A stretch of DNA of 60,974 nt, filler included, from Basidiobolus ranarum (lineage: Eukaryota): NCBI GenBank assembly GCA_040143965.1. It is 10 parts of 10 records of this genome, joined end to end, with 100 filler letters (N's around TTAATTAATTAA, not from the genome) between each part and the next. Parts side by side here need not be neighbours in the genome. Positions count along the whole stretch, not along the records: positions 42,783 to 48,784 come from JASJQH010001441.1; 9 more parts are not named here. The stretch is one strand, 5' to 3'. This document shows, piece after piece, positions 1 to 60,974 of the stretch. Below the pieces are notes generated by a model. That model worked only from the letters and a program-made list of their open reading frames with translations. It made no database searches and had not been told where the DNA came from. Both the position numbers and the translations under genes were made by a program. Within the stretch, counting starts at the first letter, position 1, and each line of letters starts with the position of its first letter.

Positions 1-1455
1 GTCGGAGTCTTTAATCAAAGACCTTCTATTTCTTCGAATGATCTGGCTTTAAATTCTGTTGCTAACAATTATTATGCTAAACAACATTCTGGACGGGTTG
101 ATACTTCTGCAAATATGTCTACTATGGACTCTTTGGACAAATCAAACAAAACTGGACTGCTTTCGAACACCAGTACGGCTATATCAAGCGCTGCTGCTGC
201 CATTACATCCGGTGTAGGATTGTGGCTTTATGGAAATAATAACATTATTGAGAATGAAATGGCACGTTTGTACCCTACCGTACCTTCTAACATCCCAATT
301 GGTAAATCGATCATACCAGAACTCGCCAATGTCGACCTCTCTTCAGCTTATCCGATTGTTCGTTCAGATATCCTGATGACTGACCAATCGACACAATATT
401 TCGTGGATAAACCAGATAACGCTACAGTTGCTGCTACTACTCTTGAAACTGATGAAATGCCAATCCCAGGTGCATACGTGGACAAAAATGAAGAGAAACA
501 GAGCGGCTTGGAAAATCAGAAATTACCTCTTCATTCCGAGGGCGATGAAAAAACATATTTCGCTGGTCAATCTGACCCGCCACACATGTTCAAAACCGCT
601 TTGGGGACTGCGGGAGTCGTTGGAGCTGTCGCTGGTGCTGGTTATGCTTATTACAAATATCGTAAAGAATCTGGTCAAGATACTACTAAAGCAGAAGAAA
701 AGTTCTGGATTCTTCACAGACAGAAATCACTGGAAGATATCGTGGAACATCGTCCGCCCCCAGCAAATGATCCTGATCAAATCACTAAAGATGAAGCAAA
801 CTTTTGGATCGAGCACCGACGTAAATCATTAGATGATATCCTACAGAACAAGCCACTTCCTGCAACCAAAGAAGTTAAGAAAGTAGCAACTGGAAGCAAT
901 TTAGCGCAAGAAAATGTTCCTCTAACGCTGGATAGCTCTCTCTACTATGTTCCATTAAAGGAATCGAATATTAACCAGACGTCAGTCCTTGGGCCAAGAC
1001 AAAGAGCCATTTACCAAGAGCTAAACTCCAAAGTAGAGACAGAATCAACGCCAATTGTTTACTCTAACAACGAACCACAGGCCCATCATCAGTCAACAGT
1101 ACAAAGCACTACCAAAGTACCTCCAATGCCACAATTGGCGGAGGATTATATCAGGAATACTCAGCCCACAGGACCCAATACATACAAAATCCCAACACTA
1201 TCCAAAAATAACGAAGAAGTATCCATATTAACCCAGCATTCTGGAACTACGACTGAAGTAGTATCTGCAGGAAAAGGGAAGAATCCTGAACATAATTATC
1301 CAGAAACCGACAGTGAAACTAATATCACAGATCCGATGCAGACAGACATTCAAAAAGTCCCCAAAAAAGGCACATTTAAAAGAATTACTCGCACTGTACG
1401 TAAACGATTAAACTCATTACTAGGTGGGCGTAATCAAGCCGAGGCAGCTCACTAA
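1..1455 (+). CDS. Hypothetical membrane-anchored low-complexity protein, probably 5'-truncated
   Basis: Frame is open from base 1 through ATG115 to the stop at 1455; TM-like LGTAGVVGAVAGAGYAYY followed by KYRK; duplicated FWIxHRxKSLxDI motif. Confidence 0.65.
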   Translation, partial: VGVFNQRPSISSNDLALNSVANNYYAKQHSGRVDTSANMSTMDSLDKSNKTGLLSNTSTAISSAAAAITSGVGLWLYGNNNIIENEMARLYPTVPSNIPIGKSIIPELANVDLSSAYPIVRSDILMTDQSTQYFVDKPDNATVAATTLETDEMPIPGAYVDKNEEKQSGLENQKLPLHSEGDEKTYFAGQSDPPHMFKTALGTAGVVGAVAGAGYAYYKYRKESGQDTTKAEEKFWILHRQKSLEDIVEHRPPPANDPDQITKDEANFWIEHRRKSLDDILQNKPLPATKEVKKVATGSNLAQENVPLTLDSSLYYVPLKESNINQTSVLGPRQRAIYQELNSKVETESTPIVYSNNEPQAHHQSTVQSTTKVPPMPQLAEDYIRNTQPTGPNTYKIPTLSKNNEEVSILTQHSGTTTEVVSAGKGKNPEHNYPETDSETNITDPMQTDIQKVPKKGTFKRITRTVRKRLNSLLGGRNQAEAAH

Positions 1456-3099
1456 TAAGCCAAAAAGCAGATCATACATTTAGAATTCTAATATATTTCA
1501 AATTTGCTTAACAATTCATTTCTGCTATTACATTAACCAAGGCCCATGTTCATGCTGCACATCTGTGTTGTCTTCTACACCTTTACTAAGCCATAGATGA
1601 ATATTAGTACCTCAAGTTCAAGAATTGCTAAAAGTCGAGAACCATGCTTACAAATAATTTACAAATAAAATCTGTGAATAATATCCAGGCTCCCTCGGCA
1701 TGATCAGCGACGAAATGAAAGCAATTCATTAGCATACGAAATCTGCTAAGCACCTTTTGTGTGCGAAAGCTTATAGATAACAACCATTAACCAAACGGCA
1801 CAATTAAATAAGTTACATATCTTCAAAATAAACAGGATTTAATACTGAGAAACCAGTACCACAACCGCCATCACGGGCACTAGTCATCCTCAAGACTATA
1901 GGTGTATAACTTAGATAGTATTATCGTGGACGGCATCCTACCTGCCGGGTTTTCCAAGAAATGGGGCTCATCAGTACAACTCATAAAGATTAACTGAAAT
2001 TGTGAGGTAACTTAACCATAAATATGACTTGTTGAAAATTAGAATTTCAAGTTCACGCCAACAGTCAATCAATATTCACTCACTATGCTTGAGTTTTGAA
2101 TAGCATGTGATGATATAGCAACCAGTATAGAAACATATTGCGCAAGAATCTAAAGCCAATCCTATGAGAGTTATCTAGCTTCAATCGATATGCAGCTCCT
2201 GAAATGACCCACTAGTACACGGAGTTCGTGAAGGGAATGACGTAGCAAGGGTTTTTCATAAGATATTAATGCCAAGGGAAAATTTACCGCTATATCAATA
2301 ATCAGGCGGTGACTAGTCAGATGTAGCTAATGGTATATCCCAAGGATAGCTGGCCAGTTATGTTAAATCCATCATCACAGCACATAGGATGAGTCGCGAA
2401 ATTGTTCTGCAGCAGATCTACAATCCAGTTATTCACATGGCAATAGTCTTTCTGCATATGGCAATCCAATTAATCACGTGATAGGCTATATCTGTATTGA
2501 CTGCTTGTTGATCGACTCCCATTAGCGTTAATCAGGATCTGGCGATCAGTGAAAATTGGTGATCTAGAACTGTTTGTCATAGTGATCGCATTCAAGGGAG
2601 TTTGAGGTGCATCATTCCGGATCCTGCAATCGTGCTTCAGATGATCAATGCAAATATACTGATCCCATCGTGTCTTGTCCACATGCTTAGTGTTGGTATT
2701 GTGCGTTTCAGAGACACTGGGTGCAAAATGAATGCATGATCTGAAGCAACTTTTATACGCCAACTCTATTATGTTTGTCTCAGAAGCAATTACATTGTAT
2801 CAGTTGTCCATATGGACACACAGGAACCGAAAGACAGGATTATCAATGCTATTCGTCCAAGGCCACATGGTTGCATCATCTTGCTATTTATGAGCAAGGG
2901 TGGAATCGTCTCCACTCTGTTGGAGAATGTCATTGTATTAATACACAACAATATGGTTGTTTCGTTTTATTTGGCCATAAGGAGTCTCACATCCTGAGCA
3001 ATACAGATGATTGGCCGAATAGGATGGCAGGCTATATATTAGAGAGATTGCTGACAAAAATCCAAACCAAATTCAAACCTAATCCTTGCTGCCGGTCAG

Positions 3100-3690
3100 T
3101 TGTTCATCGGAACTATGGTAGTGGCCAAGCTAGTGCAAAAGTCAGCCGCGATAGATCTTCAACATTCGGTCATTACGAAGGTTTCGCATGATCATCATGT
3201 TGAAAAAATCTCTTTTTCCACTGACAATTGTGATATTCATAATCCCAAGTCTTTCAAAGAGCCCTCTCAGTATCTAACCTCTCCCAGTAGGAAACTAAAG
3301 ACCAACGTATCACAACGAAGTCAAGTGAAATTTCTTGGCTATGACCTCGAGTCCAACGCATCTATTCCCGACATAGATGATGCTTCTCTGGAGCCTTCTT
3401 CACAACGGACACAATCTACCTCTCGCGCAGTCACTATTTACACTATTGATCGCGACTTCGATCAAACCTGCTTTGCTGATAAAAAAGCGACCAAAGCAGG
3501 TGGCTACTGGGATAAGACTCGCGGCACAGTCAAGGTACACACCTTGAAATGTATCTACCTCGAATTTTTACTAAATTGCTTACAGCGGACATTAGGTTTC
3601 ATCTTTCATAAAAAGAAGTGGCGCATAGATGGTCAATATCTTGTCACTCTAGGCCAACATAAAATCCGTGCCAGCACAACTCAGGGATAA
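3100..3690 (+). CDS. Hypothetical protein with a possible C-terminal CsbD/Hmp1-like motif; 5' structure unresolved
   Basis: 196-aa ORF; removing the 51-nt candidate intron 3535-3585 (GTACAC...TACTAA...TACAG) gives GGYWDKTRGTVK-RTLGFIFHKKKWRIDG. Confidence 0.4.
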   Translation: MFIGTMVVAKLVQKSAAIDLQHSVITKVSHDHHVEKISFSTDNCDIHNPKSFKEPSQYLTSPSRKLKTNVSQRSQVKFLGYDLESNASIPDIDDASLEPSSQRTQSTSRAVTIYTIDRDFDQTCFADKKATKAGGYWDKTRGTVKVHTLKCIYLEFLLNCLQRTLGFIFHKKKWRIDGQYLVTLGQHKIRASTTQG

Positions 3691-3981
3691 ACTTAGCTTA
3701 ATGAACTGATTCTCGCACTACCAGATCCTAGGCATAACCACCCTCTTTATTCGATGTATATATATACACTGACCAGTCAGGCACTAACTTCCTGCTATTC
3801 ATAGAGCAGTTAGGAGCATGTCATACGCCGAATTGTGTCAATAGAGTATTTTAAGCTTAACTACACGTTAGTCGTTGAAAGAAAATGGTTGAGTCAATTC
3901 TCATACATCGTATTGAGTTAAAGTAAACCAAATAAATATATGCCAATGCTATACTGTAACCCTTACTCGAACTGACCATAT

Positions 3982-4950
3982 TCATACTTGCACGTTATCT
4001 TGATCTTGAAATGCTGTCAGACGTTCAATCACTTGCTGATGCTTGGTATTGCATTGGTCAATAGGCTTCTTCCTGGTTTTGTGATTGAGGTTTCTAGCGT
4101 CACGAAGGTTTTGAAGATCTTGGTGATACTTTGAAAAGGAAAGGGCCAAGGTACACGCATAAGCATAGTCCAAAACCTCACTGAAATTGATGACTTTAGA
4201 TTGAGATGATACAAAGTATTTACCATTAGAGATATTTACCTTTCTCTAGCTTTGACTCGCTCCTCTAATGTTTCTAAACAAGTGGGTATCCCCATAACCT
4301 GATAAGAGGCTTCAACTAAGATGCTCCATAAGTGGATAACGAATTGACGCGACTACATTACATTGTTTAGAACGTGAGGTTAGCAATGGAGGCCACATAA
4401 CTTATTGGACTCCTGTGAGTAGATTAAATTTACCTTGAGCTCCGTTAGCCCCCATATTTTTAGCTTGTCTTCTATGTCGTTGGGTACGATGTGCGTTAGC
4501 TGAACCAAAGCAATGAGGGTCTCCGAAAAAGATTCTAAAAGCGGCGACCGTATGTCCAGGCGAAATGCCTACTTATGAATAATTATTTGTTAAAGACATG
4601 AAAAGGGATCCATCAATAACAATACAACACATACTGCTTGAACTAATAGATACATGTAAGGTCGTATTCTACGAAAATTAATTCGCTCTCGACCTAGTTT
4701 GACTTTATATATATTGGGGATCTCTTGGTGCATAAGTTCTTGTATTTTTTGTTTACAATTCCAATTATATCTTTTCATACGCTTTATGGTTTGCTTACTA
4801 AGCTTTATGAAATCTCCTTCATTTAGCTAACCTATGTTTAAACATATCAAAAGTAATCTCTTAACTAACCAAATGCTTATTCACTTGTATCTCCAATCTA
4901 CTGGTGGATTGGTCGTATCTAGCTCGCGTAAGTTGCAACGCCTTGTCCAT
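3982..4950 (-). CDS. Five-exon hypothetical protein, ~234 aa (exons 4950-4885, 4826-4635, 4568-4434, 4352-4240, 4180-3982)
   Basis: Four GT-AG introns of 58-81 nt join the pieces into one stop-free, phase-consistent frame; no recognisable domain; an upstream exon is possible. Confidence 0.6.
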
Positions 4951-6022
4951 GGGATCAATATATGAACCTATTCATCAGATCAGTATTCTAGCCTTTAAAT
5001 AACGTGTTGAAAAGGGTGTACCTATCGTAGGTTCGAGGAATACATGAGAGAGGATATACATTCTAAGTTTGATACATCCGCTTGCTACAGAATATATCTA
5101 AATCAATTTGAAAAATTGGATAAATAAATAGGATAATTACGCAAATTTTAAGATAAAAAATACTCCATTTTCCTCGATCGTTAAAGTTAAATTTCATAAT
5201 TGGTTTTAATTAATAAGTACCATTTCGAAAAATCGGCCACAAATGACCGATTACAAAAGAATAATTTAAACCATCAAAAGCATTTTTCTCAAGCCATCCT
5301 TTATAATAGTAGCTGTTTAGTATGTTCTTAACGTTCCTATCAATTTTTGTATAAAAAAAGAACTTTTTTCTTACAAATATTTCGTTTTGTAATTCATCGG
5401 TTTTACAAAAAAGTCAATCGTCCATTTGTGGCCGATCATAAAAATATAAAAAAGAATAAAAAAGCTGTTTTTTAAAATGCAAAGACTACATAAATGTAAA
5501 GTTTAGTACCTTTAAAATTACTTACATTCTTTTTTTTGTTCAATTCTTCAACAAAATGATGAACATGGCAGCTTGAACACATCACATATACATCTTTTTA
5601 AAACTCGTTCAGGCTTCAATCCCTACTGTACACAAAGCTTGCAAGTCTGTCTCTTGCGCTTTTAAGGCCCAGCAAGGACCACATAAGCATGCGCTCCTTT
5701 TGCGTACTTCTAGGGTATATTACGCCTGCTTCGGTTGGTTGAAAATTGTTCTTCATGTTTTTTACTTTCTCAAGCAAAGAGAATCCAGGCCTGCTTTTAA
5801 ATTCGGATATCCGTGCAGACAAAGATATTATGACCAATGTGATCCGTCTTCGACATAGCAACAGAGCTGCCACGCTCAGGACGAAGGCGCTGGATGTTAT
5901 CAGCGCAAGGCATTTCCCGAGGCCAGTACATCCTCTTGGTTACCTGCATGATTGGATGTACATGGTACAATAACATACTAGTCACTCAAAGAATCCAAAG
6001 GCTGAGGAACATGGGCTGGGCT

Positions 6023-6122
6023 NNNNNNNNNNNNNNNNNNNNNNNNNNNNNNNNNNNNNNNNNNNNTTAATTAATTAANNNNNNNNNNNNNNNNNNNNNN
6101 NNNNNNNNNNNNNNNNNNNNNN
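6023..6122. other. Artificial contig linker (N44-TTAATTAATTAA-N44); identical linkers at 12138-12237, 18252-18351, 24365-24464, 30475-30574, 36580-36679, 42683-42782, 48785-48884, 54882-54981
   Basis: Nine identical 100-nt spacers with stops in all six frames; the segments between them shrink monotonically from 6022 to 5993 bp. Confidence 0.98.
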
Positions 6123-6356
6123 TTGACATTTATAGTTTTGTCAAGATGTAAACAAACTAACATGTAGAATGTGTTAAGAAAGGTCCCAGGAACATGTGTG
6201 CAAAGTTTGGGGCTTCTAGCACAAGTTTGAAAAGTCTATATATCTGAGATCTTCTAAGTAAATCCCTCTTGAGGTGATATCTTGGTAAAATATGGAATAG
6301 CTAAATACTAAGCTATATATGACTATATAGGTGCATAGGTTATGCTAATTTCAACA
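6123..6356 (-). mobile_element. Copia LTR, family 1, cut by the contig start
   Basis: Begins TGTTGAAATTAGCA on the minus strand; aligns with the LTR at 58053-58378. Confidence 0.85.
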
Positions 6357-6782
6357 CATGTGTCAAGAAAAGATACTTGAGCAATGAAGTAAAAGCTAAC
6401 CTGCAGTTCACAATGCACGTGATTGTTTCAACCAGATTCTCGTTTATTTCGAAACCGTACGGTTTGGTTAGACTTAAAAAACCTAGCGCTGATTCTCAGT
6501 AGCCATAAATGGCTATTTTACCCATTATAAAGAAATGTTTGAAGTTACTCAACGTTCTGCTTCTAGATCGTCAACTTGTTACTCCATGTTCTGCCTCTGG
6601 ATTATCACTTGCCAATACGCTTTATGTGAAATAGTTCATCTCAAAGCTAGTCCTACCTAGTGATAGCCACTAAACATCCATGTTCTTTAACCCTAACCCT
6701 GACTTGTGTATTACTGGCTACCATGATGATCAAATCCGTGATCTAATCCTTTGATCGTAGCTGAATGTGATATCATAAAATT

Positions 6783-7017
6783 AGGGTTACTCCATCTCCG
6801 TGTAACGGGAGCATCTGTCGGGTAAAAGATCACAGCGTAAGGTATGAAATAAGTAACAATGAGATAACAGCATAGAGTAAGAAATAAGTAACAATGGCTT
6901 GAATTATATACTCTAATAAAAGTCAACGGGGATCAAACATGTATTTGACTCTAAATGTTACTTGTCCGCCACACAAGTATATCTACTGGGTTATTCACTT
7001 TTCTCATCTGGTGCTGC
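6783..7017 (+). repeat. Diverged direct repeat; second copy at ~10319-10553
   Basis: Shared colinear blocks CTCCATCTC.GTGTAACGGGA and AGTCAACGG...TCAAACA.GTATT.GACTCTAA...GCCACACAA.TATATCTA...TCTGGTGCTG. Confidence 0.8.
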
Positions 7018-7388
7018 CTCCATTGGGTAATTGAACTTGCTCTAACCTGATTACAAACCACTATTCTACTCACTATATTAACTCACATACCTCGCTCATC
7101 ACGACTTCAGTTGTTCAGCAATCAACCTCGTTATTTAGAGAAATTTCTACCCGCCCTACTTAAACTTTACCCGCTCTAAATTTTACTGTCAACCAAAAGA
7201 GTGTTTTTATGTTGCAAGTACGGGTGTGGAGGGAGCATACACACAAATTAGGAGATAACGCCAATAATCCACGTGAGCAAATGCTCAATCAATGCGACCA
7301 TAAGTTGAAGCTTTTTAGATATTACACTCATGATGAATATTCCTCGATAATAGCTCCAAAGAATCGTCAAGAAGTCAGTTTTAATGGT

Positions 7389-9077
7389 ATGCTCTCAAAT
7401 TTGATAATGCTCTTCATATTCCTTTCTTTTCCTTATATCGTGGTTGCGCGGCCCGAAGGAACAGTGGAGGTAAACACTAAGACTGTTGGATTAATCTTTG
7501 CAACTGGTAATTCGGAAATGATTGCTATTAGTCAAACTTTATGGACCCTACTGTCGGCTATACTTGGGTGGCTTCTAGGTACAGGACTACTTTTGATATT
7601 CGCGTCTTTGGTGGTGATTATGGCTCATAAGGCAAGGGCAGGACACTATGCTGTAGTAGTAGCTGGCGCTATATCAGCTGCTGGAGTAATTGGTCAGGTC
7701 AGGCTATTGAGAAGTCTACAAGCTAAGGGTGCCGTTATGATAGTGGCATTTTCCTTGGTATTGGTCCCTTATATTGGAGTTATTGGAACATCTCTACTTG
7801 CTTCAAAATCTGGAAAGGCAGTAAAGAAACAAGTACTGGAACCATTCACAAAGCCAGATAAAAAATGGACAGCCGTTGACTGGGTAAAAGCTGACGCTGA
7901 TTTATATACTCTTTCAAACCCTGAAAAGCAGCAATATAACCTGAACCTAGCTGGATATGGCTTGCGTGCAGATACAGATGTGTTAAAGGTGAGTTTAGAA
8001 ACTGAACCAGGAAATGCCGATATATACAGCAAATGTGGATCCTTTTTATTACACTTTCGGAAAGAAGGAAAAGGAATGGCCGACGTAGCGGAAAAGGTGA
8101 ATGGTCAATGGGTGTTGACCACCAATAACCAAACTAATGGACCTTGGGCGGCATCCTTGAACACTTTAAAGTATTGGATTGGAACGGTACGGTTTGAGGA
8201 AATATTACAAACACGAGGTGTCATCAGCCACACTACAGTACCAAATCCAAGTATTGGCAACCCAAAAGTAGCTTTGTTCGGAGCTTTGTTACCCTGGGAG
8301 GACGTCCGAGATATATTGGGATACCGAGTATTGGAGCAATTCCCCCCGGAAAATGATTATTACTATTTGTATGGTAGTATATGCTACCACCACGAGTCAG
8401 TGTTAACGGAGCAACCTAAAGTGATTGAATGGTATAAATTGTACGACAGAACGTCTCTAAAGCTACCCGCATTAATAGATGAAATGGTCGTCAAAAAGAT
8501 GTATGCTGCAGGTCATGTAGGCCAGGCAGTGGGAGTAATGTGGACTCTTAACAATACTGAAGCAGTGTTAGATCTCCAACGTGAGTATGCAAAGAGGTTG
8601 AGTCATAGACTTGTAGCAGGACTTCCAGGTCCGGTTATTTGGAGATTGTCAGAGGCGCCAGTAGTTGTAGTGAGCACAGTTGGTCTCATCATATTGACTG
8701 CATGTGCGGTGACCATTTTTGCACTTGGAATGTCAATTAGGTACTATGCTGGGAAAAAAGCCGAGTGTCGGCCAGTATTGTGTGCTGAGGATATGGCAGC
8801 TCGTGCACTGGCTCCCAACACGATATCTTGTGCAGGAGCGATGTCAAAGCAGAGTGTTCCCACGAGCAAGCGCGGTGATATCCGAATATTACCAGTGAAT
8901 AATTGGCCATTGAAAGTTACAGATAATTTCACTAGTGACAGACAAACAGTAACACTTCTCCATCTAGCTGCCTGGTATGAGGACGTTAGGAGTAGCATTG
9001 AACTTGGAAAAACTGCAGCTAAACAATGTGGCTTTGAAGAATTGGATGATATGAATATTAAGCCAAACAAATACTAA
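7389..9077 (+). CDS. Intronless multi-pass membrane protein of unknown family (~562 aa; ORF is open from 7209)
   Basis: Signal-like MLSNLIMLFIFLSFPYIVVA, about 3 N-terminal TM helices, a ~350-aa soluble region and one C-terminal TM helix. Confidence 0.75.
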   Translation: MLSNLIMLFIFLSFPYIVVARPEGTVEVNTKTVGLIFATGNSEMIAISQTLWTLLSAILGWLLGTGLLLIFASLVVIMAHKARAGHYAVVVAGAISAAGVIGQVRLLRSLQAKGAVMIVAFSLVLVPYIGVIGTSLLASKSGKAVKKQVLEPFTKPDKKWTAVDWVKADADLYTLSNPEKQQYNLNLAGYGLRADTDVLKVSLETEPGNADIYSKCGSFLLHFRKEGKGMADVAEKVNGQWVLTTNNQTNGPWAASLNTLKYWIGTVRFEEILQTRGVISHTTVPNPSIGNPKVALFGALLPWEDVRDILGYRVLEQFPPENDYYYLYGSICYHHESVLTEQPKVIEWYKLYDRTSLKLPALIDEMVVKKMYAAGHVGQAVGVMWTLNNTEAVLDLQREYAKRLSHRLVAGLPGPVIWRLSEAPVVVVSTVGLIILTACAVTIFALGMSIRYYAGKKAECRPVLCAEDMAARALAPNTISCAGAMSKQSVPTSKRGDIRILPVNNWPLKVTDNFTSDRQTVTLLHLAAWYEDVRSSIELGKTAAKQCGFEELDDMNIKPNKY

Positions 9078-9322
9078 AGATGTACTAGTACTATCACACT
9101 ACTTCACCATTTCTTTTTACTTCTTGACTTCGTTAAACACGGATATACCCCCAAAGCTATTATCTACCTTCGACACACTTACTACACACAGATATATACT
9201 TAGCTTTTCTACATACCAATATACGCCTACTTCAAATGTAGCTAATTGAGTAGCTTTTGGTGTCTATTCAGAATAACTCCTACTATCACTAGATTAAGTA
9301 GATCATTATTGTTGAAAACTGT

Positions 9323-9397
9323 CCTAACCCTAACCCTAGCCCTATCCCTCATTTACTTGTACCGCTCCTGGCCCTCATTTACTTGTACCGCTCCTGG
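9323..9397 (+). repeat. Degenerate (TAACCC)n tract followed by two perfect copies of a 26-nt unit
   Basis: CCTAACCCTAACCCTAGCCCTATCCCT, then CCCTCATTTACTTGTACCGCTCCTGG x2 (9346-9397). Confidence 0.85.
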
Positions 9398-10567
9398 GCA
9401 TGAACCTGATTCGGAACTTGAAATTGCATCTTTGAGAGCCACTTTGTATCAACTAAGGTTATGACCCCCACCTTATGCTAATTGCTGAAGTTTCAGAGCC
9501 CGATCTAATTCCCCACCAGTATTCAAAAAGTTGTGGATAGAGTTTATCTATAATCGGTGTAGTAAATGGCGCAGGCCAGATATATTGCTAACCAACAGGA
9601 AAGAGTTGGCCACAGTTAAATTGACTGCTTTGCCCCATTCATTTTGCCAAGATATTTCTGAAACTCCGCATACATAATCTGCACTTATAATCAGTACTTA
9701 CTTATAATCTGCACTAGGTGATGATTACTACATCGCTGCACTGGTAGAAAAATTACTCTAGAAATTAAGAGGAATTTGGTGTACGGCCTGTGACACATAA
9801 TCAGAATTGAATGCAAGTGCAATTATCCAACAACCATACTCTTTATATATAGATATATCCATGAGAATTAAGAATTAATATTTGAAATGGAGTTAATTAC
9901 TATTCTGACTATCCCCAATACAGTACGGGTAGGGGGAGAAGAAAAAGCACCAAGTGGCTTAAAGTTCCCTTAGTTATATACTGGCTATTAATACAAACAT
10001 ATGTATCTCCATGATTTTACTTCTTTAGCATATTTAGTAATATATTCATTTTGTTGCTATAAGGACAGTACAGAGTCAAGATGGTGATATTTATAGAAAT
10101 AGCAACATTGAATGCCTTGTGTATGTTGACCTAGCTAGACATTTATTAAGCAATAAGTCCGGTAAACAAGATAATAAAAACTAATAACAGCAGTGACATT
10201 GTCTACCTTTGAGAATAGTCGATAACAAAATCCAAAGGTGGACTGTCCAAATTGTGATGATAACCAACCGTAATGATCTAATCTTCCGATCCTACCTGAA
10301 TTTGTATCATATATTTATGGTTCTCCATCTCTGTGTAACGGGAACACTAACTAACTGGAACACCAAGAACCACTGAATCATCGTTCGGCAAAAGATAAGG
10401 TAAAAAGTAATATTGCAGAGTAACAGACCAGTCTTTCATATAGAAGAGCAGTCAACGGATTTCAAACACGTATTGGACTCTAATTGCTACTTTTCAGCCA
10501 CACAATTATATCTATGGATATCTTGCGCTACTCACTTTCCTCCTCTGGTGCTGTTCGCACTGCCTGT

Positions 10568-10827
10568 CTAGTGTGTCTCAAAGATCATCACATTCCCATT
10601 CCGGTCTTCATTCCCAAGCCTAGTATTCACCAGCACTTACAGAACACCAAGCCTAGCCTCCTAGCAAACCAACTCTATAGCAAGTCACTGCTACTTTCCA
10701 GACTCATATTAATCAGTTCAGCTCAGCTAATATCTCCTGCTTAAGTAGTTCTAAGATTCTGAACTTAACTGTTTCTTTAGTTCAGTAAAGTTCAAGACTT
10801 TTTATCACTTTTCTTTTGGACATAACA
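10568..10827 (+). mobile_element. LTR-like repeat, family 2, 3' part
   Basis: Homologous to ~60138-60440; both copies end in CATAACA after an AGTAAA poly(A)-like signal. Confidence 0.65.
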
Positions 10828-10972
10828 GAGCCCCTTTCTATTGCCAGGGACTGTATCCCAAAGCTTCTAAAAGCATTGTGATCAATCTTATTATAATTTT
10901 GATCAATGGATTACAGAATACCTTCCATTCCTGTCTTGTTTCTGCAGAAGTTGTTAAAGTATTTTGGGAGCC

Positions 10973-11256
10973 TGTCGGAAGGGGTTTGAAGAAATAGAGA
11001 AATTGGTGGCTTTCACTTATTGATTTATTGAGTATTCAGTTGACATTTATAGTTCTGTCAAGATGTAACGAAATAATGTGTAGAATGTGTTAAAAAAGGT
11101 CCCAGGAACATGTGTGCAAAGTTTGGGGCTTCTTTGAGAAATCTATATATCTTCAAACTTCTAAGTAAATTCCTCATGAGAATAATGGGAGATATCTCAG
11201 TTCAATATAGAATAACTAAATACTAAGCTAGTGTTTAGGCAATGCTAATTTCAACA
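10973..11256 (-). mobile_element. Copia LTR, family 1
   Basis: TGTTGAAATTAGC...CCGACA; matches the other family-1 copies. Confidence 0.85.
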
Positions 11257-11562
11257 ATTGCGCATTATAATTAACTAACAATATAAAGTGGTAGTAGGTC
11301 CAATGCCTCGGTAACACCCTAAATCATTATTGACAAAAGTGAATATCTGAAGCTGTGTAAGCAATGAGGGGGAAACATGGCAAACATTAAGAATTTGATA
11401 CAAAAAAAGGTAGTGGTTGAAGCGACATCAAAAACTAACTTTTCTTTTTGAATAACTTTCTTTATTTTTCCGTACGTTATGAATTGAGTACAAGAGACAC
11501 GAATAATAAATTGACATATACTACTATCACCTAGTAAGCACTTCGCAAACGTTAAAGCTATA

Positions 11563-12137
11563 TTATAAACTTTTGATAACCATTTCCAACTCTGTCGCAA
11601 TATTCTCAACATAAGGTGATTGCAACATGGTGGCATGAGATCCTTCCCCTGATTTAGTGATATACTTGCCCTCAAAGAGTGTTGACCATTTATCTTGCAA
11701 GCTGCTAGTATCCTCGACATGGTCAAACTTCTCAAGTAAACATCTGAATTGACACACGACACCAGTATACTTATTAGGCTGATATTGTCGCATATGGGAA
11801 ATTCGATTGAGTGCGCTAGTTAGCAGTTCCAGTGTTACCTCATCTCTGGAGAAATTGGTACTCAACCCAAACAGATCCCGTATCATATGAAATTCTTGAC
11901 CAGGTATTTCAGTGGATTCATGCATTTGATTCATAAGCTTAATGATCATAGTAGCTAGTGGCATTGAATGTTTCTCATAAAACTCGATTCCAAACAGTTG
12001 GTAAGAGTCAAAAAGGACGACCGAAGGGTGTTTACGGTTCCATGTAGGAAGCTCTTTGCAACATCTCAACTGTGCATCGAGTGTTTCGCTTTGTAGCCAT
12101 TTCCGTTGCCAAACAGTAAAGTCTGCATACTGAATGG
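11563..12137 (-). pseudogene. NRPS 3' fragment: condensation-domain motif fused in frame to the C-terminal half of a thioesterase
   Basis: Frame open from the contig edge: IQYADFTVWQRKWLQSETLDAQL, then VVLFDS, YQPNKYTG, GSHATMLQSPYVENIA; no GxSxG. Confidence 0.75.
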
Positions 12138-14462
12138 NNNNNNNNNNNNNNNNNNNNNNNNNNNNNNNNNNNNNNNNNNNNTTAATTAATTAANNNNNNN
12201 NNNNNNNNNNNNNNNNNNNNNNNNNNNNNNNNNNNNNACATATTAACAGACGAAACGCGCCTTGAAGAGAATTGATGGCCGCGTAATTGAGTGTTTAGAT
12301 CCTTGTATGAAGTGAAATCACTGCTTCTTGGTTTCTAAAGAATCAATGTGTGAACTGTTAGTCGAACGAGATAGGTTTGGTTTTTTGAACGCAGCAACTG
12401 GGTCTTCATCTCACTGATTATATAGGAGAATTGTGCTAGATTGCAAGCATTTAAAATTGATAAATTTAGACTCAAGAGATTGGCTCTATAGTCCACGAAA
12501 TACATCAAACGATATACCGTTGGTGATCCAAGATTGCAAACAATTAGGTTCATCCATTCACCACCTCTCAATACGCTTGATGCGCACACAGCATTTGCAT
12601 CGATAAGAATCTATATTACTCTGAGTGCTGTTTCATCACCGGTGGTTTTTGGGTGCCAACATGGTGAGTGTAAGCCACTATGAATCACACTCTCCGCTGC
12701 CCTCCAGTATAGCGGCTATTTTGTTCCAAGCCGGTTGTTTTGTCAGTGAATATTGTAAATAATTGGCAATCATTAAATTTAGCCCACAATTGGTGTATAC
12801 ATCACGAGCAGGAGTGATTGGATGACTGGCAGCGAATTGAACACCTCATTAGAATAATAAACAAATAGAGCTTCGGAGACAGAAATTACTCAATATTGTC
12901 AGTGAGTTGGTTAACTTGCGTCTCATGCCTATTTCCGTAGTGGACAACTTCCTCATTACTCGGAATTAAGATTGATCTAAATTAGCTTTCTATTTCAAGA
13001 ACTCACACTCAGACTCCACCAATCGGTACCGATTAAAATGACTCGATAATAAACGACACCCAAAGTTCGGGTTATACTTGGACTGATGATTAAAACTTGC
13101 CACTGACGATCAATTGTTGTCAAATGATTCCAAAAAATATCCGCTAATTCGCGAAATCCATGGTTATGGTTGAAATTCAAGCACCACCAAGCGATCATTC
13201 TCTGGCTCTCTCTTTCGTGTGACAGCACTGGCGGTACATTGTAGAGGTTACTGAGCTGAAGCAAAAACTGTACACAATAGACAAGTTTGAGCCCTCATAT
13301 GGCCGTTGCTCTGGCCTTGGAAAATAGTGGTCTGTAGCCTTGGAGAGTAACTCAAATACATATGGTTGGTCACTCAGCATATGGACAAGATGCGCTGATG
13401 TAACTGTGCTACCCTCACTACTTGCTATTACAGATTCTTCGGCCAGATACGTAGCTTGAACTGAAAGTCAGGGGGATTGGAGTCCAGACAGGATTGAAAT
13501 GTGAGGGGGAGCCAGGCAAATATACTATCATAATGATGCAAGCAAACTAACTTGATTACACTTTGCTAATCACTTGAATTTACCTGGCCTAGTAACCCCT
13601 CAGCTGCCCTCTGCACGAACCCTTGCCTAACTTACCAATTTAGTCATCACTTACTTCACACGAGAAGTCAATACTTATTGGCAAGTGAATCCTCAAATCT
13701 TGATTTCAATTTTGGGAAATAGTATACCCGGGTAAAAGGTTATCTAATATAAGTGATTTTGGTAGTTGGTTGAAGCTGCGATGACGAAGCTAAAATAAGG
13801 ATTATTATAGAAATCTAATAAATGAGATAGTGTGTGTATCCATTCGTACATGGTTACTCAACATGTCCGCGGGGGACTTGGTTACAAACAAGTAAACTAC
13901 CTGTGGGTGTAAATAGTGTCCATTGTGATTACCACCATTGCGGTATTTCTAAAGCACTGTTTAGGCACCTATGGTATAACATTGCCCTTCATTACCAGCA
14001 AATAACATGAATTTTGAATGGCCATCATATGATACATGAAGCGTCAACTCACTAGATACAAAATATTCATCAATGAGTGTTGTGGATTAGCACACTTCGT
14101 GCGAATATAAGGCCTTGTTTATTAATTGCTATCAATAAGACATCAACTAATCTTCATTCACAGGATAACTGTAGACAAGGGCTAAGCTTAGTTTCAGTCG
14201 ATTATAACACAGTATACTCACTTCAAGTGTGTATATACGATATGTTTATGTAGAGAAAATGGTTTGGATGAGGGGTCACCAGTAACATAATAAAAGTTAG
14301 AAATAAAAGTGGCCAAGGTATACCATAGCAAGACTATGGCTGGCAAAAAAACTTTTCTATGACCGTATTTACAATAAAAGGCTAGCTTCGAGGCGTATCC
14401 AGCATTGCGCTATAAAGTGAGGGTTTCAGAGAAAGGCTTCTGCGGTCACCGCAAAAGATTGT

Positions 14463-14963
14463 TTAGGATTGCTCTGAAGGAGCAACGTTAGGTGGCAATT
14501 TCAGAATTTTATCTATACATTCAATAAATATTAGTAAGGAACAATAACCAATATTCACTGACGAGGGTAAACTGACCTTTGTTGTGGACACTGTATAAAA
14601 AGAGTGAGATGGTCTCATGCTCGTTGAGTGTTTGACTGGCAAAATGCTTGGAGACAGCAGCAACGAGTTCAGGACGATTGGATCTAGATTTCACGTTTAC
14701 TTTAAATACACGTCTATATTTTCGGAGAATGTTCATATTGAGAGTGTCAAAGTTCAACTAAACGAACAAAGAGGAAAAATGGTTAATAGTGTCACGGCTG
14801 AAGCGAAATGGAAAATCAATACTTTTGGATGGGCATCGGATTGTAACCCTTGATCGCTTTTCTTAGGAGACAAAATTTTCTTGTCATCCTTTTCTTTGTC
14901 CTTTCCTCTGCTTTTACTTTTGCTAGAAGTGGAGCTCTTGGTGGACTTTGTTTTGGCAGCCAT
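14463..14963 (-). CDS. SAP30: Sin3-associated SAP30-like protein (exons 14963-14823, 14757-14577, 14512-14463)
   Basis: Spliced product contains LNFDTLNMNILRKYRRVFKV...ELVAAVSKHFASQTLNEHETISLFLYSV, typical of the SAP30 Sin3-binding domain; splice phases are consistent. Confidence 0.88.
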
Positions 14964-16756
14964 AGTGAGAAAAGAGGTTAAAAATTATTCGCTAGCTAGG
15001 ATGAATTGAGAGAAATAGAAGCGGAGATTCAATCAACGATTAGGGTACACTTTTATATGCGGAACGAAAAAAAAGGAACTAGCAATTTTGTACGCTGCAC
15101 ACTACAATAGCCAACTCGGAATCATTGGATCGGTGATGGGGTCGTTTTGGATACGAGTGTCTCGAGAAGGAATTCTAAATTGTATATACTTTATCTGGTC
15201 TAAGGAATGTGATTTTTGGCTACTAGAGTTTTGATTGGTTGCGAGAACCACCCTGATGGCTCAAATCTTCTGGTCAAAGAAAGCGTCGAGAGTCAGAGTA
15301 AACAATCCACTGCTACTCATGATCTGAGACATCTGGCAGAAAACGTCAGAGATATACAACAATGATCAGATCTGGTCTGACTCGCCGAGCGGTGATATGG
15401 GTGGTTTCCAAGCAAATCCACACCTACACCTGCACCTGCACCGCATCAAATACCTCCACTGACAAAACTCACCTCCTTGGCGTGTTAACCATAGCATTGT
15501 TTCACGACACCATTGTGATCCGATTTATCAAGATGCAACTCGCAACTAAACTGCAATAATGCCTGATCCAACTATAGTGTTAGACACTGGTAAGCGTGCG
15601 TGCTCCCCAGCATCCTGTTTATCAATGTCTGAAGTAGTCACCACCACAAATCGTCCATCACAAATGATCCTTCAACTGGATCCAAATACATGCTGGGATG
15701 CTATTACTGTGATCAGAAACCTCAACAGAGCCGACCCCTTTGCCCAAGATTCCGCACCAAAGTCTCGATTCAAGCTCTTGAGGCCAGGTTTCCTAGGTTA
15801 GAATCAATGTTTATGAATCACTGACTTTAACTCAGGTTTTCTGCATTCCAAATGGTAGAGTCAAGGGCTGGATCTCTTGATATATTCTTACATTGTCATA
15901 GGAACATGGCATTCACTTCGTATCATACCAACTAGACACGCATGTCAACTGTAAACGTGCCTTAGCATAAGCAGTGATAGGACATGTAGGCCAGGTGTTA
16001 GTTGCTGAGAGGCTTGTGGATGCGATCTCCAATTGAAAACTTGATGTAGTCACGTTAAGGGATGCAGCAAGTCAACGTCTGGTATGTGGGTTCCTTCCTT
16101 CTCTTGCTAGGCTTCCAAGATGGTGTGCTCTGTTCGAGATGATGCTGGTGATCTTGAAATGGAGTGGGTGGATAATACACATATCTATAGCCAATGTTTA
16201 CTTTCTATGCTTGACGGATTATCACTCTGAAGGATCTTTGCCTTATTCGAATAGCCACCGATGCATGTAATGTACAAGAATCAATTACCACGAAAATGAC
16301 GCATATGGGTCAGTTACCAGTTAGGGTGGGAAGTAAGAATCGGCTTCATGTGTACAGATAATGCTCACATCCTAGTATCGACTCGGATATTAGCTGAACT
16401 TAGATATATATGGACTAAATACCAAGCGCAGTCAGGATTAGCCAGTCAATGGCGTGACATAATTTGTGTATTGATGCTTTTGGTGTCAATGATTTGTTTG
16501 AGCATGCGTGATGTTGGATGATCCAATATTGTAGAGGGGATCAGGATCGATTACTCATCCACTTCAAATTCAGTGATTATTCTTATCCGGTCCTTTCCAT
16601 ATTTGGATAGAAATGACGCCTTTTTGAGGAACTGAAATACGGTCATTCGTATAAATAAAATAAGCTTGGCTTTAGTGAGTAAGCGATCTGATAGCTGAGA
16701 ATCACCACTATCTTGAACACTATTCCTCACCATTATATTTCGGAGTAACTCGTTTT

Positions 16757-17839
16757 ATGTCAAGAAAGTCACAAGTGGATATTGTCCTTGAAGAGGATAC
16801 TTTTTACAAAGGATTTGACAGCTCGCTGGGCTTTACCACCCAAGGATACCTATGCTTCACTCCTGCCTCTAACATCAAGGTCAAGAGAATCTACCTGAAG
16901 TTTGAGGGTAAACACACAGTATCTACAGTCACAGGTACGTTTCTTTATTTTTGGTTAATATAGCCTAGTTCAGAATTCCCTTATACCAACCTAAATTTTT
17001 ATGGGTATTTAGACTTTCGCCGTAACGAAGAAATATTCTTTCAACGTGAATGGAACTTCTTGAATAGTGAGCGGGGTCAAACTTTCACAAGTGGCAAGAC
17101 GGTTAAACTTGACTTCACACTAACTTTACCTGGTGATCTACCAGAGACTGTCAAAGCGGAGTATGGCTCTATTCAATACAAGTTTAAGGCCTATATTGAT
17201 ACTTCTATCATGTACTCGAACTTGAAAACTGAGAGGCAAATCTACCTACGACGTCATACGTCTGCTCTACTTAGTGAGCGGTACATTACGGAAACTGCTG
17301 ATGTTTGGAGAGAGGCGGTTTCGTATTATCTTTGCATTCCTACGGCCGAAGTTGCCCCCGGAGACGAATTTCCTCTGAAATTTCAACATCGAGTCTTAAG
17401 CGATATGATACGAGTATTGCTTACATCGTGCATTCTCAAAGAACGTGTGGTATATTATTCCCCCAACGATCCCAGCATCATAATACGCGAGTATGAAAAG
17501 CCACTTGACGCAGCCTTTACTTGGTGCCAGGAAGATCACATGGGTGAGGGAGAAAGAATCATCAATGTAAAGATTCCTTCGATGATCAAGGCATTCGATA
17601 GCCGAAATAAGTGCATTGAAGTGACGCATCGTCTACATGTTCGAGTTGACATCGATTGGAACGGTAAACTTGAAAATGTTCACATCGACTTGCCTGTCGT
17701 TGTTGTGCCCCAAGTGCAAGGAGTCACTGAAGAGTTACCGGACTATAATGCTGTACCTTCCCCACCCTCTTATGAAGAGCTTCTTACCCCTCATCCACCC
17801 ACTTTTGAGTCCATACAATCCCATCCCATCATGACTTAG
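16757..17839 (+). CDS. Alpha-arrestin (ART-like ubiquitin-ligase adaptor); intron 16935-17012
   Basis: IKVKRIYLKFEG, FTLTLPGDLPETVKAEYGSIQYKFKA, IEVTHRLHV, and C-terminal LPDY and PPSY PY motifs. Confidence 0.9.
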
Positions 17840-18680
17840 GTATTCACTTAGAAATATCAACATATGCACCCCCTTGTGTTGAGCTACAATGGAGTTCATG
17901 TACCCACAACATCATATTCATATTCCAAGAAAGCCCATTTTTCATTATTAAGTTCGCGAATTTGTAAATTTTCCATGTAAATCCACCAGCATTTCCCATC
18001 ATTTCAGAGAATAAAGATCAACAGAATGAATCTCATCCGTGAACGTCATATTCCTGTCGGTTGAATTACTGGATTGTTCATGTTGACCACCAACAGGATT
18101 TCAAGTAATTGAGCTGATAATCATAAGATCATGCCACATTCGGATCTAGTGGGTTCGACGATATTAATATGGAATTTGTTTACAGAGAAATTCCATTCAG
18201 ATCCAACCTGTGATCAGTCTAGCAAACTCCACCCGTACGGATCTTGGCAATNNNNNNNNNNNNNNNNNNNNNNNNNNNNNNNNNNNNNNNNNNNNTTAAT
18301 TAATTAANNNNNNNNNNNNNNNNNNNNNNNNNNNNNNNNNNNNNNNNNNNNTTGAGTTTTAATGTCCTTTATTTTGAAAAAGAGATTGAGCGTGAGTATG
18401 TTAGATCATGAACTCGAATCAAATTCAAAGAAATGCCAATTTAATGTATCGTTAATGTATCGAGATAGATTAATATATTTAATTAAAATGAATGAGCTGA
18501 CTGACAAGTTCATAAAAATAGCTTGTAATCCCAAGAAATTTGAGAAAGCTAAAAGTAACATACTCGAAAATAACCAACCTTCGTTAACGTACTTGTTGGT
18601 AATTCTTATAAAAAGATGTGGAATGTCGTTCTAATAAGTCAGTAAATTCTTCCAAAGCTAATTCATCAGCTACTTCTATC

Positions 18681-19478
18681 ATGCTTTTTAACAACAACAC
18701 CAAAGTTTCTGCTCTCAGTTGCCTCATGATAGCAACTGCATTGCTCAGCAGCATAGAGGCGGGACCTATGGTCGCACGCGGTGAGGATAACGCTGTAGTT
18801 GCTTTCAACCACAAGAGTCATTCAATGATGGATGACTGCACAACTCCAGTAACTACTGAAGATTGCGAAACAACTACTACTGAGGACTGCGAAACACCCA
18901 CCACTGAAGACTGTGAGACACCCACCACTGAAGACTGTGAGACACCAACAACTGATGATTGTGAAACTCCTACTGATGATGACTGCGAGACTCCTACCGA
19001 CGATTGTGAATCTGAAGACCACAAAGATGATAAAGATGATTGCGAATCTGAAGACCACAAAGACGGTGAAGATGATGGAGGATCTACTGCTGATGATAAG
19101 CCTGACGAATCTTCCGATAACGGCAATGAAGAGCCAACCGATGATACCACCTCTGAAGACCCAGCTGATGCTACTGCTTCAGAGGATCCCAATGATGATA
19201 ACAACACCACAGAAGCACCAGCTGATGATACCGCTGATGATACCGATACCGCCTCAGAAGCACCAGCTGACGATACCGCCAGTGCTGACTCTGAGGCACC
19301 AGCCAGTGAAACTAGTGATGCCGGTAGCCCTCAAATCACCCCTGGAACTGAGAATGACGTTCCCAAGAAGGCCACGCAAGCCAAGTCAAACACTAGTGGT
19401 GCTGGAAGTACCCTTTACAATGTCAGCCCAGTTCATGCTTTAGCTCTCGTCGTTCCCATGGTTTACATGCTACTCTAA
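18681..19478 (+). CDS. GPI-anchored acidic cell-surface protein with DCETPTTE repeats
   Basis: N-terminal signal peptide, D/E/T-rich repeats, SGAGS omega-like site and hydrophobic C-terminal tail; TATAAAA ~75 nt upstream. Confidence 0.85.
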   Translation: MLFNNNTKVSALSCLMIATALLSSIEAGPMVARGEDNAVVAFNHKSHSMMDDCTTPVTTEDCETTTTEDCETPTTEDCETPTTEDCETPTTDDCETPTDDDCETPTDDCESEDHKDDKDDCESEDHKDGEDDGGSTADDKPDESSDNGNEEPTDDTTSEDPADATASEDPNDDNNTTEAPADDTADDTDTASEAPADDTASADSEAPASETSDAGSPQITPGTENDVPKKATQAKSNTSGAGSTLYNVSPVHALALVVPMVYMLL

Positions 19479-20091
19479 ACGGTGCAGTAATGTGCTCAAA
19501 CACCCCTATATTTCTTCACCTATTTTAGCAGTAATTCTTACTTAACCATACCCAACTTGTGCTTATCAACTTTTACCAAATAAAAGAGATTCTATAATAT
19601 TCCTGTAAACATATCTTTAGTAAATGGCAAATTTTTGGGATTCAAAATTCGATGAATTTTCGGGCCGAAATATTCGATACTCAGTCATATCTCTAATCGC
19701 AATTCTTCATTGACTAATAGGACCTAATCAGGAAATAGATTAATTCTCCTTATTATATCAGGTGAATCGACTAGAATGATTTGTTGACCAAGTTAGCACC
19801 TTAGTTCTCGTTTATGATATCAGCGACTTAAATAGGGACGGTCTACGAAGGAGATTAAGCTTAATACATGTTGCAAAATAACAAGAAAATAATGAAGTTT
19901 ACTATGATAATCACATGAATAGTCTCATCTATCCATCGGAATAGTGGAGGAATTTTTCCGGATTTCCAGAGTTTGGTAGGCTATATATATCATATTAAGC
20001 TACCTACATCAAATAATTCCGAACTATTGCTCACTAAATCTACGTAGTATTGTCAAAATCCTTTACAGACATACTAGAAAGCCAAGACAAA

Positions 20092-21435
20092 ATGACTAAA
20101 GGGAAGAAAACGTTTCTACAGACCAATCTCAAAAAAATCAATACTTTATGGACGGTGTTGGGTACTCTTCTTCATACGTTTAGAGTACATTTCATTGAAT
20201 CGAAGAAACCACAACCCTCCTGGGATTTTAAGATGCATGTGATATTTAGCTTGATAAAAAATTTCATAGTTCGCGGTGCAAAAGAAACTGTAGAAGATGC
20301 GCAGATTCTCGTGAGCAGAGTGAAACCAAAATCTTACAAAGACATAGCCATTCGTACCCTAGTTATCCCACAGGAATATCGTGAACGTGCTGCCAAGAAA
20401 TTCGAAGAAGCATATCCGGAAATTCTGTTAGAACATGAGTCAAAGGCAGGCCCGTTAACTGCGGAATGGATCACTTTTACTGGTAAACAAAGTGACAGCT
20501 CCAAAAAACCGGTTATTATGTTGTATCTTCATGGAGGTGCATACTACCTTGGTTCTGCAGATTCCCACAGAGATTTAGTGGCTGGCTTAGTCAAGAGAAC
20601 CGGAGGTGAAGCTTTAGTAATTAACTACAGATTAGCTCCTCAAGATGCTTTCCCTTATGCCATCCACGACTCCTTAGCTAGTTACCTATATTTACTGGAT
20701 TCCTGCTCAAGAGAAGGCTCGAGAATTGCTCCAGAAAATATAGCAGTACTGGGTGATAGTGCTGGTGGTGGTTTAACTATGGCTTCACTTTTGGCAATTC
20801 GTAAGACTGGACTTGTTGCCCCTGCTTGTGCAGTTGGTATTTCACCCTGGGTCGACTTGACACATTCAATGAATAGTGTCCAATCCAACCGGGATACTGA
20901 CTACTTACCCGGAGGAGGACTACAGAATCATGCGATGTCACCACTTACTAGCGATAAAAGATGGGTTGGACGAAAGCACTATTATGCCCCCAACTCTTCC
21001 TTGGCCCATCCATTAGTTAGTCCACTCTTTGAAGCAGATTTACGTGGATTACCACCACTCCTAATTCAACTTGGTGATGGTGAACTTCTACGAGATGAAG
21101 GCATTTTGTTCTCATTAAGAGCCAGTGGTAATTACCAAGCAATGAACCTCAATGAAGAAACTCAAAACTCTACTCCTACCCCAGTAGCATTGGAGATTTA
21201 TGGAGAAATGCCGCATGTATTTCATGTGTTCAGTTTCACAACTGGTGCCAAAATTGCACTTGATCGTTGTGCTAAATTTGTAAAACAAGTAATTCAAGAG
21301 AAAGAAACTCCCCTTGTTCCCACTGCTCAAACCAACTATTTAACCGAGAATTTCATAGATTATCATGGGAATATCAAGAGCGTAAAGAAAACTGAGGTAG
21401 TTGGTGATGGAAAAACCATCATCATGTCATATTAA
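20092..21435 (+). CDS. Alpha/beta hydrolase, hormone-sensitive lipase (Abhydrolase_3) family
   Basis: YLHGGAY oxyanion motif, YRLAP, GDSAGG nucleophile, ELLRDE and MPHVF catalytic motifs. Confidence 0.93.
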   Translation: MTKGKKTFLQTNLKKINTLWTVLGTLLHTFRVHFIESKKPQPSWDFKMHVIFSLIKNFIVRGAKETVEDAQILVSRVKPKSYKDIAIRTLVIPQEYRERAAKKFEEAYPEILLEHESKAGPLTAEWITFTGKQSDSSKKPVIMLYLHGGAYYLGSADSHRDLVAGLVKRTGGEALVINYRLAPQDAFPYAIHDSLASYLYLLDSCSREGSRIAPENIAVLGDSAGGGLTMASLLAIRKTGLVAPACAVGISPWVDLTHSMNSVQSNRDTDYLPGGGLQNHAMSPLTSDKRWVGRKHYYAPNSSLAHPLVSPLFEADLRGLPPLLIQLGDGELLRDEGILFSLRASGNYQAMNLNEETQNSTPTPVALEIYGEMPHVFHVFSFTTGAKIALDRCAKFVKQVIQEKETPLVPTAQTNYLTENFIDYHGNIKSVKKTEVVGDGKTIIMSY

Positions 21436-21761
21436 AGAAGCGAAATAAATAGTCCATCGCAAATGATCCTTTTATTCCTACTTGATTATCACTTATCTCA
21501 TCACTTCAGCAAAGTGGATAGCGAGAGTAGTGCATTGGTGCCGCTAGATGAATGGAACCCAATGTAGGTAAACGAACGGAGAGAGGAAATCCCGACTTCT
21601 GATGGATAAACCAACTAATTACACTTGGATTGGTCAAAAATGCGATAGATAGGCGATAGAGATGCGATAGTTATAGTGTGTTTGTCTATTTACAAAAGAT
21701 CTAGCGAAGTGATGAAGAACCTTCGTTTGGAAGTTTCGTTTGGCGTACTATCGGTACAAAT

Positions 21762-22993
21762 CTATTCCTTTTCCTTGCCGATACTTTCAGTTGTTAAGCG
21801 AACCATCAGATGCCGTTCTGGCTCAGTATCCGTACTTTCCGGATCATGCTCCAAGTTAGAGCTTTGATCTCTAGACGTAGTCGAAGAGACATCCTCTTCA
21901 TCGGTGAGATTATTCGTATCAGATGCTAGGGATCTTGGCTCAATCCCTTCCAACTGACGCTTGAGAACATCCATTGGCTCACTCAAGACCTGCAAACAGT
22001 GCAGAAGCATTTCGTATTCTCTACAAGAGTACTCGTACGAGTCAACCAGGTCGCTTGTATTGCTATCAGTAACAAACAAGTAAATATGACAATCGCAATG
22101 CTTATATTCAACAGTCAAATACTTGCTCAATAAAACCTTCAATCATGGCCTTGCGCGATCGTAGTTGCTCCAAGCGCTCCGCAGAATTTTGACAAATCGA
22201 ATCCATACCAAAAGCCATTTCATCAAATTCTGTTGAATAGTGGAGACTAAATAGAGTAGAATGCGAGATTAGGGCTTCACCCATGCAAAAGGGGAATTAT
22301 TGGAAATACCTGTCAGCATTCATACTCTGAGAGATGAATTCGGAACCCTGCCCAGGGATAACATGGACTGAGTTGAGTGGGACTGAGCCTGTTTTCTATA
22401 TTTTTTACATATTTAGCAACCCGAGCAGACTGGAGGAGTATAGGCAAAGAAAAATAATAGAGCATTACGCGTTTCTTAGGTGTCTGAGTATTAGCTGATT
22501 CGTTCGAGGCTCGTTTTGCTAGCAATTCTTTCTCATGGGGATGGTGACCTTGAGTAAGAGGAGTTGGGCTCCAGTCCAAGGAATCATCTATTCTTCCATT
22601 GTTTGATTGATTTGTTGGGGGGCTTTCAGCAAGCCTTGTATCACTGACATTGATGTTGGAGTCAAGAATGCACTCTGTTTTAGTCTTATCTCTGACCAAT
22701 TTAAACTCTCGTAGGATCGCTTCTTCGAGTTGATCAGGACGGACGCGCTTATTCATCTCGGAAATGGCCGAGCGAATATCTTGGGCGACCACATGAGAGT
22801 AGAAACCACGCGTTATGATTTTACAAGACTCCGGCTCTGCATGAGATGCTTTCTTTTTACTACGAATGTCTGTAGAGCGATAAATAACAAGGCCTACTAA
22901 GTCTTGAAAGAATCTAAAGCAGTCGGTCATTATTCTATTGGAAAAGTTATCTGCCTCTACATCTGATAACTTCAGTGAATCTTTATGAACCAA
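21762..22993 (-). CDS. Probable multi-exon hypothetical gene; exon boundaries unresolved
   Basis: Two same-strand ORFs (226 and 126 aa) with splice-like signals between and upstream of them; no domain recognised. Confidence 0.45.
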
Positions 22994-24121
22994 TTATAAG
23001 GAATTCACACGAAAATAAATAAGTTCTACCTGAAGTTAGATGGAGTGAATTCGCGGAGATCACTTTTAAGATAGCACTTTGAAACGTTTCAAAGTAAGCA
23101 TCCGCAACTTGGGTGAAAGAAAATGTGGATAATGTTTCGGCGTCGGGATTCTAGTTTAAAGTTAACTCCGAGTTGATACGAAATATGCAAAAGGATCCTT
23201 CATTATCTGTTATCTTACCGAGAACCAGCCTAACACTGTTTGTCCCTGGAAATTTATTAGTCTGCTCATGTTACTAACGAGATCCTTGTTGCTAGAAGAA
23301 TAACAAGTAAATCCCTAAACGATACAATAAACTTTAGATCCTGATCACATTTGAAGATTGTAAATTAATCTTAGGGATCTATACCTTAACGTGCAATACC
23401 AACCCTTTACCAAAACACTCTTCTCTGACACCATACAATATGCCTTGATTGGGGCCTTGACCAAAACATGAATGTAATCGAATGAAGATGTCTATATCCA
23501 AAGTAAAAGTTAAAGTTAAGCAATTGCGAAATCGATGAACATTTATCAAATACCTTTTGGAATGTGTAAAACGGGAGATGTCATTGTTATCAGATCTCTG
23601 ATAGTGCAAGTGTAAAGTATGTTCAGGGAGGATTATTAAAGCGTTTACAATAAAGAACGTCACGAAAAGATACAATTTCTCATTATGATTAAATTAAATA
23701 TCATTCTTAATTTTGATTTAAATTACTCGTAGGTTAAGGAGGTTTTGGGATAGTTTCTGGAAGATTTAGTATCAATTGTATCCATGAAAATTGTTGAATA
23801 AAGTATTACTTGCATTTGTATTAAAATTAATGTGTTTTAGCCATGGAATACTAATTCAGTAATTGATACTGTTCATGATATAGAAAAATCGGTGGATATT
23901 TGCTAAACGTTATCTCTGAAATGAGGTCAACTCATAGTATATCTATATTGTTAGTGGAACTGTCTACTTCAGACCTTTTCGATTATTAAAATTGCATTGG
24001 GCTACCAACTGATAAAGTATCACAAAATACAACGACGACAATTATTCATTTAAATCAGGAAACTTGAATGTTTTATTGGATATTCTCCATAAAGTTTTTA
24101 ATCAGTAAATGTTGATTATAT

Positions 24122-24364
24122 TTAGTTACTGAATTCGTAACGACGTTGGCCCATTTGACGCTTCATACCATTTTTGCCCATATTCATGCTGTCATCAGAG
24201 TTCATATTACCGCGGCCGTACCTCTGGCTCATGTTTCCACGATGACCGTGCTCCATATCCTCGTCATAGTTCATGCTACCGCGGCCATATCTCTGGCCCA
24301 TGTTTCCACGACGACCATATTCCATGTCCATGTCCTCGTCATAGTTCATGTTACCACGGCCATA
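24122..24364 (-). CDS. 3' end of a G/M/R/N/Y-rich tandem-repeat protein, cut by the contig end
   Basis: Open from the contig edge; YGRGxMNYDEDM..xGxRGNMxQR units of 23-25 aa. Confidence 0.7.
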   Translation of the reverse strand, partial: YGRGNMNYDEDMDMEYGRRGNMGQRYGRGSMNYDEDMEHGHRGNMSQRYGRGNMNSDDSMNMGKNGMKRQMGQRRYEFSN

Positions 24365-24650
24365 NNNNNNNNNNNNNNNNNNNNNNNNNNNNNNNNNNNN
24401 NNNNNNNNTTAATTAATTAANNNNNNNNNNNNNNNNNNNNNNNNNNNNNNNNNNNNNNNNNNNNTCTCTGAAGATTTGTGAATATTATTAGACTCAGTAG
24501 GCTTGCCGGCATCATGAGTCTCTGAAGACCTGTTAATGTTGCAAATACCTGAGGACTTGCTAGGATTGCGAGTTAGTGATGACTTGAGAGCTACATAAAC
24601 CTCTGACGATGTCTGAGTATCATTGGTCTCTCAAGACTTATGAGCATTGT

Positions 24651-24897
24651 GAGCTGCGTTACAGGACAATTGTAGGTTTTCAAGATGCGTTACAGGACCA
24701 CAACATGTTTGCGGACTAGGGTTATAGGATAGTTGCATGTTTTTGGACTAGCGTTACAGGAAAATGACGTGTTTTTGAGCTGTGTTACCGGACATACATT
24801 CCAGGACAATTACAAGTTATCGACCTGCGTTACAAGGCAATACTATGCTTACGAGCTGCATTATGGGACAATTGCAAGTTTACGAGCAGGACAATGC
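24651..24897 (+). repeat. Degenerate ~31-nt tandem repeat, about 8 units
   Basis: Recurring GAGCTGCGTTACAGGACAATTG-like core. Confidence 0.7.
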
Positions 24898-25294
24898 CAT
24901 GATTTATTAACAATTATAAATATTTCTCAATAATATGGCTACAAATCAAAACATAAAATTATTATTCTCAACCTATTTGTTGTCATGGCTGCGCGGTAAA
25001 ATTCTTGACCTAATTTCCAGGAAGATGCAGGAAAATTTCTGACCTAATTTCCAGGATATGGTCTTGAAATGACTAAGGCCCATCGATAAAGAGCTATACA
25101 TCATTCCGCAGTGAATCATCACGTGATATGGAACGCTATATAAGTCAATCAGTTTAGGGACTCTGGAATCTTACAACAGTACCTTTCCCTAGTCACACAA
25201 GCAAGTACATAATGACGTGAATTATATAACCTCGCAGCATCAAATAAGAAGCATGTATACATAGTAAAGGGTGTCAGTCACTATGAGCTATACG

Positions 25295-25354
25295 ATAAGC
25301 CGGAACCCAATAAGCCGGAACCCAATAAGCCGGAACCCGATAAGCCGGAACCCG
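25295..25354 (+). repeat. 15-nt minisatellite, 4 copies
   Basis: (ATAAGCCGGAACCCR)4. Confidence 0.95.
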
Positions 25355-26053
25355 TAGCTTTTAAACAGTTAGAAGCCTTCTATAAAGAAAACCTATAATA
25401 AACCACTGGTTGTTAATATTCACCTTAACATATTTCTCACAGATGACCACAAGCCTTGCACATACGTTCCTAAACATATTCGGTTTGTTTATTTCTTGAC
25501 AATGTATCAATAGCATAAATAGCCACTTGAAGGCCAATAAGTGGATTAAACAAAGGATATCCGTTAATCTTAGTTCTGACCACTAGTGATTAAAGTGATT
25601 ACTAACCCTTTATCCATCCATCCACCGCACTTTTGATTTTTTGATTCTCTTATATAAGGACTTACCTAACCTTATGTACTAATTTCTCACTAGTGATTTT
25701 TTACGTTAATCTTTGCAACTTTCTCTTAGCTATAATATGTACATTGACGTACTTGTCATAATATTTGCATTTTGTGTATTAGCTAAAACTTGATTCAACT
25801 AAATATTTTCCAGTTTTTTGCTTAATAATCCAAAGATGGCTTTTTTCTCATTGTCCAATGAGCGCTCGTATCATGGTGCCTTTTGGTTCTGCGCTGATTA
25901 GGGTCGTTGGAGCCAAGAGTCACTATTTTGATTTCCCATGCGCTTACAAATCAATGCAAAGAGACAACAGTCACACAAAATGCTTTAGCAAAATATATAA
26001 AGGGAAATTCGTCACATCGGTATGTTGTTTTCTCAGCACTCAGGTATTATCAC

Positions 26054-27007
26054 ATGTCTTCTACTATTCTCATCGTAGGCGCAACCGGCAACACCGGTAA
26101 GAGCGCTGTCCGCAAACTCTCTTCACTGTTGGAATCAAAGAAGAGCAACCACTTCAGCCGAATCCTTGGCCTGACTCGCTCCATGAACAGCCCTGCTTCC
26201 CAAAGCCTCGCCAAGTTACCTTTTGTTGAGATGCAAGAGAAAGACTGGACCACAATTGATGCTAATTGGCTCAAGGAGCAAGGGGTAGTTAGGGTTTACG
26301 TTGCACCGCACAACTTGCCACACCAATTTGTTGATGAATCTAGACTCTACCTTGCTTTATTGGACGCTGGTGTCAAGTACCTTGTAAAGATTTCGACAAA
26401 TGTAGAATTCATTAGCCCTAATAACCCAATCTACTACGGCCGTTCTCACTGGGCAGCTGAAAATCTGTTAAGCCAGCCTGAGTTCAGACACTTGCAATGG
26501 ACTTCTCTCCGGCCACACTATTTCACTCCCCTCTACCTCACTTTTGTACCTGATTGGATTAAGCAGTTTAAGAAAACTGGAGAACAGACAAAGTTTACAA
26601 CATTACTGGCCGCTGATGTTCCTGTCGCATTGATCGACCCAAACGACGTAGGCGAGATTGGGGCCCATCTCCTAGCCCTTGACGACCCCACTCCACACAA
26701 CCAAGCTAAATATGTTCTCAGTGGACCCGAGGATGTGACTGGGAAGCAAGTCTTGGAGACAGTGGAGAAGTTCATTGGCACTAAAGTACAAGATGTCGAG
26801 TACAAGGATACAAGCTTTCTCACTGATCTAGTCGTGAGGGGTCTTTACCCAGAGAAGCATCTGTCATCGCTTTTGGAGGGTTGTAACCCTTTGTGGTTGG
26901 GTAAATGCTCACTTTCTGGTGCACCAACAAGCAAGAAAATAATCGAACTTGCCCCTCCTAAACGCACATTTGTTGACACTTTGAATGATCTAGTGGAAGA
27001 AAAGTAA
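26054..27007 (+). CDS. NmrA-like atypical SDR, NAD(P)-binding
   Basis: MSSTILIVGATGNTG Rossmann motif, WTSLRP, VALIDPNDVG, YVLSGPEDVT; TATATAA ~60 nt upstream. Confidence 0.92.
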   Translation: MSSTILIVGATGNTGKSAVRKLSSLLESKKSNHFSRILGLTRSMNSPASQSLAKLPFVEMQEKDWTTIDANWLKEQGVVRVYVAPHNLPHQFVDESRLYLALLDAGVKYLVKISTNVEFISPNNPIYYGRSHWAAENLLSQPEFRHLQWTSLRPHYFTPLYLTFVPDWIKQFKKTGEQTKFTTLLAADVPVALIDPNDVGEIGAHLLALDDPTPHNQAKYVLSGPEDVTGKQVLETVEKFIGTKVQDVEYKDTSFLTDLVVRGLYPEKHLSSLLEGCNPLWLGKCSLSGAPTSKKIIELAPPKRTFVDTLNDLVEEK

Positions 27008-28640
27008 AAGAGAAATTCCAGTGAATGATCGACCTCCCCTCCCTCATAGTGGTATAAAGCACTATGCAATAAGATGCTTCTGAGCCTTTTGATGATGTAT
27101 TACAGACTCTTCAATAGTCAATGTGTCTTTTCTTGTATGTATCCCAAATAAACTCTCAGTTTTGTATTCAAACTTCAACTTTGAATGTGATTAGTTTTTC
27201 TTGTTATGTATAATTGAATTTTGCTCTATACTTGAAAGAACTATTTGATGATGAAAAGAATCATGATGTTCTTGGAATGGCTCCTTGTTCTTTTACTGCT
27301 TCTGCGTTTGGAATAAGTGAAAAATAAATCATGAATGAACAGTAACACTAACCCTAAATCATGAATGGACAGTCAGACTCTGTACTATATAAATAACCCT
27401 TATCTCCAATAGGCTCTCCAAAATTTTGGCTGAATCTGAGTTTTTTCAGATTATGCGTGAACAGGTTCATGCATTGAGAGCTTCATATTTGTCTCTTACA
27501 TTTGTCAATCAATATAGGTAAGTTATTCAGAGCTTTATTATATGGGCTTTGTTCTTTTCTATGCTGATTTTGGATTTGACCCTCCTATGATTTTTTATTA
27601 TTATTCATCTGCATAGTGACAGTCAATAGTGATTGTATTAATGTCAACACTAGGCTCCAGAGGAAAATATCCTCAACATGAATCATAACCATCAAGCCTC
27701 CACCCAACTAGTCCCTCAGAAACTCAAGCAACAGATAGACACCACTCTGCCCAACTGATGAAATATTGATAGGCACTATTTAAAGGCACCAACTTGCATA
27801 TATGTTTAACTGAAGGTTTTAGGTATTATTAAAGTTATTCAAGCATTGTTTTAGATGCTATACCAGACTTGTCCTACAGGCTTTCAAGCAGTTCTTGTTG
27901 TGTGCACACAGGTATAGCATTTTCAAACGTACACATTCATTTCACAGTCATTATTTCAATGGCAGTAAACTTTTTATAGAAGTGTAAAATCTTATGCTAG
28001 CATTATTGTGGGAATATTTGGTATCAATTAGCTCACAATATTTTCCAGACACTTTGTTTGCCCAATTTTTAAGAAATCAGAACTATACAAGGCAAGGTTT
28101 TGCATCAATGAAACATTACTCTTGTACAATATAGGATAATGGATATCAATTGCCTAGAAAATTTTAAACAAATTGTTGATGCTGCCAACCTCTAAATATT
28201 TTTTAGGCATCTTGGGCCTGAAAATCAACACTCTTCTGGTTGTTCTGGCAAAGGAGGTTGGTATTAGTATGCCAGTTGTGAAAGCTGTTATATTGTTTCA
28301 TCAACTGTGACAGCACAAGCAAACTGATTTAAATTGGACAAAGCATGTGCTACTTTTGCTGAATTCCCAAATACCTGATCAGTTACCACATTCCATGGTA
28401 AAGATTAGCAAGGATCAAATGATAACTGCAAGGGTAGTCAAAGAGTCTAGCATTTGCTGAACTGGTTTCTGTAGCTTCATGTGGACTGTGGATTACATAA
28501 TTGAAGCCTTCATCTGATGCTTCATAGTTTGAATCACCTGCTGGCAGTTGTGGAGCAACTACTATGCCACCCCCTGATGCATGAGTGAAACATGCAATAC
28601 CTAAATACTAAACTGTATATGGTAGAGTAATAAGAGGGCA

Positions 28641-29760
28641 TGTTGGAAAAGATTTGGAGCACCAGTTAAATCTGGTAGTTTTCATTTATTGATTATTTGA
28701 GTTGAGAGTTGACATTTGTATTTTTGTCATGGTGTAGACAAGCAAATGGGTCAATTGTGTTAAGGAAGGTCTCAGGAACATGTGGCAAGGTAGGGGGCTT
28801 CTAGCACAAGTTTGAAGTAGCTATATATCTGAGAACTTCTAAGTTGGTAAAAATATTCCAAGTGAATTCCAATTGAAATTAATAGGTAATATCTTTGTGA
28901 AATACAGGATTACTAAATACTAACAATCTGAGACTATATGGGTGTTTAGAAAATGCCATTTTTGACCCTTTCCCCTAGCTAAATAGGCATACATACTGAT
29001 CTCAAGGAAGTTTTAAATTTCTCAAACTTCTGTCTAGCTAATGGTTTAGTTATTATACCAGCAATCATACATTCAGTAGTAAAATAATTGAACATAATAA
29101 ACTTATTATGTATAGGCTTGCTTATAAAATGAAGTTTAATAGCCATATGTTTACTTCTGGTATGAAGCATGGGATTTATAGCTAATTTGTTACAACTGTG
29201 ATTTTCTTGAAATATTATAGTTGGTGAATTTTGAGACTAGCCTCAACCTATTAACAGTTTTCTTAACCATATAGATATCCTCAGCAAGCTAATCATTCAA
29301 GAATGCTGTTGTAACATCCATTTAGTTTATAATAAACTTATTTTTGGCTACAATTTCTATCCTCAATATAGTCACATTGTACTTTGCCGGAGGAGCAAAT
29401 GTTTCTGTATAACCTATTCCATGAGTTTGGGGATAGCCTTTGGCAACTAGTCTAGCACAGTGCCTTTCTATATTACCATCAGAGCTGTATTTAACTCAAA
29501 GCATCTATCAATGGCCAAATGAGTTTCTGTCTTCAGTTAAGTTGGTTAAAATCCAAATTTCTATATCAATCATAGCTTAGTACCCATCAGCAGTTGTAGT
29601 TATCTAAAAGTTTGTGTGAGGACCATTTAGGGCCCCTTACAGTCTAAGGCTTGTATATTTGAGCTAAACAGGCATAGGCCCAATTTGGGGACTCATTGGT
29701 ATAGTAATAAGGGCCATTTTGGATCCAAATGGATCTCCAAGTTTGGCACAAATGCACTGT
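28641..29760 (-). mobile_element. Degenerate Ty1/copia 3' end: RT and RNase H remnants, polypurine tract, 3' LTR (28641-~28967)
   Basis: ARLVAKGYPQTHGIGYTETFAP; RSKHMAIKLHF...MIAGIITKPL; AGGGGAAAG tract adjoining a family-1 LTR. Confidence 0.88.
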
Positions 29761-30129
29761 GACTTCAGGCAATGTATTGAGCACTTTATTAGCCTCAAAT
29801 TTGGTTCTCATTGTAAGCTGATTTTATTTATACCAAAACCTCAAACACATTGATAAAACATACACTCTTTCCTAGAAAAACTAATAAAGACATCTTTAAA
29901 GTATGTCTTCAAACTAAATAAATGGAGGGATGGGAAGAAAGTTCTTTAAAATAATCCAGGCAATAATCTTAGCCAACTTTGTGCTATCTATAAGCTATTG
30001 ATTAAAACTGAACCTAAACAAGAAAAGAATCTGTTGCATACTTGTCTCATATTCAACATCTCAGTTGACCTTACTTTTGACACATATATCAGTAACAAAA
30101 TGCAACATACCTACACTTTTATACTCTAA

Positions 30130-30474
30130 TTATGCCATTGCATTGTCTCCTCCTTTTCTGGCACTACTATAACTATCACTATATCCGTGCTTTGCAGCAT
30201 TGTAAGCACTATCTCCATTGCCATTATCCCGTCCATTACCAGAAACACCGTTGTCATAGCCATTTCTGTTTCCAGTATCATAAGCACCAGCTCCATCGCC
30301 GTTGTTGCCATTGTCTCCTCCAGTTCCGGCACCAATGCTACCATCTCCTTTGCCATAATCACTATTTCCAGTATTATAGCGCAAGCTCCATTACTACTCC
30401 CATTTCCAACACCATGCGTATTAGCTCCATTGCCATTATCCCTGCCATTACCTAAACCACCGTTGTCATCACCG
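30130..30474 (-). CDS. 3' end of a Gly/Asn/Asp-rich repeat protein with an apparent 1-nt frameshift near 30378
   Basis: GNGRDNGNG-type units on both sides of the shift; cut by the contig end. Confidence 0.55.
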
Positions 30475-30574
30475 NNNNNNNNNNNNNNNNNNNNNNNNNN
30501 NNNNNNNNNNNNNNNNNNTTAATTAATTAANNNNNNNNNNNNNNNNNNNNNNNNNNNNNNNNNNNNNNNNNNNN

Positions 30575-30767
30575 CAGACAAACGGCTTGCCAAGAATCTT
30601 CAAGAGAAGTTTGGGAATGATAGTATATTAATACTTGGTAACTGGTCGTGACCAATACTACTGAGGCAACTACTGAAGTTTCTCCCCTTCGTCTTTGGAA
30701 TCGTGACATGGCTGCAACTTTAAGCTTTAGACATATCTTTTTTAGCTTGCGCTCAAATGCAGATTAA
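30575..30767 (+). pseudogene. Fanzor (eukaryotic TnpB-like) C-terminal remnant with an internal deletion
   Basis: DKRLAKNLQEKFGNDSILILGNWS* (30577-30651), then in another frame LRLWNRDMAATLSFRHIFFSLRSN; both resemble fungal Fanzor1 RuvC-region motifs. Confidence 0.75.
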
Positions 30768-30936
30768 AGGAACATCTCTCTGCTGGGTATCAAAGAAAGG
30801 GTATCTTGCCAGCTAGCAGCAGTCGGACAACGAAAAAAGTAAACAATCTGTGTGTTTATCGCAACACTAAACTTTTGATACAGAGTAAGTCTCAACACTT
30901 TTTCCTTTGCCATGTGTCTACAAAAAGAATTGTCAT

Positions 30937-31043
30937 TGTCTAATTTTTTTGTTCACTTGTCTTCAATTTTTTGCGATCGTCTCATTTATTTTATGAAATG
31001 TCTAATTTTTTTAATTCGTCTCATTTTAGATTACAACACTGTA
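30937..31043 (+). mobile_element. Tc1/mariner-type right end with subterminal repeats and a TA target site
   Basis: Ends ...CAACACTG|TA (TA|CAGTG on the other strand); TGTCTAATTTTTTT at 30937 and 30999, TCGTCTCATTT at 30977 and 31016. Confidence 0.7.
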
Positions 31044-31188
31044 AAACCTGAGTAAGCATTAAATGCAAACAGAAGATCACTGTGAAAGGAATCTGATTAA
31101 AGGTATCATTGGGTTTATTCTGAGTCTAGGGAGTCTTATTCTATAAAATAGGTTGTATATACAGGCTGAAAGCAAATCAGAACAGCTT

Positions 31189-32265
31189 TCACAATCCTTC
31201 TTTGGGGTGCATCCATCCGAATTTATCTTCGACTTCACCCTTTTGAATACCCCGGACAGTTTGATAAAGTCGGTTGAATCCAACATCTAATCCCTCCTTT
31301 TCGCTGGTGACGATAACCTTGGTACCACGAACAATGGTTTTGATAGGCGTAACTACTACGGCAGAACCACAGGCAACAATTTCCTGGAATTTATGGTCCT
31401 CGATTTCTTGAAAAGCGACTGGGCGCGTTTCAACATCCCATCCAAAAGACTTGGCAAGCTCACATAGGGATCGACGGGTAATGGACTGCAAAATAGAGGG
31501 TGAGTCCGGGGTAACCAAAGTACATTTCTCACCATTAGGATCATGAGTGATGGCCAAGAAATTGGAAGTAGCAAATTCCTCCACATAGGTATGGGTTTTT
31601 GCATCCAAAAACAAGGTAATGGGGAATCCTTGTTGGTGAGCCTCGATATTAGAATTAAGGCATGGGGCATAATTTCCACCCAGTTTAGCGGAACCAACCC
31701 CTTGGGGTGCTGTACGATCGAAATCATCGACAATCATTGCTGGTACAGGCTTGACACCTCCTTAATAGTAAGAACCTACGGGAACACAGAATACAATAAG
31801 TGTGTATTCTCCAGCTGGATTCATGCCTACTTGTGGTCCGGATCCAATGAGTAATGGGCGAATGTAAAGGGATCCGTCAGTTCCGTAAGGAGGAACATAA
31901 GCAATGTTTTCTTTAACTGCTCTTTCAACAGCTTCCACAAACAGCTCTACAGGTGGTGCTTCCATAGCCGAACATTTGGCAGAATGTTGCATGCGCTCGG
32001 CGTTAGCATGAGGGCGGAAGATACGTACCTTTCCATCTTTACCGTAGTAAGCTTTTAACCCTTCGAAACACTCCTGACCGTAATGAAGTACTGTAGCGGC
32101 AATATGAAGGGTGATATAAGGCTCGTATACAATTTCGCCTTCATTCCACTTTCCATCACGCCAAGTGTATTTCACATGGCACTTTGTAGGGCGATAGCCA
32201 AAACTTAAGTTGGCCCAGTCTAGATCAACGACGTCGTTAGTTTGGCTTTGTTGTTCAATAGTCAT
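31189..32265 (-). pseudogene. Branched-chain amino acid aminotransferase interrupted by one in-frame TAA (31762-31764)
   Basis: LHYGQECFEGLKAY, SLYIRP, KLGGNY (PLP lysine), EEFATSNF, ACGSAVVVTPI; the two ORFs share a frame: SYY*GGVKPVPAM. Confidence 0.9.
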
Positions 32266-33309
32266 GATGATATTTCGATGTCGAGAAGTGATAGCTGTAT
32301 GGGCAATTTATACACAACTTCGCTGAAGCCTTTGGCACGGAACTTTTCGGGTGGCTGTTTGGAGGATATCAGATAAACCTATGTTGGTTACCAAACTAGG
32401 TGAAGTATTGAACACTTGACCCTCTTCACAACCAAAGTTTGACCGCGTTTTTGTTCAATTCGTTGACTGAAATATATATCCAGTAGGATGTCTACAACGA
32501 CAGTATATCCGGGATCCTGAGAAGTCGGAAATCGATTGGAGACTATCAGTCATTTACCATAATGAAGTGTTGACATCTCCACAGTTCACAATGTATTCTT
32601 AGACTCTCTAGCTCGATGGATTTAGTAGAAATGGCAATGTGCTAATTTGTTCCTCTTCGTGGCCGATTAAGTCTACAGGTTTGGCATGCAAATAATGGAT
32701 ATTTAGTACAACAGAATCATGCCGCAGCTGCCTATAGAATTGAAACCATGAAAAATCGAATCAGCGAAACGGTTTTTTGCCGTAAATATCTTCGAAATTC
32801 AAATCTTATCGACCTGTTGAGTTAGTAGATAGAAAAGAGCTCTGGATATATTTGGAACTTTGACATCACATAGATTATTTTGGTGCGTAGATGTATGTTC
32901 TAGGGATGGACCATGGACAGTAACCACCAATCACTATGTGCTGATACCATATAGATCTACCAAATTGATGCATACGTGATATCTATTTCCTAAAGAGGGC
33001 CTAATCTGTTTTGGGTACATACCAAATGGGCCTAGATAAAATGAATTAATGAGTTCACGAACGTACTTAGTAACAATATCCTGAAAACGCAACATCAAAC
33101 TACGAGAAATGGGAACCGATTGCATTGCAGCTATGAATTATATTTCCGTGTACTTCGTATTTGTCTAAAGCAAGTCTTTTTTTATTTAAAGATTATATTA
33201 CGCGCCTCACCAAGAGATCGGAACAATTGGACACTATAGAAAAGGCTTCTTGTTTTTCTACAGGCAAGCCCAAAATATTTATCCAGCTAGATCCGAAATG
33301 CATCCAGGC

Positions 33310-33819
33310 CTAATTTGTCCGCTTACCAAAAGTGTTCTCTACAGTAGGTATGGTTGCCATCCAAGGAACGCACCCGTTATTTCTTTGCGTATTAATGTAT
33401 GTCTCACATGAAAAGTCCTTAGCGCGTCCAAGCTTTCTTTCTGCAAATACCGTAGCATTCTGATAAATGGTAACACAATCCACTGGCAATTCAACGTTGG
33501 CAATAGGACAGAACCCACGCATACATAACCGAAACTGGTTCTCACATGTATACTTACTAGCTCCACAAGTCGCGTAGCAAATATCTTTCAGATCACAACA
33601 GGGTGCATAGGCACCGTTTGATTCCTTTCGAATTGACTCGCATCCAATATTGCTGAGCCAGCCTCCAGAAGGTAATGCCGACGGACATGAGATAGGTTGT
33701 GCTCCAGGTGCCCACAAAACATCAACGTTCCGTAGCAAGTATTCATCACCGACTACGAGACTGCCATAAAGTGAGCAAATAAAAAGGAATCCCTGACTAA
33801 GGAGATGATTGGCTTTCAT
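33310..33819 (-). CDS. Secreted group XII phospholipase A2-like protein
   Basis: Signal peptide; NIGC and CCDLKDICYATCGASKYTCENQFRLCMRGFC cysteine pattern. Confidence 0.8.
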   Translation of the reverse strand: MKANHLLSQGFLFICSLYGSLVVGDEYLLRNVDVLWAPGAQPISCPSALPSGGWLSNIGCESIRKESNGAYAPCCDLKDICYATCGASKYTCENQFRLCMRGFCPIANVELPVDCVTIYQNATVFAERKLGRAKDFSCETYINTQRNNGCVPWMATIPTVENTFGKRTN

Positions 33820-35374
33820 CTTGATGGAGCTAAAACGTGATGCAACTGCAATCAATAATAAGTTTTGCTAACAAGATATTAGGTGGCGACGAAAAATCTA
33901 GGAACTAAAAGCACTCGACCGCTTTTGTTCAACTTTCAAATTCTACCCAGTTTTATTATCAAGGGGAATTTCAAGTTGGGCTCACTGTTAAACACGTCAC
34001 ATGGAATGTCTGAGAGCTCTAACGTACTGAAACGAATCTACCAACAGACCCTGTAACGTAGATGTTTGTTTTGATGCATGCTACATTGCCAGTTTGGAGT
34101 TCGAAACACGCACCGCACAAGATCCCCAATATTCTGGTATGTCCTTATCCACAGGGCTGTTCTGATCGTTTTGACTAATCCAATCGACAATATACCAGAA
34201 TTTAGTAATGGCCCTTAAAAATATTAGCCTGGACAGGGTCAGTTAGGGTCCTGGAAATCACATCTCGTGAAATAACAGTGCACTGTTTGTCGTTGTTTCT
34301 AGATGTTAAATTAAGCGCCTGCATCATACCCGAAGTCTGGGGAGTCTCTAGCCCCGTACATGTGCCATCATTGGTCGCTACGAAATGGGACTCAAGAAAA
34401 CTTTGAGTGTATGGTTATTTTACACCGTTACTTGCGATAAATATCCTTACAAAACACAATGCAATAACCAATCTCAGTGGAATCAGGAGGCCCTGGTTTC
34501 TAGGCTCAAATCGATTTCCATCGGTTTGGATGGTAATTGGTTTTACAAGTTCCTTAAACCGCTCGTATATGGTTTGCTACACCCAATTCAATCACAATAT
34601 TGTGACAAATGCAAATGAACCATTGAGACCAATATGCCCTGGAGATAGTCTCTCATGTCCACCTTAATTACCCTCTCGTACATCATTTAGGCCGTCTCAG
34701 GAACCTCAAGCTAATGTCACTAAACATTTTCATCAATAATCGGCCTGCGAACAACCCAAATAAATTACTCCAATAGAATATATCTATTTTCCAAAAACAA
34801 ACCGCACAATGTGAGATAATTTTGCTATTGAAATTAGAGAACACCCTATGTTCGTAAATTTAGTTCTTTCTGCTCACCAACCGTATGGACCTCTATTTAA
34901 TGTTAATCGATATGATCATAATTTCTTGACAATAAACCATTTTCGATGAGGGTTGTGGATGATTTCCATACATGCCTCCTTTGTATCTCGATTAGCGGCA
35001 TGCTCTATTGGATATTCCTAGCATTAAGGATGTACTTTCCAATCGTCCCAAATACCGTTGTGGCTAATTTAGGTAGAATGCAACCGCATGGAAATCTTCA
35101 GATTATGAATATTGTCATTTAAGATGTTACTCCTCTCTAGGTTAAAGGAGAGATGTTCAATATAAAACCAAGGATGTTCATACGAATTTTCTCATAACCT
35201 CTTTGCATCAACGTGTTTATCTATCCTTCACACATAAACGCTTCAACAAGAAATCCACGTCGAAACCTTGTAATCTATTTACGGATATCTTAGGTCACTA
35301 CCAAAATACCAACAAAAGGATAGTCATTCTAGATTCGATCTTCGTCAAGCCTCGTAATACAAAAGCTTTTAAAA

Positions 35375-36579
35375 ATGATTTTTACTGCTAAATTGAAGAT
35401 CTCCGCTTTATTATTAATTTTGCCATTTGGAATATGGTCGCAATCCTGCGGGAAGGTAGCACAACGTCGAGAAGTGCGCTCATTAAGTGTAACCGAGTTG
35501 CAGGCTTTTATCAAAGCAGTTCAAGACCTCCATACAGGTCCTGCTCCAACCAAATATGATGAACTCGCCAACATACATGCAACATATTTTAGTGAAGCTC
35601 ATAACAATGCAGCTTTCTTTCCGTGGCATCGTAAGTTTATCAAAGATTTCGAATTGGCTTTGCAAAAGCAAAACCCTAATGTTCAACTACCTTATTGGGT
35701 GAGTACAGAATTTTCTCTTCAAAACCCTTCAGTATCAGAGTTTCTAACTTTTCTCTTCAACAATTAGGATTGGAGTTTGGATTCACAATCGCCCGCAGAG
35801 AGTGGGATATTTTCCTCAGACTTTTTCGGTGGTAATGGCGACTCCAGCAATAATTATTGTCTAACGGATGGTCCGTTTGCGGGTTGGACCATGAACTATC
35901 CTGACGTTCATTGTCTCAAACGACAATTTGATGGAACTGACCCTAATACAATTGAGCCATTTTACTCCCCAGAGGCCTTAAAATACGTTACCAGTAGATC
36001 TAAGAGTTACGCCACTTTACACCGGAATATTGAATCGCCACCTCACGGGGTAGTTCACGTTGGAATTGGTGGCGATCAAGGAGATATGGCCTTTGCTACC
36101 AGCACTAATGAGTAGGTTTTATATATTTAATTATCCAGAAAAAAGATGTAAACCAACGATATGATTTTCAATTATAGTCCCTTATTCTGGCTACATCATG
36201 CGTTCATAGATAAAATTTGGGCTGATTGGCAACGCTCAAATCCTACTAAATCCAGTGACTATGGTGGGAATGGGCCTAGAAATACCAAAGCGGCTCTTGG
36301 CGATATCATGATCCCCTTTAATATCACTGTAAAGTCCATGTTAGACACTACCAAAGCAGGCCTTTGTTACCAGTATGCTCCGTCACCATCTACAAATATC
36401 GTATCACCCTTACGCAAGCGTTCGGGGAATAATAGTACAACCACCATACCTCCAAGTGACCAGAAAGAAAGCGCTACTGACTATTGGTACAAACTCCAGT
36501 TACCTAAGCCATTACCTGAAGCCTATATTCACATGATGGGTATGAGTGTTCCGCAGGGTAGATCAATCGAGAAGGATTG
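35375..36579 (+). CDS. Secreted tyrosinase (di-copper), 3'-truncated; introns 35699-35767 and 36112-36177
   Basis: Signal peptide, RREVRSL, CuA H...AHNNAAFFPWHR, LPYW|DWSLD, CuB PHGVVH...DPLFWLHHAFID. Confidence 0.95.
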
Positions 36580-36709
36580 NNNNNNNNNNNNNNNNNNNNN
36601 NNNNNNNNNNNNNNNNNNNNNNNTTAATTAATTAANNNNNNNNNNNNNNNNNNNNNNNNNNNNNNNNNNNNNNNNNNNNAAATGGAACTAAAACTAATTA
36701 CCTTCATGC

Positions 36710-37079
36710 TCATGAGCCTAGTATGGTTATGAGTTTACCTTTAATCGTATTAGCTTTAGCAAGTATACTTATCCCCAGAGGTGCCCCCAAGATCCACTTC
36801 AATTTCTCCAACTCCCAGAGCTTCAAGTGGCCAGTCATCTCCCATATAAACATTCTTGTTTGTATCAGTTTTGAGTGTCTTAAACCAGTTTTTTTAATTA
36901 GAGAAATGCTGAGAGGCTCCAGAATCAATATACCACAAGCTAGAGTCTTGTTCAGAGGTCACTGATAGGGCAGAAACAAATAAAACATCCTCTTTGGTAG
37001 AAACCTGATTTGCTTGTTCTGACTTTGCATTTTGTTGTAATTTCTTGATTTGCAATCTTTTATCTTGTGTCCTAACTAA
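36710..37079 (-). mobile_element. Copia aspartic protease remnant
   Basis: WYIDSGASQHF followed by an in-frame stop, then VYMGDD...ALGVGEI. Confidence 0.8.
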
Positions 37080-37330
37080 CACTGGATTTGTGTTCAGAAC
37101 ATCTGTGGGAGTAAAATGAGCAATCTTTGGGGCAATTTGGACAAGTTTGAAATTTCTAATATGGAACTGCTAACTCTCACATTATTCACATATATATATA
37201 TAATATATTTTCCAATTTTCAGCTAAGTGATATTTGACTAAGTAATGTTTACTAACTTATATATTATATATGAAATAGTTAGGTGTATAAAGATAGAGAT
37301 TACAAATATGATAAAGACAATAAACTTCAA
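37080..37330 (-). repeat. ~250-nt dispersed repeat with a CACTG end; inverted copy at 58868-59114
   Basis: Reverse complement aligns across its full length with the contig-10 copy. Confidence 0.8.
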
Positions 37331-38773
37331 TAGATACTTCTACTGGTAGCAGTACTCTTGTTGCTTACAAGTTGCAGATACTTTTACTGGTTTTTTACTG
37401 TAATTTGGCACAATCTAAGAACTTTTGCACATTGTCTAAGGCTATCCATATCGGCTATTTGCCAAGTTCAGTGCAATTCTAAATCTCAGATGCTCAGCAA
37501 CTTGTCCACCATTAGTTTGATTGCAAAGTTTATTGATATTGTTGAGAAAAGTCTGATCTGTCTTATATGTGCAATCATAGAGACTAAATACAAGATACCT
37601 GTATTTTAGAATCTCATTAAGGCTGGAATACAAAGGCTAAATTATCTCAAAAAAGGCATTCATATTAATTCAAACTCATATAGCAGTAAACCCTGTAATC
37701 TGCCATTTGAATACCAGTTTTTTCTAAAATATTTTTGAAAATTGAATAATCAATGCTTAATATTGAGGAACAAAATTTTGTTTTGTACAATAATGAATCT
37801 CTTACAACTCTCTTCTGTTCCACATTGAAAATATTTTGATTTTGTAAAGTTTCTTATATATACTGACAAAGAAGTGATTCTTTTTTTTTGTAAGTTAAAT
37901 GCAGCAACTTAAAGACAGTGCACAAATAGGTACAACTATTATCAGGATTATTTCCAAAGTGTCTCTCATATCCATTCATATCTTTGGTGTAAAACATTTG
38001 TTAAATATGTCCTTAAAAGTTGCTTTAGTGAAAGATATATTTTCTGGGAACATCTTTAAGCTTCCAGTAATAAACATATAGCTTGGCTGAAGATTTGTAA
38101 TGGAATACTAGTCATTTTTTTAGAAAGAATGATTACCCCCACATTTCACACTACAAAAGCAGACAAATAAGGCCTAAATAACTTCTTCATCCCACATGTG
38201 TGTAGGCCCATTAGAATATTGGAGTAACCTCTTATCAACAGTGCATTCAATATCTGGGTGACTTCATTAGCTCTTGGATTTCAAACAGATATCTTCAAAT
38301 ACTTGATATTTGGAGTTTCAAGTAGGCTATAAGCAACTTTGCCATACAGTTAGCTCCTCTATCCAAAAGACTTCAAAAGCACATCCAGAATTTGTGATAT
38401 ATTCAGCTGGCAGCTAACCTTTTGCTGGCTAAAGATGTATCTTTGTCAACTAGCTTAGTTTCAGGTTCAATGGCAGCAAGAATCCATTGATCACTTCTCT
38501 GATTGTGAGTGGTCTATCTATTGCTGTGGGTGCACATGCTGATATTGTGGACAGCTGTTCCTGTAGTAGTTTGAGACATATCTTGATTATTCTTGACAGC
38601 TTGGCTGACCTGACTCTTGCTGGCAGCCATATCATCCTTCTGGCAAATCTTGCTAAGATTATGCTCCATTTTGGCAGGGGGAAGTTGACAAGGCTTGCCA
38701 TCTTTTGTTGCATTATTCTCATTGGTTGGGCTGAAAATATTTGGATAATGCAAAAATGAGTAAGTCTCTTGAA

Positions 38774-40340
38774 AGTTGACATTAATAGTTTTGTCTTGAT
38801 GTAAACAAACTTTTTTGTAGAAAAATTTAAGGATGATTGCATGAACATGAGTGCAAAGTTTGGGGCTTTTTGTACAAGTTGGATATATCTTTATATTGGA
38901 GAACATCTAAGTTGGTAAAGTATTTTAAGTAAATTCTAATTGAGGAATATGGGCTATACCTCAAAAAAATAGTCATATAAACTAGTCCTAAGAGAGTTTC
39001 AAACTTTTTAAAGTTGTGTTTGCCTAATGATTTGGTTGATATCTCATCAATCATGTCTTCAGTAGGAAAATTAGTTAAGTCAATAAACTCTAAAGAAATT
39101 ATGCCCAACATATATATGTTTGCTTCTATTATGGTATGTGGGATTTCTAGCTAATTTGACTCAGCTTGTATTATTTTAAAATATATTAGTTGGTGGGTTT
39201 TGAGAATAGTCTAACTTTGTTAAGAGTTTTCTTAATGATATTTCTTCTTTTGTTGACTCACAGGCAGCATGTATTCTACTTCTGTTGTTGAAAGTACTAT
39301 AGCAGTTTGTGTCTTCAAAATCCAAGAAATAGCTCCATGGCAGGAAGAAAATATGAATCCTATTTTGGAACTCCTCAATATCTCTCCCCCAATCTGCTAA
39401 ATATCCCATATGATCAAAGATTGACCCAGAATATGCATATTCCAAGCACTGATCCACAATACATTTCAAATATACAACAATTCGCTTAACTGATATGATT
39501 TGTTCAGATCATAATTCCAAAGATCTTAAAGCATAGCTCCCAAAGAATATGCAATATCTGGCTATGTTACAACCATTATAAATCTGATATTACCAATTAT
39601 AGATTGATAAGGAAATTTCATGTTTTCATATGATTCCAGATAGTTAGTTTTGAAATTAGCATTGCCTAAACACCAATATATTCATATATAGCTTAGTACT
39701 AAGTTATCTTGTATCTCACAAAGATATTATCCATTAACCTCAAATGGAATTTACTTAAGATGTCTTTATTTATTTGAAACTTGTCAGATATATAGCTTTT
39801 TGAGCTTCTGCTAGAAGCCCCAAACTTTGCACACATGTTCTTGAGACCTGGCTTAACTCATTCTACTTGTTAGCTTGTTTACATCTTGATAAAACTGTAA
39901 ATGTCAACCATCTACTCATCAAACCAATAAATGAAAAACATCAATTTCTCTAATTTTCCAAATCACTTCCAACAGATGCCCAAATAATTTAACAGCTCCA
40001 ACTTGAAACATTTTTTAATATGCTGACATTAGTCTCCATTATGTTTGGTACTGGATTTTATTTCTTCTATATAAACTTTTGAAGAATATATAGAAAATAC
40101 TTGGATTGATTCAAAGTTATTTTTTTGGACTTTCTAACTATCTTGATTTGAAATCCACAAGAGTGTGCTAGTACCAAGAATAGTTGTTTTGAATTTGGCA
40201 GATAAGTTTGACTTAGTTTTCTCCAAAGTCTTTAAGTCACTGGTAGCTATAATAAGATCATCTACATATAAAGCAAATAGAACTATACTTATCTGATCTG
40301 GGCTAAATCAAATACTATAGTCCGCATTACTCTTGCGGAA
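38774..40340 (-). mobile_element. Degenerate copia RT/RNase H with a partial 3' LTR, interrupted by an opposite-strand LTR
   Basis: LFALYVDDLII (~40250-40282), PDIAYS, GAISW...VLSTTEVEY, TEDMIDEISTKSL; LTR fragment at ~38774-38953. Confidence 0.85.
39648..39974 (+). mobile_element. Copia LTR, family 1, nested in the RT relic
   Basis: TGAAATTAGCATTGCCTAAACACC...TTCCAACA. Confidence 0.85.
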
Positions 40341-40380
40341 TTAAAGTGTTTCCAAAAAACCCCAACAAAAATTTGAGGAA

Positions 40381-41124
40381 TGTTGTTGTCAGATAACCAG
40401 CACAATTTTAATCCATTTCTCATTGACTGTTTAATTATCTCCATAAAAATGTCAAGTCAAATTTATTTTAATCAACTTTTTCAGTTTCAGGAGTGAAAAT
40501 TCAATATCTCACAAAATACTTGCTCATTATTGGCTACAATCTCAGAAACCTATGAATCACCCCAAGTGTGAAAAACATAACTATAAATTTGCACTTATAC
40601 TGGAATGCAAAATTTGTCACCTTTGAAATGCCTAATATCTTTAATATATTCCTCCAAAAATTTCTATAATGTTCTTCATACTCAGGGTTTAGCTCATGTC
40701 CAACACAAGTTAGTATCAATATCCCCATTGAAGGCCATCTGTTTGTTTAACATTGCTGAATTAACATTCTTTCAACTGACTGGTACATACCCTGCATTAT
40801 TGTGCTACACTGTATCAGGTTCTTCCCCAATTTTGACATAGTCAACACCAGATAGAATGTATCTTGAATGTTCTTCTTCTGAAGCCACTTTCTGCATGCT
40901 TGCATTGTATTTTCTCTTCATACTCTTGAAAATACTGTTCAAATATTTCCACTACTACTATACCTCCATGAAGTGTGACACTAGTCCATGTACTTTTCAG
41001 TATTTGGAAGGCTTTTTTCTTGCCTTTAAGTCAGGGGCTAATAGCATCACATGGAAGAGAACAACTTGAGGTTTGAGAGCTGTGAGTTTCATTTACTGGT
41101 GCTTTAGCTTGTTGAGAGGTGCTA
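40381..41124 (-). mobile_element. ~745-nt LTR-like repeat, family 3; second copy at 56424-57170
   Basis: Colinear homology between contigs 7 and 10; minus strand ends ATTAAA...AACA. Confidence 0.7.
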
Positions 41125-41699
41125 CGTGCAGGATGAACTCCTGTCATTTGCTCTCTCCCAACTGGTATACCTGGTTGAACAGTGAAATCAAGACTTTTTG
41201 CCAATATATCTGACTCTGGTAAGGCAGATCTCTATAATGCTGTGAAGAGTTGGGAAAGTTGCACAGTTGAGCCTGCAATCACTAGCTCCTTTGCTCTTCC
41301 CTTGGGTTTACTAACTTTCTGCTCCTTGAATACATTTTTAGCTTTTCTTTCTTTTCCAAGTCAATTGAAATGTCCTATAAATCGAATTATACTAGCCCAA
41401 TTTCCCTTTGCCTTCAAAAGCCCAGAATTAGCCACAGAAGAACATCAAGAACCTTCTGAGTAATGCCTTGGGCTCTGGTTTTCAATGATTAGCCCAAATT
41501 ATGGTAAACTTGGGTAACTTTCTGCAAAGTACTCAAAATGTCAAACCATTCATGATGAGGTTATGTAACACCAGCTCTGACATTCAGAGTCTTTTAGTGT
41601 GCTTGTTTGCCTATGAGAATTCTGCTTTCATGTGCCCTAGCAATTTTGAGTTGTGTGAGGCTTTATTGTCCAGCACATATTCTGCTCAACTAGATTGTT

Positions 41700-42682
41700 G
41701 CAGTGACATTTATATGTAAAATGTTGGATTGACTGAAATGCCATATCAAAACAGATGGAATGAGCAGTATGTGGCTCTAGCTCAAGTATAGCACTCTGCA
41801 GGTTATTCTACTATTCAGGTGAGTAACTAACTGATGACTAGTTGCTTCAAAATACTGCATTAATTGCAATATTACTGTGTTGTAGCTTGTCTTGGCCTGT
41901 ATAGCAACTTTATAGCTTTAACACTAATTGTGGATAAATCATTATGGTGCTCTGCCTGAGTGTCCCTTTTGCAATGATTCTAAGCCAAATATTTATGAAG
42001 GGGTGTTTAATAGTTGGCAGAGTAAGCATTTTCAAAGTCAATGGTCTTGATGGTTTTGCTGTTGGACTTAGCTCAACTAGTGATTTACTACATAACTAGG
42101 GGACTGTAATCTCTTCACATGCACTATTGTCAGAAAGGAACATATGTAATAAATTGAATACTGTTTCATTACTAATTGAGTTGGCTGCTGGCATGTTAAT
42201 GCCTTCCAAACTGTTGAGTAGATTGCCAGACTACTACACAATTTAGTCTTCTGTTCTTGCTGGTTTTTTCCTCTTCTGCCAGCAGGCCTTTGCTTAGAAG
42301 CCAATACTGATTTAGATTTTGAATGCTTTGTTCATTGCATTAAAATATTTGTATGGTAAATTAAGTGTACTGAAATTGCTTAGAAACCACTTGTTGTAAG
42401 TTGAAATTGCCATCAAGTACCAGATATATGCTGTGAATCCCCCAATAACTCATCTATGACACTGTCACAAGATCAAGTGATAAGTTGATGGGATATACCT
42501 GAATTACCAAAATTCTTCTGCTTTGAAAGCTAGAGATATCTTAGAAATAAAGCCCAAGCATGCTCACTGTGCAAAGCCACCAGCTGCACAATGTTAAGTG
42601 ATTTTCAATAGTTATAGGTGCTCAAAAATGATTTTAATTTTGCATACTTGGTTCATTGGCCCTACCAGAAATATAAGTATTG
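41700..42682 (-). mobile_element. Possible highly decayed KDZ-type transposase
   Basis: Only VLDGNFNLQQ (~42391-42420) recalls the KDZ DGNF motif; the region is CpG-poor and full of stops. Confidence 0.3.
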
Positions 42683-44568
42683 NNNNNNNNNNNNNNNNNN
42701 NNNNNNNNNNNNNNNNNNNNNNNNNNTTAATTAATTAANNNNNNNNNNNNNNNNNNNNNNNNNNNNNNNNNNNNNNNNNNNNGATATGATCCAGTATTGT
42801 CACAATATCTTAAAAGATTGATGTCTTGATTGTCACTTTGTTTAGATTAGTATTTAAGCTAAATAAAGTCCACACCATCTGGTGCTTTTCATCCTCCCTA
42901 ACCCTTACCAGAACATCTATACCCTTTGTCAGCATCTTGACTTTATCTTTGAATATTATATTCTAACTTGGCTTATTTATTTATTGACTTTGTTTAAATT
43001 GATAAATAAATATTACACCTTCTGGTACTTATCATCCCCTAACCCTAATGTAGAACCCAAAGATACCGGATTCCTGGCTCTAGAAGTAGTTGATTCTGAA
43101 AGAAATGACTAAATTTAGGAAACAGATATATACACGGTTGGATGTAACAATGTATCAGATGGATCTGAAACATTTCATCGCATTCGTTTGTGGAGCGTTA
43201 ATTTTCAGATTACCAAGCTATAATTAGTAAATGGATCATACTGAGCGTTAAAGTCTAGTGTTCCAATTGAGGTTTTTAACACTCAACTAGTGTTTACAGG
43301 ATAGGATCATTTTTAAAGTCAATTGAAGTGGTAAAATAGTGAAATCTCGGTTAGGAAATTTTACATATATCTGATTGTCAACTGGCATTCATACTGTCGG
43401 CCAAGTTATCCGTAGATTGAATGGTGAAAGTAGTGAAACTTGGCAATATTACAAATATCGCTGAGAGATATTCAGATTTTCTTTTAGTAAAGCAGTTTAG
43501 TAGAAGCTGTTAGTATACTGCGTGTATATAGTTTAATTGGTTCTTTAGTAGTTATTTAGTTTAAGTACACTACTAGGATACAAGCGTATTAGCATTCGCA
43601 GTTATCGCCAACCTTTCGGTGGTATTGTGGATGACAACCTGGCCACAAATTACTTCGCTACTCAGAAAGTCGGATATAGTAGCTCTGATGTAAGAGTATC
43701 AATGTACCATCTGGACTCCAGCTCAGAGACTAATCGTCTCTTTCTAAACTAAGATTGATATCTATCTATTCCCCTGCATTCAATGGGATGATCCTAAGCT
43801 TACCTGCAAAAGTCCGAAAACACAGGTTATGGAGCTACGGTAACATATCGAAAGACAAGGCTTCGGATTTCACTTATTTTAGCTTGGTGAGTATACTAGT
43901 ATACTTGTCCACAATACTCAACTTACTAATCAAAACATCCTTAGACTTGGAATGAGGAAGCCTTCGACATAATCAGTCTACCATTTTGCTTGTTCCTCAA
44001 TCTTAACTTGCTATTACAGTCATTTCTAGAAACTACATCAGGGCTTAAAAACTATGATATGAATAAGTACATAGCAGTCCTTCGCAAGCTCTATACCCAC
44101 TCAAAGACTTTGACCTCGTATTTGGGATATATGCTCAAAGAAGTAGCTTGGAGGAATTTTTTGGTAAATAAAAAAATCGGATGAGAATTTACCGCTACGG
44201 GACGTAGTAAGACACACTTGATATGTCATATCCTGGTTAGTTATTAACATCGCTAATCCTTTACAAGAACTGGGATTAGGATAATAGTTCTATGGTGTTC
44301 CATTCTCAACACTATGGTGGGTGGAAAAATGTGGCAATAAAGGTAGAGCCATAGTTAGAGTTCTATCCCGATAGAAGCTATTAACACCTGGTCTAGCAAT
44401 TTTAGGGAACAAGTCTGTCACTGGATGCGATGGTAATTGAGATCACAATGTTCTTGCCTAATGGTATTTAGCCTTTGGCTTGTTTTATTTTTTGACACAA
44501 GGGTTAGTTATCTTATTTTCTGTCTAAGTCAGAAGGTCATCCCCAGATTTCTCTATGGCATCTTATCA

Positions 44569-47013
44569 TCAAATTAATTTCGGATTGGGCTCACTTTGAA
44601 AGCGAAGCACTTCACCATCCTCAAACATGGCGACAATGGAATGTGGCTCAACACATATTTGATAAGTACAATCCCATGTTTCATCTTCGCCATAACTATA
44701 TGTCTCTTCACCAAAATTTGCAACTAACTTGGTTCCATCTTGGAATGTGGTGGCTTGCACCATGCGATCGTTTGACAACCATTCAAAGTCTATCAAAGGC
44801 TGAAAAGCCAACCTTTCATGTAACGGTCTGAAAAAAGCATCAATACGGAGTAGATACGGTAATCTTACCTCAGCGGTGGCCAAATTTAGATGCACCAATG
44901 GAGGAGCGTTGTATAACATTTGTAGTAACTCAGAATCTGACTGAATATCTGGAAACTTTAAGTTGTCGATCAACCAATGATTTGTGGTGACGATGCTATC
45001 ATGGAATACAGCTTGAAACAAAGGTAACCGCTTAGATGGAGCATAATATAGTTGTCTGTATCTAGACTCTACTAAAGCTGGCTTGAAGTATGTTGCAGGT
45101 TGACTTTCTGGGTAATATCCACCCAGAAAATACGGAGAACTCTTGTTCTTGTGCATTTGTGGGTCACGCCATCCAAACATAGTATTCTGCATACCATGAG
45201 CAAACGGTATCTCTCTGTTTACATGGGAAAAGCCATTCTCTGAGCCTGCTAAAAGCTTTAGTTGCGATTCTGTCGCTACCCATTCCATACGTAGATTCCG
45301 ATCGTGCGCATCCTGAGCCTCTGAACTAGTATGGGCAGGGTCAAAGTCTTCATGGACCATTCCGGACGCATCGGCATCCAGGAACCAGCTATTATAAGCA
45401 TTACGTGTATGCATTTGAGTTTCTTTCACACGTTTGTGATATACTTCACTTACACAGGGTGTATTGGTATAGACACCTTCGCCTTTAAAGCCCTCTAGTC
45501 TTTCTCCGTTTTGTAGCATTACTCCACACTCTTCAAATACTTCTTGACCAAGATGAGCGGTAATAAACGATGGATCAACTCCATCTGGGATCGCAGTATT
45601 ATAAGAATCATAAGGGCCGATCAAATAGCCAGCATTGTTTGCAGCCTGAATGCCCTCAGGATGATAAAAGCCAGCTCGATAGTCGGGGATTCCCAAGAAA
45701 AGCTTCTTTAAACCGGACTCTTGAAGGCGATTCATCATTTTTACAGAAGCTCCATCGCCCCAGCGTTCTACTGGAATAACGGCATGTTGAAATAACTTCA
45801 TTAGCGCAAATTTCTGTCGATCTTCCGCGTAATGCGTGAACTTGGTCTTCGGAAGGTCCTGATCAGTTATATCAATCTGAGTAATAGCTGTGTTGATTTC
45901 GTTGATAATGATGGATTGGGTATACCGGTTTGTCAGCAAATCCTTGGACAATAATGCCTGTTGGGCTTGGCTACTGAACTTCTCTCTCAAAGAGTCCGCC
46001 AAGGAATGAGTTTTGTTCCCGCTATTTTTCAAAATCTCTATGAATGTCTTCCAATTTCTTACATCTTGAGGAACCATCAATTGATCTCCCCAAAGATATG
46101 CATGACTTGCACCTATTAATCTATGTCCTGTTTTGTGCCAATCGATACGATCTAGTTTTTCTCGTAGGCTCTTGAATTGGCCCCGAGACTTTATAAGGTG
46201 ACGATAGCGTTTAGAGGGAGCCAGTGGATCTAACTTATTTGGCGTTAAATGGAAGATTAATTCGTATGATTGTTTGTAATCGAACTTAGAGAATTTGTGA
46301 TGAGCAGTAATCAACAAATTCTCATCTACACGGGCGTTGTTGTCCATATTTTTTGATTTGCCTCCATTTGGTGTACTGAATTCTGATGAGTTGTCGAATG
46401 GACTCGAAAAGATCACACTCAATGTATTCTTACCTCTGCCACATTCTTCACTTCTTTCGCATAGATATTCTATTCCAAGTAAAGGTAAACTCATTCCTTC
46501 AGGCATGGAGATTGGACCACTCGTGAGTTGATTGCGCCATCCTTGGTCATTTAGGGGTATATACATTCCCTCAATCTTAGGAAACATCAGCGCCCTTGCC
46601 CCTTCGTTTTGATTCAAGGGCAATAAAGGCCATTCTATAGCGCCAGGAGTGTTTCTAGAGAACCGAACTCGAAAATCGTGACCTGACAAGGATGTTTTAA
46701 CAGATATCTGAGAATTATCTAAGCGCCATTTAGCATGTTCCCATTCAACTGATAAATCCTTGACATCCTCGGTAGAATTTGAGATGGGAAGGGACAGAGT
46801 GATAACTTGTCTATGCTTGCCAGTAGTTTCTGCCTGCATCGCAAGAGTAGCTGGATCAATTGTAATATGCCAATGAGAATTGAAAAGCTTAAACCTCTCC
46901 GAGCTGTCACCCTCATTAGAAAATGACCATGCGGCGACAACAGAAAGACTAGGTACGGCTACAAGCAGAAGATGAAAGAGACCAAACCTGGAGGATATAC
47001 TAGAAGGCATCAT
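44569..47013 (-). CDS. Secreted bacterial-type glycoside hydrolase, GH129/GH101-related (~814 aa, intronless)
   Basis: Signal peptide; LIGASHAYLWG, GYLIGPYDSY, SWFLDAD, GSENG, RLPLFQAVFHDSIVTTNHW, LYNAPPLVHL, VQATTFQDGTKLVANF. Confidence 0.8.
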   Translation of the reverse strand: MMPSSISSRFGLFHLLLVAVPSLSVVAAWSFSNEGDSSERFKLFNSHWHITIDPATLAMQAETTGKHRQVITLSLPISNSTEDVKDLSVEWEHAKWRLDNSQISVKTSLSGHDFRVRFSRNTPGAIEWPLLPLNQNEGARALMFPKIEGMYIPLNDQGWRNQLTSGPISMPEGMSLPLLGIEYLCERSEECGRGKNTLSVIFSSPFDNSSEFSTPNGGKSKNMDNNARVDENLLITAHHKFSKFDYKQSYELIFHLTPNKLDPLAPSKRYRHLIKSRGQFKSLREKLDRIDWHKTGHRLIGASHAYLWGDQLMVPQDVRNWKTFIEILKNSGNKTHSLADSLREKFSSQAQQALLSKDLLTNRYTQSIIINEINTAITQIDITDQDLPKTKFTHYAEDRQKFALMKLFQHAVIPVERWGDGASVKMMNRLQESGLKKLFLGIPDYRAGFYHPEGIQAANNAGYLIGPYDSYNTAIPDGVDPSFITAHLGQEVFEECGVMLQNGERLEGFKGEGVYTNTPCVSEVYHKRVKETQMHTRNAYNSWFLDADASGMVHEDFDPAHTSSEAQDAHDRNLRMEWVATESQLKLLAGSENGFSHVNREIPFAHGMQNTMFGWRDPQMHKNKSSPYFLGGYYPESQPATYFKPALVESRYRQLYYAPSKRLPLFQAVFHDSIVTTNHWLIDNLKFPDIQSDSELLQMLYNAPPLVHLNLATAEVRLPYLLRIDAFFRPLHERLAFQPLIDFEWLSNDRMVQATTFQDGTKLVANFGEETYSYGEDETWDCTYQICVEPHSIVAMFEDGEVLRFQSEPNPKLI

Positions 47014-48483
47014 CTTTGGTATAGTCGAGAAATGTTGAATCTTAATCCAAGCTTCGTCTCGCCTTTTATCTGCCTTTAGCCTGAACTTTGTTTTCACTAC
47101 TTGGTCTGTAATGGTTCACTGATATGAGAATATTTATTCAATTTGTAAATGAATCTATTTATAGACTATATACTATCAATAAACTCCGAAACTGCCCTTA
47201 TTTCACTATCGCTTTGAGTTTCCAATACTATGAGAAGCGTCCGCATACCTGTTTGGATCTGAGTGTAGCTATTTAGTGATAGCTGAGTGAACCGACTTGA
47301 TGGTATTTCATGCTCGCCATCCATTACCAAATAAGAAACTTCCATTGAGCGTAATTTGCAAGGTAATCTCACCGGTATAGGTGGCTCATAGTATTAAAAG
47401 CGGGATGTTTAGTATGGGTATTTATAGTCAAAGGAAATATCTTTCCGCATCAAACTATTGATATCCCATAGTAAGTCACATGATTCGAGTTATTTTTAGA
47501 AAGTTCGAGAATAGTAATTCTACCAGCGCCAATGCCTTAGAAAATTCCCATTTAAAGGGTACATTCATAAAGTCTAGGCTATTTACATGTTTTGATATGT
47601 ATTTGAAAATTCATTGGACTTAAAGATACTAACCAACAATTGCTATGGGCAATACTGAGGAAAAGTTCCATGTAGAAAATGCTAATAAAATGCTAGTAGC
47701 CATACTATCTTGGTGAATTCATAAATGCAACGATGATATTCCAGTATAGGTAGATAAACTCATAGATATTAAATAACTACTGAAGATGAAAGTAATTGAC
47801 TGTATACGTGCTAAAGAGAACGTCAACTAAAGTATATAACCCTCAATTACACGCCTAATATGTCCAGGATGATCAACACTTGGTTGGGCTTATTTCAAAG
47901 TGAGCTATAAAAGCATCCAACCTGTATCCCGTATTCCCAAACACTTTAAGAAAACATCCCATATGCTATTACTCACAGCCTGAACTCAAGCTCCTACATC
48001 TCTAATGAATTCATAGAAGATCGTATCCGATTCTTACTATTCAGTTAGATTTCCATAAAACAATTATCTTAGTAATGTTAATAAACAACAAATTGTTAAG
48101 TTACATACGCTTCCCTAGGATTGGCGTCGTAGTCTTGGGTAAAAATGATAATTATTACTCCGGAGCCTTAGGGAAGATTTTAAATAGTAAAAATTGGTCA
48201 ACTCAAACCGGTCTTCACCACGAAAAGCAACACAAGTTAGCTATAGTAGTCTAAAAATAGCGAGTATAACAGAACTGTACGATTGTTGCTGACACCCGCA
48301 ATAGTATGAGATGAGTTGTGGTAAACCAGATATTGCAGTTAATTACAAAATTAAACGACTTAAGTAAAGCTAATCGGAAATTATGCAATTGTTAGAATGG
48401 ATTTATTGAATAGTTTATACAGTGCATGAATGATGTCCAAGTGGTGCAATGATTATTATGAATAATGATATGAGAATTAAACT

Positions 48484-48784
48484 TTAGCATTCAATATTAT
48501 CATATTTTCTGAACAAGAAATAGAATATTCCCGTCATAACTCCCATCAATCCAGTTTGGATTCCAAATACGTATACGAAGTTTGGGTCATTACTCCAAAT
48601 AGCCAGGATGAGTCCGATCAAACTTCCACCACAATTGGTGAACAAGAACAAAGCAGTAACCACGGATTTAAGCTCAGGTGCGGCTTGTCTGAATGCAAAC
48701 TCAAGTCCAGTAACCGAAGCGAAAATCTCCGAAATGGAGATGCCAACGAATGGAATGATTTGCCACCAGATGGAAATGTCATTG
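48484..48784 (-). CDS. C-terminal 99 aa of a POT/PTR2 peptide transporter (absent from the ORF track)
   Basis: NDISIWWQIIPFVGISISEIFASVTGLEFAFRQAAPELKSVVTALFLFT...DPNF...FRKYDNIEC*. Confidence 0.92.
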
Positions 48785-48884
48785 NNNNNNNNNNNNNNNN
48801 NNNNNNNNNNNNNNNNNNNNNNNNNNNNTTAATTAATTAANNNNNNNNNNNNNNNNNNNNNNNNNNNNNNNNNNNNNNNNNNNN

Positions 48885-49058
48885 TGCTAAAAAGATTATA
48901 TCGCCATGATAGCAAATGGCGTTCATTCCGCCCTCTTTAACGATAAGCCCTGGATATTTCTCTGGAGTAAACGTATTCTCTCGAGATGAACTGGGCAGGC
49001 AGTGTACCGATGATAAAGCGGCAATACAGGCAAGTGTGGCAGTGAGTAAACAGGTCAT
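48885..49058 (-). CDS. Small secreted protein, YPGL/CYHG family copy A1 (3'-truncated)
   Basis: Signal peptide then NTFTPEKYPGLIVKEGGMNAICYHGDIIFLA. Confidence 0.8.
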
Positions 49059-49771
49059 GTTGTGATGTATTTGTGAGTCTGTGACTAGCCCTATTTATTG
49101 TGTTTACGAACATTGGAATTCATATGTTTTGGTACACATCTGATCGAGAGACTACAATGAAACATGGCGTTGTATATATGACTGGCTCTTCCACTAATCG
49201 ACCTTTTACGAATGCTTAATTCCATCGGACCCTGAGAAATCATACCTGGGCGCATGGTGCAAACTCTATTTCAATCATAACGACGAGATCACAAACATTA
49301 CCACGCTTTCATTGGCTAGGTATCTCAACTTGATTGACAAAACTAATTGGTACGCTTATTTTATGTATATTGGTGACAATTCCTTATTGCATGGAGAATA
49401 CACTTTCAACACATCATGATTCATTCATCTTCCATAGATTCAAATCTTTGTCTCGGACTAAAACTTTTCTGAACTAAACTAAAGTTTTGCCATGATGGTG
49501 ACAATCTGGCCTATGAATATAGCACCACTAAAAGCAAATCACAATATATGTGTGTGTGGATACCTTAGCCTGGAAACCTTGTATTTCTGATTGAGTGAAT
49601 CGTCAAGAAAGTAAGCATGACTTGTCCCTCACTATTCACAAATATCATTCACTCGATCCAAGTGTATTTCGTTCATTGCGAGAAAATATTAATTATACTG
49701 GAAGAGATATCTACTGCATCCAGAGCCTTGCTGATTTTAGCAATATGTTATTGTAAGGTTTACACCATAAG

Positions 49772-50033
49772 TAATGTTCACCGCATGGTTATTCTCAACC
49801 GTCAAGATAACATAGTCATCAACAGTACGGAAAGACATAGAATATACGGTGACTCTCTGCCACAACCGAACTCTACCATAAATGATGTCGCTCAAGGTGG
49901 TTGACTGAGTAATTGCTCGATGATATGCCGGATAGAAATGTACACCACAATAGGCGAGCTCCCGTGACAAGAGCTCCGTGTGCTTCATAGTACCGATAGA
50001 AAGTAGGCAAAGGCTTACAATCCATATCAACTG
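49772..50033 (-). ncRNA. U17/snR30-like H/ACA snoRNA, copy 1
   Basis: CACCGU-AUAUUCUA...UAACCAU-GCGGUG-AACAUU (m1, m2, terminal stem, ACA box); TATATAA starts 34 nt upstream. Confidence 0.8.
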
Positions 50034-50325
50034 GAATAACTTCAGAGTCATACCAGTAGCTTATATAGATGAATCTACGCCCCTAAATTGGAAACTAATA
50101 CTCAAATAAAACCTAACAATTGATCGTTATTCAGTATCCCATATTATTTATGCTAATTATTTCTAACTGATGTTGTCTTTTAAGACGCTACATATTTACT
50201 CTTAAAATTCCATTTTCCAACTAATATTTCATTAACTTCGAAACTAGTTTGGTTTATTTCCTTTATTGGCTGAATTTTCAATTCCTATTACATCTTAAAT
50301 AAAAAATACAACTTTAACACAATCT

Positions 50326-50730
50326 TCAAGTAACCCAGTTACCTTTGCATTTCGCTGTTTCTCCTTTACCAGGCCAATTCTTCTTTGAAAACTTGGGATC
50401 AAATCGACGAGGAAGACCCTGCCGGTTGAATTTAACAGGCCATATCTTATTTCCCTTTTTCTCCAGCACTTTTAGCACTTCCAAAATCTTCGCTGATTCT
50501 GTATCTAGCCCGTAACAGCATGTATTTCGAGGGCATGTTGCAACTGTCTTAGCCAAATAGATAGTATCACCGTGGTAACATATTGCATTCAGGCCATTTC
50601 TTTGGAAAATCAGTCCTGGGTAATTTTCAGGAGTGAAAGGATTTTTCTGTGGACTATCAGAAGTGGTTTTTGCACTAGTCATGAGTGAAATACTGAGTGA
50701 AGTAATGAGGGGAATGAAGAAACGAATCAT
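50326..50730 (-). CDS. Small secreted protein, YPGL/CYHG family copy A2 (134 aa)
   Basis: Signal peptide; NPFTPENYPGLI, ICYHGD, IWPVK, WPGKGETAKC. Confidence 0.85.
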   Translation of the reverse strand: MIRFFIPLITSLSISLMTSAKTTSDSPQKNPFTPENYPGLIFQRNGLNAICYHGDTIYLAKTVATCPRNTCCYGLDTESAKILEVLKVLEKKGNKIWPVKFNRQGLPRRFDPKFSKKNWPGKGETAKCKGNWVT

Positions 50731-51781
50731 TATTACTGACAACTCTAGGTGACTCTCAGCTATGGTTGATACGCTTTTATGTTGATTTGCCTAACCCTCT
50801 ATTTTGTTTCATCTCTTTCATTTTGATCTCTCAGCTGTGAAAATGAAACGAAGCATCATATGAGAAATAGTTTTGTCTGGATCTATATGAGAATGGATCA
50901 AATCTATTTCTACGAGCAGCAGTAGTGGTATAATAAAATTTGTACCAACGAATACCACGTTTTAGATTTTCAGTAGATGTGACAAATTTCAGTTTTTTGG
51001 CTATTATGGCTATTGATTTACCTCACAGTGTAAGATAAAGTTAGTTGTATCTCAAAGATAATGGTAAATTTGTAATGAACGTACTATTATATTTCTTATG
51101 GTCAACAATTAATATTCTTAGATAGTAACTCTTCCACCAATTTATTTTTTACAAATGTATATAATTCATATCGAAGACATACCTGAGCGCATGGTGTAAG
51201 TTCTATTTCAGCCATAACGACGAGATCTCAAACATTCTTGCGTGTGGTACTAATGATAATTCATTACAATATCGGTAATACTGACCGGGCGTCTGTGACA
51301 ATGAATGAGAGAAATTCTAGAAATGAGGTTTAGTTGTGTTGATTTTTGGACGGAAATCAAATCCATGGAAATAGCCCAAGTAAAGGTCAGTCATGATACA
51401 CATATATGTGTTCATACATTAATCCATTAATCTTTCGTACGTTCGTCTGGGATCGCTCAGTGAGTGGGTTCGAATACCTCATTGATCACAATGATATTGT
51501 CCTTTGAGTGCTGTTGCGAAAGAGGTGGACAGAATACGTGAAGTGAAACAGTCCTCTTCGAACCTGAATAGATAATTTCTATACCTAAGTCGAGTGTTGT
51601 TATATTGCTGAAGTTTAAAAAAATCGTAGTTTTCTAAACCAACGGTGAAGTATGTAGCTTAGATTAATTATCACCATTCTTTATGACTACCAATGCTAGT
51701 GTATCCGTGAATGTAAATTTGGTATCTTTAATAAATACCAATGTTTCAGGATAAAACGATTAAAATTATTCATGCTTTAAG

Positions 51782-52044
51782 AAATGTTCACCGCATGGTT
51801 ATTCTCAACCGTCAAGATAGCATAGCCATCAACAAGTACGGAAAGACATAGAATATACGGTGACTCTCGGTCACAACCGAACTCGACCATAAATGATGTC
51901 GCTCAAGGTCGTTGACCGAGTAATTGCTCGATGATATGCCGGATAGAAATGTACACCACAATAGGCGAGCTCTCATGACAAGAGCTCCGTGTGCTTCATA
52001 GTACCGATAGAAAGTAGACCAAAGCCTAAAATCCACATCAACTG
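51782..52044 (-). ncRNA. U17/snR30-like snoRNA, copy 2
   Basis: Same motifs as copy 1; TATA spacing 34 nt; one 1-nt insertion. Confidence 0.8.
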
Positions 52045-52206
52045 ATTACACTGAGTAGACATGATGCCAGCTTATATACCCAAATTTCGCTACTATCCTA
52101 AAAATCGAAAAAAAGAAAACAAACGAGTAAAAAATCAGAGCTGATCATTTTCTTAAACATGCCTGATCTTGGAGTGAACCTGATCATAAGTGTAAATTTA
52201 ACCATT

Positions 52207-52531
52207 TCATGAGCAGGAACTATCACCTTTCCAGCCATATCCATGATTTTACTCTATTAGCTTTGCTTTTAAGACTAAATACCTCAATATCTGCTACCCT
52301 GTAGATCTGCCATGTAGATCAAATATATTATCTTTTGGATTAAAGTCATCTTTCTTTAGTTCAGCCAAGGTTTTCTCTATTTCTCTTTGGTCACTATCAA
52401 TATCCTATATCAGCTGGACAGTCTAATGAGGTTTCTGCCAAAAAGATAATTTCACCATGATAGCAAATGGCGTTCATTCCGCCCTCTTTAACAAGGAGCC
52501 CTGGATAGTTCTCTGGAGTATATGAGTTATT
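52207..52531 (-). pseudogene. YPGL/CYHG family copy A3, pseudogene
   Basis: SYTPENYPGLLVKEGGMNAICYHGEIIFLAETSLDCPADIG then a frameshift and stops; start codon and signal peptide are missing. Confidence 0.8.
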
Positions 52532-53227
52532 TTATGTATATCGGTGACAATCCCTTGTTGCATTGAAAATACACTTTGGAAGATAAATGTCCATAGGTCA
52601 AATTTGCACCACGATGACACAGCTAAACTTCAATTCTAGAATCTCTCACCCAATTATGTCTCATAGTGCATAACAAGCCATAGTATATGTGTGTATGTGT
52701 GTGGATACCTTAACCTAGAAACCTTTGTACTTCAGACTGAGTGAAGCGTCAGGGGAATAAGTATGTCTTGTCTCCCCAGTAATCACAAATATCATAGACC
52801 TGATCTAAATGGAGTAGAACTGCTATTGAATTGATATTGGTGAACTTAAAGCCCAGAGATGGTCCAGTAGTAAACGTTCAAAACATGAACGTCCTTGTCT
52901 AATTTGAGCGCCTCCAGTTATAGGTGAAATTGGCAAATGTCGATATCGTTGTACACCAATAAAGCATTAATCGTAATACAAATGTCCTTTAAACTCAAAT
53001 ACATGATTTCTATGGAGTGTTGATGTAAAGCTGAGGTCCAAAAAAATCAATAATTTTCTAAGCCACCAGTGAACCATGAAATTTGTGATGTCAATTATGT
53101 TTTCATTATATATAGGCTGATTTCCCTTTAACTTAATGATTATTTATGCTTAGTTAATCCGTGAATTGAAATCCGGCATCTTTCATTAGTACCCAAGGAT
53201 AAAGATATTAAGGTTTTAGATCTTGCT

Positions 53228-53489
53228 AAATGTACACCGCATGGTTATTCTCAACCGTCAAGATAACATAGTCATCAACAGTACGGAAAGACATAGAATA
53301 TACGGTGACTCTCTGCCACAACCGAACTCTACCATAAATGATGTCGCTCAAGGTCGTTGACTGAGTAATTGCTCGATGATATGCCGGATAGAAATGTACA
53401 CCACAATAGGCGAGCTCTCATGACAAGAGCTCCGTGTGCTTCATAGTACCGGTAGAAAGTAAGCAAAAGCTCGCAATCCACATCAACTG
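53228..53489 (-). ncRNA. U17/snR30-like snoRNA, copy 3
   Basis: Same motifs; ends GCGGUG-UACAUUU; TATA spacing 34 nt. Confidence 0.8.
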
Positions 53490-53912
53490 ATCAAACTACT
53501 GAGAGACGATGCCAGCTTATATACCCAAATTACCTATTACAGATCAAAAATCGAGAAAAAAAAGAAAACAAATGAGCAAAAAATCAGGACTGGCCATTAT
53601 CCTAGACGTAGATGGTTATTTCCATCATTGGTTAAGTGTTGTATTTCTATATTACGATTTGATCACGAATACAAAGTATGTTCATAACAACATTATGAGC
53701 CTCTTGAAGACAATATAATGGCTTAGTTATCATAGCATCTGAGTGTTTCTCCTTTAGTCCAATACCATTTCTTTGCCAGTTTTAGATCAACGTAAAGTGA
53801 TAGTGGTTGAGTTCAGTAGGCCGTAAGCTCGATTTTTTATTTACAGAGATTTGAACTGCTACACATAAAAACTGTGAGTTCTATGTGACACTCATGGTTT
53901 TAACACGAAAGT

Positions 53913-54344
53913 TTAGTCATCTTCGCATGTAGCTGTTTCTCCTTTTCCGAGCCAATCTTTTAATCCTGTGGATTGTGGATCGATTCGATGAGGAAAGCCA
54001 CTTTTTTCCGTCTTGGCAGGCCATACCTCATTCCCGTGGCTCTTGAGCTCTTTGAGTAAGGCCTGAATCTTCTTGAAATCCTTTTCTATCTCAAAGCAGC
54101 CTATATCTGTTGGGCATCCTGGATTTTTCTTAGCCAGTAAAGCAGTCTCACCATGATAACAAATTACATCATGGCCATTCTTGGTGATAATCAGCCCTGG
54201 GTAGTTTTTGGGAGTGAAGGGATTCTTATGTGGGTGACCAGATCGCGATTTCGGGTGAGAACTCCAAGACTTTGCGCTAACTAGTAGCGAAAGTGTAAGT
54301 AGTGTGAGTAGTGTGAGAAATAAGATGAAGGGTGGCCTTATCAT
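53913..54344 (-). CDS. Small secreted protein, YPGL/CYHG family copy A4 (143 aa)
   Basis: Signal peptide; NPFTPKNYPGLI, ICYHGE, CPTDIGC, VWPAK, WLGKGETATC. Confidence 0.85.
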   Translation of the reverse strand: MIRPPFILFLTLLTLLTLSLLVSAKSWSSHPKSRSGHPHKNPFTPKNYPGLIITKNGHDVICYHGETALLAKKNPGCPTDIGCFEIEKDFKKIQALLKELKSHGNEVWPAKTEKSGFPHRIDPQSTGLKDWLGKGETATCEDD

Positions 54345-54569
54345 TGTGTGATTTGGTAATCAATATTTGTCCCATTTATATCTTAATCTTATTTAGCTCA
54401 TACACCTTATTTTTTTCTACCTCGTTTCGTACTGTTCAAGCTGTGAAACAAAGAATCATATAAAGATCTATATGTACGTCACAGGAACTCAAAACGCTTG
54501 AGCAGCAAGTCCCACTAATAATTATAACACAGATAAGAAGAAGTGTTGCATAATTGTTGCTATAGTAAG

Positions 54570-54672
54570 AAATATTTACCGCAGAGTTATTTTCAGCCGT
54601 CAAGATAGCACAGTCTTCAACAGTACGGAAAAACATGGAATATACAGTGACTCTTAGCCACAACTGAACTCT
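54570..54672 (-). pseudogene. Partial, degenerate U17-like copy 4 (3' hairpin only)
   Basis: m1 retained as AUAUUCCA; m2 altered to UAACUCU; ACA box reads AUA; 5' domain absent. Confidence 0.65.
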
Positions 54673-55018
54673 TTTCTGGCACATTTATGAATCGCCACAC
54701 TCCAATATAGCTCTGTTTATAAGATTTCTCAAAAATGATTAGTGTAGAATCCCTTTCAGAAGCAAAAGTTACTGGTCAAGTACTTGACTTAGATCGTCCT
54801 TGTGCATAAAGCTCAGGCGATCCATTAACGTCTTGTGGATGGATTCATGTATTGATATATACTTTTTCTGATGACAATATGNNNNNNNNNNNNNNNNNNN
54901 NNNNNNNNNNNNNNNNNNNNNNNNNTTAATTAATTAANNNNNNNNNNNNNNNNNNNNNNNNNNNNNNNNNNNNNNNNNNNNATGTAGATTGTGTTAAATA
55001 AGGTCCCAGTAACATACA

Positions 55019-56400
55019 TTGCATGCCATTGGAATGGAAAAAATCCAAGTCAATTTAAATGGTGCCTCCAAAGAGAAAGTGTATACTTTTGAGGCTGTAC
55101 TACATGTTCCAGATATTGCCAAGAATATAATATCTGTATGCAAGGCCACCTCAGAAGGGCTAAAATTTAATTTTGATAAGCCAGGATGCACCATCACTGT
55201 TGAAAATGGGAGTTATTTAGCTTTGGGAGAAAAGGATCATAACTTATACAAACTTACATATAATCCAAGAGGTTTATGTGTAAATACTAGTTATTCCAGT
55301 CAACAAACTACTCAATTATGGTATAAGAGATTTGGCCATATTGGATTTGTTTATTGGAGCAAAATGATCAATAATTCCCTAATTTCAGGAATTCAAAATA
55401 ACCCCTCAACCAAAATGGAAATTTGTGAGGGTTATATATATGGAAAACCAGCCAGGCAAGCATTCAAGAGCTATGGTTTAATCAAATCTGTCAAAAAATT
55501 GGATCTAATTCATTCAGATTTGTGTGGACCTATGCAAAATTTATCTCTGGGCTGAAAAAGATATTTAATCACATTTATTGATGATTAAACAAAATACACT
55601 TGGGTCTACTTTATGGAAAAAAGTAGAAGCTCTCTCTATCTTCAGAGATTTTAAAACACTGGTGGAGACTGAAACTGGAACTAAAATCAAGAAAATGCAT
55701 ACTGATTATGGTGGAGAATATACTTCAACACTATATAAGTACTTTTGCAAGGTTCATAAAATTAGGCAAGAAACCACTGACCCCTATTCACCTCAACAAA
55801 ATGGAGTTACTGAGAGAGCTAACAGGTCTATAATAGAAATGGAAAGATCTATATTAAATGCACAAAATGTATCTCATAACTTTTGGGTAGAATCTGTTGC
55901 TACAGCTGTATATCTGAAGAATAGAAGCTTTACTAGAAGTCTGTCTAACTCTAAACCATAGCCAAAATTTCAAAGATAATCAAATCATGGGATGTTTGGT
56001 TTAATGAAAATAAAACATTTTCACCCAAGATGATCTCAGATGATGACAAAAATCAATTTTCTCCTGATCCAATCATTCAAATTGGTTCAAGCTAAATCAA
56101 TGAAGAAAATAGCATTCTTGTGGACCCTTTGACTATAATTCTGCCTATTGAAGTACCCAACACAATGGTAGAAGTTGTAGTATCTTTGTCCCAAACCAAG
56201 ATATCAAATCAGATCAGAAATAGCCCTGATTCCTATATCAACAAGTCCCAAAATTGGGCCTATGCCTGCACAGCTCAAATAAATGAGCCACAGACTCTAA
56301 AAGAGGCCCTGAATGGCCCTCACACAAAATTTTGGAGATCTGCAATGGCTGATGAGTACCAGGCTTTGATTGATAATCAACTTTAGATTTTAACCAACTT
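55019..56400 (+). mobile_element. Degenerate copia pol: pre-integrase, integrase and start of RT
   Basis: LDLIHSDLCGPM, TDYGGEY, PQQNGVTERANRSIIE, EPQTLKEAL; stops and frameshifts. Confidence 0.92.
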
Positions 56401-56423
56401 ACCCCTAACAGAAATATGAGGAT

Positions 56424-57170
56424 TGTTATTGTACAAAAACCATCACAATTTTAATCCATTTATGATTGACCATTTACTTGCCATCATCAAATTCTCAAGT
56501 TAGATTTGATTTCAATCAATTATTACAGTTTCAGGAGTGAAATTTCTTGATCTTGCAAAATAGTTGCACATTATTGGCTACAATTGCAGAGAACTATAGA
56601 TCAACACATGTGCAAAAAACATAACTCAAATTTTACACATTTACCATGTCAATGCTAATTTGTCACCTTTGAAAACCCTAGTTTCTTTAATATATTCTCC
56701 TGAATATTTTCATAGAGTTCTTCATACCCAAGGTTTAGCTCATATCCAACACAAGTTTGTATCAATATCTCCTTCAACACCCACCATTGTATTAACATTG
56801 TTGAATCTACTTTCTTCCAGCTATCTGGCAGATACCCTGCAATATTGTGCCACTCTTTATTAAGTTCTTTCCAGATATCTGCACAGTCAACACCAGACTG
56901 AATGTCAAGTTGAATGTTCTTCTTCTGAAGCCACTTTCTGCATACTTGCACTGCTTTTTTTGCTTCATACATTTGAGAATACTCCTCAAGCACTTTTACT
57001 ATTTTATACATCCTTGTAGTGTGGCACTACTGAGGGTGCTTTGTGGTGTTTGTGCAGCTTTTTGCTTGCCTTTAAGTTTTGGGCTAATTTCAACACTTTG
57101 AAAAGTACCAATTGAGGTTAGAGAGCCATGAGTTTTATTTGCTGGTGTTTTGGCTTGTTGAAAGGTGCCA
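56424..57170 (-). mobile_element. LTR-like repeat, family 3, second copy, truncating a copia protease
   Basis: TG...ACA ends on the minus strand with an internal TATAAAA; abuts WYTDSEA. Confidence 0.7.
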
Positions 57171-58378
57171 GGTGCTTCAGAATCAGTATACCATGTCTGA
57201 GAATCCTTGTTGGTAGTCATAGATAGAGAAGATATAAACAGGTGGTCTTCTTTTGTACCACATTTCCAGAATCAGTACATCTTTCTTCTTTAGCAATTCT
57301 TTTAATGCAATCTTTGCTAAATGGCCAGTTCTTTTACAGTAATCACAGAATGTGTTACTTTTCTTCTTAAAGTGCTTTCAACCTTTATAGGAAGGTTTCC
57401 CATAGCCTATAAAAGCATTTTCTTTGTTCTTTTGGTTGGATCCTGATTGGCTTAGATCTTCATCCAGAAGTCTGCCAAATACATAATTGAAGGTCAAATT
57501 TTTGGTTTGTGATTCTAGAGCCATTACTAAGCACTGAAACTCATGTGGCAGGCTATTCAGGACTGTAACTATGCTATCTTGATCAGTGGTAGGTACTCCA
57601 ATGCATTCCATTTCATCCACTAAAATAGTGACACTATCAATTAGTGGTTTAATGTCTTCTCCTAGCTTCATCTTTAGGTAAAAGAATTGTCTTCTTAGAA
57701 ACATCTTGTTGGCAGAAGAACTTATTTGGTAGGTGTCTTCCAAGGCTTTCCACACCTTCTTGGCAGTTTTAGTTCTTGAACATTGAATTAGCAATTTGTC
57801 TTTAACATTAAGACAGATTTTATTACAGGCACTTTGTTTGTTTTTAACCTGGAGTAAACTTTGGTTTCAGATAGTTTTGCATTGTCTTCATCTCTTACAA
57901 CAGTGTACCAAAGTCCTTTTTCTTGCAGCAGCATTTTCATTTTAATTCTCCACACTTCATAATTGGTTCCATCCAATTTTTCAGAAGAGAGAAAAGTTCC
58001 ATAAATTTGAGAAGTAGACATTGCAGAGAGTGCAAGCTCAGGGCCCATACCCTGTTGGTAGTGGTTTGGAGAATTAGAGGAATTGGTGGTTTTAACTTGT
58101 CAATTTATTGAGTAGAAAGTTGACATATATAGTCTTGTCAAGTTGTAAACAAACTGACATATAGAATGTGTTAAAGAAGGTCCCAGAAACATGTGTGCAA
58201 AGTTTGGGGCTTCTAGTGCAAGTTTGAAAAATCTCTATCTCTGAGAACTTCTAAGTTGGCAAAAATATTCAAAGTAAATTCCAATTGAGAATAATGGATG
58301 ATATCGTATTGAATTTTAAGATAACTAGTACTAAGCTATATATGACTCTATGGATGTTTGGCAATGCTAATTTCAACA
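57171..58378 (-). mobile_element. Copia 5' end: LTR (58053-58378), PBS (58039-58052) and decayed gag-protease
   Basis: TGTTG...CCAACA, then GGGTATGGGCCCTG; EKLDGTNYEVWRIKM, VLNSLP, CDYCKRTGHLAKIA zinc-knuckle remnant, WYTDS. Confidence 0.93.
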
Positions 58379-58499
58379 AATACAACATTAAAATCCATGA
58401 TTTTACTGTCAAGTCCCCAGTGAGATTTCAACATACTCACTGATATCAATTCACCACATAGTCAGTCTAACATCAAACTTGGTATTAGCCATAAGCCTA

Positions 58500-59620
58500 A
58501 GATTATATTGCTAAAGGGGAACAGCTGGAGTCAGAGCTTCCCATTAGGCACTATGCACTTACTATTCAACAACATTACAATACTACTTAGCTGTATAATG
58601 GAAAATTGCATATGAAAGAGCCATTTGAGATAGGATCAAAGTTTGAATCAATTGGGAAAATGCTTGAAAACACCAAGTTACCATCATATTTTACCAGGAA
58701 TCCCATCAATATCCACTCATCTAGGCATTTATTCAAATGCAAAGACAGGAAGTATTGGATTTGTATATATTCAAGTGGAATCTTAACAAGATTTCCATCT
58801 GATAAATATTGGCAACATTGGGAATTGATTGTGGATATTGTTAATATGTTCTTATGGCATCAACTTGTTGAAGTTTATTATCTTTATCATATTTGTTATC
58901 TCTATCCTTATAGACTTAACTATTTCATATATCATATATAAGTTAGTCAAGATTACTTAGTCAAATATCACTTAACTGCAAATTGGAACAAATCTTATAT
59001 ATATGTGAATAATGTAAGAAATATCAATTCCACATTGAAAACTTCAAACTTGCCCAAATTGCCCCAAAGCTAGCTCATTTTACTCCCACAGATGTTCTGA
59101 ATGCAGCCCCAGTGTTAGTTTTCTGTAGTTCCACCAAAATGTATAAATGCCTAGTTTATGAACAATAAACAATTATCTTACAAAAGCTATTCACAACTCC
59201 ACTTTTCTAAAGTTCCTCCAAACAGCCCATATTTTCCCATTACAACTCACATTGGCAGATCTCAGGCTGATACAGCAATTGTGTAAAGATTTTGTAATTG
59301 GATACAAAAATTTTATTATAGGCTTAAAGAAGATAGACTGAATCTATGCCAGTATTTAATATATTCCCTGTTGCATCTTTCACAATGCTTAGAAATTATA
59401 GGCCCCTAATATTCATTCTGGAGTTCCCAATGGAGCACACCTGTGGGGAAATGATGCTCCATATGAAATCATCAGTATTACCATATGCTTATCTGTTTAT
59501 AAATGTTTCAGCAAAATCAGTGATGGATGTAATGCAATGGGTTAAGGAGACTCCAGATCATACCAACATTCCAACAAAAGGCTCCTTTCAATGTGGTCAC
59601 AGTTTTCACATTGTTTAAGC
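58500..59620 (+). mobile_element. Probable CACTA/EnSpm-type transposase remnants
   Basis: LPSYFTRNP...WICIYS...YWQHWELIV and FPMEHTCG...KSSVLPY resemble motifs of that superfamily. Confidence 0.5.
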
Positions 59621-60099
59621 ACAATAACAGCACCAAAAGCCAATATATGGACACAGAGTGGGTACCTCTATAATCTGAACTAGTTTGTAAGTGTAATAAT
59701 CCTTGTTGTTCACCAACATACAAAGTTGTAACTTGCATCATATCTATACAACTTGCATGAATATCTGTTTAGTTTATCATCAATGCAAACTAATCAACTG
59801 ACCTTATCCAGTGACTTTATCATGCAACTTATCACATAATTAAATATCTATTCTCTTATCTCTTCTAACAGATCATATGACCAATCACATGAACATTATC
59901 CAATCAGTATTAACCCCTTAGTCATCTGCCTAGACACAATTCAACATGAGTTGCAAGATACAAAACCAATGATCTTTCACTGCCAAGACTTCAGCTGATA
60001 CATGACTCACATATCTATCCATCTCTCTATCCAATCACATTGTCTTTTATCAGAATTAGTCATCTATTATCTTGGTGCTGACTAATTTACTTTGCAATC

Positions 60100-60440
60100 A
60101 AAAAGTATAAATAAAGCTAACTGAACCTTTTGGTTTAGGGTGTGTCTCAACAAATTTAGGATCTCAACACTTCTCAGTGTGTCTTCACAAATTCAATATT
60201 CCTCTCACATTTCTATTCAAGCCTAGTATGCACTAGCCTCTACAGAACATCAAGCCTAGCTGCCTAGCAAACCTACTCTCCACTGTAACATAACAACCCA
60301 CTGCTATTCCCAAGACATATATTAGTTAATCTGCTCTGCCAATATGTCCTGCTTAAACAGTTCTAAGATTCTGCACTTAACTGCTTCTTTGGTTCAGTAA
60401 AGTTCAAGACTTTTTATCCACTTTTCTCTTAGACATAACA
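60100..60440 (+). mobile_element. LTR-like repeat, family 2; 5' boundary uncertain
   Basis: TATAAATA at ~60106; homology to 10568-10827; ends CATAACA. Confidence 0.65.
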
Positions 60441-60866
60441 ATCTTTCAGTACTTTTAGGAAAGCAGCAAGACAGTCTTCTTAGTGTGATAGATTGAGATA
60501 CTCAGTATTTTTGTTTTTGCCATGGGGTAATCTATTCAAGCAATGACACATATACTTGTGGCAGGAAAATTGTTGCAGCAAGACAGGGATATTATGGCTG
60601 AATTCTGTATAGGAATTTGCCAAAATGCAAGAGCTAATTCTCACTGTGAATGGTAACAAGTGTCAGCTATTTGCCAAGTGTTGGTGCTATTCAAAACTTC
60701 AGATGTTTAGCAATTTTTCCACTGTAAGTTTACTGGTAAAGCATATTGGAGTTGTTCCATTGTGCCTGGATTTATTGGACCTTGGATCAGTATATTGGAG
60801 TAAATTTGATTGAGATTAATAATGCCTGAGGGTGCTGAATAATGCCAAATTGTGGCACATAAATTT

Positions 60867-60974
60867 TGTTGAAATTAGCATTGCCTAAACACCTATATAG
60901 TCATATATAGCTTAGTACTTAGTTATCTTATAATTCACTAAGATATTATCAATTATTCTCAATCGGAATTTACT
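60867..60974 (+). mobile_element. Copia LTR, family 1, cut by the window end
   Basis: TGTTGAAATTAGCATTGCCTAAACACC start. Confidence 0.85.

Follow-up and report, generated by a model that had tools for sequence, protein, structure and literature searches.

A degenerate ROr-3-like Fanzor1 transposon end beside a Basidiobolus-type host gene

The sixth contig of the window opens with what is very probably the right-hand 29% of a dead, mariner-type transposon of the transposase-less ROr-3 family, carrying a Fanzor1 nuclease gene as cargo (30575-31041); this reading comes from comparison of the sequence with published elements and proteins. The window, here meaning the whole 60,974-nt stretch of DNA that was analysed, is made up of ten contigs of 6022 to 5993 nt in falling order, separated by spacers of the form N44-TTAATTAATTAA-N44. 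The sixth contig spans 30575-36579 (6005 nt) and opens inside the transposon copy; of the two element ends the window contains one, and the left terminal inverted repeat (TIR) with its TA falls outside the contig, as does the remainder of the ORF. The initial annotation had described the region as a Fanzor remnant inside a Tc1/mariner-type end with a candidate omega-RNA interval, and its interpretation is supported wherever it could be checked. The element is of an already known kind, the ROr-3 family having been published in 2013, and the copy itself is an ordinary fossil of a nuclease type that has already been solved and assayed, so it adds nothing on mechanism. The one point worth pursuing is the mismatch between host and element.

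In intact relatives, a Tc1/mariner transposase acting in trans would cut and paste the element at TA, probably by binding six GTCT-containing sites in each 133-bp inverted end. Fanzor1, a TnpB-derived RuvC nuclease, would bind an omega-RNA whose coding sequence lies immediately 3' of the ORF, and would cut DNA that matches the guide; such omega-RNA-guided cutting has been demonstrated for PpFz1 and SpuFz1, not for the ROr-3 family. In the window copy the nuclease gene is destroyed: with a 311-nt deletion went the RuvC-II Glu, the intron and the TNB domain with its zinc finger, and a 22-nt deletion and lesser changes spread the remaining coding sequence over three frames. The counterpart of the omega-RNA scaffold has lost ~27 nt and most of its first stem. 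Preservation is good in the 3' inverted end and at the flanking TA, so a matching transposase could still mobilise the copy, provided that the left end outside the contig is intact; no nuclease could be made from it.

Table 1. Features of the element copy and the adjacent host gene (positions along the window)
Feature	Position	Strand	Basis
3' part of degenerate ROr-3-like Fanzor1 transposon	30575..31041	+	hand alignment to consensus; 5' side cut by contig start
Fanzor1 coding fragment 1, 24 codons, ends in G[DN]WS motif of RuvC region, TGA next	30577..30648	+	9cf0 match; 22/24 vs P0003
Internal deletion junction	30648..30649	+	311 nt lost by hand count: 82 codons + 1 nt + only intron
Fanzor1 coding fragment 2, second frame, contains WNRD; TAA at 30762-30764	30651..30761	+	22/32 vs P0003
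Fanzor1 coding fragment 3, third frame, Lys/Ser-rich C-terminal tail	30758..30850	+	15/32 vs P0003, pairwise E 4e-5
Second deletion junction	30759..30760	+	22 nt by hand count; another frame shift
Positional counterpart of Fanzor1 omega-RNA scaffold (candidate)	30850..30899	+	by eye vs PpFz1 omega-RNA, ROr-1/ROr-3
Weak 5-bp stem around TATCGC/TTATCG loop, then GATACAGAGTAAGTCTCAACAC	30852-30867	+	30852-56 with 30863-67, -3.3 kcal/mol
3' long TIR, 126 nt vs 133 in consensus, ends CACTG	30916..31041	+	hand alignment
TIR GTCT motifs, n=6	30916, 30938, 30959, 30979, 31000, 31018	+	all at places matching consensus TIR
CACTG element end	31037-31041	+	same terminus as ROr-3 consensus
TA beside element end, right half of expected target-site duplication (TSD)	31042..31043	+	family TSD = TA
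Branched-chain amino acid aminotransferase, host gene; stop 147 nt from element end	31192..32265	-	protein comparison

The coding remnant and the damage to the nuclease gene

Two peptides had been read in the initial annotation, DKRLAKNLQEKFGNDSILILGNWS at the contig start and LWNRDMAATLSFRHI in another frame. The former is read at 30577-30648 and is followed by TGA, as claimed, and the latter is present at 30693-30737. When peptide 1 was compared with all solved-structure chains, its sole match was the Parasitella parasitica Fanzor1 (9cf0, E 6.4e-5), to which it aligned at residues 1111-1134 in the numbering of the MBP fusion. The second Fanzor1 piece matched residues 1217-1243 of the same chain (E 0.022) and no other entry of the PDB set; the two window peptides are colinear on 9cf0, with ~82 residues absent between them. 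A read-through of the window sequence, with an X placed at both frame breaks, matched three proteins among 8 candidates from a large protein set (E 1.2e-14 to 7.1e-14), all three from Rhizopus arrhizus/delemar. That these are true Fanzor1 proteins follows from the alignments of one Rhizopus protein, P0004, to PpFz1 (E 1.6e-140) and to SpuFz1 (E 3e-50). The peptide comparison proposed at the outset thus bears out the Fanzor assignment, both in the PDB match and against Rhizopus Fanzor1 (E ~1e-14).

On the R. delemar Fanzor1 protein P0003, the three coding fragments of Table 1 align to residues 361-384, 473-504 and 511-542, and the ancestral stop of the ORF has been lost in the third of them. 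The Asp of RuvC-III is kept: the WNRD at 30696-30707 aligns, by way of P0004, with D606 of SpuFz1 (position 1000 of the 8gkh chain), the residue at the third catalytic position, for which D606A and D606N were assayed for cleavage according to PMC11423790. The position of the catalytic RuvC-I Asp falls upstream of the contig start at 30575. None of the three window translations tested gave a Pfam family; the full Rhizopus proteins gave none at E 0.01 and, at E 10, just a sub-threshold TNB trace, which in P0003 is PF07282 (TNB domain) at residues 403-434 with an E of 0.036, below the cut-off.

The 82 residues 385-466 of P0003 have no counterpart in the window. This absent segment holds LLDEFRTSS with the RuvC-II Glu as well as the CPSC...C..C zinc finger, which confirms that, as annotated, the copy has neither the catalytic Glu nor the zinc-finger segment. 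In the hand alignment to the ROr-3 consensus, the 311-nt deletion consists of 247 coding nt and a 64-nt intron, and the lost residues and the frame shift therefore share one cause. As the RuvC-II Glu is absent, we file the copy as a Fanzor1 pseudogene, judging it to be descended from Fanzor1 and not a working member. The description of the copy as deleted and non-autonomous needs two adjustments: the internal deletion stands, but the missing N-terminal two thirds reflect the contig break and not an observed deletion; and while non-autonomous holds, the term fits intact copies too, since the whole ROr-3 family is without a transposase.

Self-BLAST of 30576-31100 found no second copy of the element in the window, and tblastn of P0003 and P0004 found no further Fanzor piece there. 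A weak tblastn match at 36816-36890 (E 0.11-0.44) was dropped, as it lies in a copia-like region. At the start of the seventh contig, 36894-37169 (-) holds an open frame with ...YIDSGASQHF..., which we take to resemble a copia-type retrotransposon protease motif. On the contig of the Fanzor remnant itself, 35333-36579 (+) carries several pieces of a tyrosinase-like gene; its nearest Atlas clusters carry PF00264 (best score 0.88, a lead only). The end of the fifth contig (30130-30474) is repetitive and of low complexity, and looks like a Gly/Asn-rich repeat coded on the - strand.

Family membership and the element end

ROr-3 is a Fanzor1 element of Rhizopus oryzae 99-880 described by Bao and Jurka in 2013 (PMC3627910). 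Additional file 1 of that paper gives it a length of 2862 bp, 16 copies, both termini known, a 133-bp TIR and a 2-bp TA TSD; its Fanzor is entered in the paper with 720 aa and 2 exons, and no transposase is listed. The consensus in Additional file 2 was compared with the window by eye and by hand count, in place of an alignment tool. By this hand alignment, 30575-31041 is colinear with the last 838 nt of the 2862-bp consensus. Identity is 66/74 upstream of the large deletion (30575-30648), 88/111 in 30649-30759 (counting one ambiguous consensus letter as a match), 64/90 in 30758-30847 (excluding a 6-nt gap), and 111/123 in the inverted end at 30916-31041, to which 13 gap positions are to be added; the hand-counted total is 329/398, or 83%. 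A further ~27 nt of the consensus are absent near 30891-30893 in the same alignment. In the 470-kb file of all Fanzor elements from 2013, the 17-nt word at 31017-31033 has a single exact occurrence, 8 nt before the 3' terminus of ROr-3.

The six GTCT motifs of the inverted end (Table 1) reappear in the 5' end of ROr-3 as GAGAC/TAGAC, and by eye most differences between the window TIR and that of ROr-3 fall between the motifs, not in them. This pattern would fit repeated protein-binding sites, and we infer that the motifs may be transposase sites. The initial annotation had counted about five repeats of the form GTCT.A.TTT; the repeats are real, but just three in the region are exact, the other two being near-matches. 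Across the window, the exact pattern GTCTNANTTT occurs five times on both strands against 3.92 expected, three of the five at 30938-31027. The GTCT core, with 315 occurrences in the window, is found seven times in the 140 nt of 30889-31018, its densest cluster on either strand. Tandem Repeats Finder reported no array in the repeat region.

The heptamer CACTGTA is found nine times in the window on both strands, so taken alone it is weak evidence for an element end. The published ROr-3 consensus has the same ...CACTG terminus, which confirms CACTG as the element end, with TA next to it as annotated; of the family termini CAGTG...CACTG, the window holds the 3' one. For the comparison with other copies we used this consensus, which besides ending in ...CACTG has 133-bp TIRs and TA duplications.

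The candidate omega-RNA interval

As signs of an omega-RNA, the initial annotation had offered two short hairpins. The arms are there: TAAACA (30840-45) and TGTTTA (30853-58) are complementary, and TTGATAC (30875-81) and GTCTCAA (30889-95) pair at 6 of 7 positions. Neither goes beyond chance. The first hairpin (30836-30862) has a folding energy of -3.3 kcal/mol and a z of -1.81, equalled by 14 of 200 shuffles, and the second is not predicted to form in 30870-30900. Being no better than chance and, by eye, not conserved in ROr-3, the hairpins are not supported as signs of an omega-RNA. Longer intervals likewise fold no better than shuffles, with z at +0.66 for 30833-30899, +0.71 for 30900-31041, +1.01 for 30833-31041 and +0.81 for 30826-30905. 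An Rfam search of 30575-31200 returned 7 matches at E up to 10, all far under the gathering scores, and an ARAGORN scan returned no tRNA.

The shortest scaffold known is that of PpFz1, described in PMC11423790: its first stem-loop has 7 bp, its second 4 bp, and the guide begins at nucleotide 50. By eye, the stretch past the stop codon of ROr-1 in the 2013 file is nearly identical to this scaffold, and ROr-3 and the window share its plan: a stem with a loop of the TTA(T/C)CG type, then ..CAG.GTAAG.. and CAACA(T/C). By-eye comparison of these four sequences shows stems that differ in sequence among PpFz1/ROr-1, ROr-3 and the window and yet pair, a hint that the hairpin may be conserved. In the window, the weak 5-bp stem of Table 1 and the annotated first hairpin are mutually exclusive, with pair probabilities of ~0.1-0.27 each. 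The pattern GTAAGN{0,4}CAACA occurs twice in the window against 0.85 expected, and the other match, at 37359, is in an unrelated region. Thermodynamics, Rfam and covariation lend the resemblance no support. We regard 30850-30899 as nothing beyond a fair positional candidate for the omega-RNA scaffold, and consider it unlikely that the copy yields a working guide RNA. The word CAACACT is also seen three times in 180 nt (30862, 30893 and 31034, +), with 20 occurrences in the window on both strands; the second of the three closes the scaffold-like stretch, and the third is the element terminus.

The SpuFz1 RNA starts at the stop codon, crosses the 30-nt right repeat and reaches into the flank, according to PMC10432273. 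By eye, the scaffold-like stretch of ROr-1, ROr-3 and the window stops ~140-155 nt short of the element end, ahead of the long inverted end. This leaves two options: a natural RNA far longer than that of PpFz1, or a guide made of element sequence, as would follow from a scaffold-like stretch that stops ~140 nt inside the element. We speculate, as a weaker reading, that in elements with long TIRs the guide may be a fixed element sequence at the inner edge of the TIR, so that the nuclease would recognise relatives of the element and not the host flank. The position of the scaffold-like stretch raises the question of what the guides of long-TIR Fanzor1 elements read.

The initial annotation had also suggested that the copy may still supply a guide RNA. 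It would then be a working 'ghost' whose omega-RNA and guide serve Fanzor1 proteins encoded at other places in the genome. For Spizellomyces, PMC10432273 describes 'ghost' loci that have no ORF but carry omega-RNA-like ends, and both the by-eye resemblance of ~30850-30899 to the PpFz1 scaffold (stem, TTATCG-like loop, ..CAG.GTAAG..CAACA(C/T)) and the twofold presence of the GTAAGN{0,4}CAACA pattern would be in line with this. We nonetheless consider it improbable. The first stem has just five weak pairs, at -3.3 kcal/mol and in competition with the annotated hairpin; the ~27 nt of consensus sequence missing from the hand alignment, the folding z of +0.66 to +1.01 and the lack of an Rfam match at threshold all speak against a functional RNA; there is no intact Fanzor gene in the window; and a guide directly after the scaffold-like stretch would be element, not flank, sequence.

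Host gene, origin of the element and known systems

The gene next to the element (Table 1) is Basidiobolus-like: over its full length the aminotransferase is 77.7% identical to that of Basidiobolus meristosporus and 79.1% to that of B. ranarum, compared with 51.0-53.4% for Backusella, Mucor and Phycomyces. A single in-frame TAA is seen at 31762-31764, at a position occupied by Q, K or T in the proteins of Basidiobolus and Mucor; the gene is otherwise one open, intronless frame of 358 codons. The TAA marks either a pseudogene copy or a sequencing error.

The element has other affinities. At E up to 1e-10, 279 of the 7999 candidates scored belong to the P0003 family; in the best 120 of the 279, the named relatives belong to Mucorales, Umbelopsis, Syncephalis and Coemansia, and none is named Basidiobolus. 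Identities were taken over 61 alignment columns covering fragments 1 and 2, with 43 of 121 relatives spanning both motifs; fragment 3, which MAFFT placed in the deleted region, was left out of both the identity table and the tree. On this basis the best identity of the window remnant is 77% to R. delemar proteins, 61% to R. microsporus, 46% to Coemansia and 43% to Syncephalis, while P0003, itself from R. delemar, reaches 66% at best with R. microsporus proteins. In a quick maximum-likelihood tree, the remnant falls within a group of R. delemar, R. arrhizus, R. microsporus and Gilbertella, with an SH-aLRT of 94 (not starred) and a remnant row that fills 33% of the columns.

An element with 83% DNA identity to its Rhizopus relative, including the non-coding end, sits beside a host enzyme that is half diverged between the same lineages. 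Vertical descent cannot account for this mismatch, and horizontal transfer is its simplest reading. We lean towards the view that a mariner-type ROr-3 transposon with its Fanzor1 cargo moved, either directly or via an intermediate, between Mucorales and a fungus close to Basidiobolus, which belong to different phyla, and then decayed. Horizontal transfer of Tc1/mariner elements is reported to be frequent in fungi, common in Mucoromycotina and sometimes to bridge >700 My (10.1101/2025.06.16.659975), and the transfer proposed here would fit this heavy traffic as reported there. Basidiobolus genomes are described as transposon-rich in PMC5751038. No paper in the literature that we searched names both Basidiobolus and Fanzor. 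If the transfer is real, it would give a definite example of an RNA-guided nuclease gene crossing fungal phyla on a mariner-type vehicle.

The same mismatch would arise if the element were Rhizopus DNA, from a contaminant or a mixed culture, that was misassembled onto a Basidiobolus-like gene. The contig is short (6005 nt) and begins inside a repeat, and the absence of Basidiobolus names among the best 120 of the 279 P0003 relatives would agree with such an origin, as would the hand-counted ~83% identity to the Rhizopus oryzae consensus, given that old copies within Rhizopus would look alike. The misassembly would, however, need to have broken the sequence exactly at a canonical element end with its TA, as a true insertion gives. 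There is also no evident sequence common to both halves that could have misled an assembler, and the window contains no other pieces of Rhizopus-like elements. We consider this explanation quite improbable.

As for the carrier, the annotated Tc1/mariner-type end stands with respect to the terminus and the TA, while the superfamily call is still made without a transposase: none is listed for ROr-3, so that the Tc1/mariner assignment follows from the TA and the ends alone. Numerous short repeats in subterminal position are characteristic of hAT, CACTA and Mutator elements and not of Tc1/mariner, which counts for a hAT-like carrier. A carrier from another superfamily that combines CAG.G/C.CTG ends with many subterminal repeats, hAT for example, would also suit the lack of an encoded transposase in ROr-3 and the finding in PMC10530073 that Fanzors are most often associated with hAT ends, but we set such a carrier aside as very improbable, since the 2013 table gives ROr-3 a 2-bp TA duplication, as it does for ROr-1 and ROr-2, which carry mariner transposases in the same genome (PMC3627910), and since TA adjoins the element end in the window.

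Among known systems, ROr-3 is the closest to the mariner-type copy in the window. The two share the 3' terminus CACTG beside TA, a long inverted end with six GTCT motifs, and the C-terminal coding sequence of Fanzor1 with its tail, at ~83% DNA identity by hand count. Unlike ROr-3, the window copy has deletions of 311, 22 and ~27 nt, is spread over three frames, has a TIR of 126 instead of 133 nt, and lies in a Basidiobolus-like and not a Rhizopus genome, with its first 2 kb outside the contig.

With PpFz1 (PDB 9cf0-9cf3; PMC11423790) the copy shares homologous segments of the RuvC region. The omega-RNA scaffold of PpFz1 follows immediately on the ORF, and by eye the window resembles both its first stem-loop and its ..GTAAG..CAACA.. 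tail. As a nuclease PpFz1 is active, with D-E-D triad and TNB domain both intact; its scaffold is 49 nt long and the first stem has 7 bp. The window copy has neither Glu nor TNB domain, and its stem has degenerated. By eye, PpFz1 is nearer to the ROr-1 type than to ROr-3.

For Spu-1 of Spizellomyces, Saito et al. 2023 (PMC10432273) describe degenerate or ORF-less copies that keep their inverted ends as common beside full-length ones, which is similar to the situation of the window copy. Spu-1 differs in having 30-nt inverted repeats, with the scaffold running through the right repeat to the flank; the end of the window element measures 126-133 nt, and its scaffold-like stretch stops earlier.

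In bacteria, P0003 aligned to 7 loci in bacterial and archaeal contigs (L001-L007), with 27-35% identity over ~70-88 residues; these loci come from Bacteroidales/Rikenellaceae MAGs, match residues 245-342 of the Rhizopus Fanzor1 and are presumably TnpB-like; they are distant relatives and give no help with the element ends. The bacterial TnpB of IS200/IS605 and IS607 is the ancestral RuvC nuclease, and the layout D...E...zinc finger...RD is shared with it (PMC3627910). The carriers differ: bacterial TnpB travels on single-strand (Y1) or serine-recombinase elements, whereas the window element is of a TA-inserting kind with long inverted ends.

What the first reader, a model, noticed from the sequence alone, without database searches (positions are those of the whole stretch)
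44569..48784. Bacterial-type GH129-like hydrolase, apparently domesticated in a fungus
Seen: an 814-aa intronless ORF with a signal peptide and intact candidate catalytic residues (WFLD and GSE, 46 aa apart), lying ~1.5 kb downstream of a fungal-type PTR2 3' end on the same contig. Known: GH129/GH101-related enzymes are essentially bacterial, and characterised members include alpha-N-acetylgalactosaminidases acting on mucin-type glycans. Inference: horizontal acquisition giving a secreted host-glycan-degrading activity. Linkage to PTR2 argues against simple contamination.
Basis: partly seen in the sequence, partly recalled or inferred. Interest (0 to 1): 0.7.

Follow-up and report, generated by a model that had tools for sequence, protein, structure and literature searches.

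The report
Bacterial sugar-cutting enzyme gene in Basidiobolus
A gut-dwelling fungus carries an intact gene, taken from bacteria, for what looks like a secreted sugar-cutting enzyme; the transfer is already listed in a published table for a sister species, and the sugar it cuts is probably not bound the way the known mucin-cutting relative binds it.

Summary
Confirmed: an intronless 814-aa ORF (44569-47013, minus) with a hydrophobic N-terminus and a full PF11308 domain lies 1.47 kb downstream of a fungal PTR2 3' end on one 6,002-base contig. Only Basidiobolus has named eukaryotic hits. The fungal pair nests inside a Pseudomonadota clade (AU test p=0.0002). GC3 matches the host, and three further copies, mostly broken, sit elsewhere in the genome. 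So the transfer is real and old. It is not new: the B. meristosporus orthologue ORX98789.1 is listed as a Proteobacteria-derived xenolog in the supplement of PMC11291939. The mucin reading is weak. D546 and E592 align with catalytic acids of the two solved GH129 enzymes, but none of NagBb's four metal-site residues is kept, the protein has a ~110-aa insert, and the bacterial relatives examined sit in no sugar-use cluster. Best reading: a secreted retaining alpha-glycosidase of an uncharacterised subfamily, probably for a galacto-type sugar. No structure could be predicted. The scan's notes held nothing on this gene, only other bacterial-origin genes in this genome. Interest 0.38.

The parts
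44569..47013 (-). Intronless 814-aa PF11308 (GH129/GH101-related) glycoside hydrolase gene of bacterial origin
46930..47013 (-). Probable signal peptide, residues 1-28 (cleavage site inferred by eye)
   Evidence: hydrophobicity peak at residues 10-28; orthologue called SP by TargetP in PMC11291939 supplement
45754..46089 (-). Insert of about 110 residues (309-420), present in the proteobacterial-type subfamily, absent from Streptomyces-type homologues; the solved GH129s have only a short loop here
44746..45729 (-). PF11308 catalytic barrel region, residues 429-756
45607..45612 (-). Y468-D469, near-invariant pair (141 and 142 of 142 rows), candidate sugar-binding residues
45376..45378 (-). D546, candidate nucleophile; aligns with NagBb Asp435
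   Evidence: (141 of 142 rows)
45238..45240 (-). E592, candidate acid/base; aligns with NagBb Glu478 and DagB Glu517
   Evidence: (140 of 142 rows)
48484..48783 (-). 3' end of a fungal PTR2 (POT family) peptide transporter gene, cut by the contig end; shows the host context
42783..43039 (.). High-copy repeat at the contig's left end, downstream of the gene
   Evidence: summed contig depth 88,017 and 9,522 against 16 over the gene; no second copy in the window

Best explanation
A Pseudomonadota gene for an exported glycoside hydrolase entered the Basidiobolus line before B. ranarum and B. meristosporus split, took on host codon usage and was kept under selection. In this genome it was duplicated, and the window's copy is the only complete open one found. 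The protein is most likely secreted and works as a retaining alpha-glycosidase by double displacement, with D546 as nucleophile and E592 as acid/base, without NagBb's calcium site. Its substrate is most likely an alpha-linked galacto-type sugar (Gal, GalN or GalNAc) in an extracellular glycan the fungus meets in gut contents, insects or litter. Shown: gene, context, origin, conservation. Inferred: secretion (about 0.8), retaining mechanism and residue roles (about 0.85), galacto-type substrate (about 0.55). Within that, vertebrate mucin Tn antigen is one option among several (about 0.25 overall).
For: Origin: of 47 near-length hits and 3 shorter hits, the only ones named as eukaryotes are Basidiobolus (many hits are unnamed). 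The fungal rows form one clade (SH-aLRT 100) inside a clade with Duganella, Solimicrobium, Iodobacter, Aeromonas, Herbaspirillum and Stenotrophomonas (99-100). Holding the 17 bacterial ingroup rows together without the fungi is rejected, p-AU 0.00024. PMC11291939 supplement row 561 lists the orthologue: 403 proteins in the cluster, 1 fungal, donor Proteobacteria, SP, 0 introns. Domestication: GC3 0.38 against 0.33-0.49 for 9 window genes and 0.55-0.83 for 10 bacterial homologues; dN/dS 0.07-0.16 against three own-genome copies. 75 of 77 columns conserved in at least 80% of 140 non-fungal rows are kept. A second copy lies on a contig with a BAR-PH-ArfGAP-ankyrin gene. Mechanism: a profile of the family hits only the two solved GH129 enzymes with significance. 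D546 aligns with NagBb Asp435; E592 aligns with NagBb Glu478 and, in a weak stretch, with DagB Glu517, whose mutant is inactive (PMC5698469 section 7). Both solved relatives cleave alpha-linked galacto-type sugars.
Against: No structure could be predicted, so the active-site mapping rests on sequence profiles at very low identity; H366-to-Y468 was placed by eye against the HMM's own alignment. The roles nucleophile and acid/base for NagBb Asp435/Glu478 are recalled; the primary papers were not held. WoLF PSORT called the orthologue 'golg', not extracellular. The public model of this same gene (P0003, 502 aa) starts at M223, lacks the signal peptide and assumes an intron after residue 718. dN/dS was measured against copies that are partly broken, with dS above 1. 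Most of the extra copies decayed, so dosage is not favoured. No bacterial neighbour points to a substrate. Two solved relatives are a thin base for 'galacto-type'.
Confidence: 0.6

Rival explanations
1. It is an alpha-N-acetylgalactosaminidase that strips GalNAc from host or insect mucin-type glycans, using a binding site rebuilt without calcium.
For: Same family model as NagBb; catalytic acids aligned, and H606 aligns with NagBb His492 rather than DagB Glu531; F509 (F or Y in 141 of 142 rows) lies within one or two columns of NagBb's stacking Trp398; Basidiobolus lives in amphibian and reptile guts (PMC10964425 passages).
Against: 0 of 4 NagBb metal-site positions kept (H271 to Y306, H320 to G441, D322 to P443, H366 to Y468), though calcium supports GalNAc recognition in NagBb (PMC8106489). 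No Asp where NagBb has Asp330. DagB scores higher than NagBb. No sugar transporter or GalNAc catabolic operon recurs among 101 bacterial neighbours scanned.
Confidence: 0.25
2. It cuts a microbial polymer (bacterial exopolysaccharide or surface glycan, or a fungal wall galactosamine or galactan polymer), helping the fungus feed on or compete with microbes; the insert and the conserved aromatic loop form a longer cleft.
For: Bacterial relatives are lone exported genes without uptake genes. They carry a ~110-aa insert, and the family has a conserved loop with W615, G631, Y/W633, P635. In the family of G001, 4 of 5 carriers also have GH18 against 43 of 196 non-carriers (Fisher p 0.011, kinship not corrected). 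Earlier unchecked scan notes report other bacterial-origin wall hydrolases in this genome (a lead only).
Against: In Pseudomonas the GH18 link is absent: 1 of 42 carriers against 4 of 109. No structure supports an open cleft. Both solved relatives are exo-acting.
Confidence: 0.3
3. The gene is a relic or is not secreted: the whole small family is decaying and this copy is merely the last to break, or it is expressed as the shorter public model.
For: Four of the five other contigs with pieces carry stops or frameshifts, and the fifth has V at the conserved G590; the public model is truncated.
Against: 2,442 bases open; 75 of 77 conserved columns kept; intact orthologue at 63% identity in a second species; 3 of 4 coding differences in run X1 are silent.
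Confidence: 0.1
4. Bacterial contamination or a chimeric contig.
For: Short contig, fragmented assembly (13,754 contigs); only 43 bases of PTR2 are bridged by the X1 contig.
Against: Orthologue on a 169-kb scaffold with 32 genes in another species; host-like GC3; diverged paralogues, one beside an ArfGAP gene; nearest bacterial proteins only 41-47% identical.
Confidence: 0.02

Closest known systems
Basidiobolus meristosporus ORX98789.1 (K493DRAFT_299730), listed as a xenolog in PMC11291939 Supplementary Table, cluster 475
   Same: 63% identity over 98% of the length; intronless; N-terminal signal; same catalytic acids and same active-site substitutions; sister in every tree.
   Different: One copy found there, against one intact plus three further, mostly broken copies here. 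The main text of that paper does not mention it (0 hits for GH129, hydro_129, PF11308). Its function is untested in what I could read.
Uncharacterised exported PF11308 proteins of Pseudomonadota (Solimicrobium silvestre PRC93649.1, Duganella violaceipulchra, Iodobacter, Aeromonas, Stenotrophomonas, Pseudomonas, Serratia)
   Same: 35-47% identity, full length, same insert and motifs.
   Different: Bacterial GC3; the fungal proteins have a longer N-terminus and extra Cys-bearing loops (C185/C191, C782/C787). No NCBIfam model matches, and I found no paper on their activity.
NagBb, GH129 alpha-N-acetylgalactosaminidase of Bifidobacterium bifidum (PDB 5WZN)
   Same: Profile match E 9e-20 across N-terminal, barrel and C-terminal parts; Asp435 = D546, Glu478 = E592.
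   Different: Metal-site residues and Asp330 not kept; ~110-aa insert added; single-sequence E only 0.005.
DagB (ZGAL_3152), GH129-like alpha-1,3-(3,6-anhydro)-D-galactosidase of Zobellia galactanivorans (PDB 5OPQ, 8RZG)
   Same: Best structural relative by profile, E 5e-30; Glu517 = E592; exported.
   Different: Glu531 is H606 here; DagB sits in a carrageenan cluster, whereas the bacterial relatives of this gene sit in none; red-algal carrageenan is an unlikely substrate for this fungus (inference).

Membership tests
Pfam PF11308 Glyco_hydro_129 | Score above the gathering cut-off over the whole model | tested here: met
   392.9 bits against 25.6, positions 1-324 of 324
GH129-type (NagBb/DagB) hydrolases | Catalytic Asp at NagBb 435 / DagB 486 | tested here: met
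   D546 aligned with NagBb Asp435; 141 of 142 rows; the 435 = 486 equivalence is from PMC5698469
GH129-type (NagBb/DagB) hydrolases | Catalytic Glu at NagBb 478 / DagB 517 | tested here: met
   E592 aligned with both; the DagB stretch is weak on its own; the acid/base role of Glu478 is recalled
GH129-type (NagBb/DagB) hydrolases | Beta-sandwich, TIM barrel and C-terminal beta domain fold | not testable with these tools
GH129-type (NagBb/DagB) hydrolases | Hydrolysis of alpha-glycosides with retention | not testable with these tools
   Needs enzyme assay and NMR; retention is recalled for this family
NagBb-type alpha-N-acetylgalactosaminidase | Active-site metal ligands His271, His320, Asp322, His366 | tested here: not met
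   Positions read from the four Ala changes between 5WZN and 5WZQ (that these are the metal ligands is inferred from this and recalled); here Y306, G441, P443, Y468 (the last by eye)
NagBb-type alpha-N-acetylgalactosaminidase | Asp330 (third essential acid; role recalled) | tested here: not met
   Region 445-453 has no conserved Asp at that place; alignment gapped
NagBb-type alpha-N-acetylgalactosaminidase | Stacking Trp398 | tested here: inconclusive
   F509 lies one or two columns away in two alignments
DagB-type 3,6-anhydro-D-galactosidase | Glu531 and placement in a carrageenan cluster | tested here: not met
   H606 at Glu531 (Glu in 23 of 142 rows); no carrageenan genes among neighbours scanned
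Bacterium-to-Basidiobolus xenologs | Nested among bacteria with support, on a contig with fungal genes, absent from other fungi searched | tested here: met
   PMC11291939 supplement
CAZy GH129 (curated list) | Inclusion by CAZy curators or dbCAN model | not testable with these tools
   No CAZy or dbCAN library here

The most novel reading that the evidence does not exclude
The proteobacterial PF11308 subfamily with the 110-residue insert is a separate glycosidase group with an undescribed specificity, possibly a microbial or arthropod amino-sugar polymer. Basidiobolus is the only eukaryote found to have taken it, and secretes it to digest microbes or prey remains in the amphibian gut. One assay on the fungal enzyme would give a function to more than a thousand unannotated bacterial proteins (1,383 members in one Atlas cluster).
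Probability: 0.45. Interest if true: 0.62.

Novelty: new member of a known kind. Interest (0 to 1): 0.38.

Why it matters
Transfers from bacteria are common in Basidiobolus (2-5% of genes, PMC7466969), and this one is already in a table, so the transfer alone would not surprise a specialist. The value lies in the enzyme: a widespread, untested branch of the GH129-like hydrolases whose catalytic acids are kept but whose sugar site differs from both solved members. The full-length gene here also corrects a truncated public model and gives a single intact target in a fungus whose gut lifestyle and occasional infections of animals and people (recalled) are poorly understood.

Tried and rejected
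Structure prediction and fold search: not available, so there is no model. ESM Atlas held no structure; its feature search returned only PF11308 and DUF5696 clusters. Expression: no RNA holder listed, which says nothing either way. Bacterial neighbourhoods: 80 loci clustered; of 151 neighbours picked from 23 loci, 101 were scanned with Pfam. They are housekeeping or unrelated genes that change by genus, with a few single sugar-related neighbours (GH18 in L084, KduI/IolB in L062, TRAP transporter in L074, MFS in L031 and L064); no substrate follows. Chitinase co-occurrence: positive in one family sample, nil in Pseudomonas; inconclusive. NCBIfam: 0 of 4 proteins matched. The DUF2854 hit (E 0.0055, below cut-off) was ignored. 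The first locus scan with the single protein found nothing. Synteny with B. meristosporus could not be checked; no tool here gave its contig. Donor: the sister row P0004 has no name, so no genus is named. Literature: searches gave no paper on the activity of this subfamily or on a fungal GH129 beyond the table row; the library lacks most subscription journals, and Table S5 of PMC7466969 (figshare) was not seen and may also list the gene. The earlier-findings look-ups by sequence and by words returned nothing.
Full report
Observation. The ORF is as described: 44569-47013 on the minus strand, 814 residues, no stop, with PF11308 over residues 429-756 at E 1.3e-117. D546 (WFLD) and E592 (GSE) are 46 apart. 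The most hydrophobic stretch is residues 10-28. The window is a string of ten contigs of about 6 kb joined by N spacers; gene and PTR2 end share contig G000:C1441, window 42783-48784. The PTR2 piece is fungal: best hits are Basidiobolus at 91% and 90%, followed by Piptocephalis, Coemansia, Neoconidiobolus and Mortierellaceae. One contig of run X1 covers 43809-48526 at even depth; X1 may be the source sample.

Organism and relatives. The named hit P0003, identical over 496 residues and on a 6,002-base contig, is labelled Basidiobolus ranarum; it is a truncated model that starts at M223 and assumes an intron after residue 718. The next hit is B. meristosporus ORX98789.1 at 63%. An HMMER search of 1.84 billion representatives found 831 proteins at E 0.001 or better, of which 150 were listed.

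Origin. In a 52-row tree the two fungal proteins are sisters (SH-aLRT 100), with the unnamed P0004 next (97), inside a 14-row clade (100) that holds Duganella, Solimicrobium and Pseudomonas typographi. A 43-row tree with named genomes gives the same picture and adds Iodobacter, Aeromonas, Herbaspirillum and Stenotrophomonas. Both were quick searches without bootstrap, on rows I chose from the best hits. An AU test on 26 rows rejects a bacterial ingroup without the fungi (p 0.00024); the group was named after I had seen the first trees. The donor is thus a Pseudomonadota lineage; no genus can be named. The bacterial tree itself does not follow taxonomy, and the gene is patchy: 5 of 201 genomes in the family of G001, 42 of 151 Pseudomonas.

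Domestication. GC3 is 0.38, within the 0.33-0.49 of nine window genes and below the 0.55-0.83 of ten bacterial homologues. Five other contigs hold pieces. Both the N-terminal and the C-terminal regions are covered three more times, so there are three further copies, or two plus an allele. C7730 has one in-frame stop and lies beside a BAR-PH-ArfGAP-ankyrin gene; C10927, C12168 and C4570 have stops and frameshifts; C9373 is open but cut by its contig and has V at conserved G590. The own copies group apart from B. meristosporus with weak support (89). dN/dS against three of them is 0.155, 0.066 and 0.146, with dS of 1.3-2.2. The window protein keeps 75 of 77 columns conserved among 140 non-fungal rows.

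What is in print. PMC11291939 (passages; supplement rows) lists ORX98789.1 among its well-supported xenologs: Glyco_hydro_129, donor Proteobacteria, one fungal protein in a cluster of 403, signal peptide, no introns, 169-kb scaffold. Its main text does not mention it. PMC7466969 (passages) puts bacterial-origin genes at 2-5% in three Basidiobolus genomes, mostly intronless and host-like in codon use, with 23 O-glycosyl hydrolases; its Table S5 was not seen. PMC10964425 and bioRxiv 2025.03.31.646025 (passages) do not discuss glycosidases of this kind.

Mechanism. A profile of 142 homologues hits DagB (E 5e-30) and NagBb (9e-20) and nothing else of significance in the PDB. D546 aligns with NagBb Asp435 and E592 with Glu478 and DagB Glu517. 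PMC5698469 (passages and section 7) reports that DagB Asp486 and Glu517 mutants are inactive and that Asp486 equals NagBb Asp435. The nucleophile and acid/base labels and the retaining mechanism are recalled; the NagBb papers were not held. A second profile, of 31 mostly insert-free homologues, aligned NagBb 158-492 in one piece. There 5WZQ differs from 5WZN by Ala at His271, His320, Asp322 and His366, which I take to be the metal ligands. Through the profile comparison these map to Y306, G441 and P443, and by eye to Y468. The review PMC8106489 (passages) says calcium and Trp398 support GalNAc recognition. So the catalytic core is kept and the NagBb sugar site is not. The family instead conserves Y306, Y468, D469, F509, D548, H606, W615, W680 and K686 and carries an insert at 309-420. 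Failing the NagBb test lowers 'it is an alpha-GalNAcase of that type'; it does not lower 'it works like a GH129 retaining alpha-glycosidase'.

Substrate. Bacterial neighbourhoods give no help: in the 23 loci examined by Pfam the gene stands among unrelated genes. Co-occurrence with GH18 chitinases was positive in one sample (4 of 5 against 43 of 196) and nil in another (1 of 42 against 4 of 109). I therefore commit only to an alpha-linked galacto-type sugar (about 0.55), because both solved relatives cut such sugars. Mucin Tn antigen (0.25) and a microbial polymer (0.3) are the main specific options, and they overlap with that class.

Verdict. New member of a known kind; interest 0.38.

Noticed in passing
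window, whole: The window is ten separate ~6-kb contigs joined by N44-TTAATTAATTAA-N44 spacers; neighbours across a spacer are not linked.
   Followed up: yes
window 50326-50742 (-) and 53913-54344 (-): Two related small secreted-looking proteins (138 and 143 aa) sharing a KNPFTP-NYPGL motif and Cys pairs, with no Pfam match.
   Followed up: partly
window 42783-43039: Very high-copy repeat (summed depth up to 88,017 in X1) with short CCCTAA-type runs at its loose ends; a mobile or subtelomeric element is possible.
   Followed up: partly
window 7164-9077 (+): 637-aa open frame with several hydrophobic segments and no Pfam match.
   Followed up: partly
window 25898-27007 (+): Intronless NmrA-like gene with the highest GC3 of the genes measured (0.49); origin not checked.
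   Followed up: no
window 33310-33867 (-) and 35333-36631 (+): Group XII secretory phospholipase A2-like gene, and a tyrosinase gene split over three frames, probably by introns.
   Followed up: no
window 55013-58099: Broken copia-type retrotransposon pieces, recognised by eye from integrase- and gag-like frames; not scanned.
   Followed up: no
L009:1439-2128 and L007:95-751: Two of the paralogue contigs share about 700 bases (75% identity) downstream of the hydrolase that seem to encode a small secreted protein on the reverse frame, so the duplicated unit was larger than the gene.
   Followed up: no
L089 and L084: A bacterial homologue lies on a Pantoea plasmid; another lies directly behind a GH18 chitinase gene in Janthinobacterium sp. 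CG3.
   Followed up: partly
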